Shown: piece by piece, positions 1 through 64,000 of the stretch
How positions within the stretch are numbered: position 1 is the stretch's first letter
Layout of the letters: every line of letters starts with the position of its first letter
Source of the DNA: Dethiobacter sp.
GTDB lineage: Bacteria > Bacillota > Dethiobacteria > DTU022 > UBA8154
Assembly: GCA_020725665.1 (NCBI GenBank)
Contig: DYEO01000033.1
Coordinates: 5,398 to 69,397, forward strand
Direction: 5' to 3'
Length of the DNA stretch: 64,000 nucleotides
The notes under the pieces: model-generated
Told to the model about the DNA's origin: nothing
Seen by the model: the letters and a program-made list of their open reading frames with translations, nothing else
Databases searched by the model: none
Program-made: the position numbers and the translations under genes

Positions 1-1027
1 CCTCTGTTTTGCCATCGCCCTTGAGCAGTTTAATACCTTTTTCTCTAGCTACGACCCTGCCGATAACTGTAAAGCTTGTTCCATAATCCCCCAGTACCTT
101 TTGCACAGCCGGCACATCGCCTGGGGGAAGGGTTACAAGCAATTCATAGTCTTCCCCACCGTAGAGAACCCATTCCAGGTAATCCCGCCCCAGAGTCTCC
201 CCCGCTCTTTTTGTGTTTTGATGAACAGGCAAACTGTGAATATCAATTTCTGCACCCACGGTGCTTCCTTCACAGATATGATGTATTTCACTGGCAAGCC
301 CATCACTGATATCGATCATAGCTGAAGGCCGAACTGTTTTTAAAAGGGCGGCAGCTTCTCTAACGCGCGGTTGAGGCAGCAGGTGGGCTCCGATCAGGGT
401 CTGCGCCCAGGCCGCGGCAGGTAATTGTTTCGGGGAAGGCTCTTTTCCCAGGGATAATCCCGATTTCGGGAGATTTCCATTTTCCGGCCCACGGGCTTGC
501 AGAAGTGCCAGTCCGGCAGCTGATGCCCCGAGAGAACCCATGACGGCAAAGACATGGCCCGGTAGAGCACCGCTTCTCGTTACAGGTTCGGCTTCCATCT
601 CACCAATTACCGTGACATCAAGGATAAGTTGTGGGGCACCAACCGTATCCCCGCCAATTATAAAAACACCGTACGCCTCAGCCAGCTCCCTGATTCCCCT
701 GTATATTCCTTCCGCATAGTCCAGGTTCACGTCAGAGGGCCAACCTGCTGAAATAAGCGCATATCGGGGAACACCACCCATGGCGGCAATATCGCTGAGG
801 CTGACTGCCAGGGCTTTGTGGCCAAGCTGCTCCGCGGTGGTCCAGACTCGCCTGAAGTGATGCCCCTCCACAAGCATATCACAGGTTACCACCAGATATC
901 TTCCTGCAGCGACGCGGAATGATGCGGCATCATCCCCGATCCCCAGGAAAACAGAACCGTCATAAGATCTCATTTTCCTTGTAAGATGTTTTATGAGGGC
1001 AAATTCTCCCATTTCTTTCAGTTCCAT
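1..1027 (-). CDS. thiL: thiamine-monophosphate kinase ThiL; C-terminus runs off the left window edge
   Basis: Absent from the ORF track because it is truncated at the window edge. My minus-strand translation from the ATG (rc of cat at 1025-1027) reads MELKEMGEFALIKHL..GIGDDAA..LAVSLSDIAAMGG..GGDTV..IDISDGLASE. This is the ThiL/AIR-synthase-like signature. It is the last gene of the thi operon. Confidence 0.8.
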   Translation of the reverse strand, partial: MELKEMGEFALIKHLTRKMRSYDGSVFLGIGDDAASFRVAAGRYLVVTCDMLVEGHHFRRVWTTAEQLGHKALAVSLSDIAAMGGVPRYALISAGWPSDVNLDYAEGIYRGIRELAEAYGVFIIGGDTVGAPQLILDVTVIGEMEAEPVTRSGALPGHVFAVMGSLGASAAGLALLQARGPENGNLPKSGLSLGKEPSPKQLPAAAWAQTLIGAHLLPQPRVREAAALLKTVRPSAMIDISDGLASEIHHICEGSTVGAEIDIHSLPVHQNTKRAGETLGRDYLEWVLYGGEDYELLVTLPPGDVPAVQKVLGDYGTSFTVIGRVVAREKGIKLLKGDGKTE

Positions 1028-1035
1028 TATTTCTT

Positions 1036-1692
1036 TCAACCCCTCTGCTGCGAGCGTGCTGCATAAACTGCACGGGCCACATCCCGTGTTGCACCGGCCA
1101 CATCCACTACAGATACCACGGCAGAAACCACGGCCACGCCCCCCGCACCGGCTGATACAACATCCCCGGCGTTTTGGGCCTTAATACCTCCAATACCTAC
1201 AACCGGTATTTTCACCCTTTGCACGATTTCTGCCAAACCATGCAAACCGATGGGCTTGCCCGTATTCCCCTTGGTGAAGGTGGCAAAAACAGCCCCTACC
1301 CCCAGGTAAGAGGCACCGGCCTCCTGGAATTGCAGAGCCTGCTGTACGTTACGTGCTGTTACACCCAGGATCATCTCCGGGGGCATAATGCGGCGGGCCG
1401 CCGCTACAGGCAGATCATCCCGCCCCAGGTGGACACCATCGGCTTCCACAGCTAGGGCCACATCCAGGCGGTCGTTAACAATAAAGGTGATACCTTTCTG
1501 CAGGGTAAGTTCTCTTAATGCTTCTGCCGCATGAAATAATTGCCCCGTGGGTAGATCTTTTTCCCGTAACTGAATACAGGTGGCCCCACCGGCAATGGCT
1601 TCCTTTATAACCGTCAGGTTTGATCGACCCCTGGAAAGGCGGGAATCGGTTATAACATACACGCTCAGGTCAAAGGGTTTTGTTGCCGGCAT
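1036..1692 (-). CDS. thiE: thiamine-phosphate synthase
   Basis: 218-aa ORF with VYVITD, IQLREKD, DGVHLG and VVGIGGI motifs typical of ThiE. It lies in the thi operon. Confidence 0.9.
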   Translation of the reverse strand: MPATKPFDLSVYVITDSRLSRGRSNLTVIKEAIAGGATCIQLREKDLPTGQLFHAAEALRELTLQKGITFIVNDRLDVALAVEADGVHLGRDDLPVAAARRIMPPEMILGVTARNVQQALQFQEAGASYLGVGAVFATFTKGNTGKPIGLHGLAEIVQRVKIPVVGIGGIKAQNAGDVVSAGAGGVAVVSAVVSVVDVAGATRDVARAVYAARSQQRG

Positions 1693-1722
1693 ACTTAACC
1701 ACTCCTCGTAACCATATGAAAT

Positions 1723-2571
1723 TCAGCCTTGGGTTACTTCATCAACCTTGATACGGGCGCTTTTTACCAGTTGCTCTGCTGTAAGGAAGAAAAGAGTGTC
1801 CAACCACCGTATTTTGAAGGCGGCAGGTCCTAAAAGCAAATTGTCTTTGCTTTCCGCCGCCAGTTCGGCTGCCACACCCAGGGTTGCAAGAGCTGTCGCA
1901 GCGGCTGTAAAAAAATCTTCCTCAACCGCCGCAAAGGCTGCGATAACGGAAGCTGCCATACAGCCGCTTCCCACCACCAGGGGCAGCAGTGCATTGCCGT
2001 TAAAAACACGGGCAATGCGCCGGAAATCATAAACAACGTCCACCGGTCCCGTTATGACCACTACTGCCTCGTAATCAAGAAAATCCAGCAGGCGCTGTGC
2101 TGCTTCCAGGGGATCCACATCAATGTTTAACGCTTCGATCCCCCTGATCTTTATACCGTGAAGCCCCCCCAGGAAACCGATTTCTGCCTTATTGCCCTTG
2201 ATAATGGAAGGCCTTATTTTGCGCAACAAGGCCAGGATCTCCCCTGTGCGATAACGGGTGGCGCCCGCGCCCACCGGATCAAAAACCACGGGGATTCCCT
2301 TTTCCCGCGCGGTTACGCCCATGCGGCCCATGGCCCGGACACGGGATGGAGAGAGCGTTCCTGTATTGATCACTGCCGCGCGGGCGGCAGAGACCATCTC
2401 TTCCACTTCTTCTTCCGCCTGGGCCATGACGGGAAGGGCCCCCGCACTTACCGTTACGGCAGCACAGTCCCCCATGGTCACAAAATTCGTAAGGTGATGG
2501 ACGAGGGGTTTCTCCCGGCGGACCTTTTCATAAATGGCAGCGGCAATCCTGCCATCGATAATGTCTGGCAT
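1723..2571 (-). CDS. thiM: hydroxyethylthiazole kinase
   Basis: 282-aa ORF. The HHLTNFVTMGDCAA motif and overall ThiM-like sequence support the call, as does operon context. Confidence 0.9.
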   Translation of the reverse strand: MPDIIDGRIAAAIYEKVRREKPLVHHLTNFVTMGDCAAVTVSAGALPVMAQAEEEVEEMVSAARAAVINTGTLSPSRVRAMGRMGVTAREKGIPVVFDPVGAGATRYRTGEILALLRKIRPSIIKGNKAEIGFLGGLHGIKIRGIEALNIDVDPLEAAQRLLDFLDYEAVVVITGPVDVVYDFRRIARVFNGNALLPLVVGSGCMAASVIAAFAAVEEDFFTAAATALATLGVAAELAAESKDNLLLGPAAFKIRWLDTLFFLTAEQLVKSARIKVDEVTQG

Positions 2572-2597
2572 CTTCCCACCCCGTTTTTAACCTGGAT

Positions 2598-3410
2598 TCA
2601 TCTTCCTCTATCACGCCAGACAGCAAAGTGATCCATGGGGCCGCTGCCCTTTCCCAGACCCGGGTCCCATGGCAGGATGCGCTGCAGATAACAGCGGGCA
2701 GCCATGACAGCCTGGGGAACAGAGCGCCCCAGGGCAAGATGGGCGGCGATTGCAGAGGCATATGTGCAGCCCGTGCCGTGCGTATGCCTGGTATTGATTC
2801 GCTGCGCCCGGTAATAATAGAAGCGAATTCCATCGAACAATATGTCGGTGAGTTCCTCCTCACCCTGCAGGTGTCCGCCCTTCAACAGGACATAGGCAGG
2901 CCCCCTCGCATGCAGGGCACGAGCTGCTTTTTTCATATCCTCGATACTTTCAATGGCCTGGCCGCAAAGCACCTCGGCCTCCGGGATATTGGGCGTAATA
3001 ACAAGGGACAGGGGGAGAAGCTTCTCCCGGATGGCTGTCTGGGTATCCTCTTCCAAAAGGGGGTCGCCACTTTTTGCCACCATTACCGGGTCGGCCACAA
3101 TGCTGTACAGGCCATATTGTTGCAGTTTGGCCACAACCGCCTGCACAATGCCGGCATTACCAAGCATCCCGGTTTTTACAGCGGCCACGGGAAAGTCCCG
3201 CAGAACCGCATCCATTTGTGCCTCCACCATTTGGGGCGGCAACACCTGGAACTGATCCACACCCAGCGTGTTTTGCGCTGTAACAGCGGTAATCACGGTG
3301 ATCCCGTAAACGCCCTGGGCTGCCATGGCTTTAAGGTCTGCCTGGATTCCCGCTCCGGCACCGGAATCAGAACCGGCAACAGTCATGACACAGGGCAATT
3401 TATTTTTCAT
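2598..3410 (-). CDS. thiD: hydroxymethylpyrimidine/phosphomethylpyrimidine kinase
   Basis: 270-aa ORF. The N-terminus VMTVAGSDSGAGAGIQADLK is typical of ThiD (ribokinase fold). Confidence 0.9.
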   Translation of the reverse strand: MKNKLPCVMTVAGSDSGAGAGIQADLKAMAAQGVYGITVITAVTAQNTLGVDQFQVLPPQMVEAQMDAVLRDFPVAAVKTGMLGNAGIVQAVVAKLQQYGLYSIVADPVMVAKSGDPLLEEDTQTAIREKLLPLSLVITPNIPEAEVLCGQAIESIEDMKKAARALHARGPAYVLLKGGHLQGEEELTDILFDGIRFYYYRAQRINTRHTHGTGCTYASAIAAHLALGRSVPQAVMAARCYLQRILPWDPGLGKGSGPMDHFAVWRDRGR

Positions 3411-3486
3411 CAGACTTTCACAGCCCCTTCTATCTTTTTCCCCGTGAAGATTTTTTAAAACTTAAATAGATTTTTACAGTCGTGCT

Positions 3487-3987
3487 TTAGCTCCGGGCAA
3501 TCGATTTTGACCAGAGCCTCAGGATGATTAACCCGATAAAGGATCCGGCCAGGCTGCTCAAGGCGAAGGGAATGATAAAGGCATAAGCCATCCCGGCAAA
3601 ACCCAGTATCCATTTGGCCAAGGGGAAGGCTACAAGGGCCCCAATGAAGCCTGTACCTATAACTTCCCCCGCGGCAGCGAAATAATCCCTTTTCAGGTAG
3701 CGAAAAGCCAGTCCGGCCAGCAGTGCACCAAAAATACTCCCGGGAAAAGCCAGTGGTGTGCCTGTACCCATCAAATTGCGCAGCGTTGAGGTAAGCAGAG
3801 CGGCGATCACAGCAGGGCCCGGACCGAGCATAGCCCCCGCCAGGACGTTAATTGCATGCTGGACAGGATAGACCTTGGCCACTCCCACCGGGATAGAAAA
3901 GGGTGCAGCCACAATTCCCAGAGCCACCAGCAAACCAACCGCCACAACTTTGCGTAAGGGGAACGATTTTACCAGCAATTTTTCCAT
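3487..3987 (-). CDS. thiW: ECF-type S component ThiW (predicted thiazole precursor transporter)
   Basis: 166-aa polytopic membrane ORF with a PGSIFGAL motif. It sits between the permease and thiD in a TPP-riboswitch operon. Confidence 0.7.
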   Translation of the reverse strand: MEKLLVKSFPLRKVVAVGLLVALGIVAAPFSIPVGVAKVYPVQHAINVLAGAMLGPGPAVIAALLTSTLRNLMGTGTPLAFPGSIFGALLAGLAFRYLKRDYFAAAGEVIGTGFIGALVAFPLAKWILGFAGMAYAFIIPFALSSLAGSFIGLIILRLWSKSIARS

Positions 3988-4010
3988 AATTTTTCCTCCT
4001 CCTTAATTTT

Positions 4011-5438
4011 TCAATATTTAATATCATGCACCTTTTCCGCCAGGCTTCCCAAATCAACTGCAGGCCTGCTGCATTGGGCCAGGATCAGGGACAAGACGGC
4101 CGGTATGAACAACGCCGCCACAAAGGAAAAAAGCAGGTTGCCCCTGCTGAATCCAGGATCAGGAAAAATCAAAGATCCCGCGGCAATGCCGCTGAGTACG
4201 GAAAAAAAAGCACTTCTTCCGGTTAAACGGGTGGAATAAAGTCCATAAAAGGTGGGAAAAACTGCAGCGGCACATACCAGGTCGGCCAGCAGAAACAGGT
4301 AGAGGACACTGTAACCCTGTGCTGCCACACCAATAACTGTCACACAAATGACTGCTGTGAGGATGCGGGCCCACCTGCGCAGGCGACTGGAGGAGAGAGC
4401 GGGATAAAAACGGGCAATGTCCACGGTAAACACAGCAGCGATGGCATTAATCAGCGTATCGGCACTGCTCATCACCAGCGCCAGTGCCAGTAACAACAGC
4501 ACAAGAAGGACCCAAAATGGCGCCACAGAGAGAACCACTTCAAAAAGGGCCGCAGAAGGAACATCCAGTAAATTGCCGGCTGCCGCCATAAGACCAAATG
4601 TTCCGGCCAGGATTATAACGGGAATAATGGCCAAACCTGCAAAAAGAAACGACTTTTTTACCACGCTCACATCTTTGCCGGCATAAACTCTTGACCAGAA
4701 CCCCTGGTGAAATAAATTAGCAGCCACAATCGCGATGATGAGCGACAGGGTAAAATCCCAGCCTCCCCGGTGTCCCATGCTCAGAAGGGAAGGGTCGATA
4801 TCGCGCAGGGATGACAGCAGTGTTCCCAGGCCGCCGGACCTGAAGCATGCAACAGCAAAGACAATTAGCAGTGCCGGAATGATAATAACAGCCTGTACTG
4901 CATCAGTAAAAATAGAACCGCGTATTCCGCCGTAAGTTGTGTAGATAAGCGTTCCCGATCCGATCAGCAGTGCGGTTATCCACAGGGGTAACCCCATCAC
5001 GATATTCAGGGCCAACGCGATGCCGGTTAACTCGGCACATAAAAAGACCGCCATATAAAAAACTCCCACCACCAGAGTTATGCCATACATGGACCGGCCA
5101 AAGCGGTAATATACGAACTCCACCAGTGAAGATCCGTGAGGGGCAAGATAGCGCATACGCGGACCCAACAGGGCATAAATCATTATCGCCACGGCCTGCG
5201 CCACCGCATATCCCGTGATAGCAGTGATTCCACCCCACGTTCCCGCTTCCGCCGGGGTAAAAAGTATCCATGCCCCCATTATGGAAGCAAAAATTGTGGC
5301 CGTGGCAAGCCAGGTCCCCAGGGTTCCCCTGGCAGTGAGAAAAGCGTCGATAGTGGAATATTGTTGCCGGGTTTGGTAAACATAAAGCATGGCAAGTAAG
5401 GTAAAAACCGTTACTGTTAAAATAAGCAAATAAGTCAC
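4011..5438 (-). CDS. sodium:solute symporter (SSS) family permease, ThiV-like candidate thiamine-precursor transporter
   Basis: Many-TM ORF of SSS type. I place the start at the GTG (rc cac, 5436-5438), preceded by ggaaggag at 7 nt. The track start at 5492 lies inside the riboswitch terminator. This is the first gene after the TPP riboswitch. Confidence 0.7.
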   Translation of the reverse strand: MTYLLILTVTVFTLLAMLYVYQTRQQYSTIDAFLTARGTLGTWLATATIFASIMGAWILFTPAEAGTWGGITAITGYAVAQAVAIMIYALLGPRMRYLAPHGSSLVEFVYYRFGRSMYGITLVVGVFYMAVFLCAELTGIALALNIVMGLPLWITALLIGSGTLIYTTYGGIRGSIFTDAVQAVIIIPALLIVFAVACFRSGGLGTLLSSLRDIDPSLLSMGHRGGWDFTLSLIIAIVAANLFHQGFWSRVYAGKDVSVVKKSFLFAGLAIIPVIILAGTFGLMAAAGNLLDVPSAALFEVVLSVAPFWVLLVLLLLALALVMSSADTLINAIAAVFTVDIARFYPALSSSRLRRWARILTAVICVTVIGVAAQGYSVLYLFLLADLVCAAAVFPTFYGLYSTRLTGRSAFFSVLSGIAAGSLIFPDPGFSRGNLLFSFVAALFIPAVLSLILAQCSRPAVDLGSLAEKVHDIKY

Positions 5439-5465
5439 AGTATCACTCCTTCCGCAAACGAATAT

Positions 5466-5490
5466 AAAAACGGACCCAACGCGGGTCCGC
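5466..5490 (-). terminator. intrinsic terminator forming the expression platform of the TPP riboswitch
   Basis: The minus strand reads gcggacccgcgttgggtccgttttt, a GC-rich hairpin plus U run. It lies between the aptamer and the SD/GTG of the permease. Confidence 0.6.
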
Positions 5491-5518
5491 AATCAAAAGC
5501 TCTATCACTTCAATTACA

Positions 5519-5635
5519 TTCCCTACGCTGGCATTACCCAGACGGACCGGTCTTGCAGTCCGCACAACAGGTTCTTAGGGTTTGGAAACTTCATAGCGTT
5601 CCCCTCTCAGCCTCCACTCGGAAGCACCCCCGGCT
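5519..5635 (-). promoter_or_regulatory. TPP (THI-box) riboswitch aptamer
   Basis: The minus strand reads cgggggtgcttccgagtggaggctgagaggggaacgc...aaaccctaagaacctgttgtgcggactgcaagaccggtccgtctgggtaatgccagcgtagggaa. It contains the conserved ggggtgc, ctgagag, accc, gaacctg and aatgccagcgtagggaa blocks. Confidence 0.85.
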
Positions 5636-5656
5636 TGATTATTCAGTTTAATGGTA

Positions 5657-6091
5657 TTATACACTACAAGAAACAGAAGTTACAAGTAGTTTAAGAGAAA
5701 GATGCAAAATTTTCCCGAATTGTTTAACATAATAAACTTCCTGATATTTAGATAACAGCATCACTTTTAAGTTCCGCCAATGTTTTACTGTCAATCCGCA
5801 GCAAGTCTCGATAAATTTCATCATTGTGCTCGCCAATACGGGGGGGAAACTCAGATGTTTCCCCTGCTCTTCCAAAAACGGCGTCATGCATGGAGGCGGG
5901 GCCAGGTTAAGCTTTAAACCGCTCCGGCTATCTTCTGTAACCAGCATTTTTTCCTGTACCAGCCTGTCATTTGCGACTTCCTTCATGTTGTTTTAAAAAC
6001 CGTCCTGAGCAAGACGATAAGTGAGATAAGGAGCCACGATCGCCTGTTCCAGGCTTACCACTTTCAGCCCCCGGAATATACTCCCATCCAT
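5657..6091 (-). pseudogene. family III (CaiB/BaiF) CoA-transferase remnant with an internal deletion and an in-frame stop
   Basis: Minus-strand reading gives MDGSIFRGLKVVSLEQAIVAPYLTYRLAQDGF, a typical CoA-transferase III N-terminus, then TAA. In the same frame follows NNMKEVANDRLVQEKMLV...PPVL...GLTVKHWRNLK, which resembles the family C-terminus. About 300 residues of core are missing. Confidence 0.45.
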
Positions 6092-6173
6092 AGTACCAAC
6101 ACCCTTTCTGCATAAGCCGTCTGGGCGGCACACATTATTGCAATATAAGCATAATCGACTTGCCTTTGCATGG

Positions 6174-7151
6174 TCAAGTCAAAGTGAATATCGTCTTTCC
6201 CCCTTTTTCATACCGGGAAACAAGGTTCCTGCTCTCTAAATATTTTAGATGGGCAAGAGCCTCTCCTGTGGCAAACCATCGCTGAAAAACGGGAAACTCC
6301 TGCCATGCCAGGGGTAAATCCCAACCCATGCGCGAAGCTGTCTGATAAGCATCACCGGCATTTTCATTTAAGATGGCAAGGATCTCCTCTTCCCTGAACC
6401 TGTGATGGCTTTTTATTTCTTTGATTCTCTGCTGCGGGTTACGAAAAGCTTTCCTGTGGCCGGGAAGGATCAGGTCCACGTTTAGGGCAGCTATTTTATC
6501 AAGACTTTCCAGGTAGCTCTGCAATGGGTTTAACTCTCTTTCCAACAATAAAGAAATGTTCGGGGTTACCTCCTGGAGAATATGATCGCCGGAAAAAAGG
6601 AAATTTTCCCGGTCCTCATAAAGACACATACTACCCGGTGTATGTCCCGGCGTTTCCAGGCATTTAAACTCATGGTTTCCTGTGTTGATTTTGTCCCCTT
6701 CTTTTAAAATGGTAAACTTTACATCATTTATAAACTTAAAAATAGAATTGGCATATATTTTCAAAGTTTTGCGCAGTTCTATTGTTGGAAAGCCGTTTTG
6801 CGCGGCACATCTGATAGCCTCCTCCCACGAACCTTCATCATCCAGTATCTCCCTATCCGGGTTGTTAAAATATACTCTGGAAGTACCCGATGCAATTTTA
6901 AAAACAAGCTCCAAATGATCAACATGAAGGTGCGTAATAAAGAAATCCGTTTCCCCCATATCTATTCCCAATTCAGTAAAAGCTGCAAACAGCGCCTTTG
7001 CGCATTCTTCCCTGTCCATTCCCGTATCAACAACCAGGTTGCGATCCCGCCCCTTTATAATATAAGAATTAACAGACTGGAGGGGATTATTAAAAAGCGG
7101 CACCTCTACACGGAAAATGCCCGGCAGCACTTCTTCGATCAATATTCTCAC
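6174..7151 (-). CDS. MBL-fold metallo-hydrolase
   Basis: 325-aa ORF with the HLHVDH zinc-binding motif and downstream His/Asp ligands (TPGHTPGS, GDH). Confidence 0.8.
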   Translation of the reverse strand: MRILIEEVLPGIFRVEVPLFNNPLQSVNSYIIKGRDRNLVVDTGMDREECAKALFAAFTELGIDMGETDFFITHLHVDHLELVFKIASGTSRVYFNNPDREILDDEGSWEEAIRCAAQNGFPTIELRKTLKIYANSIFKFINDVKFTILKEGDKINTGNHEFKCLETPGHTPGSMCLYEDRENFLFSGDHILQEVTPNISLLLERELNPLQSYLESLDKIAALNVDLILPGHRKAFRNPQQRIKEIKSHHRFREEEILAILNENAGDAYQTASRMGWDLPLAWQEFPVFQRWFATGEALAHLKYLESRNLVSRYEKGGKTIFTLT

Positions 7152-7166
7152 ATCCTCGTCTTTTCC

Positions 7167-9020
7167 TCAATCACCGCTGTTATTTTTTTGCATGCTCACC
7201 TGTTTGTTATAACGATCCCGTTCACCTTTTTGCAGGAACTTTTTGCGTAAACGAATACTTTTGGGTGTGACCTCCACCAGTTCATCATCGCCGATAAACT
7301 CTATGGCTTCTTCCAGGGAAAGGAGACAGGGTTCTTTCAGCCTGACCGTGTCATCGGAACCGCTGGCCCGCATGTTGGTAAGATGTTTACGCTTGCAGAC
7401 GTTTACTTCCACATCCCTGTCCCTGTTGTTGACACCCACAATCATACCTTCGTAAACCCTGGTACCCGGCTCAATAAAGAGAGTGCCCCGTTCTTCCGCC
7501 TGCAGCATGCCATAGGTGACAGCCTCTCCGGTCTCCCAGGCAATGAGGGAGGCCTGGAAACGTGTTTGGATCTCACCCTTATAGGGCTCATAACCATGAA
7601 AACTGTAATTCATAACACCCCTGCCCCGCGTCTCCGTTAAAAACTCAGAACGAAATCCCACAAGTCCCCGGGCCGGCACCAGGTAATCCATGCGTATATC
7701 CCCGCCACCGGCCGGTACCAGGTTGACCAGTTCACCCTTCCGCTTCCCCAGGCTTTCCATAACAACTCCCTGCGCATCTTCCGGGATATGGATAATCAGG
7801 TATTCCACCGGCTCCATCAGGACACCATCAATGGTTTTACAGATGACCTCCGGTTTTGAAACCTGCAGTTCATAACCCTCGCGGCGCATATTCTCGATGA
7901 GAATGGAAAGGTGCAGTTCTCCCCGGCCGGAAACTTTGAATTGATCGGGGCTTTCTGTCTCCTCAACGCGCAGGCTCACATTGGCATTAAGTTCTTTAAA
8001 AAGACGTTCTCTCAATTTTCGGGAAGTTACATACTCCCCCTCCTGTCCGGCAAAGGGACTGTTGTTAACCATAAACGTCATGCGCAGAGTGGGTTCATCA
8101 ACTATAATCACCGGCAGTTGTTCAGGGTGCAGCGGATCGGCAAGGGTCTCACCAATATTAATGTTATCCAGACCCACGATAGCCACTACATCTCCGGCAA
8201 CCGCTTTTTCAACCTCAATTTTTTTCAAGCCGCTGTAACCGAAAATCTTTGCCGTCTTTCCTTTTGTCAGGGATCCGTCCGGGTGTATAATTACAACCTG
8301 TTCCCCCTGACTGATAGTACCTCGCTTAATCATGCCGATGGCATATTTACCAAGATAGTTATCATGTTCCAGGTTGGATACAAGCATCTGGAAAGGCCCG
8401 TTAAGATTACTGTCAGGTGGTTTTACATAATTAATAACAGTTTCAAAGAGTGGTTCCATACTTATACGATCATCAGACCAGTTTCTGATGGCCCAACCCT
8501 CTTTGGCGGATGTATAAAGCACCGGAAAGTCCAATTGCTGATCGTTTGCTCCCAGTTCAAAGAAAAGATCGATTACTTCATTTAGAACTTCCCCGGGACG
8601 GGCATTGGGCCGGTCCGCTTTGTTGATTACGACGAGGGGTTGCAGATTTGCCTGCAGGGCCTTGTTTAAAACAAACTTGGTCTGTGACATGGGACCCTCG
8701 GATGCGTCTATAATCAACAGGACACCATTGACCATACGGAGAGCCCTTTCCACCTCACCCCCAAAATCGGCATGACCGGGGGTATCCACAATATTTATTT
8801 TTATTCCCTTATATACTACCGCCGTATTCTTGGCCAGAATGGTGATGCCCCGTTCCCGTTCCAGGTCAATAGAATCCATAACTCTTTCGACAACAGGGGC
8901 TTTATCGTGAAACATACCGCTTTGGCTCAGCAAACAGTCCACCAGGGTAGTTTTACCGTGATCGACGTGGGCAATAATGGCAATGTTGCGAATCTGATCC
9001 TTGGACAGGCTTTCAAACAT
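7167..9020 (-). CDS. typA: translational GTPase TypA/BipA
   Basis: 617-aa ORF with AHVDHGKTTLVD, DTPGHADF and NKADR G-motifs. It is TypA-like over its full length. Confidence 0.95.
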   Translation of the reverse strand: MFESLSKDQIRNIAIIAHVDHGKTTLVDCLLSQSGMFHDKAPVVERVMDSIDLERERGITILAKNTAVVYKGIKINIVDTPGHADFGGEVERALRMVNGVLLIIDASEGPMSQTKFVLNKALQANLQPLVVINKADRPNARPGEVLNEVIDLFFELGANDQQLDFPVLYTSAKEGWAIRNWSDDRISMEPLFETVINYVKPPDSNLNGPFQMLVSNLEHDNYLGKYAIGMIKRGTISQGEQVVIIHPDGSLTKGKTAKIFGYSGLKKIEVEKAVAGDVVAIVGLDNINIGETLADPLHPEQLPVIIVDEPTLRMTFMVNNSPFAGQEGEYVTSRKLRERLFKELNANVSLRVEETESPDQFKVSGRGELHLSILIENMRREGYELQVSKPEVICKTIDGVLMEPVEYLIIHIPEDAQGVVMESLGKRKGELVNLVPAGGGDIRMDYLVPARGLVGFRSEFLTETRGRGVMNYSFHGYEPYKGEIQTRFQASLIAWETGEAVTYGMLQAEERGTLFIEPGTRVYEGMIVGVNNRDRDVEVNVCKRKHLTNMRASGSDDTVRLKEPCLLSLEEAIEFIGDDELVEVTPKSIRLRKKFLQKGERDRYNKQVSMQKNNSGD

Positions 9021-9025
9021 TCTGT

Positions 9026-9223
9026 TCAGGTTCCTCTCCGGGTGCGATAAATGCCTGAATTTTTGGCCTTTGACTGATTGAATGTGAACATATTCTTCAA
9101 ATATGCAAGGTACTGAGGTTTAATCTCCACACCGTCATTGAGTAAAACCTGGCCTTCACTGCCGAGAATCGCTTTTCCCAAAAACATGCCGGGTTGAATT
9201 GAATCTAGGGAAACCCTGCGCAT
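9026..9223 (-). CDS. small hypothetical protein resembling the N-terminal module of HD-GYP-type proteins (possible fragment)
   Basis: 65-aa ORF. MRRVSLDSIQPGMFLGKAILGSEGQVLLNDGVEI resembles the common N-terminus of clostridial HD-GYP proteins. No HD domain follows. Confidence 0.25.
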   Translation of the reverse strand: MRRVSLDSIQPGMFLGKAILGSEGQVLLNDGVEIKPQYLAYLKNMFTFNQSKAKNSGIYRTRRGT

Positions 9224-9351
9224 ATGCTTCTCTCCTCGTTAGTACTACTAATTATTTAGTATATGAACGGTTTTGAATAAGATAGCTTTCGACATATTTT
9301 ATCATTATCCTTTTACATATAATGGTATTAATAGAAATATTTCAATCAAAC

Positions 9352-9374
9352 AAAAATACGGAGCCTTTCCTCCG
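9352..9374 (-). terminator. weak intrinsic terminator
   Basis: Minus strand: cggag-gaaagg-ctccg followed by tattttt, downstream of the 67-aa ORF. Confidence 0.3.
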
Positions 9375-9427
9375 CTTAGTTAAACAAAATGCATTTTTTG
9401 TTTTACTTAAAGATAGATTTACTTAAT

Positions 9428-9631
9428 TCATCTTTCCCCTTTGTATTTATAGTCGATAATACTTTCCCCGACAATCCAGGTGATTACCGGTAAAATGACG
9501 GCAACAATAAATTCCGGATCCAATTCCAAACCGTAAGCGTGGGACAAGTACATTGATAAAGCCGTTATCACTGCAAGCCAGAATTTGCGACTGAGGAGCG
9601 GATGTTTGCGTTCGTTCTTTTCCAGTGCCAC
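9428..9631 (-). CDS. small two-TM membrane protein (holin-like size and topology, function unknown)
   Basis: 67-aa ORF with two hydrophobic helices and charged termini. No family was recognised with certainty. Confidence 0.3.
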   Translation of the reverse strand: MALEKNERKHPLLSRKFWLAVITALSMYLSHAYGLELDPEFIVAVILPVITWIVGESIIDYKYKGER

Positions 9632-9791
9632 AATAACTCAACCCCCTTCCATCTTCACAGACAAACAGCTTTTCACCTTATCTTTTTGCAATTATTATAT
9701 GTGGTACTGTTAAAGAATGCCTCCCTACACATGTCGTTCTCCACTTACTCCACCTTGAGTATGGAAATCTTGTATTTTAGCAATTTCGGTA

Positions 9792-10691
9792 TTATAAAGC
9801 ACGCAGAAACTCGGGTCGCAGTTGACGCATATCCCCGCTGAGACGTACAGACTCCAGTATCTTCAATAGTTTTTCTTTATCCCGGGGAAGGGTTCCCTTC
9901 AGGGGGAGGTAATTGGATGCATGATTACAGCGGAAGACACAATTGCTCATTTCCAGGGGCCGCAGCATCATTTCTATTTCGGCAAGGATTTCCAGGGGAC
10001 CGGGTACGGCAAACTCTCCCTTGGCTACCTTCCTGGCCAGGGGTGTTCCGGGGCAGACCATTAAGGTGAGCAAGCCCAGGTATTCCGGATCAATCCGGTT
10101 TAACAGCGTTGCCGTATCCAAAGCATGTGCAGACATCTTTTCCATGCCACCAAGCCCGTTAATTACGGTAATGGAGAGAACAAGACCCGCCGCTCGGGCA
10201 CGCCGGCCTGCCGTAATAATTTCATCCCGCGTGGCGCCCTTACGTACCCAGGCCAGGAGTTCCTCGTTCCCTGTCTCCACACCCAGGTAGACAATGCCCA
10301 AACCGGCTTTTTTTAGTGCAGACAGCTCTTCTCCACTCTTGTTTAACAGGTCTTGCGGCGTTGCATAGATACCAACACGCTCAAGCGCAGGAAAAGTACT
10401 GTAAAGTTTTTGCAGCACACTTAACAGCTTTTCCGTATGCATGACCATGGCATTGCCGTCTGCCAGAAAAACCCGATCCACTCCCCACAGTAAACGGGCT
10501 GCCTCTTCAATATCCTCTTCAATTTCTGCAAGCTCCCGCTCCCGGAATTTCTTTTCCAGAAAAGAAACGCAAAAGGTGCAACGGTTATGTGAACAACCGA
10601 TCGTAATTTGCAAGATTAGGCTGTTTGCTTCACTGGGAGGGCGATAGATTGCTCCTTCATAACGCATCTCTGAAAACACCATCCTGTTCAT
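9792..10691 (-). CDS. radical SAM protein
   Basis: 299-aa ORF with a CSHNRCTFC (CxxxCxxC) cluster motif near the N-terminus. No SPASM-like Cys-rich C-terminus is present. Confidence 0.8.
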   Translation of the reverse strand: MNRMVFSEMRYEGAIYRPPSEANSLILQITIGCSHNRCTFCVSFLEKKFRERELAEIEEDIEEAARLLWGVDRVFLADGNAMVMHTEKLLSVLQKLYSTFPALERVGIYATPQDLLNKSGEELSALKKAGLGIVYLGVETGNEELLAWVRKGATRDEIITAGRRARAAGLVLSITVINGLGGMEKMSAHALDTATLLNRIDPEYLGLLTLMVCPGTPLARKVAKGEFAVPGPLEILAEIEMMLRPLEMSNCVFRCNHASNYLPLKGTLPRDKEKLLKILESVRLSGDMRQLRPEFLRAL

Positions 10692-10730
10692 TTGTTTTTT
10701 GTTATTTTACCATACTTAGATTATACTACA

Positions 10731-10762
10731 AAAAAACAACCGGATGTATCCGGTCGTTTTTT
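10731..10762. terminator. bidirectional intrinsic terminator ending the polysaccharide operon
   Basis: aaaaaacaaccggatgtatccggtcgtttttt: an accgga/tccggt stem flanked by an A run and a T run. Confidence 0.6.
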
Positions 10763-10891
10763 CCCTTTTTATTCAATCATTTTCGCATGCTTAGCCTGCC
10801 GCCTCTGGAACAACAGGTTTACCGCAAAAACTGGCCCCCGCATAAACCCAAAGCAAATTAAGTTAAGTAGTCCGCTGCCGCCCACGTAAGC

Positions 10892-13254
10892 TCAGTCTAC
10901 CTGTGAAAAAAAAGCGCTGACAATGGGAAAGCTCTCTTTTTGCCTCACGCGATACACGGGTTCTTCCCAGAAATCCCAACTGTAAAATGGTAATGTAAAG
11001 GCAAAACCATCCCCCTTAACGTTACGTGGGAGATAATCAAGGATCAGGCCATCCCATTCCCCGGGGCTTATGCTGTCTTCACCAACAAAATATTGCCCCC
11101 GCTCTTCCGGCAGGTAATAGGAAAGGGCACAGAAGTAGATGCCGGGGGTGGTGGAGGTCTGCAGGGTATCACGCAGAGGTGCATCACTGTATTCCCGCGG
11201 GTCATCCATTACCTGTCGTGTAGAAGGATCCGTAAAATTCAGAAGTGCCCAGGGCAGCCGCAGCTCCACCCTGTTTTTTCCCCCGTTGATATGTAACATG
11301 GCAAGAGAGTTGTAATCCTGACTTTCCGGGTTAAAATTGCCCCGGGGAAGAACGCTTTGATTGCTGTAAACAGGCGGGAAAACCTGCCCGTCCCGGGATA
11401 TGCGCTCCCGGTTGACCAGGGGGCGGATAGCCTCCCATTTTTCATTAGTATCTCCAGCCAATGCAGCCCCCCCGGCAGAGGAAAAACGCAGCTCCCCCCG
11501 GTTGTAGGATGAGGTTGCCAGCAGGTAAGCTTCTTCATCGCCGGAGATAATAATCAAAAATTCCAGCCCATGGGGCACCTTTTCACCTCGCAGCGGCAGG
11601 CGTGGATTCCCCCCACCCGGGTTATAAGTATCCAGGCCAATCATCAATCCGGTGCCGGGTGGCAACAAAGAACCGCTTACTCCGCCGGCTTGGTCGTTTC
11701 CATCTGCAACCAGTTCCAGACCGAGGTAGAGAAATGCTTCATTATGCTCAACAAGCAGGTTTTGCAGTACAACTGCCGGAAATGCTTGCGCCGCCTGTTG
11801 AGGCGCTGCCTGAGCCGGGACAGTTGCCTGCGTGTAAAGAGGTTCCCCCCTGAGAAAGGGTATGCCGGCCGGCTCCATGGCCAGCAGGCCGTAGTTTTGT
11901 TCGGGGCAGAGGGCGTTATGCCAGTAAGGGTTACGCTCGAAAGGCACAATATACGGCTCGGTAATCCACGTTTTCTTTACCCATTCATCGAACAGTTCAA
12001 AGATAACCCCGCCCGCATAACCCTCTTGTAAAACCGCATCCATCATACGCACAATCATTTCTCCCTGCTGTCTTTCTGTTACCCCCCCGTGATCGAAACC
12101 CTGGGGGTGGACGTGAGCCGTGGCCAAGCCGGTGGCCATGCCAAACTCCGCGACGAGCGCCGGGTAAGGGGGGTGCAGGGCCATAAAATCACGCAGGTAT
12201 CCCCCATAGCGAAGAATGCCTTCATGATCATGATAAGCATTGTACGAGGGCTCGTTGTTCATGAAATCGGGGTAATTGGGGTAGATATGATAACAGCCAA
12301 AAAACCCTGCCACATTCAACTCACCCTGCTGCAGGTGATTCGGATTAAGATCTGCCATATCATTATATTCCTTTGATTTTTCACATAGATGTTCCATTCG
12401 GTAGGGTGATCGAGAGGGTCGAGGGTTGGCCAGCTCACAAAAGAAACAGGATGCTGCCAGCCATAGTTTTCTGTACTGTAGGAAAGGGTATAATCACACA
12501 TCATGGCCAGCCATATTTCCGTCGCGCTGGCTCCGGCGACTGCCTGCACAAAGTCACCGTTATAAACCTTGAGGTTGCTGTTGATCTCGTCGTTTTGCAA
12601 AACAACGTGCGGCTCCATTTCATTACCGATCAGCAAGCCCAGCAGGAAAGGGGAAACGTCCACCCCATAGCTGCCAAAAGCCCTGCCGCGCCTGGCACGG
12701 ATTTCTGCATTGCCGTGGAGGGCGTCCACAACATGGCGAATTTCCTGCATGTAATTCTCCATATAATCGGGGTCAAAATAATTGCCACCTGGGATATCCT
12801 CGTCCGGCCAGATCTCCTGCAGCAGCCAGATTCTTTTATGCGGCGCCGCGGAGATATTATATTCCCGAAAAACCTGGTAAAATAACGGGTCCAATAACGT
12901 ATACAGGCGTATTGTATTGGCATTAAGAGCGGCCGCCTGCTCAAGCCAGAGCCGGTAAACATCCCTGTCCATGGGAAACTGGGTAAAATACTTGCCCGGC
13001 AGGGCCGTGCCGATATTCACTCCTTTTACAATGAACGGCATCCAGCCTTCACCTGCAAACACTTCAAAATAACGTCCACTGGTGCGGGCGGTCAGCATGA
13101 CCCCGCCCATTTCGGCAATCTGGGGCAAGAACTCTGGCACTTTGGAAGAACATCCGATAAATAACGCGCCGCCTGCAAGGATAGAGGCAACCAGCAGGAT
13201 AGCAGCAATAATGGTGCTTACAAAGCGTTTTGACTTTGTTTTCGTCGATTTCAT
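10892..13254 (-). pseudogene. clan GH-A-like glycoside hydrolase lipoprotein, split by a 1-nt frameshift (or sequencing error) at a homopolymer
   Basis: The 312-aa (12316-13254) and 501-aa (10892-12397) ORFs overlap in different frames. A lipobox LFIGC follows the signal peptide. The NE acid/base motif (LLIGNEMEP) is in the upstream ORF and the nucleophile-like AEFG is in the downstream ORF. Adding one A to the A5 run (T5 at 12377-12381 on plus) fuses them into about 787 aa. Confidence 0.55.
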
Positions 13255-13321
13255 ATGTCTGATCCTTTTTTTGTTTACTTCTCAGTAAAAATCTACTCCT
13301 TCTGCTATAGGAATGCCGGTT

Positions 13322-14089
13322 TCAGATACGCAGCCCTCTTCCGAGAGGGCATCTTGTTTTAGGCAGGAAACACAGCCGCAGGCTGCCATAAACCGTGGCC
13401 AATATTTTTAACTTGCTGGCGCTTTTTTTAATACCGTATTTAACCGTAAATGGTACTTCTTCTATTGTGCCGGCAAGGGGGGCCAGCTTCAAAAGCAATT
13501 CCACAGTTGCCGAGAAGGTCCGGGAAGCTAAAAAAGGCCATTTACCGGCGGCTAGGGCCTCGCTGACCAGCGAACTGCGGTATGCACGGAAGTTTACTGT
13601 GTAATCTGTAACGCCGCGCAGTGGGAATGCTATGCGGTAAAACAACTTCGCTCCAATACTCAAAAAGCTGCGCAAGAAGGGTACTCCGTCCTGTCCTCCC
13701 CCTTTTGTAAAGCGTGAAGCAATGGCAATATCGGCACCGGCACGAATCTTTTCAACAAGTTCGGCAATAATCTCTCCCGGGTGAGTGGCATCCGCATCCA
13801 TGGTAACAATACAAGTGGAACGGGCCTTAAGTGCCTCTGCAAAACCTGTGATAACCGCCTCCCCCAGGCCCCTGTTTTCCGTATGGGAAACAATGATTGC
13901 TCTGCCGCTTGCAAGGACCCATTTGGTAGCAAGATCGAGGGTATCATCACTGCTTCCATCGTTAACGATAATCAGGATGAAATCACACCCCGGCGGCATT
14001 GAAATTTCGTCAAACATTTTTTGTAAAGCAGGAATTGATTCTGCCTCGTTATACATGGGGAGAATTATTGCAACAAGCTCGTCCGGCAT
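13322..14089 (-). CDS. GT2 polyprenyl-phosphate glycosyltransferase (Dpm1/ArnC/CsbB-like)
   Basis: 255-aa ORF with ILPMYNEAESI, VNDGSSDDT and MDADATH (DxD) motifs. It is soluble-type, with no C-terminal TM bundle. Confidence 0.75.
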   Translation of the reverse strand: MPDELVAIILPMYNEAESIPALQKMFDEISMPPGCDFILIIVNDGSSDDTLDLATKWVLASGRAIIVSHTENRGLGEAVITGFAEALKARSTCIVTMDADATHPGEIIAELVEKIRAGADIAIASRFTKGGGQDGVPFLRSFLSIGAKLFYRIAFPLRGVTDYTVNFRAYRSSLVSEALAAGKWPFLASRTFSATVELLLKLAPLAGTIEEVPFTVKYGIKKSASKLKILATVYGSLRLCFLPKTRCPLGRGLRI

Positions 14090-14144
14090 TAATAATCACT
14101 CCAATTAATTAAATCTCCACTTTCTTTGAATATCTTATCGCCGG

Positions 14145-14510
14145 TCACTGGTGCAGAAAAAAAACTCCGGCAAGGATCAGAAAAAAACCAACAATTTTAG
14201 TTGCGGTAACCGCCTCTTTAAAAAAAAGGATGGAGAACAAAAATACAATAATATATGAAATACTTATACTCGGGTATGCTTTACTAAGCTCCATACCCGA
14301 AATTACCTTAATCCACAGGACCATACTCGAAATGAAGAATAAGATACCGGTTAAAACCCATGGATTGCGAAATATATGCATAAGCGTATATGGAATTGCC
14401 GGCCATTCCAGGCTGATCTCTCCCATTTTGAGCGTCGCAAATTTTAATAAAAGCTGTCCGCAAGCCCCCAGGAAAACGGAGATAAATAAGAGTATTAAAC
14501 CGGCTTTCAA
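14145..14510 (-). CDS. small 4-TM DMT/SMR-like protein (ArnE/ArnF-like candidate lipid-linked sugar flippase)
   Basis: 121-aa ORF with four hydrophobic helices and an EamA-like half-domain pattern. Its start overlaps the stop of the GT2 synthase gene by 4 nt. Confidence 0.6.
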   Translation of the reverse strand: MKAGLILLFISVFLGACGQLLLKFATLKMGEISLEWPAIPYTLMHIFRNPWVLTGILFFISSMVLWIKVISGMELSKAYPSISISYIIVFLFSILFFKEAVTATKIVGFFLILAGVFFLHQ

Positions 14511-15904
14511 ACTGTTTCGCCACCTTTGTTTTTATTTAAAAACGTACTTGCCCTGGTCAAACGGCGTTTATAACTCCTGAATATTTCCTTCAACTGATCA
14601 ACCGGATACTCCACCCGCCAGCTTTTTTCTTCTGTGAGCACCGTAATAATCCCGGCCAGGCGAAACCAATAAACCATATACCTGTAAAAAGGCAGGATGA
14701 AAACGATCCACCAAATTTTTTTGATTTCACAGCGGTATAAACCGGGGCTGTACTTGTAGACCATGGCAAAGCTGGCGGTATCAAGTATTATATAGCAGAG
14801 CAACAAAATAATCAGGGAGAAAAAAACCGTTTGCATGGAATAGCCGATAAAATACAGGAAAATCAGCAAAAACGTCCAGTTCAGGCGTATCAGCGCCAGC
14901 GTGTGATCGGAGATAAACATACGGCCGATATAGCTGCGCAGATCATGCCAGATGCTCCTTACTTCTTCCCCATGTATGGCGATGGCTTCAATCTCGCCCC
15001 GCTGCCAGCGCAGCCTCTGGGCATATAACTGAGAAATGGAATTGATCGGTTCCACATAGGCGACAGCATCGAGGACGCACCCGACGCGGCGTTTTTGCTT
15101 CTTTTGATCGTTTTTTATATTAAATGTCAGATCCGTATCTTCAGAAACCGTACGGTCCTGGTACATAAATGACTGCAGGAGGGCATCCCGGCGAAAAATG
15201 GAAAAAGCACCGGAAAGGGTAAACAGGGAATCTGTAATCTGTTGGTAGCGGCGGCCGATATTGAATGCGAGCATATATTCGATTATTTCACAATAGTTTA
15301 TCAGGTCAATGAAAGAATAACCTTCCCCAATTTCCTTATCCACCCGGATAAGCCCGGTGGCGGCAGCCAACGAATCGTCTGCTTCGAAAGCTTCCACTAC
15401 CCTCAGCACGGCATTTTTATCCAGCCACGTATCCGAATCAACGTTCATGATGTAAGTGCCGTGACCGTGGTAGATCCCGGCATTTAGGGCAATGGATTTT
15501 CCGGCCCGCTCCATGGAACTCCAGGTCGTCATCATCTCAGGATGCTCAAATTGAAATTCCTGAAATATTTCAAAGCTATTGTCTTCGCTGCCGTTGTTTA
15601 CGCAAACAATCTCAAGCTTATCCTTGGGGTAATTCTGCCTGAAAATGGAATTCAGGCACTGGTAAAGGGTATCTACAGAGTTATGAACAGGAACAACCAC
15701 CGTAACATAAGGGTAAAATTCCATGGCATCGGCATCCGGTGATTTTTCCTTCGCTTTACCGTTTTTCTCTTCGTGTAAAAACAAACCCATAAAACACTTG
15801 GCTGCTGCAGATACATCCACCAACAGCGGCGCCAAAAGCCAGATGCTCCAAAAGAGGAGCAGGCTGATACTTCTGTCCCAAAGAATTTCAAGCACGTTTA
15901 ACAT
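14507..15904 (-). CDS. processive family-2 glycosyltransferase (polysaccharide synthase; XrtG-associated type)
   Basis: 465-aa ORF with an N-terminal TM segment and a GT2 core carrying VPVHNS, DSD, SEDTDL and QRLRWQRGE (QxxRW) motifs. It also has a C-terminal TM bundle. Confidence 0.8.
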   Translation of the reverse strand: MLNVLEILWDRSISLLLFWSIWLLAPLLVDVSAAAKCFMGLFLHEEKNGKAKEKSPDADAMEFYPYVTVVVPVHNSVDTLYQCLNSIFRQNYPKDKLEIVCVNNGSEDNSFEIFQEFQFEHPEMMTTWSSMERAGKSIALNAGIYHGHGTYIMNVDSDTWLDKNAVLRVVEAFEADDSLAAATGLIRVDKEIGEGYSFIDLINYCEIIEYMLAFNIGRRYQQITDSLFTLSGAFSIFRRDALLQSFMYQDRTVSEDTDLTFNIKNDQKKQKRRVGCVLDAVAYVEPINSISQLYAQRLRWQRGEIEAIAIHGEEVRSIWHDLRSYIGRMFISDHTLALIRLNWTFLLIFLYFIGYSMQTVFFSLIILLLCYIILDTASFAMVYKYSPGLYRCEIKKIWWIVFILPFYRYMVYWFRLAGIITVLTEEKSWRVEYPVDQLKEIFRSYKRRLTRASTFLNKNKGGETV

Positions 15905-17087
15905 CTCCCCGTACTTTTTTGATCGAGGGCCGTGTTAGAATATACCAGTAGAGAATAACTATCACAGAGAAAAAGAAAATTCGCCCGAATAAAGTGTGCG
16001 CTACAAAGTTAAAGTTGCGTCCGCCCCAGTATATTATGGAGATAACCAGCATCAGGCGCAGAAGATTAAAAAAAACTAGTGTTGCGGTGCCAAACAGGAT
16101 ATAGTATACTTTCCTGCCGAAGTTGTAGGCTGGATAAAAGAGGACCAGCCCCAGCAAAACAGCAATTTCCAGTAATGCTGAACTTTCAATGTCGATATCC
16201 AGCGTCGTCCAGCTTTCATCAAGTTTTATAAAGACCAGGATTGTTCCGGGAGACTTATCAAAAACGTGGGTGACCACATTGAAGTAATTAAGTATATGGT
16301 GCAAGATCACTCCGGTTCTGTGCTCAACCAGATACTCAATAAAGGAACCCCTGATTACAAGGATAAAAATAAAGGTAAAACCGACAGCACCAAGGATATA
16401 ATAAAGGGGCCAGATGCGGTAACGGTAAAGGGCCGCTGTGGCCACCAGCCAGAATAAGGCAAAAATAATAATGCCGGACCTGTTTCTTACAACTACAGGA
16501 AAAGCTTTCCACTGTACATCGCCTTCAGCGGGCAGGCGGTCGCCCCTAAGCCCGGCAGCGGCGAGATAAAAGCGGATCGGCTGCGCCGGGTAAACATTTA
16601 ATTCGGCCATGGGCAGGTAAAATTCAAAGCCGCTGCCGCCGGCGTCGCTTCGCTGCCCCCACATTCCTTCGTACTCACTGATGAGACTCCCGTCGGATGA
16701 AAAAAGCTTTATCCCCACCAAACCATTGCCATTATCGGGAACATAGAGCAGTTCTGCAAACTTGTCGATGCTGTCTCCATATGACCCGTTGTCATCTATA
16801 TCGAGATAAAGCCTGCAAACGAAGTGTTGGCCCATAGCTATTGGTTTTTTAAGTTTTACAGCAAAGTATAATCTCTGTTCATTCTCGTTGGTACCCCAAT
16901 GCAGTGACTGAAATACGTTGTTCTTATCGGTTTCATCTTTAGGGCTTGTAACAGATGCCCGGCCGTTCCAGTCCTCAAGCTGTCCATCCAGATATATTTT
17001 CTGCATGAAAATTGATCCCGGCGGCCAGATATATATTAAAAACACAAGCGCCAGCGCAATGGCCAGCTTAGCTGCTAATCTGCTCAT
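15888..17087 (-). CDS. exosortase-family (XrtG-like) membrane protein with an N-terminal extracytoplasmic beta-rich domain; the canonical Cys is absent
   Basis: 399-aa ORF. Residues ~205-399 are polytopic and carry the exosortase-like NLLR and AHTLFGR motifs. At the place where exosortases carry CSG the sequence is DIDIESSALLE. The N-terminal ~190 aa has a signal anchor plus a YLDGQLEDW sugar-binding-like module. Confidence 0.55.
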   Translation of the reverse strand: MSRLAAKLAIALALVFLIYIWPPGSIFMQKIYLDGQLEDWNGRASVTSPKDETDKNNVFQSLHWGTNENEQRLYFAVKLKKPIAMGQHFVCRLYLDIDDNGSYGDSIDKFAELLYVPDNGNGLVGIKLFSSDGSLISEYEGMWGQRSDAGGSGFEFYLPMAELNVYPAQPIRFYLAAAGLRGDRLPAEGDVQWKAFPVVVRNRSGIIIFALFWLVATAALYRYRIWPLYYILGAVGFTFIFILVIRGSFIEYLVEHRTGVILHHILNYFNVVTHVFDKSPGTILVFIKLDESWTTLDIDIESSALLEIAVLLGLVLFYPAYNFGRKVYYILFGTATLVFFNLLRLMLVISIIYWGGRNFNFVAHTLFGRIFFFSVIVILYWYILTRPSIKKVRGDVKRA

Positions 17088-20000
17088 TTCTTTTCACATC
17101 TTTATCTAATCTTTTAAGAAAAATCAGGCCTCCAACCAACATTAACGGAGAAAGGAGGGAAAGGATTGAACCCCAAAGGTAAACGGGGGTTCGTTCCAGA
17201 ACTATTGTAATTTCATGTTCACCGGCAGGCAGATCCATACGCAGCAGATTTTCAAACGTAGTGTACGGCCAGGCATGACCATCGATCTCCACCTTGATCC
17301 CGTCCAGCGCAGCGACTGGGACAACTACATTAACATCCCGGTCGATACTGTATTTCATCACGTAACCGCTTTCCGTAGCCTGATAAGCATCTAGAGGAAT
17401 CAACTCTTCACAAAAATATTCCCTCTCTAAACCAAATATTTCTTCAATTATTTGCAGCGCTTGCGGGTCCTTGGTCAGGAAGGTGTGATATGAGAGATTG
17501 CCCCCCAAAAACCAAACTTTGTGTCCCTCAACCAGCTTGTATCCCAATACAGGGGCTTTAACACCATAATAATCGAAATATAGCTCCTCTGCATCCAACC
17601 CCTGTGGAACATATGTTTTCCAAAGCTCAAAGTCCTTCGGAGCAAAAGGTTTCAATAAAAAGCTCTTACCGCTATTGTCGAAAAGCTCGAGCTGGCCGCG
17701 CAGGGTAACCGTCTCACCATAAACACCTAAAAATTCAGGTTGCTTGGCCAATACGTTTTCCGGCAGCCCGGAGAGCTCAACAAAAACCTCACCACCGGCA
17801 GAGATATAATTACGAATAAGCTGTTCTGCTTTAGTTTTAGCCCACCATTCTGTTCCGGAAAGAATTATTTTAGGGTATTTTATTAAATCATCCAGTGAAT
17901 ACCTGTCAAGATAAGGGGACGTCCCCATCTCTACGTTGGGGAACTGGATGGCAATCGTTCCCGCATGTCTGCCGATAACCAGTGCGTCATTATTTTTCAC
18001 GACCAGGTAAGGAAAATCAATAGCCCCGTGCCAGAGGCTGATCTCATCAATATTTACAATATGCTCATAAGCCGCTTTTCCGGCCATCTCCGCAAAAATT
18101 TGCGGCTCCTCAATCACATCGTTTTTAACCAGCAGATCCGTTGCGCCAAGCAGCACACAGGATCGGAACAAAAAGGGATAATACTGATATTCCAGTCCCA
18201 TGTTAAGGAGCATAATGTTTTGTGAAGTTGTAGCCCCCTGCCAGGCCCAACCGAAAACCTGCTCCCTGCCTGCCGTTTCAGAAAACAGGAAGGAAGGGGC
18301 CGAGCCAAGGCGGCTTAAGTCAACAGTAGCAATGCGCCATCCGGGCGCAGCCTTCAGGTACTCCGTACCCTCCAGCAGTATATACGATTTGGCACGTGTA
18401 AAGGCAAGCAAACGGACGGAAAAAAAACAATCAATTAAAAACAAAAAAGCAAGCAGGCATATTATGACAACCTTTTTCAAACTGCCTGCTGAAAGTGAGA
18501 ATCTTTCTATAGAAGGGGAAAAAGCCATGCTTGATATGATTAGAGCCAGTGCGGCAAAACTGGAAAACCTAAGGGGCCAAAGCAGGTGGCTTAAAGGCAT
18601 AAGTAAAAAAAAGAGGCGCGCAGAAGGGAAAGTAATAATAACTAAAACCACGCCGCAAATTGCCAGGCTTTTTACCCAGGGCAACCTGGTACGCCATCCC
18701 AAACATGTAACACCAATGGCAAATAACAGGCTGACACCCCAGTAAAACGTTTCCCGATCAGAAAAACGATTAAAAGGATTAAGTGAAATTGCGGAAGGTA
18801 CAAACTGGACAACGGCACGGACAGCCTCCGGATTGATCACGGTAATTCCACCGCTAAGGCTTGGCAGCAACCACCAACCTGCAGATATAATGCCAACAAA
18901 AACAATAAAAAATCCCCGCAACAAATCTCTTAGCCGGCAGCCGCCAAAAGCCCAGAAAAACAGGGCGAATAAGGCAAGGCAAATGCAGTATACCGCCCCA
19001 ATCATGGCATGGCAGAGGATAACCACATGTATGAGTAAAACCGTGAGAACAACCGTCAGGGAAATCTTACGTTCTTCCAGAATTTTTAAATAAAGAATAA
19101 ACAACAATGGTAACAGGGCCGTTGCCAGGACCCGGGGAAGGTTCCCTTCAGAAAAAGCAACCCGCACGTTATCGATCCAGACCGACCAGATTATTCCTGC
19201 CAGGGTGGCGGGCCAAATGCCAATCCTGCGGGCGAAAAATAGCAGAGATAATCCTCCCAGGAGCGCGCAACCAAAAACATAATAGTTGCCGGCCATGAAA
19301 ATGTCGGTACTGAAAAACCTCAGCAGGGCAATCATGTAGTAGGGCAGCGGCGCCCAGTAGCGAAAAGGCTGGGCGCCATTATACCAGTATTCAGTGAACT
19401 GAGGAAAGAAATCGCCCTGCATGATTTGTTGAAAAAGAAATTCAGCTTTAAAAAGATGGCCCCAGGTATCGGACCCCCAGGGGTAGTGCAGTCTGAATTG
19501 GGGGGTAATGATCTGGTAATAAGCGATGAAGGCTATGAGCATTATTAACAGCGCATGTAAGGCGTAGCGGTAAGCAGGATAATCATAACTAGTTAACCCG
19601 GCGTTCAGGGTTTCATCAGGCTGAGCTGCCCGTTTCGCTGTTTGTTTTCTGCGCTTATCCCTCTGAGAGGATACACGTTTTTCTTTATCATCAGTGTTAT
19701 CTGTGATGTTATCTTTGGTAGCGGCAATTTCTTGTTCCGCCGCCACAGGGATATTGTCAAATTCAGGATTGCGCCGTGTTACCTCAATGCCTTTTGTGGG
19801 GGTTTCCCACACCGCCAAATTGCCCAGCACCAGGCCAAAATCCCGAAAAATATCCTCAAACCGGTTAAAGAAAACCATGGCCATGTTTTCTGTAGTCGGC
19901 TGAACGATATTAAAGGGATACTGCTCATTTAAAACCGTTTTTTCATAGCAGGTAATAACAGAATTAATTGCCTCCATGATGTTGGCAAAAGGTATCTGCT

Positions 20001-20502
20001 CGCTTTTTTCTGCAGGGATTTTTATTTTTATATGAACCTGCCAGGAATGGGCATGGACCGGCCCCTGTTTTTCACCAAAGACAACATAGTGCCGCGCGTT
20101 GAGGAAGGAAACAAGCTGAATAGTGTAGGCTGAGGAATCAACAAGGAATCCCTCCGCCTGCTCAGCAGGAATAATTCCACCGCGCTGCCCCATTGCCCCG
20201 GTACAAGTGATAACCGTTTTCCCTGTCGACTCGTTTGTCGGATCGTCACAAACCAGGCGTTGATAAAAAGAAAGTTCTTCTTTAACCTGCAAAATTTCTT
20301 CTTCAATCAGAGTTATCCTGGTTTTGCTGAGAGCAACCTTCGCCTCGGCATCCATGAGGATACGTCCCGCTTCCAAAGCGGCTTTTTGCTTTATCTCTTC
20401 CGCAAGCTCATTTGCTTCGAGGATTGTCCGTTCAATGTTTTTGCTTTCCTTTTCTTTCTCCTCAATGCGGGCACGCAAAGCATTACATTTTTCCTCGCTC
20501 AA
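17068..20502 (-). CDS. coiled-coil + QueD/6-pyruvoyl-tetrahydropterin-synthase-like domain fused to a large polytopic (PTPS-related, GT-C/YfhO-like) membrane protein
   Basis: 1144-aa ORF. Residues ~1-85 are a heptad-rich coiled coil. Residues ~125-245 read F..ARH..VHAHSWQVHI..LNE..PTTENMA..VWETPT and align by eye with QueD. A Lys/Arg/Asp-rich linker follows, then many TM helices (~310-720), a large exported domain, and a terminal TM helix plus basic tail. Confidence 0.6.
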   Translation of the reverse strand: MSEEKCNALRARIEEKEKESKNIERTILEANELAEEIKQKAALEAGRILMDAEAKVALSKTRITLIEEEILQVKEELSFYQRLVCDDPTNESTGKTVITCTGAMGQRGGIIPAEQAEGFLVDSSAYTIQLVSFLNARHYVVFGEKQGPVHAHSWQVHIKIKIPAEKSEQIPFANIMEAINSVITCYEKTVLNEQYPFNIVQPTTENMAMVFFNRFEDIFRDFGLVLGNLAVWETPTKGIEVTRRNPEFDNIPVAAEQEIAATKDNITDNTDDKEKRVSSQRDKRRKQTAKRAAQPDETLNAGLTSYDYPAYRYALHALLIMLIAFIAYYQIITPQFRLHYPWGSDTWGHLFKAEFLFQQIMQGDFFPQFTEYWYNGAQPFRYWAPLPYYMIALLRFFSTDIFMAGNYYVFGCALLGGLSLLFFARRIGIWPATLAGIIWSVWIDNVRVAFSEGNLPRVLATALLPLLFILYLKILEERKISLTVVLTVLLIHVVILCHAMIGAVYCICLALFALFFWAFGGCRLRDLLRGFFIVFVGIISAGWWLLPSLSGGITVINPEAVRAVVQFVPSAISLNPFNRFSDRETFYWGVSLLFAIGVTCLGWRTRLPWVKSLAICGVVLVIITFPSARLFFLLMPLSHLLWPLRFSSFAALALIISSMAFSPSIERFSLSAGSLKKVVIICLLAFLFLIDCFFSVRLLAFTRAKSYILLEGTEYLKAAPGWRIATVDLSRLGSAPSFLFSETAGREQVFGWAWQGATTSQNIMLLNMGLEYQYYPFLFRSCVLLGATDLLVKNDVIEEPQIFAEMAGKAAYEHIVNIDEISLWHGAIDFPYLVVKNNDALVIGRHAGTIAIQFPNVEMGTSPYLDRYSLDDLIKYPKIILSGTEWWAKTKAEQLIRNYISAGGEVFVELSGLPENVLAKQPEFLGVYGETVTLRGQLELFDNSGKSFLLKPFAPKDFELWKTYVPQGLDAEELYFDYYGVKAPVLGYKLVEGHKVWFLGGNLSYHTFLTKDPQALQIIEEIFGLEREYFCEELIPLDAYQATESGYVMKYSIDRDVNVVVPVAALDGIKVEIDGHAWPYTTFENLLRMDLPAGEHEITIVLERTPVYLWGSILSLLSPLMLVGGLIFLKRLDKDVKRNEQISS

Positions 20503-20606
20503 TCGTTTTTTTTTGAGCAGGTTTTGCAGTTCTTTTTTTAAATCATTTTTTGGATTACGGGAAGAAGGTAATTCTTGACCACGCGTAGAAATTGTAATCT
20601 GCTCCT

Positions 20607-21125
20607 TCAGGATGAATCCCTTTTACGTAGTATATTTTTAATAATTTCCGTTGATTTCTCATTTTCAAGCAAAGTCAGGTTGGGTGCATGCTCCTTGGGT
20701 AAAACGCCCACACTTTCAATGGAAAACCGGTATTCATCGAGCAGTTCTTTAAACTCCTGCTTAAAACGTTCAAGTTTTTCCTGCAACCGTTCCAATTCCT
20801 GTTTTTTATCCTGAAGTTCCTTTTCCGTTGTTTCCAACATGACCTTTGCCTGCCGGCGTGCTTCCTCCTCAAGCTGAAGCGCTTTTTTCTGTGCCAAAAC
20901 CATGACATCAACAATGGACTGTTCCCTGGAAATATAATTATCCAATTTTGACTGCAGAGCATTTACTTCTGCTTCAGACTGTTTCAATTCGGCCTTTGCT
21001 TTTTCAATGTCAGCCCGTAAAATGACAGTTTCCTCCTGGTAAACACTGTTAAGCCGGTTAATCTCATTTTGTACTTCTTCAGGTTTATAGCCGAACAATG
21101 CTTTTTTAAATGATTTGGCCATCAC
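20607..21125 (-). CDS. DivIVA-domain coiled-coil protein
   Basis: 172-aa ORF. The N-terminal FKKALFGYKPEEVQNEINRL matches the DivIVA F..a.rGY...eV motif. The remainder is coiled coil. Confidence 0.7.
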   Translation of the reverse strand: MMAKSFKKALFGYKPEEVQNEINRLNSVYQEETVILRADIEKAKAELKQSEAEVNALQSKLDNYISREQSIVDVMVLAQKKALQLEEEARRQAKVMLETTEKELQDKKQELERLQEKLERFKQEFKELLDEYRFSIESVGVLPKEHAPNLTLLENEKSTEIIKNILRKRDSS

Positions 21126-21200
21126 ATTCCCTCCGTTCCTGCCTGCAATACAGGCTATCCTTCTGCCCTTTATATAATATTTAACTTATTAAATTTCACC

Positions 21201-21236
21201 ATTTAACAATTCATTCCTTCTTAATAATTGTTAAAT
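21201..21236. promoter_or_regulatory. 10-bp perfect inverted repeat upstream of the DivIVA/polysaccharide operon (candidate operator)
   Basis: atttaacaatt-N14-aattgttaaat, located 75-110 nt upstream of the start codon at 21125. Confidence 0.25.
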
Positions 21237-21329
21237 TTTATTAAAATATTTTTACTTCGTGATTATTGATTATAGTATATGCTGCCATTATCAGGTAATG
21301 GAATAAATATAGATTATGTAGAAAAAAAC

Positions 21330-21368
21330 TTAGAAAAAAATAAAGCTTCCTCAGAGAGAGAGAGCTTT
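21330..21368 (-). terminator. intrinsic terminator after the MCP gene
   Basis: Minus strand: aaagct-ctctctctctgagga-agcttt followed by attttttt. Confidence 0.4.
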
Positions 21369-21418
21369 AATTATTTTTCTGAACTGGATTTTTACTATTA
21401 GTCAACCATTATCAAATA

Positions 21419-22561
21419 TCAATATTTGAACCTGTTCAATCCTTCTTCCAATTCGCTAACCATATTTTGCAGTTCGTTGGCGGCACTGGAAATTTCCCCC
21501 ATGGTTGCCGTCTGCTCCTCCACGGCAGCCGAGACCTCTTCGCTGCCGGCGCCAATTTCCTGGGCCGCTGCCGATACCTGCTCTATCTGCCGGGAAATAC
21601 CTTCCAGGCTGTCAATAACCGCCTTCAATACTTCTCCTGCTGAAATGACTACTTCCGTGCCGTCATTAACCTTTTCCACACCTTCATCCATCTTATCGAC
21701 GACACCCTGAATCTGCTCATGTATATCCTGTACCAGGTCAGTAATCTCTGAAGCGGAACTGGAAGATTGTTCGGCCAGTTTCCTCACCTCTTCAGCCACA
21801 ACGGCGAAACCACGACCGTGTTCCCCCGCTCTGGCAGCCTCAATTGCCGCATTTAATGCCAGCAAATTGGTCTGATCGGCGATCCCCTTAATCGTATCGA
21901 CTATCTTGCTGATGTTCTGCGCCCGGTTGCCCAGGATAACGACAACATCTTTCAAGCCGTTCACAATATGCGAAATGACTTGCATCTGGTTTACAGCGTT
22001 TTCCACAGCACTGTTTCCCGCATGGGCTTGTTGCGAAATTTTATTGCCCATTTCCGCCATTTCCAGGGCGCCACTGCTCAAGCGCTGGGCATTTCCGGAA
22101 AATTCATTGGCCGAAGCGGCCACTTCTTGCAGGGAAGCACTTATCTCTTCAGAAGATGCAGCCAAGGACTCGCTTGAAGTGCTGACCCTGTATATACCGG
22201 CTCCGATCTTTTTGAACATTTCCTGCAGCGAACGTTGCATCGTATCGAGCCCTCTTGCCAGATCTCCATACTCATCTTTGAGCTTGACCGCATAGTCGGG
22301 CACGTTTACACTAAAATCTCCTTTTGAGAGCACATTGACAATAAAACTTGTGGAGTCTTTAACATTTCTGATAATCGGTTTTGTGATATACACAATAATG
22401 GCCAGGGTAATGAGGACAATAAGCAGGGACCAGATGAACACCTCCCTGTAGATATTTTTTTCCAATACGGGCAACAAATAAACCAGGTTTAGCAGAATAA
22501 AGAGGATAACAGGAATAATCCCCAGTGCTATCAGCTTCATCTTGATACTGTTTTTAAACAT
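21419..22561 (-). CDS. methyl-accepting chemotaxis protein
   Basis: It has an N-terminal TM pair, a HAMP region and a conserved MCP signalling domain ([31 protein letters not shown]). I place the start at the internal ATG (MFKNS), which is preceded by aaaggag. Confidence 0.85.
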
Positions 22562-22658
22562 GCTTCGTTCTCCTTTCATTTTTAAGATAGCAAACTGTAC
22601 TTGCAAAACCTTGCCTGGAAATGAATTTTTATCGTAACTGCTCAGGGTCTTTTTACAA

Positions 22659-22742
22659 GCGAAGCTGCGGGGACGGTTCGAGCGTCTCCGTAGCGAAGCG
22701 AAGGACCGAAGGGAAGACGATGGAACCGTCCCCCTGCTTCGC
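22659..22742. repeat. 84-nt GC-rich extended hairpin / palindromic element
   Basis: The arms gcgaagctgcggggacggttc and gaaccgtccccctgcttcgc pair over about 20 bp with one bulge. They enclose a 43-nt loop with its own cgtct/agacg stem. Confidence 0.6.
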
Positions 22743-22957
22743 GCAGAGATAATTCGTCATATTAATTTATTTTCCTGCTTAATTACTAATGATTTTACAA
22801 AAGAAATAGCCGTTTAACAAGGCTCTGCAGGCTTTCCCTTCATTTTTCCATGAACCGGGCCATTTGTTTGAAATCCATTGCTATCACCTCCGGGATCACC
22901 ACCATATTTATATTTATCCATATTTTTGATAAAATAAATGGAAAGGAGGTTAAATCA

Positions 22958-23626
22958 ATGCTGCAGATAATGGAAGCTTTAAAGACCACTTATCCCGGGG
23001 CATACGCGGGAATGCTGCTGATGCGTTCTGTATCCAACCGGGAAGATCACCCGGCTCTGGAAAGCGCCAAGAAAAACCTGGAAAAAGAGCTACAGGTAAA
23101 GTATGGTAATTATGAGCGATCCGAACTGAAGGAGGTTACGCCCCTAAGGCAATATACCGCCTATTTCAAGCGTTTTAAGAAGACTTACCCGGTCCTGCTG
23201 CAGCTAGAAACGCTGGTATTTAAAGGAAGAGCTCTGCCTCGCGTCTCCACCCTCGTAGAGGCGATGTTCATGGCCGAACTGAAAAACATGCTGTTAACGG
23301 CGGGGCACGATTGGGATTCACTGCATGAACCTGTCAGAATTGATGTCTCAAGAGGCGATGAACAATATATCCTGCTTAATGGTGAGGGGAAAAAACTTCT
23401 TCCCGGCGATATGCTGATGGCAGACAGTCAGGGAATTATCTCCAGTGTTATCTACGGACCGGACCAGCGAACACGTATCAATCCCGGAACCAAAAATGTT
23501 TTATTCGCTGTTTACGGCGTGCCGGGCATCGCCAGGGAGGCGATACGGCACCACCTGCAGGATATCCGGGATAACGTGCTGCTCTTTGCACCACAGGCCA
23601 GGGCGGAGTTGCTGGATGTTTATTGA
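22958..23626 (+). CDS. B3/B4 tRNA-binding-domain protein (PheT B3/4-like, COG3382 type)
   Basis: The ORF matches the B3/4-domain pattern (..YTAYFKRFKKTYPVLLQLE.., ..LVEAMFMAEL.., ..GDMLMADSQGIISSVIYGPDQRT..). I place the start at the ATG at 22958, after the gaaaggagg SD. Confidence 0.65.
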   Translation: MLQIMEALKTTYPGAYAGMLLMRSVSNREDHPALESAKKNLEKELQVKYGNYERSELKEVTPLRQYTAYFKRFKKTYPVLLQLETLVFKGRALPRVSTLVEAMFMAELKNMLLTAGHDWDSLHEPVRIDVSRGDEQYILLNGEGKKLLPGDMLMADSQGIISSVIYGPDQRTRINPGTKNVLFAVYGVPGIAREAIRHHLQDIRDNVLLFAPQARAELLDVY

Positions 23627-23731
23627 AACCGGGTAGTAAACAATTTTATTTCCCGGGCAAGCGCAGAGTTCGACTCAAAATGGGTTTTCAGGTATAAAAA
23701 TGCTCTTAAATGGACATTTTTGTCTTTTTAA

Positions 23732-25021
23732 TTACTTAAAGGGTTGAAAAGGCCGCAATGGGGGTACTACTGCAGCAACGGCCTCACGCTTTACAAAACG
23801 GACCAGTATTGCTGAAGCGAAGCAGAAAAAACCAAGGTAAATGAAAACCACGCTGAAGTTGCCGGCAGAAATATCGAGGATGTAACCGCTTAAGGAAGGC
23901 CCCAGCAGTCCGGAGATAAAGCCGTACGCGGTAAACACCAGACCAAAGATGGCGCCAAAATGCTTCAGACCAAAGCAATCGGAAACGAGTGGTGCGGAAA
24001 CAGCGAACAAGGTGCCGAAGGCATATCCAATCACGCCGGCCAGGATCAGTAAAAGAGTAAAGCTGGCTGTTCGGGGCAACAGAAAATAAGCGAACCCTGC
24101 TGCCAGGAATGTTATGCTCATGGTCAGCGTCCTGCCAATATAATCAGATAAATAACCGCTCAGCAAGCGGCTGAGACCGCTGGCCAGGTTAAAGGCCGTT
24201 AATATGAGCACGGCTTCAGCAGGATCAAGTCCCCGGGACAGTCCGTAAACAACGGAGAGGGATACCATGGTTATTCCTGCAGAGCCCTGCATCGCCCACG
24301 TAAACCAGAGGAGCCAGAAGTTTTTTGTATGTAAGCTTTCTTTTACGGTGAAAGAGGGAGCCGGCAGCACCCCTTTTACTGTATCCTCCGGTGTTTTTTC
24401 CTGACAGGTTGTATCGGCAGACTTGACCCGATCCGGCATTTCCGTAAAGTTTGCGGCACATATGCCAACCAGCACCACTATAACAGCGAGATGCATATTC
24501 ATGGAGATATAGCCCAGTGTATTAAGCATGCGGAAAAATACAGGTGACATGATTGCCGCGGATAACCCGAAACACAGGTTTACGATTCCTGAAACAAGTC
24601 CCCGTCTGGCCGGAAACCAGCGCTGCACGGTGGTAAGGGCGGGAACGTAAACAAAGGAACAAGCCATTCCGTTGATAAATGCCCAGAGGTAGATTACAAC
24701 AATACTGCCGGCATAGGCAGCAAGGAGGAGATTCAGGCCGCAAATCAGGATGCCTATGCTGATCATCAACCTTGAACCAAGCTTTTCCTGCCAGCGACCG
24801 GCTAAATACATGAATATACCCACGGCAGCAAGAATAAAAAACATGATGTTACCGGTAGCAGCACTGCTGATCCGAAACAGTTCCTGCCAGTAAGCAGCCA
24901 TTACCCCGGGAAAACCAAAACACAAGGCCCCCGGCCAGAATATGGCCGCAGTAGCGCCAATAACAGCAAGGATTCCACGTTTTTGTGTCACCGGTAAAAC
25001 TCCTCTCCGGGTAATAGACAT
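23732..25021 (-). CDS. MFS transporter (oxalate/formate antiporter-like subfamily)
   Basis: 429-aa ORF with roughly 12 hydrophobic helices and a central hydrophilic loop. Confidence 0.75.
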   Translation of the reverse strand: MSITRRGVLPVTQKRGILAVIGATAAIFWPGALCFGFPGVMAAYWQELFRISSAATGNIMFFILAAVGIFMYLAGRWQEKLGSRLMISIGILICGLNLLLAAYAGSIVVIYLWAFINGMACSFVYVPALTTVQRWFPARRGLVSGIVNLCFGLSAAIMSPVFFRMLNTLGYISMNMHLAVIVVLVGICAANFTEMPDRVKSADTTCQEKTPEDTVKGVLPAPSFTVKESLHTKNFWLLWFTWAMQGSAGITMVSLSVVYGLSRGLDPAEAVLILTAFNLASGLSRLLSGYLSDYIGRTLTMSITFLAAGFAYFLLPRTASFTLLLILAGVIGYAFGTLFAVSAPLVSDCFGLKHFGAIFGLVFTAYGFISGLLGPSLSGYILDISAGNFSVVFIYLGFFCFASAILVRFVKREAVAAVVPPLRPFQPFK

Positions 25022-25088
25022 CCTTTTTGCATTATTCTTACCCTTTTATTTCTGCTTGCAGCTTTGATGCATATGCTTGGGTTAAACC

Positions 25089-25727
25089 CTATTCAGAAAT
25101 AACATATTCTTCCATAGAAAGGCGGGCCAGTTCGGCCAGATAGGATTCCTCAGGCTCCATTTCCAGAACCTTTTCCAGGTGTACTCGGGCCTCCTCGCTA
25201 CGCTCACGTAAAGCAAGGAACATTCCGTAATATAGGTGTACTTGCGCATTTTCCCTATCCAGATCAACCGCCTCACGGAAGTATTCTTCCGCCCGAAGAT
25301 CATCATCCTGATAAAAAGCCGCCACCAGGGCAAGCTTGAGGATTGATCCTGCATAAGCCGGGCTTTCGACCTCGGCCTGCTGCAAAAGCTCCTCGCCCCT
25401 TTGGGCGTACCTGTCCCTGGGTTCCACCGCACCAAGACTGCCGTGCACCATGGCCAGTTCAAGATAAAGATCAGCCAGCTGCATTTTCAACTCCCCATCG
25501 TCGGGAGATGCTGCCAGGGCTTCCTCCAACGAGGCGGCCAGTCCCTCCAGCATGGAAGGATAATCCTCTGCCGCAGGAGTAGTCTCTCTGCGGTCACCGC
25601 TAATTAAAAAATCGGCGAAACCAAGGGCCGCGCTTAACACCAGACCAGCTACCAGGATCAGGGCTGTCGCTGACACCAAAATATTACGGCATAAGTTTTT
25701 TTTGTGTGCCTTTCGCTTTGCAGCCAT
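25089..25727 (-). CDS. membrane-anchored TPR-repeat protein
   Basis: 212-aa ORF with an N-terminal TM helix followed by TPR-like A/L/Y-rich 34-aa repeats. Confidence 0.55.
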   Translation of the reverse strand: MAAKRKAHKKNLCRNILVSATALILVAGLVLSAALGFADFLISGDRRETTPAAEDYPSMLEGLAASLEEALAASPDDGELKMQLADLYLELAMVHGSLGAVEPRDRYAQRGEELLQQAEVESPAYAGSILKLALVAAFYQDDDLRAEEYFREAVDLDRENAQVHLYYGMFLALRERSEEARVHLEKVLEMEPEESYLAELARLSMEEYVISE

Positions 25728-25749
25728 GCAATCCCCTTTCTAATTTGTT

Positions 25750-26472
25750 TTAATCGCCGAGGACGAGCAGAGAACCGCAGTTTTCGCAATAAACCAACTG
25801 TCCCGGGGTAAGAATGCGGGCCCGGAAAGCGGAGGGGAGGGAGACATTGCAGATACCGCAATAGCCCCCCACTACAAGGGAAATACACTGGCCCTGCATC
25901 TTGCCGGATAGCTCCCGGTACTTTTGCAACAGAGGTCCTTCCACCTGTTCCATAATCCCTGTACGGCGTTCACCAAGGACAGCCAGTTCCTGCCGGGCTG
26001 ACTGCATATCTTTCTGCGCCTGGACTTTTATCTGCTGGAGTTGCTCCTGTACCTCTTTCCCCTGCCGGCCAAGCCTCGAACTTTCCAATTCATCTTTTTC
26101 CAGTTCTTCCATAATGGAAAGAATTTCATCCTCCAGGGCCGATTGCTCCACTTGCATTAAGGACAATTTCTTCTCCATGCTCTCCAGTTCCCGGTTATTG
26201 TGTACTTCGCCGCCGTAAAGCTTTTTATTCAGGCCCGCAATTACTGCATTGGTATTCTGCAGGTTCATTTCACTGCGCTTCAGTTTTTTCTTTGCAGCAT
26301 CGATCTTTTCCTCATGGCCGCGCAAAATCTCCTGCAGATCGGATACTTCTTTTTTAAGAGCATGAAAGGCTTTTACGCTGGAAATATTCTGTAAATCATT
26401 CTCTTTACGTGCAATTTCCCGCTCAAGCTCCTGCAGTTCCCAAAGCAGTTTTAATTGTTCCACATGGTTCAT
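25750..26472 (-). CDS. coiled-coil zinc-ribbon protein (COG1579/DUF164 type)
   Basis: 240-aa ORF with a long coiled coil and a C-terminal CGIC...CENCG zinc ribbon. It lies downstream of the nif3 homologue, as in many bacteria. Confidence 0.7.
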   Translation of the reverse strand: MNHVEQLKLLWELQELEREIARKENDLQNISSVKAFHALKKEVSDLQEILRGHEEKIDAAKKKLKRSEMNLQNTNAVIAGLNKKLYGGEVHNNRELESMEKKLSLMQVEQSALEDEILSIMEELEKDELESSRLGRQGKEVQEQLQQIKVQAQKDMQSARQELAVLGERRTGIMEQVEGPLLQKYRELSGKMQGQCISLVVGGYCGICNVSLPSAFRARILTPGQLVYCENCGSLLVLGD

Positions 26473-26519
26473 CTCCCTCTTTAACTATAACAAAAAGGGA
26501 CGGTGGTAACAACCCATCC

Positions 26520-27641
26520 CTAATCCAGTGTCACCCACGGGATTTCCTCTTCCCGCCCGATAATGACATCCGTTTCATATCCATTTTGCTTAAGTTTTTC
26601 CCGTAGAAAAGCGGCAACAACAGGGATAACCGGCCTTTCCGTGGCAGCGTGCCCGGCGTCAAGCAAAGCAAGGCCGGCATCGCAGGCCTGCTGTGCATCA
26701 TGATAACGTAAGTCTCCGCTGATAAAAACCTGGGCCCCGCTTTGCACCGCCGCCGGCAGGTACGCAGCGCCACTGCCGCCCAAAACAGCAACCCTTTGGA
26801 CTTTTCTGCCGGCTTCTCCAAGCATCTTTATGGAGCAAGGCCGGAGCATTTCCCGGCATCTGGACGCCAGTGCCTGCAGTGTATCAGGTTCGGGCAGTTC
26901 TCCCACCCGTCCAAGCCCCCTCTTTTCTCCTTCCAGGGAAAGAGGGTAGAGGTCGTAGGCCACCTCTTCATAGGGGTGAGCATACCGCATTGCCTCCAAA
27001 ACATTATCCCGTTTGGCAACAGGCAAAATAGTTTCGAGGCGGTATTCCCTTACCTTCTCCACTACTCCCGGTGTACCGATAAAGGGGCTGCTTCCCTCCC
27101 GGGGCAGGAAAGTACCGGTTCCCATGAGCTGGAAAGTGCAGTGGCTGTAATTGCCGATCCACCCCGCTCCCGCCGCAGTGAGGGCGTTACGCACCTTATC
27201 CTCAAATCCCTCCGGTATAAAGACGACCAGCTTCTCCAGTTTCTCCTGATCCGTGGGATGAAGTACCGTCATATGCTCCAGGCCTAAGAGTTTTCCCAGG
27301 GCATGGCTGACGCCGTAAGGTGCCACATCCAGGTTGGTATGGGCACTATAGAGGACAACCCCTTCTTTTAAGGCACGGGCCAGCAGCGCCGTGCGCCGTT
27401 CCCGTAAATCGAGCTTGAGCAGGGGGTTGTAAAAAAAAGGATGATGGGTAAAGACAAAATTCGCCCCCACAGTTAGTGCTTCCTCCAGAACAGCTTCGTT
27501 GAAATCAAGGGCAAGCAACACGGATTTAACGCTGCAATTCGGATCCCCCCACTGTAACCCGCAGGTGTCCCCGGGAAGGGTCCAGGCCGGCGCAGCGAAC
27601 TCTTCAATGATGGCAATTATATTATTTCCCGTAGCAAACAT
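26520..27641 (-). CDS. Nif3-like dinuclear metal centre protein (YqfO family)
   Basis: 373-aa ORF. It has the NIF3 pattern (FTHHPFF.., AHTNLD.., the PII-like insertion, GHAATE). Confidence 0.85.
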   Translation of the reverse strand: MFATGNNIIAIIEEFAAPAWTLPGDTCGLQWGDPNCSVKSVLLALDFNEAVLEEALTVGANFVFTHHPFFYNPLLKLDLRERRTALLARALKEGVVLYSAHTNLDVAPYGVSHALGKLLGLEHMTVLHPTDQEKLEKLVVFIPEGFEDKVRNALTAAGAGWIGNYSHCTFQLMGTGTFLPREGSSPFIGTPGVVEKVREYRLETILPVAKRDNVLEAMRYAHPYEEVAYDLYPLSLEGEKRGLGRVGELPEPDTLQALASRCREMLRPCSIKMLGEAGRKVQRVAVLGGSGAAYLPAAVQSGAQVFISGDLRYHDAQQACDAGLALLDAGHAATERPVIPVVAAFLREKLKQNGYETDVIIGREEEIPWVTLD

Positions 27642-28353
27642 CCAACAACACGTCCTTTAGTCTTTTATGGCGGGCAACGTAATAACGGTACCGCCCCTCC
27701 CTTTCCCCGCTTCCTGCTTTTTGCAGGCCCTCCAGTATACGTTCACAGCGTCTAATTTTTTGCTGCAACCAAGGCACGAGGAGAGGATCCCGGGAAACAA
27801 GAAGAGCCGGACCCAGCTCATAATAAAACGGGTCGGCCACATGCATGCGTCCCCTTTCTGCAGCAATGATCTCATAAAAATGTCCTTTCTCTCTGGCCAG
27901 CCGCTCCGCCGTAAGGGCAAAACCGCGGGCGACCAGCCAGCGCCGCAGCAGGGGTGCATCGCCCATGGGCTGCAGGACAAGACGCCTGTAGCGCTCCAGG
28001 GAATTTCCGGCAGCCATGAGCAGGCGGCAGATCGTTTTACCTCCCAGCCCCGCAATCACAATAACTGCCACCCCGTCCTCCTCCCGCAGAGCCGGCAGAC
28101 CGTCAGCACATCGCACCTCTATTTTATGTTCCAAGTTAAAGAGAGATACAACCTCCCGGGCCCGATCACAGTTTTTTTGCGATTTTTCCACGGCGAGAAT
28201 ACGGGGACAGGCTTTTTGCGTAACCAGGTAAAGGGGCAGGTAGGCATGATCCGTGCCGATATCGGCTACAACCGTACCCTCAGGAATAAATGAAGCTACT
28301 GCGGCAAGGCGATAGCCCGGCCTAAAAGGAGCTTTGGCTGTTTTTGCAGGCAC
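27622..28353 (-). CDS. trmK: tRNA (adenine22-N1)-methyltransferase TrmK
   Basis: It carries the ADIGTDHAYLPLYL motif and lies next to nif3, in yqfN-yqfO order. I place the start at the GTG at 28353, 8 nt after the ggagagg SD. The longer track ORF reads through a heptamer repeat. Confidence 0.8.
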   Translation of the reverse strand: MPAKTAKAPFRPGYRLAAVASFIPEGTVVADIGTDHAYLPLYLVTQKACPRILAVEKSQKNCDRAREVVSLFNLEHKIEVRCADGLPALREEDGVAVIVIAGLGGKTICRLLMAAGNSLERYRRLVLQPMGDAPLLRRWLVARGFALTAERLAREKGHFYEIIAAERGRMHVADPFYYELGPALLVSRDPLLVPWLQQKIRRCERILEGLQKAGSGEREGRYRYYVARHKRLKDVLLDVCYGK

Positions 28354-28377
28354 AGATGTCACCTCTCCTGAAAATGC

Positions 28378-28405
28378 GGAAGTTGGAAGTTGGAAGTTGG
28401 AAGTT
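28378..28405 (+). repeat. four perfect tandem heptamers (GGAAGTT)4 followed by agagtgccgg
   Basis: Read directly from the sequence. It lies about 25 nt upstream of the trmK start. On the mRNA strand the units read AACUUCC. Confidence 0.9.
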
Positions 28406-28481
28406 AGAGTGCCGGATAAAACAATTTTAAACGGGATTTGCAGCACATATCCCTGCTTCCGGCATTCCAACATCCGAGTTT

Positions 28482-30272
28482 TTATTCCCGATTACCTGCA
28501 TCTTGATCCGTCCTGCCGGAAACAAGGCCGTATTTATGCATCTTGTTGAGAATGGTCGGGTGAGTGACCCCCAGGGCCCGTGCCACTTTGCGCGTGCTCC
28601 CACACTGCTGCAGGGCACGGCGCAGTAATTTTTTTTCCAGCATCTCCCGCGCCTCCTGCAAGGGAAGGAGATCGTTAATGCGGAGCAGCAGCTTTTCCCC
28701 GGTAGCAACATCTTCTTTTTCCATCAGCTTGGTAACCTCCCGGAAGGAAACAACATCTTCCCGGACTACCACTACAAGTCGTTCGATCAGGTTTTCCAGC
28801 TCCCGCACGTTGCCCGGCCAGGTGTAGGATTCAAGAACATGGTAAGCCTCCGGCTCCAGGCGCCGGTTTTTCTGGTAACGGGAATTGAATTTTTCCAGAA
28901 AATAAATGGCCAGGGGCATGATGTCTTCCCGTCGCTCCCGCAGGGGAGGAACTTCAATGGAGACGACATTGAGCCGGTAAAACAGGTCGGCACGGAACTG
29001 CTGTGCCTCCACCAGTTTCTTTAAGTCCTTGTTAGTGGAGGCAATGATGCGCACATCAATCTTGCGGGGACTGGCATCCCCAATACGGAAAATCTCCTGT
29101 TCCTGGATTACCCGGAGCAGTTTAACCTGCAGTCCCAAGGGCATTTCGCCAATTTCATCCAGAAGGACCGATCCCTTGTTGCAGTACTCAAATATTCCCA
29201 CCTTGCCCCCCCTGCGTGCCCCGGTAAAAGCACCATCCATGTAGCCAAAAAGTTCCGATTCAAGTAGATTTTCCGGGATCGCTCCGCAGTTAATCTTGAT
29301 AAAGGGGCCGTCAGTGCGGAAGCTTGTCTTGTGAATAATCTTGGCAATGATCTCTTTGCCCACACCCGTTTCGCCTGTAATCAAAACGTTTGAGTCAACC
29401 AGGGCTACGCGTTGGGCCAACTCCAGTACCTTGTGCATCTCCGGACTCTGGGCCACAATGTGATCATGAGCCAGTTGGCGGGCGCGCAAATCCTGCAGCT
29501 CGGAACAAAAGCGCTCCTTGAAGCTGCGGTAATCTTCGGCCTGTGCTTTGAGATTGTTCAGTTCCGTCATATCCCTGATATTACAGATAACTTTTAAGAC
29601 ATTGCCGTTTTCGTCAAAGACAGGGTTGCCGGTGATTAACACTTCCTTGCCTGTTTTGATTTTCTGCTTAATCGTCACGGGTTTTTTCTCCTGAAATACC
29701 ATCAGCCCCACCGCAGGATAGACATGCCGCTTCTTCTCCAGTTCACGGATATTTTGACCCACCCCTGAATCCTCAAGAGTTAATCCGCTAATCTGACGAT
29801 AAGCCTTGTTAACCCGCAGCAGTGTACCGTCAGCATCGATGATGCCAATGCCGTCAAATGAGGATTCGATAATGGCCTCCAGTTCCGTGTTTAGATCTTT
29901 TTCCTTCTGCAACTCCCGGCGCAGCGTATAGAGCTCCGATACATCCTGGAAAACCCCCACCGCTCCCACGATCTTGCCCTCACGTATGATGGGTGAACGA
30001 TTGGAGATAACCGTTACATTACCAACTTTCACGATTTTAGCAGATTCGGGACGACCGGTGCGCAGGACATCGGGTAAGCCGGAATTGGGGATGATCTGGG
30101 AAATGGGCAGGCCCAGAATCTCGTCTCTCTTGATCGAGAGGATTTTCTCCGCTGCCTTGTTGATCAGAACTACTTTCCCTTCCCTGTTTACGGTAACAAT
30201 ACCGTTATACGCCGCGTTGACGATCTCCGCCAATTCATCCTGCTGCAACAGGGGCCATTCTTTTACAGTCAC
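28482..30272 (-). CDS. sigma-54-dependent transcriptional activator (PAS-PAS-AAA+-HTH)
   Basis: 596-aa ORF with GETGVGKE Walker A, ESELFGY, GAFTGA, a C-terminal Fis-type HTH and two PAS-like N-terminal modules. Confidence 0.9.
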   Translation of the reverse strand: MTVKEWPLLQQDELAEIVNAAYNGIVTVNREGKVVLINKAAEKILSIKRDEILGLPISQIIPNSGLPDVLRTGRPESAKIVKVGNVTVISNRSPIIREGKIVGAVGVFQDVSELYTLRRELQKEKDLNTELEAIIESSFDGIGIIDADGTLLRVNKAYRQISGLTLEDSGVGQNIRELEKKRHVYPAVGLMVFQEKKPVTIKQKIKTGKEVLITGNPVFDENGNVLKVICNIRDMTELNNLKAQAEDYRSFKERFCSELQDLRARQLAHDHIVAQSPEMHKVLELAQRVALVDSNVLITGETGVGKEIIAKIIHKTSFRTDGPFIKINCGAIPENLLESELFGYMDGAFTGARRGGKVGIFEYCNKGSVLLDEIGEMPLGLQVKLLRVIQEQEIFRIGDASPRKIDVRIIASTNKDLKKLVEAQQFRADLFYRLNVVSIEVPPLRERREDIMPLAIYFLEKFNSRYQKNRRLEPEAYHVLESYTWPGNVRELENLIERLVVVVREDVVSFREVTKLMEKEDVATGEKLLLRINDLLPLQEAREMLEKKLLRRALQQCGSTRKVARALGVTHPTILNKMHKYGLVSGRTDQDAGNRE

Positions 30273-30391
30273 ACCGTATCACCCCCATTCCTCGTGCAAG
30301 ATATCGTTTATGCAAAAAATATAAATGCGCGACAAGCAAACCCTTGCCAGTAATCATTATAAAGTTTCTTCTTAAAATAATCAATCAGGCA

Positions 30392-30409
30392 TGGTAATAT
30401 ATTTTACCA
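30392..30409. promoter_or_regulatory. palindromic GGTAw-N6-wTACC site (candidate activator binding site)
   Basis: tGGTAATATATTTTACCa, located about 120 nt upstream of the activator start codon. Confidence 0.45.
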
Positions 30410-30467
30410 GTTTCCGGGCATCTATTTCAAAAAATCAGAAAAAAATAACCATATTGGCTGATTAGCC

Positions 30468-30562
30468 CCCAAAAAGCCTGTTTTCGTAATACTCGCCTTT
30501 AACGAAGTGGCTATTACAGTGACTTTTCCGAGGTCACTTTTCGCCAAACTAGGCTTTTTGGG
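30468..30562. repeat. 95-bp element bounded by perfect 12-bp inverted repeats (MITE-like or structured RNA)
   Basis: cccaaaaagcct ... aggctttttggg encloses nested hairpins (gtaata/tattac; gtgac-ttttccgag-gtcac-tttt). attggct(g/a)a direct repeats lie just outside. Confidence 0.5.
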
Positions 30563-30606
30563 ATTGAATCATTGGCTAAATATGGTATAGAGAAAAGGTT
30601 CCATAC

Positions 30607-30646
30607 TGGTATAATATTTTACCTTGGGTGGTATAAATATTTACCA
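30607..30646. promoter_or_regulatory. two tandem GGTAw-N6-wTACC palindromes, 22 nt centre to centre
   Basis: tGGTATAATATTTTACCt and tGGTATAAATATTTACCa. The pair ends 10 nt before the stop codon of the KPR-family gene. Confidence 0.45.
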
Positions 30647-30655
30647 CAGCAGAAA

Positions 30656-31585
30656 TTATTTACGATGATGGTAAGTACTCTCCAGCGTTTTAATTAACGT
30701 CACCGCTGTTTCATTTACCGGAGTGGGAATCCCCTGTTTTTTCCCTTCTCTGACCACGGCGCCGTTTAAGAAATCTATCTCCGTCTGGCGCTTATGACGA
30801 ATATCAATAACCATGGAGGGATAATGGGCCCGGGCTTCCTCACCCACCTCCATGAGATGCTCCCAGGCACGGTAATAAGGAAGATTGAACCCGGCGGCAC
30901 TGGCTACGGCGGATATTTCTTCCGTTGTAGCCACTAGCAGGCTCCGTGAAGCGTAACAGTCAATAAGTTGCCCAACAGAAAGCCCCAGCAGTGCGCAATA
31001 AGTGTTATAATTGCAATTTACCACGAGTTTTTCCCAGATATGCTGCTTAACATTTTCCGTAACAACCGTGCATAAACCGGCTTTATTAAAAACATCACTC
31101 ACGCACTGGGCGTCTTCCCAGCGTTCTCCGGCCGGCTGGATAGTGGTCTCACCCTCCCCCGCGAAACTCATGAAAATCTTGCCCGGGCCCTCGAGGTCGC
31201 TGGTCAGGGTGGTCATGCCGAAGAGGATATGCTTCCTGTCAATAAATTTTTCAATGATCTCCACATTCCCCAGTCCGTTTTGCAGGGTCAGAACCGCTGT
31301 GTTCTCATCGATTATATCGAGCACACTCTGCATCGCTTCTTCTGTATGAAACCCTTTGACAAAGAGGATAATCAGGTCAACCCGCCCGGCTTCCGAGGCC
31401 TTTGTGGTTGCCCGGGGGGTAACAACAAAGTCCCCTTTATCCCCACACATTTTTAAACCCCGTTCTTTTATGGCATTTATATGCTCTTGCCAAACGTCAA
31501 CAAACCAGACTTCGTTTCCGCTTTTGCACAGCAGGCCGCCAAAAAGGGAACCCATGGCGCCGGCCCCGATAATCGCTATTTTCAT
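30656..31585 (-). CDS. 2-dehydropantoate 2-reductase family (KPR/ApbA) NAD(P)H oxidoreductase
   Basis: 309-aa ORF. It has an MKIAIIGAGAMGSLFG Rossmann N-terminus and a KPR-like C-terminal domain. The physiological substrate is not inferable. Confidence 0.75.
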   Translation of the reverse strand: MKIAIIGAGAMGSLFGGLLCKSGNEVWFVDVWQEHINAIKERGLKMCGDKGDFVVTPRATTKASEAGRVDLIILFVKGFHTEEAMQSVLDIIDENTAVLTLQNGLGNVEIIEKFIDRKHILFGMTTLTSDLEGPGKIFMSFAGEGETTIQPAGERWEDAQCVSDVFNKAGLCTVVTENVKQHIWEKLVVNCNYNTYCALLGLSVGQLIDCYASRSLLVATTEEISAVASAAGFNLPYYRAWEHLMEVGEEARAHYPSMVIDIRHKRQTEIDFLNGAVVREGKKQGIPTPVNETAVTLIKTLESTYHHRK

Positions 31586-31669
31586 CTTTTATCCTCCTGC
31601 CATAGCTTTAAACTTGTACAACTGACACACCCTGTCCTTATGGCCTTCAATATCATGTTCAGCCAACAA

Positions 31670-31754
31670 CCACAAAACATTTCCCCGGGGTGAAGGCATC
31701 CAGTGGTTCCAGCCCTTCAACCCGGGGAAAAAGCAAACGGGGGTTGTTTTGTGG
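31670..31754. repeat. 85-nt extended imperfect palindrome between two cistrons of the sigma-54 operon
   Basis: The outer stem is ccacaaaaca/tgttttgtgg. The inner stem is ccccggggtgaagg/ccttcaacccgggg. Confidence 0.55.
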
Positions 31755-31771
31755 GAAATATATTTTAATTT

Positions 31772-33040
31772 TCAGGTGGACATAAGAGCCCCGTCTGCAT
31801 TAAAACTCATTTCAGTTGCTTCTCCACATATCTCAACATTTTGCAACTCCTGAGCCTGCTGCCGTAAAGACTCGGAGATCCTGATATTCGTCAAAGAAAG
31901 GGTATTTTTTATGTGAATTACCCTCGCTTGGAGAGGTTTTACCCGGGCGCAGGTGTTCAAAGCCACGGCGATGGCATCCCTGTCCGTGGGCATCACCAGG
32001 GGCATCTTGGCCAGGTGTATCACCGTGTTGGTTATGGCATTGGTGTATGTGTCCTCGAAGCTGACCATATCGGCCAGGCGCTGCGTCGTTATATCAGCAA
32101 GCCCAATGCCGAAAGCATTGCCCTTGGTTTTTTTGGTCAGAGAAAGGACGACAATGCGCTGCGGTTCCGAGCCTTCCTCTCCCCGCCTGGGCAAACCACG
32201 GCGAATCACGTTGGGATCAATGCCATCACCGCTGATATCCTTTCCCATTTCATCGATGATCAGTAAATCAAACTGAGGAAAAAGTATCTTCATCATTAAT
32301 GCCGTTGCTTCTTTGAGCAAGTCTTTTTCCCTTGCGATCATCTGTTCCGCTTCAACGGCAACCAGCCTGGCCACTTCATCACGAGCATTTTCCAGCACAG
32401 CCACCCCAAATTTAACCGGTGAATTGCGGAGAATCACGGCACCCGCTTCGGGGATAATCCGGTCAAACAGATCCATGCCCTGGGAGTGGAGCGTGGTGGT
32501 TCCTTTGTGCTTTCCCAGACCGATACAGAGCATCTTCACCAAACCGCTCTCAACTTCGCCGCGAAAATCGGTATGCAGCTTAATTCTGTTCACCGGTATA
32601 ACCACGTCAGCCTGGTACGCCGTTTTATCAAAGAAGACAGGCACGCCGGAAGCAAGGCTTCCGACCTGGCAGACATCCATGGAGGAGACTACCGGGGCTC
32701 CCACCCCTTCCTCCGTGATCCCGTACAGGGCCAAAACCGCTTCCTGCCCTTCCGCCGTGGCTCCGCCATGGCTGCCCATGGCGGGAACAATGAAAGGCTG
32801 CGCCCCCCTGCCTTTTACCCAATGCACCAGTGTCCTCACAATTAATTGGAGGTCGGCAATCCCCCTGCTGCCTACAGCAATGGCCACCCTGTCTCCCGTA
32901 CAAACACGGGAGCGGATGGATTCCCTTTGCAACTCCATCAACAGAGTACGCTCAAGGTTTTGCACACGGGGGTTATCAAAATGCTGATTTACCCGAAGCA
33001 TTTTGGGAAATTCATAAACCAAAAACTTTTGCCAATTCAT
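31772..33040 (-). CDS. LarA N-terminal-like (DUF2088) domain protein of unknown function
   Basis: 422-aa ORF. The blocks RVAIAVGSRGI, PAMGSHGGATAEGQ and RIKLHTDF..ESGL.KM..IGLGKHKG parallel the LarA_N layout. The lactate racemase DHTRP motif is absent. The family call is from memory. Confidence 0.45.
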   Translation of the reverse strand: MNWQKFLVYEFPKMLRVNQHFDNPRVQNLERTLLMELQRESIRSRVCTGDRVAIAVGSRGIADLQLIVRTLVHWVKGRGAQPFIVPAMGSHGGATAEGQEAVLALYGITEEGVGAPVVSSMDVCQVGSLASGVPVFFDKTAYQADVVIPVNRIKLHTDFRGEVESGLVKMLCIGLGKHKGTTTLHSQGMDLFDRIIPEAGAVILRNSPVKFGVAVLENARDEVARLVAVEAEQMIAREKDLLKEATALMMKILFPQFDLLIIDEMGKDISGDGIDPNVIRRGLPRRGEEGSEPQRIVVLSLTKKTKGNAFGIGLADITTQRLADMVSFEDTYTNAITNTVIHLAKMPLVMPTDRDAIAVALNTCARVKPLQARVIHIKNTLSLTNIRISESLRQQAQELQNVEICGEATEMSFNADGALMST

Positions 33041-33048
33041 TGTTTACC

Positions 33049-34521
33049 TTAGCCTTTCGCCACGGCATCCTGCATAGTGTTTTTCTCAATCCCCTGCGTA
33101 GCAAGACTGACGATAAGCATAACCACTGCACCGGTAATTGTTGCGTAAGTGCCACAGATAAACGAGTTCGGGATAATTTTGCCGAAGAACAGGTACATGT
33201 GGACAGCGGGCCCGACGATCATGGCCGCAATGGCACCGTATTTATTGGCTCCTTTCCAGTACATGCCCCAAAGCATCGGTCCTACACACCCGGCGAGAAA
33301 ACCAAAGACGCCGAAAGCAGAAAGAATAGCCAGTAAAGCAGGCGGTTTCATTGCATAAAAAGCGCCAAAAGCGCAGGCAAAGATAATGACAATCCGGCCG
33401 ATAAGGAATGATGTACGTTCTGTTTTTTCGGCAGGCATGTTGGTGCGTTTGGCGATAATGCGTCTAAAAACGTCATTACCCGCAACCGTACCCATGGAGA
33501 CAAGAATGGAATCCAGGGTGGAGGTTCCGGCGGAAATAAGGCCCAGCCCTAAAATCGCAGCGAGTATACCAGGGAAATAAGTGGTAATCAACTCGAGCGT
33601 TGCCCTGTCGGGATATTGTAATCCGGGCAGCAACACCCTGGCATAGAGGCCGCCAAAAACGGAGAGGGAAAGGATAAATACTGTAATGCCGGCGGTAAAA
33701 ATCATCTTTTTAAAGTCCTTTGCCTCCTGGAGCATAAGAAACTTGTTTGCCATGTGGGGTGATAAGAGCATGACAAACTGGTAGAAGCTAAATCCAAAAA
33801 TCGCCAGGGGGCCGGCAAAAATCATAAATCCCGGATTAAATGGTTTCAATAGAGCGGGATTCTGTTGGAAAAGCCCAAGATTAATCTCACCAATACTGTT
33901 GAAGAAAACGAAACCGAGAGAAGCAATAATAACGGCCAGCAGGCACATGATCACCGTCTGTAAAACGTCCGTTTTGATCACGGCATAGTTGCCGCCAAAG
34001 AAGCTGTAGAGGGCAGCGATGATAGCAGCAATGATAATACCCGTCTGGTAGTCCATTCCCATGATAATATGAAAGATATGGCCGAACCCCGCAAGGATGC
34101 TGATGACAAAGAAGAGGTTAAAGAAATAAATGAGGCTGGCCAATCCCCTTACCACATCACTTCCAAAACGATGGCCCATCCAGTCAGGTACCTGTAAAGA
34201 GCCAAGTTTCAGGCCGATTTCCCGGAAATATTTACCAGCAATAACAATGCCAAATGCATGAACCAGGGGAACCATCATCAGCCACCACAGGCCTGATAGT
34301 CCACCAAGGTATACAAATCCTGCCACCCCCATAAATGTGGCCACACTTGCCTGTGTCGCCGCAATGGACATCCCTAACTGGTAAGGGCCTATTCTAGCCG
34401 TTGTCCTGGGAACGGAAAATTCATCAAAGTTCGGAGATAATGTATAACCTTTATAACCAATGTAAATTACGCCTATTGTCCATAATGTAAATAATAACCA
34501 AAACCATGCCGAAGAGTCCAT
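33049..34521 (-). CDS. sodium:solute symporter family transporter
   Basis: About 490 aa and polytopic, of SSS type. I place the start at the ATG (MDSSAWFW) after aaggag. The track start would overlap the upstream small ORF. Confidence 0.8.
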   Translation of the reverse strand: MDSSAWFWLLFTLWTIGVIYIGYKGYTLSPNFDEFSVPRTTARIGPYQLGMSIAATQASVATFMGVAGFVYLGGLSGLWWLMMVPLVHAFGIVIAGKYFREIGLKLGSLQVPDWMGHRFGSDVVRGLASLIYFFNLFFVISILAGFGHIFHIIMGMDYQTGIIIAAIIAALYSFFGGNYAVIKTDVLQTVIMCLLAVIIASLGFVFFNSIGEINLGLFQQNPALLKPFNPGFMIFAGPLAIFGFSFYQFVMLLSPHMANKFLMLQEAKDFKKMIFTAGITVFILSLSVFGGLYARVLLPGLQYPDRATLELITTYFPGILAAILGLGLISAGTSTLDSILVSMGTVAGNDVFRRIIAKRTNMPAEKTERTSFLIGRIVIIFACAFGAFYAMKPPALLAILSAFGVFGFLAGCVGPMLWGMYWKGANKYGAIAAMIVGPAVHMYLFFGKIIPNSFICGTYATITGAVVMLIVSLATQGIEKNTMQDAVAKG

Positions 34522-34561
34522 TTGTTTATACACTCCTTTTTCAATTTTGTTTGCAACAGTT

Positions 34562-34651
34562 TTAATAGGTTTTTTGAACAACCAGATACAAAATTACCCA
34601 TGTAACAACAATCCAAAGGGGAGCAAACCACCACATAATAGTATTAGCCAT
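34562..34651 (-). CDS. 29-aa single-TM small protein (symporter small accessory protein-like)
   Basis: It is below the ORF-track cutoff. ggaggtgatgat precedes the ATG. The product is MANTIMWWFAPLWIVVTWVILYLVVQKTY, encoded directly upstream of the SSS gene. Confidence 0.45.
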   Translation of the reverse strand: MANTIMWWFAPLWIVVTWVILYLVVQKTY

Positions 34652-34698
34652 ATCATCACCTCCTTTGCAAGTTACTCAATTACTCCTAAATGTTATAT

Positions 34699-34716
34699 AT
34701 GCAAAGAATATGCCAA
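34699..34716 (-). promoter_or_regulatory. sigma-54 promoter P1 (-24/-12)
   Basis: The minus strand reads TTGGCATATTCTTTGCAT, an exact TGGCA-N6-TTGCA match with 10 nt between GG and GC. It lies about 50 nt upstream of the small ORF/symporter operon. Confidence 0.65.
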
Positions 34717-34892
34717 GTCTAATACCAATTTTTAATATATCTGTATGAAAAATGGAATAAAATGCTATACCTCAATCTTACACAATAATTCTTATTTCGC
34801 CATTATACTTCCTTATTCCATATCTCTATTTAGTAACAACCATCCTCCCCCATAAATAATTGTATATGTCTAAGCATTACTAAAAAATATAT

Positions 34893-34910
34893 CTGCAATA
34901 ATTATGCCAA
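34893..34910 (-). promoter_or_regulatory. sigma-54 promoter P2, a duplicate about 190 nt upstream of P1
   Basis: The minus strand reads TTGGCATAATTATTGCAG with the same exact spacing. The downstream flank (atata..tttag..taat) resembles that of P1. Confidence 0.5.
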
Positions 34911-34975
34911 TATTTAGTTTGGTACAAAAAACCTTAAAAGTGTGGCTTTAACTGATACATATAGAAAATGTTTAG

Positions 34976-34993
34976 TGGTAAGATAAATTACCA
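34976..34993. promoter_or_regulatory. GGTAw-N6-wTACC palindrome (candidate UAS)
   Basis: tGGTAAGATAAATTACCa, about 83 nt upstream of P2. Confidence 0.45.
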
Positions 34994-35075
34994 TTTTAGT
35001 TTACAGGCCACTGCAAAACGGTTAAAATATGCGAACTGAACAGCGATCAAGAGATACACTACAGCTCCCGCAAAG

Positions 35076-35116
35076 CGGTAATATTGTTTACCATACTGCG
35101 GTAAGGGGAAATACCA
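35076..35116. promoter_or_regulatory. two tandem GGTAw-N6-wTACC palindromes (candidate UAS pair)
   Basis: cGGTAATATTGTTTACCa and cGGTAAGGGGAAATACCa, 23 nt centre to centre. They lie between the divergent sigma-54 promoters. Confidence 0.45.
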
Positions 35117-35208
35117 GCATCATCTTTCCCATACCACTGTTGCAGTGGTACCATCAGAAATGATCGGAACCACAGCTGGCGGGAGATGCCTGAGGGGCCT
35201 TCCTTTTA

Positions 35209-35231
35209 GATGTCGGATGTCGGAGTGCCGG
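35209..35231 (+). repeat. (GATGTCG)2 followed by GAGTGCCGG
   Basis: Read directly from the sequence. The same terminal motif (gagtgccgg) follows the GGAAGTT array at 28406-28415. Confidence 0.7.
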
Positions 35232-35369
35232 CGAGCCGGGAAACAACATCCACCGTTATTTTTTTTAATGAATGCCAGCATGCTAATACAGTGGCATAAG
35301 CAAAAGGACGAAATTCAATGATACAACAAGAGTTCTTCTTTTTTGGTTTCTCATGTGGCACACTGACCT

Positions 35370-35399
35370 GGCGGGCAATTAAGACCCGCCCCTTGTACA
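35370..35399 (+). repeat. REP-like GC-rich hairpin copy
   Basis: ggcgggcaattaagacccgccccttgtaca, compared with gggcgggcacggagacccgcccctaca at 45097-45123. Confidence 0.55.
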
Positions 35400-35431
35400 T
35401 TTGACTTCCGTATTTATGCCATAAGGCAAGA

Positions 35432-35447
35432 TGGCAAGATAATTGCA
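35432..35447 (+). promoter_or_regulatory. sigma-54 promoter P3 for the oxidoreductase operon
   Basis: TGGCAAGATAATTGCA with exact -24/-12 spacing, 90 nt upstream of the TTG start at 35537. Confidence 0.6.
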
Positions 35448-35536
35448 AGTAATTAAGGTAAAGGGAATCAGAAAGAAATAGACGGGCTCCGCTTAAAAAA
35501 ACGGCACTACCAAAGAAACCCGGAGGTGTTAAAGCA

Positions 35537-36085
35537 TTGCTGCAAATCAGGATGCACGGACGCGGTGGCCAGGGAGCGCAAATGGCGGCGCAGATACTGG
35601 CAACGGCATTTTTCCGTGAAGGGAAATATGTTCAGGCTTTTGCCACCTATGGCGGGGCAAGGCGCGGCACAGCGGTAAGTTCTTTTTTACGTATCGCTGA
35701 CCGGCCGATCCGCCTGCGCTGTGATATTGAGGACCCCGATGCCATTCTCTGTTTTGATGCCAGCCTGCTTGAGGATAAATTACTTAAAGGGGCTACCGAA
35801 AAAACATTGATCCTGGTAAATTCTACGATGCCACCGGAGGCTTTTAAGGAGTTCGACAGCCTAAAAATATTCACCGTCGACGGCAAGAGCATCGCCGGCC
35901 GCAATGGTTTGGGACGTATTGTCAACTCTGCCCTGCTGGGAGCCTTTGCCGGTTTGCTTGGTGCCCCCGCTTTTCAGAACCTGCAAAGTGTTGTTGAGGA
36001 AATGAGCCCGGTAAAAGTAAAAGAAAACGTCAGTTCCTGTCTGGAGGGGTATGAACTGGCCAGGACAATTAAAGGGGTGGCATAA
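35537..36085 (+). CDS. 2-oxoacid:ferredoxin oxidoreductase gamma subunit
   Basis: 182-aa ORF. The N-terminus IRMHGRGGQGAQMAAQILA is typical of POR/VOR/KOR gamma subunits. The ggaggtg SD lies 8 nt before the TTG. Confidence 0.85.
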   Translation: MLQIRMHGRGGQGAQMAAQILATAFFREGKYVQAFATYGGARRGTAVSSFLRIADRPIRLRCDIEDPDAILCFDASLLEDKLLKGATEKTLILVNSTMPPEAFKEFDSLKIFTVDGKSIAGRNGLGRIVNSALLGAFAGLLGAPAFQNLQSVVEEMSPVKVKENVSSCLEGYELARTIKGVA

Positions 36086-37762
36086 ATGGCGAAAACAATG
36101 GGCGAAGTTCATGAAGTGCCAACCACCTGGACAACGGGTTGGACTGATATTTTTAATACGGGAACCTGGCGCAGCGTCATGCCGGTGCACCAGCGCCGCT
36201 ACGCACCATGTCACGCTGCCTGTCCGGTAAGCGGGGAGATCCCCACCTGGATTCAGCAGTTAAAAAAGGGGGATTACCAGGAAGCCTGGCTGACCCTGGT
36301 CGCCAACAACCCCTTTCCTGCTGTTACGGGAAGGGTCTGCCACCACCCCTGTGAGCTTAAGTGCAACCGCAATGAATATGACGAAAAAGTTTCCGTAAAA
36401 ACCCTGGAACGCTGCCTGGGAGATATGGCCCTGGAAAAGAACTGGAAATTACCCACAAGTGATCAGCTGAAAGATGAAAAAATCGCCGTTGTCGGTGCAG
36501 GCCCTGCCGGCCTCTCCGCCGCATACCAACTCAGAGCCAGAGGTTTTGGCGTGACGATATACGAGGCCCGCCAACAACCGGGTGGACTTTTGTATTACGG
36601 CATCCCTGCCTACCGCCTGCCTCGGAATATACTCAAGGGTGAAATGGAAAGATTGCTGCAAACCGGCATTGAACTCCTGGCAGGCACTCCCCTGAAGAGC
36701 CCTGCTGACTTCAAACAACTGGAGGAGAAATATGCGGCCGTTTTCATAGCCACGGGTGCGCAGCGCTCCCTTGGCCTGCCTGAGCTGGAAGGCGCGGCGG
36801 AGGTGCTCGATGGCTTGTATTTTCTCGAAAGAGTTAATGAAGGGGCGCCACCGGAGCTTGGCAGTAAGGTGGTTGTTATCGGCGGGGGCAATACGGCCGT
36901 GGACGCGGCCCGCTGTGCTCTGCGTCTGGGTTCCCGGGATGTTGCCATTCTCTACCGTCGGGGCAGAGAACAGATGCCGGCCCAGGCCGAAGAGATCGCT
37001 GAAGCGGAAGAAGAGGGAGTTAAACTGGAACTGCTGGCCGCCCCGATAGCGCTAAAAAAAGAGGGGCAGAAAAAGATACTGCTTTGCCGGAGAATGCGGC
37101 TGGGAGCACCCGACGCATCGGGACGGCAGCGTCCCGAACCAGTGGCAGGTCAAACGTTTGCCATGGAGATAGATACATTGATCTGCGCCACCGGTGCAGA
37201 AGCGGATCTTACACCCCTGCAGGGGGTGCTGCCGGCGGCAGGGTCCCTTGTTCAGGTTGACGGGGAGCAGGGGACAGGGCGCAAAGGCTTTTTTGCCGGC
37301 GGAGATCTAACGAGCAGGGAACGTTATGTTGCCAGCGCTATTGGTACCGGCAGGCGCGGCGCGGCTGCCATTGCACGTTTTTTAGGTGTGCCGGAGGAGA
37401 TCGGCAAGGCGGATGGATTAGACGAAGATCCCGTTGTTTTTGCAGATATTAACACTTATTACTTTTCCTCACTACCGACGCTTAAAAAAAGCAAAGCAGC
37501 AGCGGCACGAGTCGCTGATTTTAGGGAAATTGAACCGGGAATTGGCCTGGATGAGGCAGCAGCGGAGGCGGAGCGTTGTTTCAGTTGCGGCAACTGCCTG
37601 CACTGTGACAACTGCTTTTATTTCTGCCCTGATATGGCCGTACAGCGGGACGAAACTGCAGCTGAGGGTTATCGCGTGCTTGACCAGTACTGCAAGGGCT
37701 GCGGCCTCTGTGCCGCCGAATGCCCCCGCGGCGCCATCGTTTTAAAGGAGGAGATAAAATGA
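36086..37762 (+). CDS. GltD-like NAD(P)H:FAD oxidoreductase fused to a 2x[4Fe-4S] ferredoxin (delta-type) domain
   Basis: 558-aa ORF. The N-terminal Cys clusters match the glutamate synthase small-subunit type. VVGAGPAGLSAAYQL and VIGGGNTAVD are dinucleotide folds. The C-terminus is CFSCGNCLHCDNC...CKGCGLCAAECP. Confidence 0.8.
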   Translation: MAKTMGEVHEVPTTWTTGWTDIFNTGTWRSVMPVHQRRYAPCHAACPVSGEIPTWIQQLKKGDYQEAWLTLVANNPFPAVTGRVCHHPCELKCNRNEYDEKVSVKTLERCLGDMALEKNWKLPTSDQLKDEKIAVVGAGPAGLSAAYQLRARGFGVTIYEARQQPGGLLYYGIPAYRLPRNILKGEMERLLQTGIELLAGTPLKSPADFKQLEEKYAAVFIATGAQRSLGLPELEGAAEVLDGLYFLERVNEGAPPELGSKVVVIGGGNTAVDAARCALRLGSRDVAILYRRGREQMPAQAEEIAEAEEEGVKLELLAAPIALKKEGQKKILLCRRMRLGAPDASGRQRPEPVAGQTFAMEIDTLICATGAEADLTPLQGVLPAAGSLVQVDGEQGTGRKGFFAGGDLTSRERYVASAIGTGRRGAAAIARFLGVPEEIGKADGLDEDPVVFADINTYYFSSLPTLKKSKAAAARVADFREIEPGIGLDEAAAEAERCFSCGNCLHCDNCFYFCPDMAVQRDETAAEGYRVLDQYCKGCGLCAAECPRGAIVLKEEIK

Positions 37763-38919
37763 TCAGTAAACCGACCGCCATGCTCCTCACCGGGAATCAC
37801 GCCGTATCTTACGGGGCGATGCTCGCCAGACCCAAGGTTATTCCCATCTATCCCATCACTCCCCAGACCCCCATAGCGGAGAAGCTTACCGAATTGCAAC
37901 TCAGCGGGGCACTGGAAGCGGAAACGATGACTCCCGAATCGGAACATTCCGCCATGGCCGCCTGTATCACCGCCTCCCTGGCCGGTGTGCGCGTTTTTAC
38001 GGCCACGGCTTCCCAGGGACTTATGCTCATGCATGAAATGCTCCATTACGCCTCGGGCGCCCGGGCCCCCATTGTCATGGCCAATGTGAACCGGACCATC
38101 GGGTCCCCCTGGGGCTTCTGGCCCGACCAGACCGACAGCCTGGCCCAGCGGGATACGGGTTGGATACATTATTATACGGAAAGTGCGCAGGAGTCGCTGG
38201 ATACGGTGCTGCAGGCTTACCGCACGGCAGAGCAGGTTTCCCTGCCCGCCATGGTTATCCATGAGGCATTTTACGTCTCCCACTCCCTGGAGGTTGTGGA
38301 GGTACCTTCCCATGCCATGGTGGACTCCTACCTGCCGCCCTTTACGCCGGAAATAATGCTTGACCCCTCAATTAATCGTTCATGGGGAAACGTGGTCAAC
38401 CAGGAGATGTTCTGGCGGCACCGCAAGTACCTGGGAGAAGCAATGGAACAAACACTGGAAGTGGCAGCCAAAGCTGATGCACAGTGGAAAGAACTGACGG
38501 GACGCGGTTATGAGCTGGTTGAGGCATACCGCTGCGCGGATGCCGAGGTTATTATCGTGACCATGGGGAGTATGGCCGGAACAACACGGGAAGCCGTGGA
38601 TATGATGCGTGCACGGGGGCTTGCCGCCGGGCTGCTGAAGGTGCGCCTTTTCCGTCCGTTCCCGGTACAAAAGCTGCAAAGTCTGCTCAAAGGTGTACCC
38701 CGGGTGATGATCATGGATCGCAACTTTTCCCCCGGCCTGGGAGGAGTGCTGCACCAGGAGGTCAAGGCAGCCCTTTACGGCATGAAGAAAGCTCCCCCTC
38801 TCTACGGTTACCTGGTGGGAGTAGGCGGCCTCAATGTTTCCCCTGCACTAATTGAAAAGCTGGTAAGAAGAACGCTTCGGGAAAAAGCGGAAATAAACTC
38901 TATTTGGGTAGGTGAGTAA
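37759..38919 (+). CDS. 2-oxoacid:ferredoxin oxidoreductase alpha subunit
   Basis: MISKPTAMLLTGNHAVSYGAM..IYPITPQT is a POR alpha-type N-terminus. The ATG overlaps the upstream stop (atga). Confidence 0.85.
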   Translation: MISKPTAMLLTGNHAVSYGAMLARPKVIPIYPITPQTPIAEKLTELQLSGALEAETMTPESEHSAMAACITASLAGVRVFTATASQGLMLMHEMLHYASGARAPIVMANVNRTIGSPWGFWPDQTDSLAQRDTGWIHYYTESAQESLDTVLQAYRTAEQVSLPAMVIHEAFYVSHSLEVVEVPSHAMVDSYLPPFTPEIMLDPSINRSWGNVVNQEMFWRHRKYLGEAMEQTLEVAAKADAQWKELTGRGYELVEAYRCADAEVIIVTMGSMAGTTREAVDMMRARGLAAGLLKVRLFRPFPVQKLQSLLKGVPRVMIMDRNFSPGLGGVLHQEVKAALYGMKKAPPLYGYLVGVGGLNVSPALIEKLVRRTLREKAEINSIWVGE

Positions 38920-39820
38920 AGTGGAAAACAAGGCCAACGCTGCCAGGTACTACGATATACACGAGGAGAAGGTATTCAATTCCGGGCACCAGGCCTGCCC
39001 CGGTTGCGGGCAAGCCCTGGCTTTTCGCTATGTCCTGAATACCATGGGTCCGGAGACAATTGCGGTGGTGCCTCCTTCATGTGCGGCCATAATATCCGGT
39101 CCACAGCCCTACAGCTCCATGCGCATCCCCGTTTACCAGACTACGCTGGAGGCCAGTGCAGCCTCTGCAGCAGGTATCAAGAGGGCACTCATAGCCAGGG
39201 GTAAGGAACACGTACATGCCATTGCCATCGCCGGAGACGGGGGAACCTATGACATCGGTTTTCAAGCTCTCTCCTCGGCTGCGGAACGGGGCGAGGATAT
39301 CATCTATTTCTGCATGGACAACGAAGGTTATATGAATACGGGTACGCAGAAGAGTTCTTCCACCCCCCGCTACGCCTATACCACTTCCACCCCCGGGGGC
39401 AAGCCCACGAAGAAAAAAAACCTGGCAGAGATCATGGCCGCCCACCAGATCCCCTACGTGGCCACGGCCACGGTGGGTTTTCCCGACGATCTTGTGCGCA
39501 AGGTAAAAAAAGCTAAAGAAATTAAGGGAACACGGGTTATTATTATTCTTACACCCTGCCTGGACGGCTGGGGACTTGCAGACAATGCATCGGTAAAGAT
39601 CTCCCGCCTGGCGGTATTTACTGGCATTTTCCCTCTTTACGAGGTGGAAAACGGGGTCAAATACACCCTCACCCATGGATCTGACGGGACTCCCATCTCC
39701 GCTTACCTCAAGCCGCAGCGCCGCTACCGGCACCTCACGGCAGAGCAGATTGACACGATTCAGCAGGAAGTGGACGAACAATACGATATCCTGCTGCGCC
39801 GCGTAAAGTGTTTTGCTTAA
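38912..39820 (+). CDS. 2-oxoacid:ferredoxin oxidoreductase beta subunit (TPP-binding)
   Basis: 302-aa ORF with CPGCG and GDGG..DIG TPP-binding motifs. It has a GTG start overlapping the end of the alpha gene. Confidence 0.85.
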   Translation: MSKVENKANAARYYDIHEEKVFNSGHQACPGCGQALAFRYVLNTMGPETIAVVPPSCAAIISGPQPYSSMRIPVYQTTLEASAASAAGIKRALIARGKEHVHAIAIAGDGGTYDIGFQALSSAAERGEDIIYFCMDNEGYMNTGTQKSSSTPRYAYTTSTPGGKPTKKKNLAEIMAAHQIPYVATATVGFPDDLVRKVKKAKEIKGTRVIIILTPCLDGWGLADNASVKISRLAVFTGIFPLYEVENGVKYTLTHGSDGTPISAYLKPQRRYRHLTAEQIDTIQQEVDEQYDILLRRVKCFA

Positions 39821-40139
39821 AACCCCCTTTTTTATAAAGGCGATGCAGATTTTTGTAGTTTCCCTTGACGTTCAGCTTAAAGATGCTTTAACATTAAATG
39901 CGGCAAAATCAATTCGGCAAATGACGGAAGCAAAAAAATGTTCAGTGAAAGGCGGCTTAAAGATGCCGGCATGCTTGTGCTGCGGCAAAAAAATTGAGGC
40001 CGATTATCTCCTTTGGAAAGGGGGAGAAAATCGGTCTTTTTGCGAGAAATGCAATAACGAGGAAGAATTTTCCTCTATATTCGGCCGTATAGTTGATACG
40101 GGAAAGGAAAATATAAAGATGATGCTACCACCAAAGTAA
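39813..40139 (+). CDS. hypothetical small protein with CxxC...CxxC zinc-ribbon-like motif (start uncertain)
   Basis: The ORF contains ACLCCGKK...FCEKCNN. No clear SD is present, and the true product may be the C-terminal ~58 aa. Confidence 0.25.
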   Translation: MLKTPFFIKAMQIFVVSLDVQLKDALTLNAAKSIRQMTEAKKCSVKGGLKMPACLCCGKKIEADYLLWKGGENRSFCEKCNNEEEFSSIFGRIVDTGKENIKMMLPPK

Positions 40140-40155
40140 TGAAAGGGGTGAAACG

Positions 40156-40389
40156 ATGCAGGCAACAAGGACCAACATTAAAAACATCGGGAAAGCTGAG
40201 TTCATGTCTCTCTTTCACCAGTACCAGGGTGAATCTTTGTGCTCCAAGAAATTGAGTATTTACAGCAATCAGTGCCAGGATCCCACCATGAAGAACATGA
40301 TTAACCAGATGAGTGCACAGTGCCAGGAAAGGGCGAACCGCCTTTCTTCATTACTTCAGGAAGCGGGCGGCGGCCAGTTTCTTTCCTAA
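40156..40389 (+). CDS. small CotF-like / ferritin-like spore coat-associated protein
   Basis: 77-aa ORF after aaagggg. It carries the ..YSNQCQDPTMKNMINQM..H-less helical pattern seen in Coat F relatives and is paired with the next gene. Confidence 0.4.
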   Translation: MQATRTNIKNIGKAEFMSLFHQYQGESLCSKKLSIYSNQCQDPTMKNMINQMSAQCQERANRLSSLLQEAGGGQFLS

Positions 40390-40489
40390 GAACCAGGGAT
40401 CGATGAGTAAATACCCTTGATCTCAGGGGTTCGGGTATAACACCATGAAAACTAAAATAATCAAATTGTTTTTTGAAAGGAGGTCAAAC

Positions 40490-40741
40490 ATGCAGGCTCA
40501 ACAATTTACTGATAAAGATATCGCCGGCGATGTGCTGACCGGTGTGAAACACATGGCGCAAGGTTATATGACGGCAGTAATGGAATCGCAGGATCAGAAC
40601 CTGCGTCAAACTTTTAAGGATTTCCATGATCAGTGTATGAACGATCAATATCAAATCTTTCAGCTTATGAGCAAGAACGGCTGGTATAAAGTGCCGAAGA
40701 TCCTGGATGAAGCCCAAACACAACCACAAGCTCAATATTAA
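40490..40741 (+). CDS. spore coat protein, CotF family
   Basis: FTDKDIAGDVLTGVKHMAQGYMTAVMES..LRQTF..MSKNGWY is the Coat F domain pattern. I place the start at the ATG after gaaaggagg. Confidence 0.7.
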   Translation: MQAQQFTDKDIAGDVLTGVKHMAQGYMTAVMESQDQNLRQTFKDFHDQCMNDQYQIFQLMSKNGWYKVPKILDEAQTQPQAQY

Positions 40742-40783
40742 TCAAGTATAACCGGTCCAAGCACAATGTTGCCGGTTAAGCAA

Positions 40784-40825
40784 GGGGCTGTCCCAAAAGT
40801 ATATTTTGGGCAGCCCTTTTCTTTT
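40784..40825 (+). terminator. strong intrinsic terminator
   Basis: ggggctgtcccaaaa-gtatat-tttgggcagccc followed by ttttctttt. Confidence 0.8.
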
Positions 40826-40974
40826 ACCGATCAGAATAATGTAAGTGTAACAATGGTCTCTCTATTATTATCCCATATTATCCTAAAAAAGATTATCCGT
40901 AAAAAGACTTGAATATGTCGGCCGGCGGGGTTATGATAAAACATAAATTTTGCTATGCAAATCAGGTGATATAA

Positions 40975-41946
40975 TTGGATAGAATAATTAAACTCAACGG
41001 TGATATTTGGCAGGTGGACCTGGAAGAAAGAGGTATCCCGGGTTGGACGGCCGCATACTTTATCAAAGGTGAAGGCAACAGCGGCTGGATGCTTATTGAA
41101 ACAGGGCCAGCGAGTTCGGCTAAAAAGCTTTTAGAAGCTGCAGCCAGTATCGGGATATCCCCTGGAGAGGTTAAATACATAGGAGTTACCCATATACACG
41201 TGGATCATGCAGGTAGCCTGGGGGTTATATCCCGTTATTTTAACAATGCCGAAATATGGGTACATCCCCGTGGGGAAAAGCATCTGGTCGATCCCGCCAG
41301 ATTGATCGAGGGATCCAGGGCTGTCTACGGAGAACGGAAAATGCAGGAATATGGAGAGGTATTGCCTGTCCCTGCGGAAAGGCTCCATTCAGCCAGGGAA
41401 GGAACAATCATCCGCCTTGGGGAAAGGTCAATCGAGGTATGGGAAACGCCGGGTCATGCCCGGCACCATGCCTGTTTTTATGACCGCAAAACCAGGGGGT
41501 TATTTAGCGGAGATGCGGCCGGAGTATATGCTCCCCGTCTTTCCAAACTGCTCAATCAGGCGGTAACGCGCCCGGCTACTCCCGGCCCTGATTTTCATGG
41601 AGAGTTAATGCTGCAAGACCTTTACCGCATGGCATGCAGTGAAGTGAGAAACATTTACTATACACATTTTGGAGCTGCTGCTCCGGCGCAGTTGTTGCTG
41701 GAACTTGTGATCGGACAGTTGTCCGTGCACATGCGCATGGCCCGTGATTATGCGGATAAAGAAGATGCGGTACAAAAATTGGGCCTCGCCTTGCAGGAGG
41801 AAATAAAAACAGGCCTGCTCAACGGCACGGCGCAGGAAATAATCTATGATGACAGAGCCGGTAATGAAATGAGATTGTTGCTGGAACCCTTGTTTGATTC
41901 AGCGGACGGCCTGCTTTTAGATTTGAAAGGTAAATCCTCCGTGTAA
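40975..41946 (+). CDS. MBL-fold metallo-hydrolase
   Basis: 323-aa ORF with a TTG start, the HIHVDHAG motif and downstream TPGHARHH. Confidence 0.8.
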   Translation: MDRIIKLNGDIWQVDLEERGIPGWTAAYFIKGEGNSGWMLIETGPASSAKKLLEAAASIGISPGEVKYIGVTHIHVDHAGSLGVISRYFNNAEIWVHPRGEKHLVDPARLIEGSRAVYGERKMQEYGEVLPVPAERLHSAREGTIIRLGERSIEVWETPGHARHHACFYDRKTRGLFSGDAAGVYAPRLSKLLNQAVTRPATPGPDFHGELMLQDLYRMACSEVRNIYYTHFGAAAPAQLLLELVIGQLSVHMRMARDYADKEDAVQKLGLALQEEIKTGLLNGTAQEIIYDDRAGNEMRLLLEPLFDSADGLLLDLKGKSSV

Positions 41947-41987
41947 TCAAGGAGAATTTACTTCAATTTCCCGGTGGACGACTTCTA

Positions 41988-42215
41988 TCAGTTCACAGTG
42001 AAAATATCTTTTAATGGTATCTCCAGACCCTCAAAAACAGTTGATTTAATTGTATCTTCTTCCCTGAAGGTATTTAAGCTTCTTATATCTCTTTCTTGAG
42101 AAAAGGAGTATTGATTAATGCTTTTGTTTTCTAAATCTACAATCCAGCATTCCTTCTCTACCAAAGAAAGATATTTTCCAAAAGCATTCTGCAAATCCGT
42201 GGTATTAACACGCAT
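41988..42215 (-). pseudogene. chimeric remnant: Phd/YefM-like antitoxin N-terminus fused to a Uma2-family endonuclease C-terminus
   Basis: In this 75-aa ORF, MRVNTTDLQNAFGKYLSLVEKE looks like an antitoxin N-terminus. CWIVDLENKSINQYSF...STVFEGLEIPLKDIF looks like the end of Uma2/DUF820 proteins (yWivDp...v.vy...fpgl.i.l.eif). Confidence 0.4.
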
Positions 42216-42235
42216 AGGATCGCCGCCTTTCTTTG

Positions 42236-42303
42236 ATAGCTAATTAATAGCTAATATTATAAAGCTTATTAGCTATTACGTCAATTGACGATAGCTATAA
42301 AGG
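42236..42303. promoter_or_regulatory. cluster of short palindromes (4x TAGCTA, AAGCTT, CGTCAATTGACG), candidate operator region
   Basis: Read directly from the sequence, immediately upstream of the 75-aa ORF start. Confidence 0.3.
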
Positions 42304-42320
42304 ATTGATAATATCTTGCG

Positions 42321-42764
42321 TTAGGGTTTTATTGCCATCAGCACCGCCTCCCGGGGAGATGAAGCAATTTCCATACCGGGAATTTCAAAAGAAGGCTGCA
42401 AGGCGATGACCCGTTTCCCCTCTTTCAGGGCGATAGCTATTTCCGAAAGGGTTCCATACTCTCCTGCAACAGCTATGAGCAGATCGCTGCAGCGCACCAC
42501 CAGGAAATTTCGCATCTCCCCCATACCCGTGGCCAGGGCATAACTAACGTATGCATTGGCTTCACCTCGATTGCTTCCGGGTAAAATACCAAGGGCCACC
42601 CCACCGCTCTCCCGGCAACCGCGGCAGGCCTCTTCCATCACCCCGCCAAGGCCCCCGCAGATTAAAATCGCTCCGCTACGGGCGATCTCCCTCCCTAATG
42701 CGCGGGCAAGCTGACCCGTAGCAGCATCGCAGCGTCCCGCACCGACAACGCCTATGTAGATCAT
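42321..42764 (-). CDS. TIGR00725-family (LOG/SLOG-like Rossmann) protein
   Basis: 147-aa ORF with the IGVVGAG....A..LG..IA..GA.LICGGLGGVMEA.C.G pattern of that family. Confidence 0.65.
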   Translation of the reverse strand: MIYIGVVGAGRCDAATGQLARALGREIARSGAILICGGLGGVMEEACRGCRESGGVALGILPGSNRGEANAYVSYALATGMGEMRNFLVVRCSDLLIAVAGEYGTLSEIAIALKEGKRVIALQPSFEIPGMEIASSPREAVLMAIKP

Positions 42765-43001
42765 AATGTTGTCCTCCCAGCCTCTTTTAGATCATTTTTC
42801 TTACCATACACACCATGCACACACCTTGAATCCGCGTAAAAAGAAGGATATTAACCACCGCGTGTTGAATTGGCAATAGTAACCTTTCACCCACCAGGCC
42901 CGCTGTCTCGACGTATTCTCAAAGAACGGCACAGCCATATTATATACACCGGGGTGAAACCCGGCAACAAGATAAAAAAACATTCCGGAGGGATAATCCA
43001 G

Positions 43002-44993
43002 GTGGAAAAAAAGATTGTCGGTGTTTTTAATGATCACACCCCACAGGCTGGTGAGAACTCATCCTGGCAGGAACGCCTGCGGCAGGAACTTAATGCGGAG
43101 CAATTTTTTTTCGTCACCCATCATCATCATACCATCCTGGGAATCGCCGGTCCCGGTTCCGGGAAAACGCGGGCTCTCACCTACCGTCTGGCCAACCTGC
43201 TCCAGGAGAAGGTCCCTCCCCACAACATCATGCTGGTAACATTTACGAACAAGGCTGCCGAGGAAATGAAAAAACGTGTGCGTGAAATCGCCGGTTATCT
43301 GCCGCCCGGCCTGTGGGCCGGGACTTTCCACAGCATCGGCGCCAGGATGTTGCGGCGCCACGCTCCCCTGGTGGAACGGAGTGCCAATTTCTCCATCCTG
43401 GATGAGGATGACCGGGCCGCCATGCTTAAGCTTGTTCTGGCCTCTTATAAAAGCGAACTTAAAGAGAAGGACCGGGACCTCTTCGTCAAGCGAGGTCTGC
43501 TTGGCAAAATAATCAGCTCCGCCCGTAACTCCGGCCTGGAGCTTGGCGCATACGTCAACAGCAGGATGCCGGAACTGGCCCCCTATCTTTCCATGTTCTA
43601 CCGTGTGGAGGAAGATTACGAGGAGAAAAAAAGGCTGGCCAACGCCTTCGATTACGATGACCTTTTAATCGTATGGTTAAGACTGCTCCAGGAAAACGCA
43701 GATCTGCTGCTGCGCTACCAGGAACAATTTCAGCATATCCTCGTGGACGAATTTCAAGATACCAATGTCATCCAGGACCGCCTGATCCTGCTGCTCGGGG
43801 AAAAAGGGTCCACCTGCCTGGTGGGGGATGACGCCCAGTCCATCTACAGTTTTCGCTGTGCGGAGATTGACAATATGCTGAACTTTCCCCATAAGAAAGC
43901 GGGCTGCACCGTCGTCAAGCTGGTACAGAATTACCGCAGCGTACCCGAGATCCTGGAATTGGCCAACTGCTCCATCAGCAACAACAACGTGCAGATCCCC
44001 AAACAGTTGACGGCCGTTCGTCCCTCCGGGGATAAACCCCGTATCTACCTTCCCTCCGACAATTATGAGGAGGCTGGTTTTGTTACGCGCATGGTGCAGG
44101 AGCTATATAGTGACGGCCTGCAGCTTCAGGATATAGCCGTACTTTACCGCAGTTCTTACCTGTCGCAGGATATTGAGCTGGCCCTGATCAATCAGAACAT
44201 CCCCTACCTGACCTTCGGCGGCCTTAAGTTCTTGCAAAGGGCGCATATTAAGGATATTTTGGCGTGGCTGAAGATCCTGGAAAACCCCCGGGACGAACTG
44301 TCCTGGCAGCGGGTGGCTCTTCTGCACGAAGGCATCGGACCTGCTACCTTCCAGGCAGCCTGGCAGAAACTTAAATCCTACCCCAACCCCCTGGAGGCGG
44401 TGCTGGGAGAAAAAATATTGCCGCAGCGGGGCCGGCAGGGGTGGCAAACCTTGAAAGATACTTTGGCGCGCCTGCATGAAGCAGACCGGGATAGCGTGCC
44501 CCAGCTGATCTCTATCATCATGAAGAGCCCCTACGGCCATATCCTGCAGCAAAAATATCCCGATGATTACGTGGAAAGAAGCCTGGGCATTGAAAGGCTT
44601 GCCGCTTACGGGGCACGCTGTGCTTCCGTGAGAGATTTTTTGGAGTCCCTGCTGCTGGAGGAGACGCTGATTCTCGACAGTATAAAGGAAGAAAATCCGG
44701 ATAAGGATTTCTTAACCCTCTCCACCATTCACAGCGCCAAGGGTAAGGAATGGAAAGCGGTCTTCGTGGTAGGGTTGAACGAGGGACATTTTCCCTCGGC
44801 CCTGGGGATGAAAAATTTGGAAGAGGAAAGACGGCTCTTTTACGTAGCTGTCACACGGGCCAAGGATTTCCTTTATCTTACGGCGGCACAGGAGGACTAT
44901 CGCGGCTGGAACCGCTACATCAGCGGTCCATCCCCCTTTCTCACTGAACTACCCCTGCACTGCTACCAGGTAGTGGAAGAGTACGATATATAG
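43002..44993 (+). CDS. UvrD/PcrA-family ATP-dependent DNA helicase
   Basis: It carries AGPGSGKT (motif I), LVDEFQDTN (II), VGDDAQSIYSFR, NYRS, TIHSAKGKEW and YVAVTRA. I place the start at the GTG at 43002 after ggaggg. The upstream part of the track ORF has no helicase similarity. Confidence 0.85.
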   Translation: MEKKIVGVFNDHTPQAGENSSWQERLRQELNAEQFFFVTHHHHTILGIAGPGSGKTRALTYRLANLLQEKVPPHNIMLVTFTNKAAEEMKKRVREIAGYLPPGLWAGTFHSIGARMLRRHAPLVERSANFSILDEDDRAAMLKLVLASYKSELKEKDRDLFVKRGLLGKIISSARNSGLELGAYVNSRMPELAPYLSMFYRVEEDYEEKKRLANAFDYDDLLIVWLRLLQENADLLLRYQEQFQHILVDEFQDTNVIQDRLILLLGEKGSTCLVGDDAQSIYSFRCAEIDNMLNFPHKKAGCTVVKLVQNYRSVPEILELANCSISNNNVQIPKQLTAVRPSGDKPRIYLPSDNYEEAGFVTRMVQELYSDGLQLQDIAVLYRSSYLSQDIELALINQNIPYLTFGGLKFLQRAHIKDILAWLKILENPRDELSWQRVALLHEGIGPATFQAAWQKLKSYPNPLEAVLGEKILPQRGRQGWQTLKDTLARLHEADRDSVPQLISIIMKSPYGHILQQKYPDDYVERSLGIERLAAYGARCASVRDFLESLLLEETLILDSIKEENPDKDFLTLSTIHSAKGKEWKAVFVVGLNEGHFPSALGMKNLEEERRLFYVAVTRAKDFLYLTAAQEDYRGWNRYISGPSPFLTELPLHCYQVVEEYDI

Positions 44994-45009
44994 GCAACGT
45001 TATTACCGG

Positions 45010-45041
45010 CTGTAGGGGCGAGGCATGCCCCGCCCCTACAG
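45010..45041. repeat. REP-like palindrome (GTAG...CTAC) between convergent genes; probably also a bidirectional terminator
   Basis: ctGTAGgggcgaggcatgccccgcccCTACag forms a 14-bp stem with one mismatch. Confidence 0.65.
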
Positions 45042-45093
45042 ATAAACAGCAGCCAGACTAAACAAAAAATGTCCCTGGTTTTTCCGGCTCGCA

Positions 45094-45123
45094 GGCGGGC
45101 GGGCACGGAGACCCGCCCCTACA
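45094..45123 (-). repeat. REP-like element: GTAG head plus GC-rich hairpin
   Basis: The minus strand reads tGTAGgggcgggtctccgtgcccgcccgcc. Confidence 0.65.
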
Positions 45124-45183
45124 TTCCACATCTGTATATTAATATAGTGGACATTCCCTCTGAAAGAGGTGTGTCCCCTTACC

Positions 45184-45564
45184 TTAGAAGGCGTTTTCAA
45201 TTATTTTTACCTGGCAGGCCTGCCGGGCGTCCCTTTCAAGGTGGACGATAACTACGTCAAAGCGGCAGGGACGTTCCAACATTCCCTTCACCTTGAGGTA
45301 GTATGTGGCTACCTGGCACAGTTTACGCTGCTTGCGGAAACCGATGGACGCCTCGGCCAGGCCGGTAAAACGGGGGCTGTTGGTCCGCACCTCCACGAAT
45401 ACGAGGGTATCTCCCTGGTAAGCGATAATGTCAAGTTCTCCGAGTGGGCAGGTATAATTCCGCTCCGTAATGCGGTAACCCTTCCGTTGCAGGTAGGCAG
45501 CGGCAATTTCCTCCCCCTGTGTTCCCAGAGTTTGTTTATATTTCGGTTTCTTCTCCAGTGCCAT
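45184..45564 (-). CDS. yraN: YraN-family (UPF0102) endonuclease-like protein
   Basis: 126-aa ORF carrying GEEIAAAYLQRKGYRITERNY....GELDIIA......VFVEVR. Confidence 0.85.
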   Translation of the reverse strand: MALEKKPKYKQTLGTQGEEIAAAYLQRKGYRITERNYTCPLGELDIIAYQGDTLVFVEVRTNSPRFTGLAEASIGFRKQRKLCQVATYYLKVKGMLERPCRFDVVIVHLERDARQACQVKIIENAF

Positions 45565-45570
45565 CCTCTC

Positions 45571-45653
45571 CCGCCCTGCGGGGGCGGGTTTGGTGTGCCC
45601 GCCCGTTTTGGTTATTGCAGGTGAGCGAAGCGATACAGAGACCGCCCCCTACA
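45571..45653. repeat. REP-like elements: an inverted copy of the 45094 hairpin plus a GTAG-headed partial copy
   Basis: The reverse complement of 45571-45605 is cgggcgggcacaccaaacccgcccccgcagggcgg, compared with gcgggcgggcacggagacccgcccc. The segment gagaccgccccctaca at 45638-45653 repeats 45107-45123. Confidence 0.6.
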
Positions 45654-45666
45654 ATTTCGCCTGCCC

Positions 45667-46467
45667 TTAGATCCCCCATCTAAAGCTGTGGCGGTGCAGC
45701 GGCGACGGCCCCAGAACCTGCAGCATCACATGGTGATAGGAAGTGGCATAACCTTTGTGTTGGTCAAAGCCGTAGCCGGGATAGAGCGCAGCGAAGCCGT
45801 TCATAATATGGTCGCGCATAACCTTGGCCACAATCGATGCAGCAGCAATGCAAAGACAGGAGGCATCCCCTCCCCGAATCCCCTCCTGAGGGATGTCCAT
45901 CCCGGGAAGGGAGAAACCATCGCAGAGTAAGTAGTGGGGTTGGGGATGAAGCTGCCTGACAGCCAGGCGCATCGCTTCCAGGGAGGCCTGGTAAATATTT
46001 ATGCGGTCAATGAGGGCATGATCCACGACCCCCACCGCAATAGCCGTAGCCTCGGCGGCAAGTACGGTAAAGAGCCGTTCCCGTGCGGACGCGGTTAACT
46101 TTTTTGAATCATCCAACCCCTCCCAGAGAGATTCCTTGCGCCAGTCCAGGATCACCGCAGCAGCCACAACCGGACCGGCCAGGGGCCCCCGCCCCGCCTC
46201 GTCAATGCCGGCAACGAGGGAATGACCCTGCTCTTGCAACTCTCTTTCCCGGAGACTCATCCTATGTATGCGCTCCCGCTCTGCATCTCCTGTCCTGATC
46301 CGTCTCCGGTATGCCAGGAGTAGTTCGTGCACACCCTTGCGGGGGTCCTTACAGAGCAGTTCAATTTCTTCGTCATTCAGGTATTCGCTGGAGAGGATTT
46401 CTTGCAGTTTCTTAACGCTCAGGGCAGCAGGCTCAATTTTGCGGCTATTTACCCTTTCCTTTTTCAT
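45667..46467 (-). CDS. rnhB: ribonuclease HII
   Basis: 266-aa ORF with the VAGIDEAGRGPLAGPVV motif and the N-terminal extension common in Firmicutes. Confidence 0.9.
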   Translation of the reverse strand: MKKERVNSRKIEPAALSVKKLQEILSSEYLNDEEIELLCKDPRKGVHELLLAYRRRIRTGDAERERIHRMSLRERELQEQGHSLVAGIDEAGRGPLAGPVVAAAVILDWRKESLWEGLDDSKKLTASARERLFTVLAAEATAIAVGVVDHALIDRINIYQASLEAMRLAVRQLHPQPHYLLCDGFSLPGMDIPQEGIRGGDASCLCIAAASIVAKVMRDHIMNGFAALYPGYGFDQHKGYATSYHHVMLQVLGPSPLHRHSFRWGI

Positions 46468-47324
46468 CCCTCTTCACCTTCTGCCCCTTCTGCCGCTTCA
46501 GGCTCTTCCAGGCTTATACGTCCGAAAGCGCCCCGGCGAAAATCATTGATCATAAGATTTGCTGTTTTATCCAGATCAACCGCGCCGCCCGGCCCCAGGC
46601 AACAACGAACCTTGCCGATCTGCTGCAGCATGGTTTCAAAGTCTGCCGCTGTTTCACTTTTTCCCAGGTAAAAACGTGAAAAACGATTGAACAGAACATC
46701 CCTAGCAGAGATACGGAAAAACAACCAGCGTGCTGCATCTTCGGCCTGCGGCGCATCCCTTTCCAAGGCCCCGATTACTGCCAGTGCCAGCTTGCTGTTC
46801 TCGTTCCTAAGATAAGGGTAGAGGAGACCGGGTGTGTCCAGCATCTCCCAGCCGGCACGCAGGCGGATCCATTGCGGGCCGCGGGTAATACCGGGTCGCG
46901 CGCCCGTCTTCAGGGCAAACCTGCCGGCCAGACGGTTGATGATGGAGGACTTACCCACATTGGGAATACCGGCAACAACAAGCCGCAGGGGGCGGTTAAA
47001 TTTTAAATCACGGGGGCTTCGCTGCAGCAGTTTTTTTTCCAGTTCCTTGAGGGCGGTGGGGTTTTTTGTACTGAAAGGAAAAGCAGGGCGCCCCTCCCTG
47101 CAAAAAAAATCGAGCCAGCGGCCCGTGATCTCTTTTTCTGCCAAATCGGCTTTATTCAGGATGATGACATTCTTCACAGCGAGCATTTTAGCAAGGCGTG
47201 TATTCCTGCTGGTAAGGGGCAGACGGGCGTCCAGAACCTCCAGCACCATATCCACATGCCTGAGAATCTTCAGCAGTTTCTTTTCTTCCTTGAAAACAAC
47301 ATCGGGTGTTCCCGGGGCTTGCAT
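46464..47324 (-). CDS. rbgA: ribosome biogenesis GTPase A (YlqF/RbgA)
   Basis: It has circularly permuted G motifs: LDARLP, NKADL and GIPNVGKSSIINRL. Confidence 0.9.
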   Translation of the reverse strand: MQAPGTPDVVFKEEKKLLKILRHVDMVLEVLDARLPLTSRNTRLAKMLAVKNVIILNKADLAEKEITGRWLDFFCREGRPAFPFSTKNPTALKELEKKLLQRSPRDLKFNRPLRLVVAGIPNVGKSSIINRLAGRFALKTGARPGITRGPQWIRLRAGWEMLDTPGLLYPYLRNENSKLALAVIGALERDAPQAEDAARWLFFRISARDVLFNRFSRFYLGKSETAADFETMLQQIGKVRCCLGPGGAVDLDKTANLMINDFRRGAFGRISLEEPEAAEGAEGEEG

Positions 47325-47330
47325 GCCGTG

Positions 47331-47924
47331 TCACCTGTTCAGAAGGATATCCTTTGCGGAATTATTCAACAAGCCTGCGCTGGGGATGGGCCAGAAAACG
47401 AGCATGGCCTTGCCCTTGACCCGTTCCAGGGAGATGGTTCCCACGGCCGGGTCGCGGCTGTCCATGCTGTTATCCCGGTTATCTCCTAGGACAAAGATAT
47501 GCCCCCCCGGCACAACGATCGGACCATAATCTTGCATTGCCTGTCTCCGGATGTACGGCTCCACCTGCATTTTTTCGTTAACATAAAGCCGACCGTCCCG
47601 AATCTCCACCTCATCGCCGCCAAAAGCAATTATTCTTTTGATAAAATCGCGGCGGGGTGAATAGTTGAAAACAATAATATCGCCTTGTTCCGGCTCTTTA
47701 AAGTTATAGATGATTTTGTTTACAATTAACCTTTCATGGTGCTTGAGCGTGGGGTACATGGAAGTGCCTTCTACGAGAAAGGTCTCGAAAAAGAAGAGGC
47801 GGATGATCAAAGCGATAACAATAGCCAGGGCAATGGATTTAAGCCATTCCTTCAATTCGCTGCTGCTAGCCTTTGGCTCCCTCTCCTCCTTAACCGCTTG
47901 CTCGTTCATTAACAAAGACCCCAA
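47331..47924 (-). CDS. lepB: signal peptidase I
   Basis: It has an N-terminal TM segment and the GTSMYPTL and GDNRDNSMDSR boxes. Confidence 0.9.
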   Translation of the reverse strand: MGSLLMNEQAVKEEREPKASSSELKEWLKSIALAIVIALIIRLFFFETFLVEGTSMYPTLKHHERLIVNKIIYNFKEPEQGDIIVFNYSPRRDFIKRIIAFGGDEVEIRDGRLYVNEKMQVEPYIRRQAMQDYGPIVVPGGHIFVLGDNRDNSMDSRDPAVGTISLERVKGKAMLVFWPIPSAGLLNNSAKDILLNR

Positions 47925-47944
47925 TCTTCAATAGTATAAGCATT

Positions 47945-48286
47945 TTAACGCGCTTCCTTGATCCGGGCCGCCTTTCCTCTTAACCTGCGCAGGTAGTATA
48001 GCTTGGCCCGTCTTACCGCGCCCTTGCGTATAACCTCGATCTTTTCGATCTTGGGAGAATGAAGGGGAAACGAGCGTTCCACGCCGACACCGTAAGAGAC
48101 GCGCCGCACTGTAAAACTCTCACCCAGGCCGCTGCCCCGGCGTTTAATCACTATCCCTTCAAAGGTCTGAATTCTTTCCCTGTTCCCTTCAATTACCTTG
48201 AAGTGAATACGTACCGTATCACCAGGGGTAAAATGGGTTACTTCTTCTTTCATAAAATCTTTTTCCACGTTCTTGATCAGATCCAT
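47945..48286 (-). CDS. rplS: 50S ribosomal protein L19
   Basis: [31 protein letters not shown] is the L19 pattern. I place the start at the ATG after aaaggag. Confidence 0.95.
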
Positions 48287-48320
48287 TTTCCTTGCTCCTT
48301 TCACCTTACAATCTCTATTT

Positions 48321-48362
48321 ACTCAGGTATTCAGCATTCAGCATTCAGCATTCAGCATTCAG
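48321..48362 (+). repeat. heptamer tandem array (actcagg, tattcag, then cattcag x4) followed by aatgccccgag
   Basis: Read directly from the sequence. mRNA sense is CTGAATG. It lies in the trmD-rplS spacer. Confidence 0.9.
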
Positions 48363-48448
48363 AATGCCCCGAGATTATGCTTCCAGCAATTAATTAACCT
48401 CTTGCAAAAGAAGTGTTGTATCGGAAATATCCCCCATATCCCGGTTCT

Positions 48449-48490
48449 CTCATTCTGACTCCTGACTCCTGTCTCCTGCCTCCTGCCTTT
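48449..48490 (+). repeat. heptamer tandem array (ctcattc tgactcc tgactcc tgtctcc tgcctcc tgccttt)
   Basis: Read directly from the sequence. mRNA sense is GGAGNCA. It covers the stop codon and roughly the last 12 codons of trmD. Confidence 0.9.
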
Positions 48491-49166
48491 TTTCAAACAG
48501 TTCCGGTCTGTACAGCCGGGTACGCTCCAGGGATTGCCGGTAGCGCCAATGCTTAATCTCTCCATGGTTGCCGGAGAGAAGCACATCCGGCACGAGCATC
48601 CCTCTGAAATTATAGGGGCGTGTGTACTGGGGGTATTCAAGCATACCGTTTGTAAAGGACTCCTCTGCCAAAGAGGAATTACTTAACAAGCCGGGGATCA
48701 GGCGTGTTACGGCATCGACTAAAACCATGGCCGGAATTTCCCCTCCAGTGAGGACGAAATCGCCAATGGAAATCCGCTCCTGCGCCAGGTGGAGCGCTAC
48801 CCGTTCGTCAACACCTTCATAATGGCCACAGAGAATCACCATGTGGTTAAGAGCGCTCAGTTCCTGTGCTTTTCCCTGGTTAAAAATTGCTCCTCCCGGG
48901 GAAAGGAGAATAATTCTTGTTCCCGGATCCTCTTTTTTTACACCCAACGCCTCAACAGCCAGGAAAAAGGGTTCAGCACTCATTACCATGCCTGCTCCGC
49001 CACCGTAAGGGGCGTCATCCACACGGCGGTGTTTATCCGTACTGAAATCACGCAGGTCGATAATCCTGAGTTGCAACAACTCCTTTTCCTGTGCCCTTCT
49101 GAGCATGCTCTCGTCAAAAACACCGCTAAAACTGCCTGGAAAGGCGGAGATAATATCAATTTGCAT
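48450..49166 (-). CDS. trmD: tRNA (guanine37-N1)-methyltransferase
   Basis: 238-aa ORF that is TrmD-like throughout (MQIDIISAFP.., DDAPYGGGAGMVM, GRYEG-type HYEGVDER). The C-terminal tail RQEAGDRSQESE is encoded by the heptamer array. Confidence 0.95.
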   Translation of the reverse strand: MQIDIISAFPGSFSGVFDESMLRRAQEKELLQLRIIDLRDFSTDKHRRVDDAPYGGGAGMVMSAEPFFLAVEALGVKKEDPGTRIILLSPGGAIFNQGKAQELSALNHMVILCGHYEGVDERVALHLAQERISIGDFVLTGGEIPAMVLVDAVTRLIPGLLSNSSLAEESFTNGMLEYPQYTRPYNFRGMLVPDVLLSGNHGEIKHWRYRQSLERTRLYRPELFEKRQEAGDRSQESE

Positions 49167-49243
49167 TTCCTACCACACCCTGTCATTTCCAGCCACCGGA
49201 TAGATAGAGTTTAAATAATCATCCTGACAGGTAAGCTTAAAGG

Positions 49244-49780
49244 CTAATCCACAAGTCCCGGGGGGAGATCCAGCAGCATATAGCCTTCCTGCAGGTTGAT
49301 TTCCTTTACCACGATACGGGTGGCCGGAACGAGTATTTCCCCGCGTGGTTTTTCCCCTGCACTCTCCACAACATAAATATCATTACCCCCGGTTTTAATG
49401 ACCTCCCGTACCACACCCAGTTTCTCACCAGCGACGCTAAGGGCCGTCAGGCCGATGATCTCGTCAAAGTAATAGCTTCCCGCCGGCAGTTGAACCCGCT
49501 GATTTGCTGGAATTTTAAGCAGTGATCCGGTTAGGCGGGCCGCATCTTCCCATGTAGCACAACCTTCCAGATGAATGATCCAGAGGTTTTTATATACCCG
49601 TGCCTCTTTCACATTGTGGTACTCGAGCTGTCCATTTCTCTCCACGATCACTTCACGCAGTTCAGCGCAGCGCTCCGGGAAATCGGAGTAAGGGTAAACC
49701 TTTACGGCCCCCGTAACACCAAACGGGCCAATAAATTTACCAATAGTTGCCAGAGGTTCAGAGAGGGAAGAAGACATCAT
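49244..49780 (-). CDS. rimM: 16S rRNA processing protein RimM
   Basis: 178-aa ORF with RimM N-terminal and PRC barrel pattern, in conserved context. Confidence 0.9.
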   Translation of the reverse strand: MMSSSLSEPLATIGKFIGPFGVTGAVKVYPYSDFPERCAELREVIVERNGQLEYHNVKEARVYKNLWIIHLEGCATWEDAARLTGSLLKIPANQRVQLPAGSYYFDEIIGLTALSVAGEKLGVVREVIKTGGNDIYVVESAGEKPRGEILVPATRIVVKEINLQEGYMLLDLPPGLVD

Positions 49781-49787
49781 GTTCCCC

Positions 49788-50018
49788 TTATTCGATAATC
49801 TCTACCATGACCCGCTTGTTTTCCTTAACAGCAGCCGCGTTAACCACGGTGCGGATAGCCTTGGCGATACGCCCCTGTTTACCGATAACCTTGCCCATAT
49901 CTTCCGGGGCCACGCGCAGTTCCAGGATAATTGAGCGCTCACCTTCCACCTGCTGTACATCCACCTGTTCGGGATAATCAACAAGCGCTCTGGCAATGTA
50001 TTCCACGATTTCTTTCAT
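49788..50018 (-). CDS. KH-domain RNA-binding protein (YlqC/UPF0109)
   Basis: 76-aa ORF carrying ..[21 protein letters not shown].. It lies between rpsP and rimM. Confidence 0.85.
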
Positions 50019-50045
50019 CTGAAACCTACTCCCTTTTTGGTGTTG

Positions 50046-50291
50046 TTAGCCCTGGAGTCCTGCTTTGGTAAATAGGGCCTTTACGGTATCAGTGGGCAAC
50101 GCACCGCGGGAAAGCCATTCGCCGGCCTTCTCAGCATCGATTTTAATCGTTGTCGGTTGAGTAGTCGGGTTATAATAACCTATCTCTTCAATAAACCTTC
50201 CATCACGGGGAGAACGAGAATCAGCAACAACGATACGGTAAAACGGTTTCTTTTTCGCTCCCATTCTTTTCAGACGAATACGTACGGGCAA
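50046..50291 (-). CDS. rpsP: 30S ribosomal protein S16
   Basis: [25 protein letters not shown] is the S16 pattern. The probable TTG start lies 8 nt after aggaggtg. Confidence 0.95.
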
Positions 50292-50332
50292 TGACAGCAC
50301 CTCCTGTGGTTAATAGTTTATTTAATAATAAA

Positions 50333-51676
50333 TTATCTAAAAGGGAAGAATCCCTTTGTTTTCTTCAAGCGGTTTTTATCGAGAGAACTGAACTGCCTGA
50401 GCATTTTTTTCATCTCGCCAAACTGTTTTAACAGCCGGTTCACGTCCTGCACTGTCGTTCCACTCCCGCCGGCAATACGGCGCCTGCGACTGCTGTTAAT
50501 GATCTCCGGCTGCAGCCGCTCCTGCCGGGTCATGGATTTTACGATGGCTTCAGCCTTCACCAACTCTTTTTCGTTAATGGACAGGTTTTTCATTCCCCTG
50601 GCCGCCTTGTTCATGCCGGGAATCATGCCCAGCAGTTCATCAAGGGGACCCATCTGCCTCACCTGTTGCAGCTGTTCCAGGAAATCCTCCAAAGTAAGGG
50701 TCTGGTTGTGCAGTTTCCGCTCGAGGAGGCGGCTTTTTTCCACGTCCACCACCTGTTGCGCTTTTTCAATGAGGGAAAGGACATCACCCATGCCAAGGAT
50801 GCGCGAGGCCATGCGGTCGGGGTGGAAGGGCTCAAAAGCATCCATTTTTTCCCCCAAACCGCTGAATTTAATGGGACAACCGGTAACAGCCCGTACGGAT
50901 AGAGCTGCACCACCCCTGGTATCACCGTCCAATTTGGTGAGGATAACCCCGGTCAGGCCCAACTGCTGGTGAAAAGTTCCGGCCACGTTAACCGCATCCT
51001 GCCCCGTCATGGCATCCACCACCAACAGGATTTCCAGGGGTTTTAGTCCTTCCTTAAGCCGGCCCAGTTCGGCCATTAACTCTGCGTCGATGTGCAGCCG
51101 GCCGGCCGTATCAATTATTACATAATCGTTTTGGTCGTAAGACGCTTTTTTTATGGCCTGCCTGGCAATCTGCAAGGGGTTTTCCCTGCCCATAGCGAAA
51201 ACCGGACTTCCCGTTTCCCGCCCCAGGGTCTCAAGTTGTTGGATCGCCGCCGGACGGTAGATATCAGCAGCCACCAGCAGGGGGTTGTGACCGCCACGGC
51301 GCAAGAGCAAAGCAAGTTTGGCCGCACTGGTAGTCTTCCCTGAGCCCTGCAGCCCTACCAGCATAACAGACTGGGGAGGCGGCGACGGCGGGGCAATTTT
51401 ACTCTGGGTTTCCCCCATGAGCCTGACCAGCTCTTCGTGGACGATCTTGATTACCTGCTGCCCGGGGGTAAGGCTCTTGATTACCTCCGCCCCGATGGCC
51501 CTTTCCTTCACGGCGGCGGTAAAATCTTTGGCTACCCGGTAATTAACATCCGCCTCCAGCAGGGCCATGCGCACTTCACGCAGGGCTGTCTCCACATCTT
51601 TCTCATTTAATTTTCCCTTACGTTTCAGTTTCTGAAACGTATCCTGAAGCTTTTCTGCCAGACCGCTAAATAACAA
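50333..51676 (-). CDS. ffh: signal recognition particle protein Ffh
   Basis: It has N, G (GLQGSGKTT, DTAGR, TKLDGD) and M domains. The start is uncertain. I chose the TTG giving MLFSGLAEKLQ, and the track start at 51712 overlaps the SD-like aaggagg. Confidence 0.93.
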   Translation of the reverse strand: MLFSGLAEKLQDTFQKLKRKGKLNEKDVETALREVRMALLEADVNYRVAKDFTAAVKERAIGAEVIKSLTPGQQVIKIVHEELVRLMGETQSKIAPPSPPPQSVMLVGLQGSGKTTSAAKLALLLRRGGHNPLLVAADIYRPAAIQQLETLGRETGSPVFAMGRENPLQIARQAIKKASYDQNDYVIIDTAGRLHIDAELMAELGRLKEGLKPLEILLVVDAMTGQDAVNVAGTFHQQLGLTGVILTKLDGDTRGGAALSVRAVTGCPIKFSGLGEKMDAFEPFHPDRMASRILGMGDVLSLIEKAQQVVDVEKSRLLERKLHNQTLTLEDFLEQLQQVRQMGPLDELLGMIPGMNKAARGMKNLSINEKELVKAEAIVKSMTRQERLQPEIINSSRRRRIAGGSGTTVQDVNRLLKQFGEMKKMLRQFSSLDKNRLKKTKGFFPFR

Positions 51677-51757
51677 AATAAATCGCCCCCAGTGGGCTAC
51701 CTCCTTTAACAATAACAGTTATACACTATTCCAACCCTAAAGTAAATACCTTGTTCC

Positions 51758-51772
51758 CATTCAGGTATTCAG
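51758..51772 (+). repeat. two heptamer-type units (cattcag, gtattcag) followed by aatgcaag
   Basis: Read directly from the sequence. It belongs to the same family as 48321-48362. Confidence 0.7.
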
Positions 51773-51810
51773 AATGCAAGTCTACGAATGTTTTCGCCTG
51801 TTTTTTATCC

Positions 51811-51873
51811 TTACTTCTGTTTCCTGTCTCTTGTCTCCTGGCTCTTGTTTCCTGGCTCTTGTTTCCTGAATGC
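51811..51873 (+). repeat. heptamer array of 8 units (ttacttc tgtttcc tgtctct tgtctcc tggctct tgtttcc tggctct tgtttcc) followed by tgaatgc
   Basis: Read directly from the sequence. mRNA sense is GGARACA/AGAGMCA. It includes a 14-nt higher-order duplication. Confidence 0.9.
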
Positions 51874-51880
51874 CGACCCC

Positions 51881-52786
51881 TCAGCCGAGGAGTGCCTCGA
51901 CAAAGAGGGAAGGGTCAAAAACCTGCAGATCTTCCTTCTTCTCTCCCATGCCCACGAGTTTTACCGGAATCCCGGTTAGGTCCTTAACGGCAACGACAAT
52001 ACCACCCCGGGCCGTGCCATCCAGTTTCGTCAGCACTATTCCGGAAAGAGGGACAGCCTGTTGAAAATATTTTGCCTGGGCAATGCCGTTTTGTCCGGTT
52101 GTAGCATCAAGGACCAGGAGTGTTTCATGGGGTGCTCCCAGCAGGGCCCGGCCGATAACGCGATAAATTTTCTTGATTTCTTCGATCAGATTGGCCTTGG
52201 TATGCAGCCGGCCGGCCGTGTCGCAGAGGAGCAGGTCCGCTTTGCGTGCCACGGCGGCACTGACCGCATCATAGATCACCGCCGAGGGATCGCCCCCGGC
52301 CTGGTGCTTGATTATCCCCGCCCCCACCCGGTTGGACCACTCCTCCAGTTGCTCAATGGCGGCGGCACGGAACGTATCCCCTGCCGCAATCAGTACATCC
52401 TTACCCATCTCCCGGTAGTGGTAGGCCAGCTTGGCGATACTTGTGGTCTTCCCCACGCCGTTGACACCTAGCACGAGAAAAACCGTTGGAGGAGAGGGGG
52501 CAAGAGCCAGAGAAACATTCTTCTCCCCGTCCATAATGGCGTTAAGCAGTTCCTTTAGCATCTCCCTGGCCCGGAACGCTTCTTTAACTTTGCCATCGTG
52601 CAGACGCTGCTGTAACAATGTGATTATTTTAGTGGATGTCTCCACTCCCACATCGGCGGAGATTAAAACCTCCTCCAGGCTTTCAAAAAAATCATCATTG
52701 ATCTCACTTTTGCTGAATAATTGGTCAAAACGGCCCTGCAGGGCTTCCCTGGTGCGGCGCAAACCTTCTTTAAAAATTTTCAACAT
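51881..52786 (-). CDS. ftsY: signal recognition particle receptor FtsY
   Basis: 301-aa ORF with an NG domain (GVNGVGKTT, DTAGR, TKLDGT). Confidence 0.95.
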   Translation of the reverse strand: MLKIFKEGLRRTREALQGRFDQLFSKSEINDDFFESLEEVLISADVGVETSTKIITLLQQRLHDGKVKEAFRAREMLKELLNAIMDGEKNVSLALAPSPPTVFLVLGVNGVGKTTSIAKLAYHYREMGKDVLIAAGDTFRAAAIEQLEEWSNRVGAGIIKHQAGGDPSAVIYDAVSAAVARKADLLLCDTAGRLHTKANLIEEIKKIYRVIGRALLGAPHETLLVLDATTGQNGIAQAKYFQQAVPLSGIVLTKLDGTARGGIVVAVKDLTGIPVKLVGMGEKKEDLQVFDPSLFVEALLG

Positions 52787-52800
52787 CTACTCTATCACCT

Positions 52801-52898
52801 TGCTTTTCTCCTTCTGCCTCCTGCTTCCTGACTCCTGACTTTTGACTTTCGAATCCCGCCTCCTGCTTCCTGCCTCCTGCTTCCTGCTTCTTGCACTC
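52801..52898 (+). repeat. 14 heptamers in unbroken 7-nt phase filling the smc-ftsY spacer
   Basis: The units are tgctttt ctccttc tgcctcc tgcttcc tgactcc tgacttt tgacttt cgaatcc cgcctcc tgcttcc tgcctcc tgcttcc tgcttct tgcactc. mRNA sense is GGAGGCA/GGAAGCA/GGAGTCA. Confidence 0.95.
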
Positions 52899-55800
52899 AC
52901 CCTGCTTTTTGTTTTAAATCAAGGGAGATAACCTTTGATACTCCCTCTTCCTCCATCGTTATACCATAGAGTACGTCCGCTTCTTCCATTGTCTGGCGGC
53001 GGTGCGTGATTAAAATAAACTGGGTCTCCCGGGCGAAGCTCTTCAGATAACTGATAAAGCGGCCGGCATTGTTATCGTCGAGCGAAGAATCAATCTCATC
53101 GAGGATACAGAAAGGAACAGGCCGGTAATACAACAGGGCAAAAAGAAGGGCGATAGCGGTAAGTGCCTTTTCTCCTCCGGAGAGGAGAGATATGTTCTTT
53201 AAATTTTTACCCGGCGGCTGGGCTGTGATTTCGATCCCCGAATCAAGGACATTTTGGGGATCGGCAAGCCGCAACAAGGCCTGCCCGCCGCCGAACAGTT
53301 GTTGAAAAACATCGTTAAAATGCTTCTCCACGGCAGAGAGGGACGCCAGAAACTGTTCTTTCATATGCCGGTCAAGCTCAGCCAGTACTTTTTTTATCCC
53401 CTTTTCCCCCGCCTGCAAATCCTGATGTTGCGTCTCCAGAAAGGTGATCCTTTCCTGCAGGCGCTCGTATTCATCAATTACCGCAGTATTTACCGTTCCC
53501 AGGGCGGCGATCTCCCCGCCAAGCTGATCCCGCCGGGCTGTCAGCTCTGCCGCAGGCTCATCCCCTGCGGCTTTATCTTGCAGGACGGACATCTCCTTAA
53601 TGGGGTCCAGATCATATTTCTCCCGTAACTGTTCCTCCAGATAACGTTGCGCTTCCTCCAGTTTTACCGATTCGAGCTGCAATTGCTGGCTGCGCCGCGT
53701 ATATTTTTCGCTGTCTTTTTCCACCTTTTCCAGTTCTCCGGAAAGTTCCGTTTTTTCCCGGACCAGGTTATCCACTTCAACTGCAAGGGTGAGAAGCCGG
53801 GCCTTACACCGCTTCAACTCTCCTCTCCCTTCCTCAAGCCGGCCAGCCAGCATTACCTCCTCTGCGGCCAAACGTTCCCATTCTGCCTGCAGCCTTTCCT
53901 TTTCTCCCACCAGTTCCGCCGCCAAACCCTGCAAACCGCTTTTTTCATGTATATGCCGGCGGCGCTGTTCCTGCAGGGAACTTTCTTTCTCCTGGATGGC
54001 GGAAAAACGTACGCGTAGCTCCACAAGTTCGTTTTCTGTGCAGCGGAACACCTCTTCGCTCTGCCTGACCCGCTCCCCCAGTCTGTTCTCTTCCCTTTGC
54101 AGGTTGATTATTTCTTTTTCTATTCGATCCCGTTCTTTTTTTTCCTGGTTTGCCAGTCCGGCCAGGGCGGCTAACTTACCCTGCCATTTCTCCATCTCCT
54201 GCTCCAGCCGCTGCCTTTCGTCGGCAAGCATCTTCAACTCCCTGGCAATATGCTCCCCTTCACCCTGTAGCTTTAGTTTATCCTTGGTCAGCTCTCTTCC
54301 TTCCTGTTCGCCGGCGGCTATTTTTTGATAAATCTGCTCCCGTTCTTTTTTTATCTCCTGCATGGCCAGGCTTGACGCGGTTAAAGCAGCATCCCGGGCA
54401 CTGATCTCCTTCAACAGTTCTTCCAACTCCCGCTTGCGTTGCAAAAATCCTGGATTTTCCCGGGGCTGGTAACCGCCGGAGATAGCCCCCCCGGGGGTAA
54501 TCACCTCGCCATCAAGTGTTACCAGTTTCCAGCCCCCCCGGTTCGAGTGGGCCAGCTTAAGAGCCGTATCCAGGTTGGCGGCTACCAGGACATTGCCCAG
54601 CAGATGGTCAACGGCCTTGCGGAAACGATCCGGCGCCTCCACCAGTTTCGCGGCTATTCCCAGCAAGCCTTCGCCTCCATCAGCGGGCAGATCACGGCGC
54701 TGCGGCGGACGCAACAGGTTCAGGGGAAGAAAGGTTGCTCTTCCGGCCCGCTCCTTTTTCAAATATTCGATGGCACAGCGTGCAGCCGCATCATTATCCG
54801 TAACTATGTATTGCATCGCTCCCCCCAGGGTTACCTCTATCGCTTTTTCAAGGAAAGGAGGGACAGTAATAAGGCCGACCAGGGGTCCATGAATTCCGGA
54901 AAGAGCGGTTTTTCCGCCGCTTACGGCCTGCATTACCGCCCTAACCCCCCCTGCATAATAGCTCAGGTTCTCTTCGCTCTCACGCAGGTACCTGGCCCGG
55001 TTGCGTTTTTTTTCCTGTTCTTTCTCCATCTCCTGGAGCTCCGCCTGTGCTCTTTCCAGCCTGCTCTCCAACTCCTGCCGCATCTTTGCCAGCAGGGATT
55101 GTTCTTTAACCCACTTCTCCTCCTCCCAGCGCAGACGTTCCTGCAAAACGGCATTCTTTTTCTCCTGTTCCAGGATATACTGCCGGTCTGAAAGGACCTT
55201 TTTTATACGCCCGCTTAGTTCTTCCATGGTTTCGTTAATCTCAACGCAACGCGTTTCCTTGTCCTGCAGGGCCTGGTTTAGCGTTACGAGACGGGATGCT
55301 GCCTGTGCAACCTGCCGGCGCAGGCTCTCCAGGGCGGGAAGTTCCTGCTTTGCTTGCAGCAGTTTTAGTTTTTCCTTCAGCGTTGCCGCCCTTTCCCCCT
55401 GCTCCCTTTGTTCCTGTTCCAGTTTTTGCAGTTCAAGCCTGTTTTGTTCCAGCGTCTTATCCAAACCGGAAATTCGCTCCCAAACTTCCTGCATGGCGTT
55501 TTCCTTAAAGCGGCGCTTCTCCAGGGAAAAGTTTTTCTGTTCCCGTACCACGGCCAACTTTCTCTCCAACTGCTGCACATTTTGCTCATGCTCGCGCAAC
55601 AGGGCCTGCTCTGTCTCCACCCTCTCTTTTTTTTCCTGCTCCTGCCGGTTATTGTCGTCGAGTTTGCTTCTCCAGGCTTTACGGTTTTCTTCCTGTTCCC
55701 GGAGCTGCTCATCTATCCTTGCAAGTTCGTCCTGTATTTTCTGCCGGCGTTTATTGTTGTCAACCCATTGTCTTGCCAGAATCTTTTCCTCCACTTCACG

Positions 55801-56466
55801 CAAAAGACTGCGTAAAAAACGGTATCGCTTTGCCAGGGAAACTGCATCTGCAAGGGGCTCCTGCTGATTCTTTAGCTCCAGCAGGAGATCTTCCACACGC
55901 AGCAAATTTTGCGCCGCTTCCTCCAGTTTGCCCAGTGTTTCTTTTTTCCTGCGCCTGTATTTATGGATACGGGCTACTTCCTCAAAAAGCTCCCTGTGCT
56001 CTTCCGGCCTGGCATTGATTAATTGCTCCACCCGGCCCTGGCCGATAAGTGAATATGTTTCCATACCGATACCCGTATCAAGAAAAAGATCCACAATATC
56101 CCTGAGGCGGCACGGGTTCTTATTTATGTAGTATTCCCCCTCCCCCGATCGGTACATCCGCCTGGTAATCACAACTTCATCATAATCAAGGGGTAAAAAA
56201 CCACCGACTCCCGCCAGACTGAGCGAGACCTCTGCGTAGTTCATGGCACGCCGTTTTGCTGTTCCGGAAAAAATCAGCTCATCCATCTGTGCGCCCCGCA
56301 ACAGGCGCGCGCTTTGTGATCCCAGCACCCAGCGCACGGCGTCGAGCAGGTTGCTTTTCCCGCAGCCATTGGGCCCCACAGCCGCAGTAATCCCGGGAGA
56401 AAAGGTAAATTCCACTTTCTCCGGGAAAGATTTAAAACCGGTTATCTCCAGCTTCTTTAAATACAT
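52897..56466 (-). CDS. smc: chromosome segregation protein SMC
   Basis: 1189-aa ORF with N-terminal Walker A GPNGCGKSN, long coiled coils, a hinge, and C-terminal LSGGEK and Walker B ILDEID. Confidence 0.95.
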   Translation of the reverse strand: MYLKKLEITGFKSFPEKVEFTFSPGITAAVGPNGCGKSNLLDAVRWVLGSQSARLLRGAQMDELIFSGTAKRRAMNYAEVSLSLAGVGGFLPLDYDEVVITRRMYRSGEGEYYINKNPCRLRDIVDLFLDTGIGMETYSLIGQGRVEQLINARPEEHRELFEEVARIHKYRRRKKETLGKLEEAAQNLLRVEDLLLELKNQQEPLADAVSLAKRYRFLRSLLREVEEKILARQWVDNNKRRQKIQDELARIDEQLREQEENRKAWRSKLDDNNRQEQEKKERVETEQALLREHEQNVQQLERKLAVVREQKNFSLEKRRFKENAMQEVWERISGLDKTLEQNRLELQKLEQEQREQGERAATLKEKLKLLQAKQELPALESLRRQVAQAASRLVTLNQALQDKETRCVEINETMEELSGRIKKVLSDRQYILEQEKKNAVLQERLRWEEEKWVKEQSLLAKMRQELESRLERAQAELQEMEKEQEKKRNRARYLRESEENLSYYAGGVRAVMQAVSGGKTALSGIHGPLVGLITVPPFLEKAIEVTLGGAMQYIVTDNDAAARCAIEYLKKERAGRATFLPLNLLRPPQRRDLPADGGEGLLGIAAKLVEAPDRFRKAVDHLLGNVLVAANLDTALKLAHSNRGGWKLVTLDGEVITPGGAISGGYQPRENPGFLQRKRELEELLKEISARDAALTASSLAMQEIKKEREQIYQKIAAGEQEGRELTKDKLKLQGEGEHIARELKMLADERQRLEQEMEKWQGKLAALAGLANQEKKERDRIEKEIINLQREENRLGERVRQSEEVFRCTENELVELRVRFSAIQEKESSLQEQRRRHIHEKSGLQGLAAELVGEKERLQAEWERLAAEEVMLAGRLEEGRGELKRCKARLLTLAVEVDNLVREKTELSGELEKVEKDSEKYTRRSQQLQLESVKLEEAQRYLEEQLREKYDLDPIKEMSVLQDKAAGDEPAAELTARRDQLGGEIAALGTVNTAVIDEYERLQERITFLETQHQDLQAGEKGIKKVLAELDRHMKEQFLASLSAVEKHFNDVFQQLFGGGQALLRLADPQNVLDSGIEITAQPPGKNLKNISLLSGGEKALTAIALLFALLYYRPVPFCILDEIDSSLDDNNAGRFISYLKSFARETQFILITHRRQTMEEADVLYGITMEEEGVSKVISLDLKQKAG

Positions 56467-56496
56467 AGGGATAAGACCACCACTTATTTTATCATT

Positions 56497-56538
56497 TATT
56501 CAGAACTGCGTGTTCAGAATTCAGACTTCAGGATGTTG
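56497..56538 (+). repeat. heptamer array (tattcag aactgcg tgttcag aattcag acttcag gatgttg)
   Basis: Read directly from the sequence, in the rnc-smc spacer. mRNA sense is CTGAANN. Confidence 0.8.
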
Positions 56539-56580
56539 GTTTCTCGCTACCCTGCTGCCCAAGTTACAGAGCTCTAACTC

Positions 56581-57327
56581 TTACTCTGGCGGGTCTGTCT
56601 CCCGCTGAACGCCCCAGCCTTTGGCTGGGCATACATCAACTATCAACTGTTCCCAGGCTGCTTTTGCCGCCGCTTGCTCCGCTTCTTTTTTTGTCTTGCC
56701 CGTTCCCAGTCCGATAATCATATCATCAAGCTCTGCCGCCGCTTCAAAGGTCTTATCATGTTGCGGCCCCACTTCTTTGATAATGGAGTATACAGGTGTC
56801 TTACCCGTAAGAGACTGGCATTTTTCCTGAAGCATCGTTTTAAAGTCGGCCAGCGGGAAAAGACCTTTTTCCAGCGCTTCCAGCATAGGCTCAAAAAGGG
56901 CGATCACCCGGGTGCCGGTCTGCACGTATCCCGTATCCAGAAAAAGAGCGCCAATCAGCGCCTCCAGGGCATCAGCCAGCAACGAGGCTTTCTCAGCGCC
57001 TCCACTGGTGCTCTCTCCTTTTCCCAGTTTTATGTACTCCCCCAGGTTTAACTGTCGGGCCAGTCCCGCCAGGGATTTTTCATTAACAATGCTGTGCCGC
57101 ATCTGTGTTAATTTGCCTTCAGGGTAGCCCGGATAGGATTTAAATAAATATTCTGATATCACCAATTCCAGGACAGCATCTCCGAGAAATTCCAGGCGTT
57201 CGTTGTGCCTGCGGTTTCCCGCTTCGTGGGCAAAGGAGGTATGAGTAAGCGCCTCTTCATATATTACCATATTATGTATTGGCCAAGCCAGTTCCCGCAG
57301 CAACTCCCCCGTTTTCTTATCCGGCAC
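56581..57327 (-). CDS. rnc: ribonuclease III
   Basis: It carries ALTHTSFAHE...NERLEFLGDAVL and a C-terminal dsRBD. I place the start at the GTG after ggaggg. The longer track ORF would overlap fabF. Confidence 0.9.
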   Translation of the reverse strand: MPDKKTGELLRELAWPIHNMVIYEEALTHTSFAHEAGNRRHNERLEFLGDAVLELVISEYLFKSYPGYPEGKLTQMRHSIVNEKSLAGLARQLNLGEYIKLGKGESTSGGAEKASLLADALEALIGALFLDTGYVQTGTRVIALFEPMLEALEKGLFPLADFKTMLQEKCQSLTGKTPVYSIIKEVGPQHDKTFEAAAELDDMIIGLGTGKTKKEAEQAAAKAAWEQLIVDVCPAKGWGVQRETDPPE

Positions 57328-57341
57328 GCTGCAATACCCTC

Positions 57342-58580
57342 CTAAACAGGCTCCCGCCGCACGACAAGGCAGGCATTCGTTCCCCCGAAACCAAAGGAGT
57401 TGGAAATGGCTACAGCAATTTCTTTGGCACAAGGTTCGTTCGGGACATAGTTCAAGTCGCAGTCGGGATCCGCCTCTTCATAATTGATCGTCGGCGGTAT
57501 CATGCCGTTTTTCACAGTCAACAGGGTGGCCACCAACTCCACACCGCCGGCCGCCCCCAGCAAATGACCAATCATGGATTTGGTGGAACTGATGGCCAGG
57601 CGGTAAGCGTGCTCACCAAAAAGCTTTTTAATAGCCAACGTTTCCACCCGGTCATTTAACTGGGTCGATGTACCGTGGGCATTGATATAATCCACCATCT
57701 CAGGGGAGATGGCTGCATCTTTCAGAGCCCGTTCCATACAGAGATACGCTCCCCTTCCTTCCGGATCGGGAGCGGTGATATGGTAACCGTCCCCGGACAT
57801 GCCGTATCCGGCCAGTTCCCCGTAAATATCGGCACCCCGGGACAGGGCATGTTCCCATGTTTCCAGGATCAGGATACCGGCGCCTTCGCCCATAACAAAA
57901 CCGTCCCGCTGCATCTCAAAGGGACGGGAAGCTTTTTGCGGCTCTGCATTACGGGTGGAAAGGGCCCTTGCCGCGCAAAAACCTGCAAAAGCAATGTCAG
58001 TGAGAGGTGCTTCCGCACCTCCGGCAATCATCACATCCGCATCTCCCCGCTGCAAAAGTCGAAAAGCCTCACCGATGGCATGGGTGCCCGTGGTGCAGGC
58101 GGTGGCGGGAGTGATGTTGGGTCCCCTTAAACCGTAATAGATTGAGACATATCCTGTAGCCATGTTGGCAATGAGCATGGGAACAAGGAAAGGGGAAACA
58201 CGGCGCGGTCCCTTTTCCATGAGGACCTGAAACTGTTTTTCAATGGTATCCAAGCCGCCGATCCCGGAGCCGATGATTACCCCGACTCTCTCCCGATCCT
58301 CCTTCTCCAGCTCAATCTTTGCATCCGCAACAGCCATGACCGCCGCTGCGTGGGCAAACTGGGTATAGGTATCCGTTTTCTTAAGATCTCTTTTGTCCAT
58401 GAAGCTTTCCGGTTGAAAACCTTCAACGGTCCCGGCAATCCAGGTGGGATAATCCCGGAACCGCTCGACCACCCGCACCCCGCTCTGTCCCCTGATCAGG
58501 TTTTCCCAGAAATCCTTTATCCCGAGGCCAATGGGCGTCACCACTCCCAGGCCCGTGATAACGACGCGTTTTTTCGACAA
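57342..58580 (-). CDS. fabF: 3-oxoacyl-ACP synthase II
   Basis: 412-aa ORF, KAS II-like throughout, with an active-site Cys in PATACTTG and a His-His pair. Confidence 0.95.
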   Translation of the reverse strand: MSKKRVVITGLGVVTPIGLGIKDFWENLIRGQSGVRVVERFRDYPTWIAGTVEGFQPESFMDKRDLKKTDTYTQFAHAAAVMAVADAKIELEKEDRERVGVIIGSGIGGLDTIEKQFQVLMEKGPRRVSPFLVPMLIANMATGYVSIYYGLRGPNITPATACTTGTHAIGEAFRLLQRGDADVMIAGGAEAPLTDIAFAGFCAARALSTRNAEPQKASRPFEMQRDGFVMGEGAGILILETWEHALSRGADIYGELAGYGMSGDGYHITAPDPEGRGAYLCMERALKDAAISPEMVDYINAHGTSTQLNDRVETLAIKKLFGEHAYRLAISSTKSMIGHLLGAAGGVELVATLLTVKNGMIPPTINYEEADPDCDLNYVPNEPCAKEIAVAISNSFGFGGTNACLVVRREPV

Positions 58581-58674
58581 CTATTTCACCTCTCTTACGT
58601 CACCATGGACGGAAAGACATTTCCCAATGAATAAAAAAGTTCTAACCCGGAAACAGCAAACGCGCCTCTATCAA

Positions 58675-58902
58675 TTAGAGATTTGCTTCTATGTAATTCA
58701 CAATATCCCCCACAGTCTTAATCTTTTCCACTTCTTCATCGGCAATTTCCAGGCCAAACTCTTCCTCCAACGCCATTACCAGCTCCACCACATCCAGGGA
58801 ATCAGCATCAATATCCTCAAAAGTAGTCGACATCGTGATCTTCTCCCCATCTACATCGAGCTGCTCCACAATTAATGCTTTTACCTTTTCAAAAACGGAC
58901 AT
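58675..58902 (-). CDS. acpP: acyl carrier protein
   Basis: 75-aa ORF with the [18 protein letters not shown] phosphopantetheine attachment motif. Confidence 0.95.
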
Positions 58903-58930
58903 TCCTCATTATACCTCCTTCTTTTTCACC

Positions 58931-59677
58931 TTATATGGCAAGCCCTCCATCTATGGAAAGCACCGATCCGGTTATATAAGCAGAATCTTCACCCGCCAGG
59001 AAAAGAACTGCTGCAGCAACTTCGGAAGGTTTGCCAAATCTCCCCAGGGCAATCTGGCTGCGCAGCGTCTCTTGCCAAGGCTCCGCTAGTGAAGCGGTCA
59101 TTTCTGTTTCGATAAACCCGGGAGCAATGGCATTTACGGTAATATCTCTGCGTCCCAACTCTTTTGCCAGCGATTTAGTAAAGGCAATAACTCCCGCTTT
59201 GGCAGCAGCATAATTTGTTTGACCGCTGTTGCCGCACAGTCCGGCTACAGAAGCGATGTTAATGATGCGGCCACCACTTTTTTGTTTTAGAAGGGGCTTG
59301 ATCACGGCCTTGCAACAGTTGAATACCCCTTTCAGGTTGGTATCCAGCACGGCATCCCAGTCTGCGTTTTTCATCACAGCCAGGAGACTGTCCCGTCTCA
59401 CCCCGGCATTATTTACCAGTATATCAATTCTGCCAAAATGATCAAGTGTGGCCTGGACCATCTGTTCGCATTCAGAAAATATGGCAACATCGGCACGGTA
59501 AAGCAAGGCCTCCCCGCCGCATGCTTCCACCTCTTCCTTGACCTGCAGCGCCGCCTCTTCCCGCTGCTGATAGTTTATTACCACTTTTGCCCCGGCTCCA
59601 GCCAAGGCCAGGACGATAGCGCCGCCGATACCCCGTGAACCTCCACTGACGAGAGCTACTTTTCCCCATAAAGGCAA
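58931..59677 (-). CDS. fabG: 3-oxoacyl-ACP reductase
   Basis: 248-aa SDR with GGSRGIG and YAAAKAG motifs, in fab cluster context. Confidence 0.9.
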   Translation of the reverse strand: MPLWGKVALVSGGSRGIGGAIVLALAGAGAKVVINYQQREEAALQVKEEVEACGGEALLYRADVAIFSECEQMVQATLDHFGRIDILVNNAGVRRDSLLAVMKNADWDAVLDTNLKGVFNCCKAVIKPLLKQKSGGRIINIASVAGLCGNSGQTNYAAAKAGVIAFTKSLAKELGRRDITVNAIAPGFIETEMTASLAEPWQETLRSQIALGRFGKPSEVAAAVLFLAGEDSAYITGSVLSIDGGLAI

Positions 59678-59680
59678 AGG

Positions 59681-60616
59681 CTATACCTCCTCCAGCATTT
59701 TTTGCATCCGTTCCATTGTCAGCGGATCTTCAACGTGCACAGCCTGTACATCGCTGCTTATTTTCTTCATAAACCCGGTAAGTACACGCCCGGGGCCAAC
59801 CTCAATAAAGAAATCATAACCTTCGTATAATAAAAGCAGCATGGCGTCTTCCCAGAGGACAGGGCGGTAAACCTGCTCCACCAGGGATTCCCTGATAGCT
59901 TCAGGGTCCTGCAGACAGGCGGCATGCACGTTGTTGACAAAGAGAATCTCCGGCCGGTTCAAGGGCACGTCCTTTAAAAGAAGAGACATCTTTTCATGGA
60001 GGGGAAACAGCAGGCGGCTGTGAAAAGGAGCGCTTACCGAGAGCATAACCGTGCGCGCTTTTCGTTCCCTGGCAAGGCGGCAAACCTCCTCCAGGACATT
60101 TCTATAACCCGAGATCACAATCTGGCCCGGGCAGTTAAAATTGGCCGGTTCCACATGTCCGAGGGGAAGGCACATTTCACAGAGGGCACTTACCTCCGCG
60201 GCGCTGAGGCCCAGGATGGCAGCCATTCCGCCACTCCCTGCAGGCACAGTGTTTTGCATGTATTTACCCCTTTCTCGAACCACCAGCAAGGCATCGCGGA
60301 AATTGAGCACACCGGCGCAGACAAGCGCACTGTACTCACCCAGGCTGAATCCTGCCGTTGCATCAGCTTTGATCCCGGCCTCACGCAAAACTGCCAAAAT
60401 AGCCATACTGGTAGTCAGAATGGCCGGTTGGGTAATCTCCGTCTGCCGCAGTTCTTCCTCCTTTCCCTGGAAAATAATCTCGCTCAGCTTGAAACCCAAT
60501 ACCTCGTCAGCCTCGGCGAAAACGTCGCGGGCTACAGGAAACGCATGGTAAAAGGCCTGGCCCATCCCAACATACTGCGAACCCTGCCCCGGAAAAAGAA
60601 AAACAGTTTTCCTCAT
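59681..60616 (-). CDS. fabD: ACP S-malonyltransferase
   Basis: 311-aa ORF with FPGQGSQ and GFSLGEYSAL motifs. Confidence 0.93.
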   Translation of the reverse strand: MRKTVFLFPGQGSQYVGMGQAFYHAFPVARDVFAEADEVLGFKLSEIIFQGKEEELRQTEITQPAILTTSMAILAVLREAGIKADATAGFSLGEYSALVCAGVLNFRDALLVVRERGKYMQNTVPAGSGGMAAILGLSAAEVSALCEMCLPLGHVEPANFNCPGQIVISGYRNVLEEVCRLARERKARTVMLSVSAPFHSRLLFPLHEKMSLLLKDVPLNRPEILFVNNVHAACLQDPEAIRESLVEQVYRPVLWEDAMLLLLYEGYDFFIEVGPGRVLTGFMKKISSDVQAVHVEDPLTMERMQKMLEEV

Positions 60617-60646
60617 CTTTCCACACCCGCCCTGCTGTTCATTCTT

Positions 60647-61636
60647 TTACCACTGGGCTATAGCGGCTCCCCAGGTCAGCCCCGCTCCAAAAGAGACCAG
60701 TCCGACAAGATGACCCACCTTTAACTTACCCTCTTCCACCGCCTCGTCCAGCACCACCGGTATTGCCGCCGAGGACATATTGCCATAGCGATGGATGTTG
60801 ACAAGGACCTGTTCAGGCTGCATTTTTAACCGCTTGCAGGCAAAGTTAATGATGCGCAGATTCGCCTGGTGGGGCGCCAAAATATCCAGGTCAGCCGCTG
60901 TCTTGCCGCAGAGAGCCAGCACTTCCTGCACAGAATCAACCATTACGGTTACAGCGAATTTAAACACTTCCTGCCCGTTCATCTTGATGTAGTGAGCCCG
61001 CTCCTCCACGCTTTGCCGCGTTGCCGGCCTGGTTGAACCCCCGGCCGGGACATATAGCAGGTTTGCCTTACTGCCGTCGGAGTACATCTTCGAAGCAAGG
61101 ACGCCCCGGCCCTCCTCCAGCTTACCCAAAACCACGGCGCCGGCACCGTCACCAAAAAGAACACAGGTATTGCGGTCCTGCCAGTCCACTATAGGGGAAA
61201 GAGTATCAACGCCCACAAGGAGAATGTAACGGGCCGCACCGCTGTTAATATAGCGAATACCCACGTCAAGACCGTAGAGAAAACCCGTACAACCAGCTAC
61301 CAGGTCGAAGGCGGAGGCGTTAAAAGCGCCGAGTTTGTCCTGAAGCAGGCAGGCAGTGGAAGGAAGAGTCTGATCGGGCGTTACCGTGGCTACAATGATC
61401 ACATCAATTTCGGCCGGGCTAAGCCCGGCCCGTTCCAGGGCAATGGAAGCGGCCCTGGCTGCAAGGCCGGACGCTGTTTCATTACCGGTGATGATGCGCC
61501 TTTCTTCAATACCGGTCCTTGCCTTAATCCATTCATCGCTCGTATCCACTATTTTTTCCAGGTCAAAATTGGTCAGTTTCCCCACGGGAAGGGCTTTTCC
61601 CGTGGAGATAATTCCTGCGGTATTAGTTTTATTCAT
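60647..61636 (-). CDS. fabH: 3-oxoacyl-ACP synthase III
   Basis: It has an AGCTGF active-site Cys and is FabH-like throughout. I place the start at the internal ATG (MNKTNTAGII), which overlaps the plsX end by 8 nt. Confidence 0.92.
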   Translation of the reverse strand: MNKTNTAGIISTGKALPVGKLTNFDLEKIVDTSDEWIKARTGIEERRIITGNETASGLAARAASIALERAGLSPAEIDVIIVATVTPDQTLPSTACLLQDKLGAFNASAFDLVAGCTGFLYGLDVGIRYINSGAARYILLVGVDTLSPIVDWQDRNTCVLFGDGAGAVVLGKLEEGRGVLASKMYSDGSKANLLYVPAGGSTRPATRQSVEERAHYIKMNGQEVFKFAVTVMVDSVQEVLALCGKTAADLDILAPHQANLRIINFACKRLKMQPEQVLVNIHRYGNMSSAAIPVVLDEAVEEGKLKVGHLVGLVSFGAGLTWGAAIAQW

Positions 61637-62678
61637 CGCCCGCCTCCTCGTTATGCCATTCCCCTGCCAGCTCCAGCTCAATTTTCTTGTTGATCTCCCG
61701 CTGCACAAGGGGGTAAGCCTGCCTGATCAATGCCTGCGTAACGGCCTTGCGGCGGGAGGCCCCGTGACATTTGATACAAACACCGTTGACACCGATTAGC
61801 AGGGCCCCACCGTATTCCGCTTCGTCGAGATCAGCCCGCAATTTTTGCATCAGGGGAGAAAGGAGAGGTGAAACGACGCCCTCTTGTAAATTCCCTTCAA
61901 TCTGGGTACGGAGATAAAAAAAGATTTCCCTGGTAATTCCCTCCATTGCCTTCAACATAACATTTCCGGCAAAACCGTCACAAATAACCACATCGGCCAT
62001 GTTACGAAAAATTTCCCTGGCTTCAAGGTTTCCCACAAAACCGGGCAGTTTCCGTTGAAAGAGCCGGTACGCGTTTCTTACCTGGTGATTGCCCTTGTTC
62101 TCTTCAACGCCCACATTCAGCAGGGCAACGCGCGGAGTCGCTTTGCCGAGTATTTCCCGGGCATAAATGGAGCCCATGAGAGCATACTGCAGCATTTGTT
62201 CCGGCCGTGCGTCCATATTTGCTCCTACGTCCAGCATAACCGTCATTTCACCACGCAGGGCGGGCATTACCGTAAGGAGAGCAGGCCGCCTGATCCCGCT
62301 GATCCTCCCCAGGAAAAGGAGTCCCCCGGCCATGAGGGCACCGGTGCTGCCGCAGCTTACCACAGCATCGGCTCTACCCTGTCGTACCAGCTGCAGAGCA
62401 GCTACCATGGAAGATTTTCTTTTACGGCGAATAGTCAAACCGGGATCTTCATCATTACCGATAATTTCGTCCGCATGGATGATATCAACACGCGGCGAAT
62501 TTATTTTTCCGCCATTGACACTCTTGATCTGCTCGGCCCGGCCCACTAGCAGAATCTCCAGTTCTTCCACCATTTCCACGGCGGTAAGAACCCCATTTAT
62601 TATCTCTGCGGGGGCATAGTCTCCCCCCATGGCATCTACAGCTATACGCAAAACATTTTCGTCCTCTCCGGTTTTCAC
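61629..62678 (-). CDS. plsX: phosphate acyltransferase PlsX
   Basis: 349-aa ORF with the IAVDAMGGD.AP N-terminal motif. Confidence 0.93.
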   Translation of the reverse strand: MKTGEDENVLRIAVDAMGGDYAPAEIINGVLTAVEMVEELEILLVGRAEQIKSVNGGKINSPRVDIIHADEIIGNDEDPGLTIRRKRKSSMVAALQLVRQGRADAVVSCGSTGALMAGGLLFLGRISGIRRPALLTVMPALRGEMTVMLDVGANMDARPEQMLQYALMGSIYAREILGKATPRVALLNVGVEENKGNHQVRNAYRLFQRKLPGFVGNLEAREIFRNMADVVICDGFAGNVMLKAMEGITREIFFYLRTQIEGNLQEGVVSPLLSPLMQKLRADLDEAEYGGALLIGVNGVCIKCHGASRRKAVTQALIRQAYPLVQREINKKIELELAGEWHNEEAGDE

Positions 62679-62741
62679 AGCTAAAAATAAATACCGGGTT
62701 AGCCTGCTGGCGCAGTTAACCCAGGTAAAAACAATAACAGT

Positions 62742-62912
62742 CTATTTAACAACTGCTTTCCCATTATAAAAGCCACAAGCAGGACACACACGATGGGGCA
62801 TTTTTATTTCATGACACTTGGGACACCGGGATAAGCCGGGTGCAGACAATTTCCAATGTGTTCTCCGCTTGTCTCTTCTTGTTTTTGATACTCTCCGCTT
62901 GGGAACTGCCAA
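62742..62912 (-). CDS. rpmF: 50S ribosomal protein L32
   Basis: It is below the ORF-track cutoff. My translation from the TTG after ggaggtg gives (M)[55 protein letters not shown]. Confidence 0.9.
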
Positions 62913-63037
62913 AAGTAACACCTCCTCCAGTTGTACGATGGGCCTTCACCAGCACACGCCGACGGACCTTTTTTTATCCTGCTCTTTTTTAGGTTAAGGC
63001 CCCACCTCCAGGCTTTAGCGCAGGTGGGGAAACGAGT

Positions 63038-63577
63038 TCACTGCAGTTGTTTTTTATCTTTTAACGCCATAAGCACACGTAATCTGGGGTCAATTGCCTC
63101 CTCACGGCAACGACACTCCTCCCTGTTTCGATCAACTCCACATCCCGGGCAAAGACCCCGGCAATCTTCCCGGCAGAGGATTTTCAGGGGCTGGGCCATG
63201 AGGAAAGACTGGCGTAAATACTCCTTCAGGTCCAGCACCTCACCCGCATAAACCAGTGTTTCTTCCCCCTCAGAAGCGACCGTATTCTCTCCGCCCTCTG
63301 CAGCAGCTCCCCTGAGTGGTATAAACTCTTCTGTGAACTGCTCTGTCAAAGAGAAGGCAGTTTGCGCCAAACAACGGCTGCACTCACCTGTAAGCTCCAC
63401 CTGCCACTGCCCCCTTACCAACACACGCCCGGCAACATAGGATGCGTGGAAAGTAACCGTCATACAGGACTGGTCACATCCCGGTAGATCAACCCCCAGG
63501 GATGCAAGGGATACCTGGCGTATAAAGGGTATAAATTCCCCCTCATGTTTTTCCAGGTCGGGAACAAAGATCTTCAT
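63038..63577 (-). CDS. YceD-family (DUF177) protein
   Basis: It has the C-terminal CREDCRGLCPGCG motif and the conserved position upstream of rpmF. I chose the start at MKIFVPDL. Confidence 0.85.
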   Translation of the reverse strand: MKIFVPDLEKHEGEFIPFIRQVSLASLGVDLPGCDQSCMTVTFHASYVAGRVLVRGQWQVELTGECSRCLAQTAFSLTEQFTEEFIPLRGAAAEGGENTVASEGEETLVYAGEVLDLKEYLRQSFLMAQPLKILCREDCRGLCPGCGVDRNREECRCREEAIDPRLRVLMALKDKKQLQ

Positions 63578-63662
63578 TGTTACTTCAACACCTCTTAAAG
63601 TCAAGCCTAATTATATATGAGGTTTTACTTTTTTGTCAAGAAATTGCCAGAAGCAGGCGTCT

Positions 63663-64000
63663 CTAGAAGGTTACACCATCTATGCGATCATTTTTTTGTT
63701 CACTGAAAGAAACAACAATACGGTTTGGCACGCATACAATACTCTGGTAATACCTGCTGATCCATCCCGTATGTGAACAGATGCCGCGGGGACAGAGCTC
63801 CTTAGCCATCGGCAGCATACGCACCTTCCCTCCGGAGATCTCCAGTACGGCAGTATGCTCTTTCGCCGCGCCAAAGGGAAAAACAACTTGCTTTTCCGTA
63901 CTCTCGTCAAAGGAAATCTCCATGACAAACTCATTGTCTACATGAACGGTAATATATTGCCGGGCCGGTCCGGCGGAAATCTGTAAATTGAAAACAAACA
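63663..64000 (-). CDS. NusG domain II-containing protein (DUF1312); N-terminus off the right window edge
   Basis: It carries CPRGICSHTGWISRYYQSIVCVPNRIVV. The frame stays open upstream of the track ATG to position 64000 (..FVFNLQISAGPARQYITVHVDNEFV-MEISF..). Confidence 0.7.
   Translation of the reverse strand, partial: FVFNLQISAGPARQYITVHVDNEFVMEISFDESTEKQVVFPFGAAKEHTAVLEISGGKVRMLPMAKELCPRGICSHTGWISRYYQSIVCVPNRIVVSFSEQKNDRIDGVTF

Follow-up and report, generated by a model that had tools for sequence, protein, structure and literature searches.

A predicted sigma-54-dependent module for conversion of an imported 2-hydroxycarboxylate to acyl-CoA in Dethiobacter sp.

Results

Gene content of the locus

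The window, by which we mean the whole 64,000-nucleotide stretch of DNA that was analysed, comes from Dethiobacter sp., a groundwater anaerobe, and contains a nine-gene module bounded on the left by trmK/NIF3 and on the right by coat F and MBL-fold genes. Sequencing runs that carry the locus are DNA metagenome runs only. An earlier note on this DNA had described two divergent operons around a common control region, with an adjoining gene for a PAS-PAS-AAA+ activator. ORF and domain checks agree with that description, and all nine genes were found where it had placed them:

28482..30272, minus strand: sigma-54 enhancer-binding activator, PAS-PAS-AAA+-HTH, 596 aa (Pfam domains)
30656..31585, minus strand: ketopantoate-reductase (KPR)-family dehydrogenase, 309 aa (ApbA and ApbA_C)
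31772..33040, minus strand: LarA homolog of group 22, 422 aa (NF052515)
33049..34521, minus strand: SSS-family importer, 490 aa from ATG 34521; the ORF reaches TTG 34581 (Pfam SSF)
34562..34651, minus strand: hydrophobic ORF, 29 aa (ORF call, Shine-Dalgarno)
35537..36085, plus strand: 2-oxoacid:ferredoxin oxidoreductase (OFOR) gamma, 182 aa (Pfam POR, 3e-35)
36086..37762, plus strand: GltD/NfnB-like flavoprotein fused to OFOR delta ferredoxin, 558 aa (NF009410, Fer4_20, Pyr_redox_2, PorD_KorD)
37720..38919, plus strand: OFOR alpha, 399 aa (POR_N and PFOR_II)
38912..39820, plus strand: OFOR beta, ThDP-binding, 302 aa (TPP_enzyme_C)

Content and coordinates stand as originally described, with two exceptions. 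The symporter more likely starts at ATG 34521, which has AAGGAG nine nt upstream and gives the same 490-aa product as the source's own call, and the LarA-like protein is 409 aa long in the source call. The symporter matches Pfam SSF (6.6e-38), its best named symporter model is PanF (141 bits; cut-off 328), and a search of 5.8 billion proteins found no relative above 30% identity. The 29-aa ORF is preceded by a strong AAGGAGGTG Shine-Dalgarno sequence and encodes one hydrophobic helix; no homolog or Pfam match was found for it. It may encode a small membrane protein that serves as a subunit of the symporter.

Sigma-54 promoters and palindromes

The activator contains Sigma54_activat (6e-68), two PAS domains, AAA_lid_14 and HTH_50, and among NCBIfam models PrdR comes closest (461 bits; cut-off 795). 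The earlier note had made its sigma-54 reading depend on rpoN, which the genome encodes; the other two elements of such a regulon, an enhancer-binding protein whose AAA+ domain is of the sigma-54 interaction type and promoters of the -24/-12 kind, are present as well. TGGCA-N6-TTGCW has 4 matches in the 64 kb, every one within 34237-35447, against 0.48 expected, and at least 4 matches were reached in 0 of 100 shuffles. Exact copies of GGTAW-N6-WTACC number 7 in the window, 6 of them in the regulon, where they flank both operons and the activator gene. The control features are as follows:

34700..34715, minus strand: P1, predicted sigma-54 -24/-12 promoter TGGCATATTCTTTGCA, 49 nt upstream of the 29-aa ORF
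34894..34909, minus strand: P2, second leftward sigma-54 promoter-like site TGGCATAATTATTGCA (motif match)
35432..35447, plus strand: P3, predicted sigma-54 promoter TGGCAAGATAATTGCA, 90 nt upstream of the OFOR gamma start
34977, 35077 and 35100 (span 34977..35115), no strand: three exact GGTAW-N6-WTACC palindromes, candidate common upstream activating sequences
30393-30408, 30608-30623 and 30630-30645, no strand: three exact GGTAW-N6-WTACC palindromes between the KPR stop and the activator start
30430-30401 and 30384-30356, minus strand: sigma-70-like promoters of the activator (sequence)

Leftward transcription may start from P1, P2 or both. The palindromes at 30393..30645 are candidate binding sites for the activator, and autoregulation is possible; the copy at 30393-30408 overlaps the -10 element of one of the sigma-70-like promoters. 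In a genome of the same genus (G108) the sigma-54/palindrome/OFOR unit is kept and a TRAP binding protein replaces the left operon. Two equivalent palindromes lie there between divergent sigma-54 promoters, and the counterpart of P3 stands 66 nt upstream of gamma.

A group 22 LarA homolog with intact catalytic and cofactor residues

The 422-aa protein had been proposed as a LarA relative, and this is borne out by a curated HMM, the two-domain LarA fold, and the catalytic and cofactor residues. It scores 515.5 bits against NF052515, the model for LarA group 22 (cut-off 400; residues 11-397), and is called LarAH22 below. Sequence-only PDB searches with this protein gave no match. With an AF2 model (pLDDT 88.5), the top 18 Foldseek PDB matches were all LarA-family (E 2e-12 to 5e-10, probability 1.00, TM ~0.5-0.56), and the following match had an E of 4e-3. 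R59, H91, H156, K169 and H185, which are invariant in 25 homologs, correspond to LarA R75, H108, H174, K184 and H200, positions being mapped through Bcoa_1745 (Table S3 of PMC7583248); in LarA, H108 and H174 are the catalytic histidines, and R75, K184 and H200 bind the nickel-pincer nucleotide (NPN). The genome also encodes the cofactor proteins for which the earlier note had suggested a search: LarB (296 bits against a cut-off of 175), LarC (207 against 90) and LarE (348 against 150). We predict that LarAH22 is a nickel-pincer-cofactor-dependent isomerase, a 2-hydroxyacid racemase/epimerase.

Lactate racemase proper (LarA group 1) was rejected as its identity, with Y294, Q295, K298, F175, F176 and W358 replaced by D275, P276, I279, T157, D158 and A335. 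Group 22 LarAHs are without assigned activity in the literature (PMC7583248), and the specificity residues of LarAH22 (T, D, A, I) match none of LAR, GntE, HGR, MAR or HHR (PMC11770544). The usual neighbours of the group form a sugar-acid context of SDR, dehydratases, TRAP transporters and KDG kinase/aldolase (Table S1, PMC7583248), as they also do at locus L094. Because of these contexts, and because the group lacks LarA Y294/Q295/K298, the reaction could conceivably be polar-acid epimerisation or something else.

A dehydrogenase of the D-mandelate type

The KPR protein passes the broad-subfamily model TIGR00745 (256 bits against 141) and, in the NCBIfam comparison, rises above the cut-off of no equivalog model. 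Its PDB matches are led by 3wfi/3wfj/5x20 (180 bits) and 2ew2 of E. faecalis (175 bits), with E. coli PanE at 96-99 bits (1ks9 at 96); 3wfi we take to be the E. faecium D-ManDH. The HYPSM motif and an Asp at the end of beta2 (D30) are common to the KPR protein and its best matches. Relative to E. coli PanE, N194 has become V204, N241 H254 and R31 D30, while K176, N98, N180, S244 and E256 (E. coli numbering) are kept. In the E. coli ternary-complex structure, Asn194 and Asn241 are the pantoate contacts and Arg31 binds the NADPH 2'-phosphate; with all three replaced, a true PanE was rejected.

These features lend weight to the suggestion in the earlier note of a D-2-hydroxyacid dehydrogenase, a D-mandelate-dehydrogenase-type motif and an NAD-type residue having both been found. 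The protein resembles, by its residues, NADH-dependent D-mandelate/D-2-hydroxyacid dehydrogenases and not PanE. LAB 'PanE' enzymes are D-2-hydroxyacid dehydrogenases, and the same source assigns 2ew2 to E. faecalis (bioRxiv 10.1101/2024.01.05.573888). The genome has panB and no second KPR-family gene, so the KPR protein could additionally serve pantothenate synthesis.

An OFOR with a fused GltD-like subunit

The rightward operon encodes the features of a four-subunit POR/VOR-type OFOR: alpha, beta and gamma domains, a ThDP domain, Thr31 and Arg114. The gamma subunit scores 150 bits against TIGR02175 (cut-off 81), and the flavoprotein-ferredoxin fusion 542.5 bits against NF009410 (cut-off 516), with PorD_KorD at residues 503-556. 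The fusion carries GAGPAG (FAD) and GGGNTA...ILYRRG, the latter apparently of NADPH type and thus suggestive of NADP+, and it has CxxCxxCxxxCP twice, at 504 and at 536 (2x[4Fe-4S]). The top PDB match of alpha is 9bt4_B, a PFOR alpha (285 bits). Compared with the D. africanus enzyme, alpha keeps the equivalents of the carboxylate-binding T31 and R114 and has W for L121 and F for I123. Its clade-specific pocket motif, PWGFW, occurs in alpha of 7/7 GltD-fused OFORs and is missing from conventional ones, which have PINI(W/H). Beta scores 354 against a VOR-beta-type model and 334 against PorB (cut-off 405 in each case).

Two assignments were rejected. A POR or VOR equivalog is disfavoured by scores under the cut-offs (PorA_Arch 413/550, PorC 141/270, VOR beta as above) and by a delta that is fused, not free. 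As a PadEFGHI ortholog, the enzyme scores 104/300, 279/700 and 229/700 against NF045762, NF045764 and NF045766, below the POR/VOR models.

Comparative loci

The strongest support for reading these genes as one module comes from comparative loci. In a tree, the LarAH22 of the window clusters with those of L011 and P0100, two metagenomic relatives (SH-aLRT 96), and the LarAH22s of the window, L011 and L133 form one clade. L011, a Desulfitobacteriaceae MAG, has the order IclR-GlcD-GlcF-LarAH22-gamma-GltD/Fd-alpha-beta-ABC, and L133 the order TRAP-Amdase-gamma-GltD/Fd-alpha-beta-LarAH22-GlcD-IclR. Both place LarAH22 directly beside, and co-directional with, the OFOR type of the window, and both have a GlcD-like D-specific FAD dehydrogenase; their importers are of other types (ABC or TRAP). 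A core of LarAH22, D-dehydrogenase, GltD-OFOR and importer recurs, then, in three architectures, with importers of the SSS, ABC and TRAP families. Because every partner dehydrogenase family is D-specific, the need for a racemase is explained.

The earlier note had proposed the order import, racemisation, oxidation and oxidative decarboxylation. That order gains independent support from these two operons, in which the same LarAH22 subclade and OFOR type go with non-orthologous D-specific dehydrogenases and importers. The LarAH22-KPR-activator arrangement is found again in L144 and L145, at 74-85% identity; on the metagenome contig L144, an activator ortholog (85% identical) lies downstream of LarAH22-KPR. 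Among 80 LarAH22 loci of other species, any OFOR was nearby in only 2, and KPR, SSS or GltD in none.

Candidate substrates

Our leading guess, a tentative one, is an aromatic 2-hydroxyacid (mandelate, for instance) or else an aryl-lactate, in which case the product would enter benzoyl-CoA or arylacetyl-CoA metabolism. Several observations count towards it. The sole characterised OFOR with a GltD-like subunit is phenylglyoxylate:NAD+ oxidoreductase (PMC5109826). The binding protein of L011 is nearest CouP-type aromatic-acid binders (PMC3610893), at 150 bits versus 62 for LivJ. The PWGFW pocket of OFOR alpha and a genomic bamA/oah match (575 bits; cut-off 464) point the same way. OFOR orthologs occur in 6 genomes of the class, and 6/6 fall among the 32/149 with a bamA or bamA-like match (hypergeometric p ~7e-5, a value that ignores kinship and is confounded by shared ancestry).

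Branched-chain 2-hydroxyacids are possible but somewhat more doubtful. Lactate or 2-hydroxybutyrate seems unlikely, and polar hydroxyacids such as pantoate equally so. Contrary to the aromatic lead, a polar substrate is indicated by L133, because its TRAP binding protein sits nearest the pantoate/erythronate/KDG-binding clade (PMC11668362).

Discussion

The locus probably encodes a catabolic module under sigma-54 control, in which a chiral 2-hydroxycarboxylate is taken up and converted to acyl-CoA; its activities, direction and regulation we infer from sequence. The PAS-PAS enhancer-binding protein would sense the substrate or a metabolite and bind the GGTAW-N6-WTACC palindromes, whereupon the sigma-54 promoters would fire in both directions. 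Uptake would be carried out by the small peptide and the divergent SSS symporter. LarAH22, with nickel-pincer nucleotide supplied by LarB/C/E, would interconvert the L and D forms through proton-coupled hydride transfer between two histidines, and the KPR enzyme, acting as an NAD+-dependent D-specific 2-hydroxyacid dehydrogenase, would deliver the 2-oxoacid. The ThDP/Fe-S OFOR would then oxidatively decarboxylate the 2-oxoacid to acyl-CoA and CO2. Because the delta ferredoxin and a GltD-like FAD protein form one polypeptide, the two electrons would pass to NAD(P)+ (the motif suggests NADP+) and not to free ferredoxin. Such a pathway offers a role that can be tested, both for group 22 LarAHs and for the oxidoreductase with its unusual NAD(P) linkage.

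We consider it rather improbable that the operons are two separate units behind one control region, with a self-contained OFOR and a left operon for some other polar acid (a sugar acid or pantoate-like compound) whose KPR product is not fed to the OFOR. OFOR orthologs do occur without LarAH22 or KPR (G012, G112, G087 and G108), and in OFOR-only versions the partners are a TRAP transporter and IclR; the sugar-acid contexts typical of group 22, the PanF-like symporter and the L133 binding protein, which is like pantoate/erythronate binders, lean in the same direction. Against this, sigma-54 promoters and identical palindromes are common to both operons, in L011 and L133 an OFOR of this type adjoins LarAH22s that belong to one clade with that of the window, and the KPR protein is without the pantoate-contacting Asn194 and Asn241.

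There is a still slimmer chance that the left operon supplies a coenzyme A precursor and is not catabolic, the KPR protein being a biosynthetic ketopantoate reductase and the symporter a pantothenate/pantoate importer. This would suit a sole KPR-family gene in a genome with panB, the TIGR00745 score above the subfamily cut-off and PanF as best named symporter model, but the PanF score is far under its cut-off, Asp30 stands in place of Arg31, and Asn194/Asn241 are replaced as in D-mandelate dehydrogenases. Sigma-54/enhancer-binding-protein control and an OFOR are also atypical of a vitamin pathway, natural D-pantoate leaves the racemase without a role, and IlvC can perform the ketopantoate-reduction step in other bacteria. 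Least probable is a biosynthetic or fermentative module running from acyl-CoA through 2-oxoacid to 2-hydroxyacid, in which the GltD-like subunit marks an electron-confurcating/bifurcating OFOR or a reductive 2-oxoacid synthase: some flavoproteins of the GltD/NfnB type are bifurcating enzymes and the KPR-family LAB enzymes are physiologically 2-oxoacid reductases, but importers of three families serve the three architectures, NAD(P)H alone is thermodynamically insufficient for reductive carboxylation, and the characterised analogue, Pad, is catabolic.

The proposed catabolic module follows the logic of the Pseudomonas putida mandelate pathway, in which MdlA is a racemase, MdlB a dehydrogenase and MdlC a benzoylformate decarboxylase: a 2-hydroxyacid is racemised, one enantiomer is oxidised, and the product is decarboxylated by a ThDP enzyme. 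All the enzymes are nevertheless non-homologous. An NPN-dependent LarAH stands in place of the enolase-superfamily MdlA, a predicted NAD/KPR-type D-specific dehydrogenase in place of the FMN L-specific one, and a CoA-acylating Fe-S OFOR in place of a non-oxidative decarboxylase; the module, as predicted, is oxygen-independent and makes acyl-CoA directly.

PadEFGHI of Azoarcus evansii/Aromatoleum, the CoA-benzoylating phenylglyoxylate:NAD+ oxidoreductase (Hirsch et al. 1998, cited in PMC5109826), is a characterised precedent, absent from the earlier note, for an NAD-linked OFOR of such subunit make-up. Its genes follow the order seen in the module: gamma first, then an NAD-binding flavoprotein of GltD type, alpha, a delta that resembles ferredoxin, and beta. 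Pad is a catabolic enzyme that delivers electrons to a pyridine nucleotide, as the module is proposed to do. In the module, by contrast, delta is fused to the flavoprotein C-terminus, the YRRG motif suggests NADP, and the PadE (104/300), PadG (279/700) and PadI (229/700) scores are far under their cut-offs.

In LarAH groups 10 and 11, racemases have GlcD/GlcF-type D-2-hydroxyacid dehydrogenases as partners (Desguin et al. 2020, PMC7583248). There, an NPN racemase beside a D-specific dehydrogenase makes both enantiomers usable, which is exactly the pairing in L011 and L133; the window differs in having a KPR-family dehydrogenase plus an NAD(P)-linked OFOR. The best structural relatives of that dehydrogenase are the Enterococcus/Lactococcus 'PanE' enzymes (D-mandelate/D-2-hydroxyisocaproate dehydrogenase), which share with it HYPSM, an acidic residue of NAD type where beta2 ends, and a hydrophobic side chain at the position of E. 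coli Asn194. The KPR protein stands at ~35-40% identity to them and differs in its predicted oxidative direction and its place in a putative catabolic operon.

Organization of the locus

The two divergent operons and the neighboring activator gene described in the earlier note were all recovered, at the same coordinates, by ORF, Pfam and NCBIfam analysis of the window:

28482-30272 (-), PAS-PAS-AAA+-HTH sigma-54 activator, adjoining the KPR gene
30656-31585 (-), KPR-family protein, leftward operon
31772-33040 (-), 422-aa Lar_N/DUF362-like protein, leftward operon
33049-34581 (-), SSS-family symporter, start more likely ATG 34521, leftward operon
34562-34651 (-), 29-aa ORF, leftward operon
35537-36085 (+), gamma subunit of the 2-oxoacid:ferredoxin oxidoreductase (OFOR), rightward operon
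36086-37762 (+), GltD-like/ferredoxin fusion, 558 aa, rightward operon
37720-38919 (+), OFOR alpha, rightward operon
38912-39820 (+), OFOR beta, rightward operon

The left flank carries trmK and NIF3, and the right flank encodes coat F, an MBL-fold protein, a SLOG protein and a UvrD helicase. Because these genes are unrelated to it, the module is self-contained, and it includes no enzyme that would use the acyl-CoA product. The MBL-fold gene 3′ of the OFOR has a counterpart at L130, an OFOR-only locus in a related genome; at 26% identity over 150 aa, it was rejected as a module member. Just 3′ of OFOR beta, positions 39963-40139 (+) encode a Cys-rich, zinc-ribbon-like peptide of ~58 aa (MPACLCCGKK...FCEKCNNEE), which gave no Pfam match when read as a 108-aa ORF. 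The symporter (33049-34521, -) is effectively an orphan, and its G+C content of about 0.38-0.47 is below the approximately 0.56 measured for the OFOR operon. The source genome comprises 2.98 Mb in 90 contigs and is 96% complete. The organism originates from groundwater and subsurface metagenomes, and the runs that hold the locus are exclusively DNA metagenomes from such samples.

A predicted sigma-54 control region

Control by sigma-54, as proposed earlier, is consistent with the presence of rpoN in the genome (419 bits against a cut-off of 277). The sequence TGGCA-N6-TTGCW occurs 4 times in the 64 kb, with 0.48 expected, and this number was reached in 0 of 100 shuffles. Three of the four sites lie in the 885-bp control region, at 34700(-), 34894(-) and 35432(+). 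The fourth, an exact TGGCA-N6-TTGCT at 34237-34252 (-), falls within the symporter gene near its 5′ end and could represent either an internal promoter or a chance match. Exact copies of the palindrome GGTAW-N6-WTACC number seven in the window, of which three are found in the interval separating the divergent promoters and another three in the gap from the KPR stop to the activator start. The activator gene has sigma-70-like promoters in front of it, and the overlap of one of them with a palindrome suggests autoregulation of the activator.

The orthologous OFOR operon of a genome of the same genus (G108; 72-88% identity) has a control region of the same layout, with a sigma-54 promoter 66 nt 5′ of gamma, a pair of palindromes and another sigma-54 promoter in divergent orientation, and there the symporter-LarA-KPR set is replaced by a gene for a lipoprotein TRAP-type binding protein. 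The two intergenic regions are too diverged for an alignment to reveal anything beyond the palindromes common to both. An Rfam scan of the 885-bp region matched no family. Between the palindromes and the site at 35432, a GC-rich stretch (35140-35330) contains a GATGTCG tandem, a gccggcgagccgg hairpin and a T-run. This stretch is missing from the intergenic region of G108, which is shorter; the stretch may be a copy or remnant of a small heptamer-armed hairpin element.

The 422-aa protein is a group-22 LarA homolog

Pfam gives the 422-aa protein weak Lar_N (3.8e-7) and DUF362 matches. Its proposed kinship with LarA is borne out by NCBIfam model NF052515, "nickel pincer cofactor-dependent isomerase, group 22", which it matches at 515.5 bits against a cut-off of 400, and we refer to it as LarAH22. 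Searches of the PDB by sequence (phmmer) and with a 25-sequence profile did not find LarA, which was reached through fold comparison only: with an AlphaFold model of pLDDT 88.5, the top 18 Foldseek matches were all LarA-family (E 2e-12 to 5e-10; next match 4e-3). Residues were mapped to LarA via the table of Desguin et al. 2020 (PMC7583248), where group 22 is defined, is listed as of "unknown function", and occurs mostly with SDRs, dehydratases, TRAP transporters and sugar kinases. R59, H91, H156, K169 and H185 correspond to LarA R75, H108, H174, K184 and H200 and are invariant in 25 homologs, whereas the LarA substrate residues Y294, Q295 and K298 are replaced by D, P and I. The four specificity positions of a 2024 study (PMC11770544) read T, D, A and I, matching none of the predicted classes. 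The genome also has the nickel-pincer cofactor genes to be expected with such an enzyme: the neighboring larB and larC, and larE, all scoring above their cut-offs.

Group 22 is large, with about 8,000 matches at E ≤ 1e-10. A second paralog in the source genome (contig C47:3782-5020, locus L131), 39-40% identical to LarAH22, has housekeeping neighbors (cyclophilin, FTCD_C, FolD and a tRNA U5-methyltransferase) and no catabolic partners; locus L010 shows a similar orphan context.

Partner enzymes

The best solved relatives of the KPR protein are 3wfi/3wfj/5x20 (180 bits), the 8wl series and E. faecalis 2ew2 (175 bits), with E. coli PanE at 96-99 bits; 3wfi we take to be D-mandelate dehydrogenase from E. 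faecium. The protein retains the catalytic Lys, Glu and Asn set. Relative to the E. coli enzyme, Asn194 is replaced by Val, Asn241 by the His of an HYPSM motif common to the top matches, and the NADPH-binding Arg31 by Asp. Given the closest structures and these residue changes, we read the protein as a putative NAD-dependent D-2-hydroxyacid dehydrogenase. "PanE" proteins of Enterococcus and Lactococcus are NADH-dependent enzymes of that kind (bioRxiv 10.1101/2024.01.05.573888). It is also the only KPR-family gene in the genome, where panB is present, and a side role in pantothenate synthesis is therefore possible. In locus L143 (an ENA ERZ27301261 contig), genes of the hydantoinase A/B family precede an ortholog with 84% identity, and one GGTATTTATAATTACC palindrome comes after it; in a relative, the same dehydrogenase and regulatory site may therefore be combined with a different front end.

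The alpha, beta and gamma subunits of the OFOR belong with the POR/VOR group but score under every NCBIfam equivalog cut-off, with the models for phenylglyoxylate:NAD+ oxidoreductase (Pad) lower still. The 558-aa protein scores above the NF009410 subfamily cut-off and carries a FAD motif, a nucleotide motif (GGGNTA...ILYRRG) that appears by analogy to be of the NADPH type, and a C-terminal 2x[4Fe-4S] domain matching PorD. The carboxylate-binding Thr31 and Arg114 of D. africanus PFOR are conserved here, and its side-chain pocket residues L-S-I-F are replaced by W-G-F-W. The resulting PWGFW motif is conserved in 7 of 7 GltD-fused OFORs examined; no conventional OFOR in the comparison has it, including the one in this genome. 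An OFOR clade can thus now be defined by a delta ferredoxin fused to a GltD-like flavoprotein and by the pocket motif PWGFW.

Recurrence of the LarAH22-OFOR association

The decisive evidence for the module is comparative genomics. Among the loci of 80 species with a group-22 gene, an OFOR was nearby in two, and a KPR, SSS or GltD fusion gene in none. Locus L011 of a Desulfitobacteriaceae MAG encodes in a single direction IclR, GlcD-like and GlcF-like proteins, LarAH22, gamma, the GltD/ferredoxin fusion, alpha, beta and a Liv-type ABC importer. On metagenomic contig L133 the order is TRAP, Amdase-family, gamma, GltD/ferredoxin fusion, alpha, beta, LarAH22, GlcD-like and IclR. In a 63-protein group-22 tree, the window's LarAH22, whose nearest relatives are about 50% identical, forms a clade with the L133 protein (P0100) and the L011 group (SH-aLRT 96).

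One LarAH22 subclade is thus tied three times to one OFOR clade, each time with a D-specific dehydrogenase and an importer. Across the three architectures the dehydrogenase is of KPR or GlcD type and the importer SSS, ABC or TRAP; a constant core with non-orthologous replacement of accessory steps is what a shared pathway would lead one to expect. The presence of a racemase is explained by the D-specificity of every partner dehydrogenase. The LarAH22-KPR-activator arrangement recurs on two short metagenomic contigs (L144, L145; 74-85% identity), and related genomes carry OFOR-only versions with IclR, or with IclR and TRAP (L129, L130).

The left operon resembles a lineage-specific front end that was joined to a portable OFOR cassette, because LarAH22 lacks a close ortholog in 149 genomes of the class, same genus included (none >47% identity), and no relative of the symporter exceeds 30% identity among 5.8 billion proteins (best 25-30%). 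The GltD-fused OFOR clade itself seems to form a portable cassette for "2-oxoacid to acyl-CoA + NAD(P)H", which anaerobes pair with varied importers, regulators and front-end enzymes.

Substrate of the module

Several leads point to an aromatic, mandelate-type substrate: the precedent of Pad, the resemblance of the KPR protein to D-mandelate dehydrogenase, the aromatic PWGFW pocket, an L011 binding protein closest to CouP-type aromatic-acid binders (PMC3610893; 150 bits against 62 for LivJ), and a bona fide bamA/oah gene in the genome (575 bits, cut-off 464). Of the 149 class genomes, 32 have a bamA or bamA-like match, and these include all six that carry the OFOR ortholog (hypergeometric p about 7e-5, uncorrected for shared ancestry); within one genus the two features co-vary (2/2 versus 0/3). 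Against these stand the higher scores of POR/VOR than of Pad models, an L133 TRAP binding protein closest to a pantoate/erythronate/KDG-binding clade (PMC11668362), the mostly sugar-acid associations of group 22, and a PanF-like symporter. On balance we favor an aromatic substrate only tentatively, at somewhat under even chances. A lactate-specific reading was rejected: the LarA substrate residues are not kept, and the KPR and OFOR pocket motifs are unlike those of lactate- or pyruvate-type enzymes.

The bamA/oah gene of the source genome (contig C84:20000-34100, locus L154) lies in an aromatic and alicyclic acyl-CoA cluster with genes for an SDR, a thiolase-domain protein, a D-2-hydroxyacid dehydrogenase, a HadB/HadC- or BcrB/BcrC-like pair, IorA/IorB and two acyl-CoA ligases. 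The arylmalonate-decarboxylase-family gene (PF17645) at L133 4557-5285, flanked by the TRAP genes and the GltD-fused OFOR, is possibly another hint at substrate class. The L130 TRAP binding protein has 4mnc/4mni as its best PDB match, with a ligand that we presume to be benzoylformate and did not use as evidence.

A proposed pathway and its relation to known systems

Taken together, the comparative genomics, rpoN, the lar genes and the LarA fold and residues support, at the level of inference, the interpretation offered in the earlier note. Import, racemization, oxidation and oxidative decarboxylation to an acyl-CoA are probably the general mechanism. It is rather doubtful, though conceivable, that the module amounts to an oxygen-independent equivalent of the mandelate pathway, feeding arylglyoxylate through benzoyl-CoA into a bamA route. 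The group-22 LarA homolog would then be a nickel-pincer-dependent aryl-2-hydroxyacid (mandelate-type) racemase, followed by a KPR-type D-mandelate dehydrogenase. The NADP-linked, GltD-fused OFOR of the new PWGFW clade would convert phenylglyoxylate or arylglyoxylate directly to benzoyl-CoA, to be consumed by the organism's bamA-containing ring-degradation pathway.

If true, this would provide a first function for LarAH group 22 and, with an aromatic substrate, describe an anaerobic mandelate-type route. The OFOR-linked LarAH22 subclade offers a narrow, testable hypothesis on group 22, with natural partner enzymes for coupled assays. The parts of the module belong to known kinds; their combination, like the implied roles of LarAH group 22 and the GltD-fused OFOR clade, appears to be undescribed in the searchable literature. 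The phenylglyoxylate-to-benzoyl-CoA step in anaerobes without PadEFGHI is reported as unresolved (PMC5109826), and the module would supply a candidate for it in aromatic degraders of that kind. The OFOR described here equals PadEFGHI in subunit set and gene order (PMC5109826) and differs from it in having delta fused to the flavoprotein.

Follow-up and report, generated by a model that had tools for sequence, protein, structure and literature searches.

The genes rnc, smc, ftsY, ffh, rpsP, a KH-domain gene, rimM, trmD, rplS, and lepB (names supported by NCBIfam) lie in a 64-kb stretch of DNA, here called the window, from an uncultured member of the Bacillota related to Dethiobacteria. The trmD-rplS, ftsY-ffh, smc-ftsY, and rnc-smc spacers contain tandem heptamers. 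Using Tandem Repeats Finder (TRF) and our own period scan on the whole window, we observed 8 period-7 runs (239 nt), compared to 0.23 ± 0.47 in dinucleotide-matched simulated sequences, so the heptamer arrays that a preliminary description of this DNA had placed between housekeeping genes are real. All of the period-7 arrays in the housekeeping spacers lie on the minus strand and are read here in mRNA sense. They consist of four copies of CTGAATG plus CTGAATA (48328-48362); the units AAAGGCA, GGAGGCA, GGAGACA, GGAGTCA, and GGAGTCA (48456-48490); an array with the 14-nt higher-order unit GGAAACA AAGAGCC (51811-51868); ~12 units of the type designated family A (52813-52896); and CTGAAGT, CTGAATT, and CTGAACA (56511-56531). 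Within window arrays, TRF also revealed higher-order periods of 14 nt and stretches in which neighbouring units are identical. Two further heptamer arrays had been proposed. The one at 28378-28405 was confirmed by TRF as four copies of AACTTCC, while positions 35209-35224, said to hold an array at 35209-35222, contain only 2.3 copies, which could be chance. A separate hairpin, detected by TRF and folding at 28366-28482 on the plus strand, has a 5' arm of (GGAAGTT)4 and a 3' arm of CTGCTTCC GGCATTCC AACATCC, with a folding energy of −42.9 kcal/mol (z, −5.4) on the plus strand versus −33.9 kcal/mol on the minus strand. Its neighbours are a sigma-54 activator gene on one side and trmK on the other, and it is antisense to both.

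The trmD-rplS spacer holds a full long-form copy of a dispersed element (48320-48493, minus strand), identified by nhmmer, collinear alignments, and folding. Its 5' arm is formed by the five family A units at 48456-48490 and, from the reading of the open reading frame (ORF), encodes the last TrmD residues. Next comes an inner 5' junction, GAATGAGAGA (48446-48455), which alignments of copies show to be conserved in the family; GTCAGAATGAG within it is kept in all copies, and a GAATG junction follows arrays in other phyla too. The conserved core (GATATTTCCGATACAACACTTCTTTTGCAAGAGGTTAAT..ATTGCTGGAAGCATAATCTCGGGGCATT; 48363-48445) was recognized from fuzzy consensus matches and alignments. The 3' arm (family B; 48320-48362) comprises the CTGAATG-type array followed by the terminus CCTGAGTA, as seen by TRF, the period scan, and alignment. 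Against a profile of 12 copies from other assemblies, this copy gave an nhmmer E value of 3.2e-40. It is collinear with the copy in L091, a different Bacillota MAG, in which it aligns with the gpmI-eno spacer, and with copies from other assemblies. The 93-nt spacer here and the 38-nt spacer between ftsY and ffh, both of which had been called unique, are conserved in other genomes by alignments and nhmmer. The trmD-rplS copy folds into a long hairpin (−55.6 kcal/mol; z, −3.5) whose arms are diverged yet still pair. It is absent in the relatives L001, L004, L006, L225, and L229, and an Rfam search for an L19 leader upstream of rplS found none.

This copy reaches into the preceding gene. The A array takes in the final 13 codons of the trmD ORF together with its stop codon (48450-48490), giving the protein tail KRQEAGDRSQESE*, and the stop codon, TGA at 48450-48452, falls within the inner 5' junction. 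The element thus supplies the TrmD tail and stop codon, and the arrays are not strictly confined to spacers, as had been stated. Elsewhere, the smc stop codon adjoins its array, and the rnc ORF extends 14 to 18 codons into inserted sequence.

The ftsY-ffh spacer carries a short-form copy (51753-51873, minus strand), recognized by a 3'-terminus match and collinear local alignments; the bipartite layout that it had been said to share with the trmD-rplS spacer is borne out. Its 5' arm is expanded and diverged (51811-51868), its short core (CAGGCGAAAACATTC) is collinear with short-form copies L140, L149, and L168b in local alignments, and its hairpin is weak (z, −1.6). Positions 51758-51772, formerly taken for a family B array, hold two partial units 8 nt apart and represent the contracted 3' arm, with the terminus CTGAATACCTGAATGGGAAC (51753-51772) matching the family 3' terminus with 2 mismatches. 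In the smc-ftsY spacer, a solo 5' half (52796-52896, minus strand) consists of the ~12 A-type units followed by junction-like AGAAGGAGAAAAGCAAGG. It has no 3' arm and no secondary structure (fold z, −0.3), and a decayed orthologue of this array is found in relative L001. The rnc-smc spacer contains a 3'-arm-like remnant (56497-56531, minus strand; CTGAAGT CTGAATT CTGAACA ...CTGAATA) that BLAST matched weakly to 3' arms of the family (E values of 0.06 to 0.8; the best match covers 20 nt at 95%). Overlapping this remnant and the 3' end of the rnc ORF is a group II intron domain-I-like fragment (56508-56607, minus strand) that is absent from the rnc-smc spacers of relatives. Its Rfam match, to RF02003 (group-II-D1D4-4), is 100 nt long, has 41 model positions deleted, and scored 44.3 bits, below the gathering score of 49 (E = 2e-7 over 9 kb). 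Rfam gave no match to group II intron domain V/VI anywhere in the window; with only a partial D1-D4 match and no domain V, a complete intron was rejected, and the fragment is a relic at most. Within 8.2 kb, the window thus contains one long-form copy, one short-form copy, one solo 5' half, and one 3'-arm-like remnant, all in mRNA sense. The 5' termini are diverged or missing in these copies, and none has a recognizable target-site duplication.

Direct complementarity of A and B units was rejected for the window, where pairing is only partial; it is clear only in canonical copies. These have the termini GTAACTACTCAGG...CCTGAATAGTAAC, heptamer-built arms, and long hairpins. Their 5' end consists of GTAACTACTCAG, (GAGTCAG)n, and AATGAG; their modular core is either short (..AAAACCAGCGAAAACATT..) or long (..GGTGATATTTACGAAACAAAACTTCTCTTGCAAGAGGTTGGTAAATTGCTGGAAGCATATTCTCGGG); and their 3' end consists of GCATTC, (TGAMTNC)n, and CTGAATAGTAAC, the 3' arm being an imperfect reverse complement of the 5' arm. 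The two families that had been described as separate array classes are therefore the two arms, imperfectly complementary to each other, of a single dispersed palindrome, with a conserved core between them. As terminal inverted repeats, GTAACTACTCAGG... pairs with ...CCTGA(A/G)TAGT(A/T)AC, and in L096 and L168a the 3' terminus exactly complements the 5' terminus. The arms of canonical copies are ~80% complementary (hand count, consensus arms), and folding shows regular arm-to-arm pairing (z, −5.75 and −3.7). Among the copies measured, the element is 114 to 246 bp long, with heptamer numbers per arm that vary between copies. By sequence reading it is non-coding, as the mini-ORF that starts at a conserved AUG varies in frame and length between forms. 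An alignment of 10 sequences shows conserved blocks throughout the element, and Rfam searches of the window and of 11 copy-bearing loci found no family over it.

Mobility is suggested by target-site duplications, which were recognized in 4 of ~9 copies with both termini: ATTATAAC at 8/8 positions (L178b), AAAAATTTT at 9/9 (L188a), and 7/8 matches in L168b and L143. None was recognizable in L096, L175, L180, or L219. The orthologous copies L175 and L220, from two closely related assemblies, share 97% identity, and the 5' arm of one is longer by exactly one 7-nt unit. When metagenomes were scanned for the 3'-arm pattern, ~20 family members were recovered; 48 of 98 scan matches were discarded as an unrelated conserved sequence. 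At least nine copies are on contigs of one JGI metagenome (Ga0048257), others are elsewhere, and the sites are non-orthologous. Identical termini were found in one Armatimonadota MAG and one deltaproteobacterial MAG, and the architecture (GGAGNCA)n-GAATG..CATTC-(TGNCTCC)n was found in Dolichospermum, Blastocatellia, and Lentisphaeria, so that homologous or similarly built elements extend over Bacillota, Armatimonadota, a deltaproteobacterium, Cyanobacteria, Acidobacteriota, and Lentisphaerota. Of 98 A arrays, 11 to 14 have an inverted partner array downstream but only 1 or 2 have one upstream; in other genomes, ~80% of GGAGNCA arrays lack a recognizable partner arm. Nostocales loci and plasmids are rich in GGAGTCA-type arrays. 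Scanning a genome collection for four tandem GGARNCA units did not recover the species to which the window belongs. Some copies occupy ribosomal-protein operons (rplW-rplB in L193; L175b), and relative to flanking genes ~17 of ~21 copies are in sense and 3 to 5 in antisense orientation.

We consider it probable (roughly 0.78) that the heptamer arrays make up the arms of a small mobile palindrome, non-coding and ~115 to 250 bp long, that resembles transposable elements of the miniature inverted-repeat type (MITEs). Like MITEs, it is below ~500 bp, non-coding, bounded by terminal inverted repeats, and present in multiple dispersed copies. The autonomous insertion sequence with the same termini that would complete the comparison was not found in the loci, viral contigs, or plasmids searched: no locus examined has a terminus pair 0.7 to 4 kb apart, viral contigs gave no match to an element or transposase with these termini, and plasmid matches cover arrays only. 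Because canonical copies have defined termini and, in some cases, 8- to 9-bp target-site duplications, we infer that the arrays came by insertion and were then changed by slippage; from sequence comparison, the window arrays are judged not to have formed purely in place. The element would have been moved in trans by a transposase making staggered 8- to 9-bp cuts, and its autonomous parent would be a transposase-encoding element bounded by GTAACTACTCAGG...CCTGAGTAGTTAC. After insertion, the arms would expand, contract, and diverge by replication slippage, which would give the long diverged arrays of this genome. No promoter-like or terminator-like sites were called on the gene strand within the spacers, which makes co-transcription plausible; no sigma-70 promoter inside the core passed the scan, and the only conserved promoter-like site, seen by eye in the spacers, is upstream of ffh. 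Transcribed with the operon, the element would form a long imperfect hairpin in the mRNA and might create an RNase III site, an exonuclease-blocking site, or Shine-Dalgarno (SD)-like GGAG tracts, with effects that would be incidental.

Could the arrays instead be free-standing repeats, grown separately in each spacer by polymerase slippage and involving no mobile element? Slippage does occur, as the one-unit indel between L175 and L220 attests, and among long simple repeats, heptamers are already reported as the most frequent class in many bacterial genomes and phyla (Mrazek 2007, as summarized in PMC4679880; PMC4692102), which makes any claim that there is no equivalent outside cyanobacteria too strong. 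Such growth would also suit the smc-ftsY array, with neither 3' arm nor structure, and the orthologous ftsY-ffh spacers of relatives, which hold different heptamers (e.g., CAACTGT four times in L004). Since most GGAGNCA arrays elsewhere lack a partner arm, free-standing slippage arrays evidently exist as well, and some window arrays, such as that between smc and ftsY, could be mostly in-place expansion. What slippage leaves unexplained is the complementarity of the arms, the target-site duplications, and the conserved non-repetitive core and termini common to unrelated loci in other genomes; it is refuted for 48320-48493 and 51753-51873 because these are homologous to dispersed copies, and as a general account we regard it as improbable. 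That the arrays are an assembly artefact is scarcely credible: the organism behind the window is uncultured, but a typical read would be longer than the arrays, the genes on either side are intact, and many assemblies, produced independently with different assemblers, contain homologous elements with these arms.

Selection for a cis-acting RNA element would be compatible with a mobile origin. Such an element might serve RNase III processing, block 3' exonucleases, or tune translation of the neighbouring cistrons through the repeated SD-like GGAG and the anti-SD-like CUCC of the 3' arm. The sense bias noted above, which includes all four window copies, the precise placement of copies after a stop codon and before the following ribosome-binding site, ribosomal-protein operons included, and the stronger folding of the window copy as sense RNA (−55.6 kcal/mol) than as antisense RNA (−31.9 kcal/mol) are consistent with this. 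Moreover, Correia and ERIC elements affect mRNA via RNase III or RNase E (PMC10969869). Across 17 copies, however, no consistent sense/antisense folding asymmetry was found, and this asymmetry was rejected as general evidence of RNA-level selection; 0 of 14 base pairs covary in the 10-sequence alignment of the hairpin; and the window short-form and solo copies have little or no structure. In addition, the element is not conserved in the orthologous spacers of relatives (68 to 86% FtsY identity), where traces, if present, are decaying, and transcription orientation is confounded with replication orientation. We therefore think selection of this kind unlikely, even though the orientation bias hints at selection or a strand-specific mechanism, which a purely selfish DNA transposon would not predict. 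There is very little probability that the arrays are binding sites for a CsrA-, S1-, or KH-type protein on GGA-containing RNA units or for a DNA regulator on phased sites. A GGA or GGAG does recur every 7 nt in A units; that spacing is shorter than the spacing reported for CsrA dimers, and the unit varies between window arrays (GGAGNCA versus GGAAACA/AAGAGCC) and between relatives. Binding of S1, Csp, or CsrA has been proposed by MacGregor for TAACTGA repeats located just upstream of start codons (PMC4679880).

Heptamer tandem repeats have been known in cyanobacteria since 1990, and the short tandemly repeated repetitive sequences (STRR) of heterocystous cyanobacteria have unit sequences that differ from GGAGNCA and CTGAATN. 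STRR resemble the present arrays as tandem heptanucleotides of variable copy number in mostly intergenic DNA (one window array enters the trmD ORF), so the likeness drawn earlier stands for unit length and position. It fails for free-standing status: STRR are described as plain arrays, with three heptanucleotides in Calothrix PCC 7601 (PMC4692102), while here there are paired inverted arms, a conserved core, defined termini, and target-site duplications, in an uncultured Bacillota host. Against the idea that equivalents are restricted to cyanobacteria, the element is also present in another Bacillota MAG (L091), and GGAGNCA-type arrays occur in several more (L019, L107, and L114). TAACTGA repeats of Beggiatoaceae, Cyanobacteria, and Bacteroidetes (MacGregor 2015; PMC4679880) are likewise intergenic heptamer direct repeats just upstream of starts, occur in ribosomal-protein operons, and have a patchy cross-phylum distribution suggesting horizontal spread; their unit is different, and neither the abstract nor the introduction of that report mentions an inverted partner arm, a core, or duplicated target sites. 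In the literature searched, we found no relevant occurrence of tandem GGAGTCA in any rotation.

Also comparable are Correia elements (Neisseria), ERIC/IRU (enterobacteria), and bacterial MITEs, which are small, non-coding, intergenic, and co-transcribed, with terminal inverted repeats, long hairpins, target-site duplications, and internally deleted forms. They differ in that our element has inverted repeats made of tandem heptamers, in numbers that change from copy to copy, and in that it spans several phyla. We know of no parent insertion sequence for it. The boxB module of pneumococcal BOX elements is about 45 nt long. Like our element, BOX and the minisatellite-containing MITE of P. gingivalis (PMC4596501) are dispersed and carry a tandem-repeat module of variable copy number, but that module is internal, whereas our 7-nt repeats constitute the arms. 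RNase III cleaves transcripts of Correia elements at their terminal inverted repeats (PMC10969869). REP/REPIN sequences with RAYT transposases are also palindromic, extragenic, and present in high copy number. To our knowledge, REPs have no target-site duplication. They are described as 20 to 40 bp with a GTAG or CGTC head (PMC3733652), and we rejected REP/REPIN identity, since our element is larger, starts with GTAAC, and has 8- to 9-bp duplications.

A broader possibility, which we put forward as doubtful, is that one widespread hairpin-element family, with (GGAGNCA)n...(TGNCTCC)n inverted repeats and a conserved GAATG/CATTC junction, seeds many heptamer (STRR-type) arrays across phyla. Solo arrays would then be decayed or expanded arms, and the strong sense bias inside operons would arise because the element truly acts on polycistronic mRNA, for instance through RNase III processing or by controlling translational coupling. 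For annotation, such elements alter gene ends, as with the tail and stop codon of TrmD. If a transposase is found, ends built of heptamers would offer an unusual system in which to study how it recognizes them. At least one heptamer class, GGAGNCA together with its complement, makes up the two arms of a probably mobile palindrome that has defined ends and target-site duplications and is present in several phyla, which offers a concrete origin for such arrays, namely, insertion followed by slippage. Long hairpins and SD-like tracts are thereby placed inside essential operons, where they could affect mRNA processing.

The heptamer arrays of the rnc-smc-ftsY-ffh...trmD-rplS block are, judging from sequence, probably the arms of a dispersed, mobile palindromic element. 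Tandem Repeats Finder and an independent period scan of the window (units read in mRNA sense, minus strand) confirmed tandem heptamers in the operon spacers where the preliminary description had placed them. Family A (GGARNCA) arrays lie at 48456-48490 (AAAGGCA GGAGGCA GGAGACA GGAGTCA GGAGTCA), 51811-51868 (a 14-nt higher-order repeat, GGAAACA plus AAGAGCC) and 52813-52896 (about 12 units of the GGARGCA or GGAGTCA type), and family B (CTGAAKN) arrays at 48328-48362 (four CTGAATG plus CTGAATA) and 56511-56531 (CTGAAGT CTGAATT CTGAACA), all on the minus strand. Eight period-7 runs (239 nt) were counted in the window, versus 0.23 ± 0.47 in simulations with the same dinucleotide content. NCBIfam bore out the names of these minus-strand genes: rnc, smc, ftsY, ffh, rpsP, a KH-domain gene, rimM, trmD, rplS, and lepB. 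Two other proposed arrays dwindled on inspection: 51758-51772 holds only two partial B units, 8 nt apart, and 35209-35224 only 2.3 copies. Contrary to what had been proposed, the arrays are also not strictly confined to spacers. The trmD-rplS A array reaches into the trmD open reading frame (ORF), covering its final 13 codons plus the stop, and encodes a tail with no conservation in relatives, and the rnc ORF overruns the conserved protein end by 14 to 18 codons.

What had been called a unique spacer between the two trmD-rplS arrays is a conserved core, because an element in the gpmI-eno spacer of a different Bacillota MAG (locus L091) is collinear with the entire window spacer. Both read A array, GAATGAGAGAA, GATATTTyCG..ACAACACTTCTTTTG..AGAGGTTAAT..AATTG.GGAAG.AT.ATC..GGGCATTCTGAAT, B units, and CTGAATACCT. 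The supposed 38-nt spacer at ftsY-ffh likewise aligns collinearly with a short-form core, CAGCGAAAACATTC. A metagenome scan with the pattern GCATTCTGAAT-N(0-30)-CTGAATACCT returned 98 loci, about 20 of them clear family members and many from one JGI metagenome. A 12-copy profile recovered the window copy at 48320-48493 (E=3e-40) as well as additional copies, and a 10-sequence alignment showed conserved blocks over the full element length. The element opens with GTAACTACTCAG, (GAGTCAG/TAGTCAG/AAGTCAG)n and AATGAG, continues through a modular core of short or long form, and closes with GCATTC, TGAATTC TGACTCC TGAATTC TGAATAC, and CTGAATAGTAAC. The two arms are imperfect reverse complements of each other (~80% by hand count; CTGACTC complements GAGTCAG), and the inner junctions, TCAGAATG and CATTCTGA, match exactly in this way. 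In an Armatimonadota copy (L096) and a truncated copy (L168a), the 3' terminus is also exactly complementary to the 5' terminus. Canonical copies are predicted to form long hairpins with arm-to-arm pairing and one mismatch per heptamer (L188a, -59.4 kcal/mol, z -5.75; L140, z -3.7). An arm-paired hairpin is still predicted for the window's long-form copy (z -3.5), the ftsY-ffh short-form copy folds weakly (z -1.6), and the smc-ftsY array lacks predicted structure (z -0.3). Upstream of short-form copies in the JGI metagenome Ga0048257 (L140 230-290, L188 3470-3535, L168 210-300, and L149) there is often a second conserved repeat of ~70 nt (..GGCACTGCGTTATCACCGCTCACTCCAGTGCTCCGCGCAGAAGG), which suggests a larger composite repeat. 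L168 also carries a pan motif RNA (30-126; RF01749, 51.9 bits) upstream of pantothenate-related ORFs, with a truncated antisense element copy between the motif's terminator and the first gene.

The window's copies differ in completeness. At trmD-rplS (48320-48493, minus strand) there is a full long-form copy, through whose insertion the original end of trmD was replaced, the stop codon now lying within the GAATGAG junction. This conserved junction (48446-48462, minus strand; also in family copies) reads AGGAGTCAGAATG, an SD-like motif 5 nt upstream of an AUG that opens a mini-ORF of 14 to 34 codons that keeps neither its frame nor its length from one form to another; in the window, this AUG and the stop of trmD overlap (AUGA). 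In the ftsY-ffh copy (short form, minus strand), the 5' arm has expanded and diverged and the 3' arm has contracted; the copy's 3' end, CTGAATACCTGAATGGGAAC, is two positions off the consensus terminus. The smc-ftsY spacer holds a solo 5' half on the minus strand (arm plus AGAAGGAGAAAAGCAAGG, versus the family's AGAATGAGAAAACCAGCG) that ends immediately before the ftsY ribosome-binding site. At rnc-smc (minus strand), a 3'-arm-like remnant with weak matches adjoins a 100-nt match to Rfam group II intron D1-D4-4 (44.3 bits versus a gathering score of 49; E=2e-7). That match is preceded by an 8-bp hairpin, GCCCAGCC-AAA-GGCTGGGC (56508-56640, minus strand; read directly from the sequence), and overlaps rnc at that ORF's 3' end; the rnc product carries 14 to 18 extra C-terminal residues absent in relatives. 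Remnant, match, and hairpin are all missing from the relatives' orthologous spacers, and the match looks like the relic of an intron insertion. A fifth, unrelated hairpin (28366-28482, plus strand) lies between a sigma-54 activator gene and trmK, antisense to both; its 5' arm is (GGAAGTT)4, its 3' arm a degenerate complement, and it folds better on the gene-antisense strand (z -5.4 versus -3.5).

The best non-self matches of the window's FtsY are Bacillota proteins, and the named matches, at 58 to 70% identity, are from Dethiobacter or Dethiobacteria. The same arrays were not found at the orthologous loci of three relatives with 83 to 86% FtsY identity, where traces are present: a decayed purine-rich version of the orthologous smc-ftsY array in L001, CAACTGT repeated four times between ftsY and ffh in L004, and CTGGATG CTGACTC CTGTTCA at that position in L006. 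In one more close relative (L229/L230, 81%) and in the more distant L225 and L228 (68 to 70%), this operon has zero period-7 runs and zero element matches. The trmD-rplS copy is absent from every relative examined, the spacers there being 35 to 120 nt. Because relatives carry only traces or none, the window arrays are fast-evolving and lineage-specific. L004 has three copies of another small palindrome, GGGAACGGTC(TT)GACCGTTCC, in its smc-ftsY and trmD-rplS spacers (9900-10000 and 14190-14300); thus, different repeats colonise the same spacers in different lineages.

Target-site direct duplications flank four of the copies that have canonical termini: ATTATAAC at L178b (8/8), AAAAATTTT at L188a (9/9), ATCCCTTT/ATCCTTTT at L168b, and AGAGGTGG/AGAGGTGT at L143. 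We estimate the chance probability per near-perfect 8-mer duplication at ~4e-4; none was seen at other copies. Two orthologous copies from related populations (L175 and L220; 97% identity) have 5' arms that differ in length by exactly one 7-nt unit, and units per arm range from about 2 to 12 across copies. Together with the absence from relatives, these observations support insertion followed by slippage. In size, inverted repeats, and multiple copies the element resembles a MITE, and in part also in its duplications; no autonomous parent has so far been found, termini pairs having been sought in the collected loci and matches in viral contigs and plasmids.

In many phyla, heptamers have been reported to outnumber all other long simple repeats (Mrazek 2007, via PMC4679880), and described families include STRR in Calothrix, GGGAATC in Xanthomonas, and GGGGAYT in Nostoc (PMC4692102) as well as TAACTGA in Beggiatoaceae, Cyanobacteria, and Bacteroidetes (PMC4679880). 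The cited passages on these families describe no paired inverted arms, core, or target-site duplications. The earlier reading of the window arrays as STRR-style heptamer repeats stands as far as the units go, but it missed that a dispersed, probably mobile palindromic element has these repeats as its arms. The literature searched held no relevant instance of tandem GGAGTCA, and a 2024 review of prokaryotic MITEs (PMC10969869) does not mention tandem or heptamer arms.

The architecture is present in several phyla. A scan for four GGARNCA units in one representative genome per species gave at least 120 loci; among the matches listed, about half are cyanobacterial and the remainder belong to Acidobacteriota, Verrucomicrobiota, Planctomycetota, Bacteroidota, Chloroflexota, and a few Bacillota. 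The element's own termini recur in the Armatimonadota MAG (L096) and in a deltaproteobacterial MAG (L117, 5' half only). The layout (GGAGNCA)n-GAATG-core-CATTC-(TGNCTCC)n is shared by Dolichospermum (L040), Blastocatellia (L045 and L099), other Acidobacteriota (L054 and L118), and Lentisphaeria (L116), and in L099 the variable heptamer position co-varies between arms, GGAGCCA pairing with TGGCTCC. Most A arrays among the matches listed are solo; given sufficient flanks, an inverted partner lies within 400 nt downstream in 11 to 14 of 98 and upstream in 1 or 2 of 98. At L016, a (GAATGCN)6 array directly 3' of the A array shows that expansion of the junction motif itself can yield the B unit seen in the window, GAATGCT being CTGAATG in another phase. 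In two MAGs, arrays sit within long stop-free frames: a Syntrophomonadaceae MAG has GGAGTCA in 46 perfect units (L107 1998-2319), and a Clostridiales MAG has GGAAGCA in 10 units (L114 4269-4338). Long arrays resemble ORFs because all frames of the unit on that strand are free of stop codons.

No promoter-like or terminator-like site was called by scan within the spacers on the gene strand. Read by eye, and not called by the promoter scan, a promoter-like TTTACT-17-TATAAC lies upstream of ffh and just downstream of the ftsY-ffh copy (51667-51760, minus strand) and is conserved in L001, L004, L006, L225, and L228. On these grounds the elements are probably cotranscribed with the operon. 3' of this site come an AAGGAGG ribosome-binding site, a hairpin, and a likely TTG start ~24 nt downstream; the stem varies in sequence between relatives with pairing kept (GCCCAC..GGGGC, GCCCGTCCGCGGGC, CCCCGG..CCGGG), which suggests a conserved structure between ribosome-binding site and start codon. 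L225 has ylxM (UPF0122) between ftsY and ffh (10952-11293, versus 51713-51880 in the window); the window and close relatives lack it there, keeping the conserved promoter-like sequence alone. Relative to flanking ORFs, ~17 element copies are sense and 3 to 5 antisense, a bias that might reflect selection or a replication-linked strand bias. The 10-sequence alignment showed no covariation in the hairpin, and no consistent strand asymmetry of folding was found across copies; the window copy strongly prefers to fold on the sense strand. Correia and ERIC elements are known cases in which RNase III and RNase E act on mRNA through such repeats (PMC10969869), and a putative RNA-level role of the element is possible.
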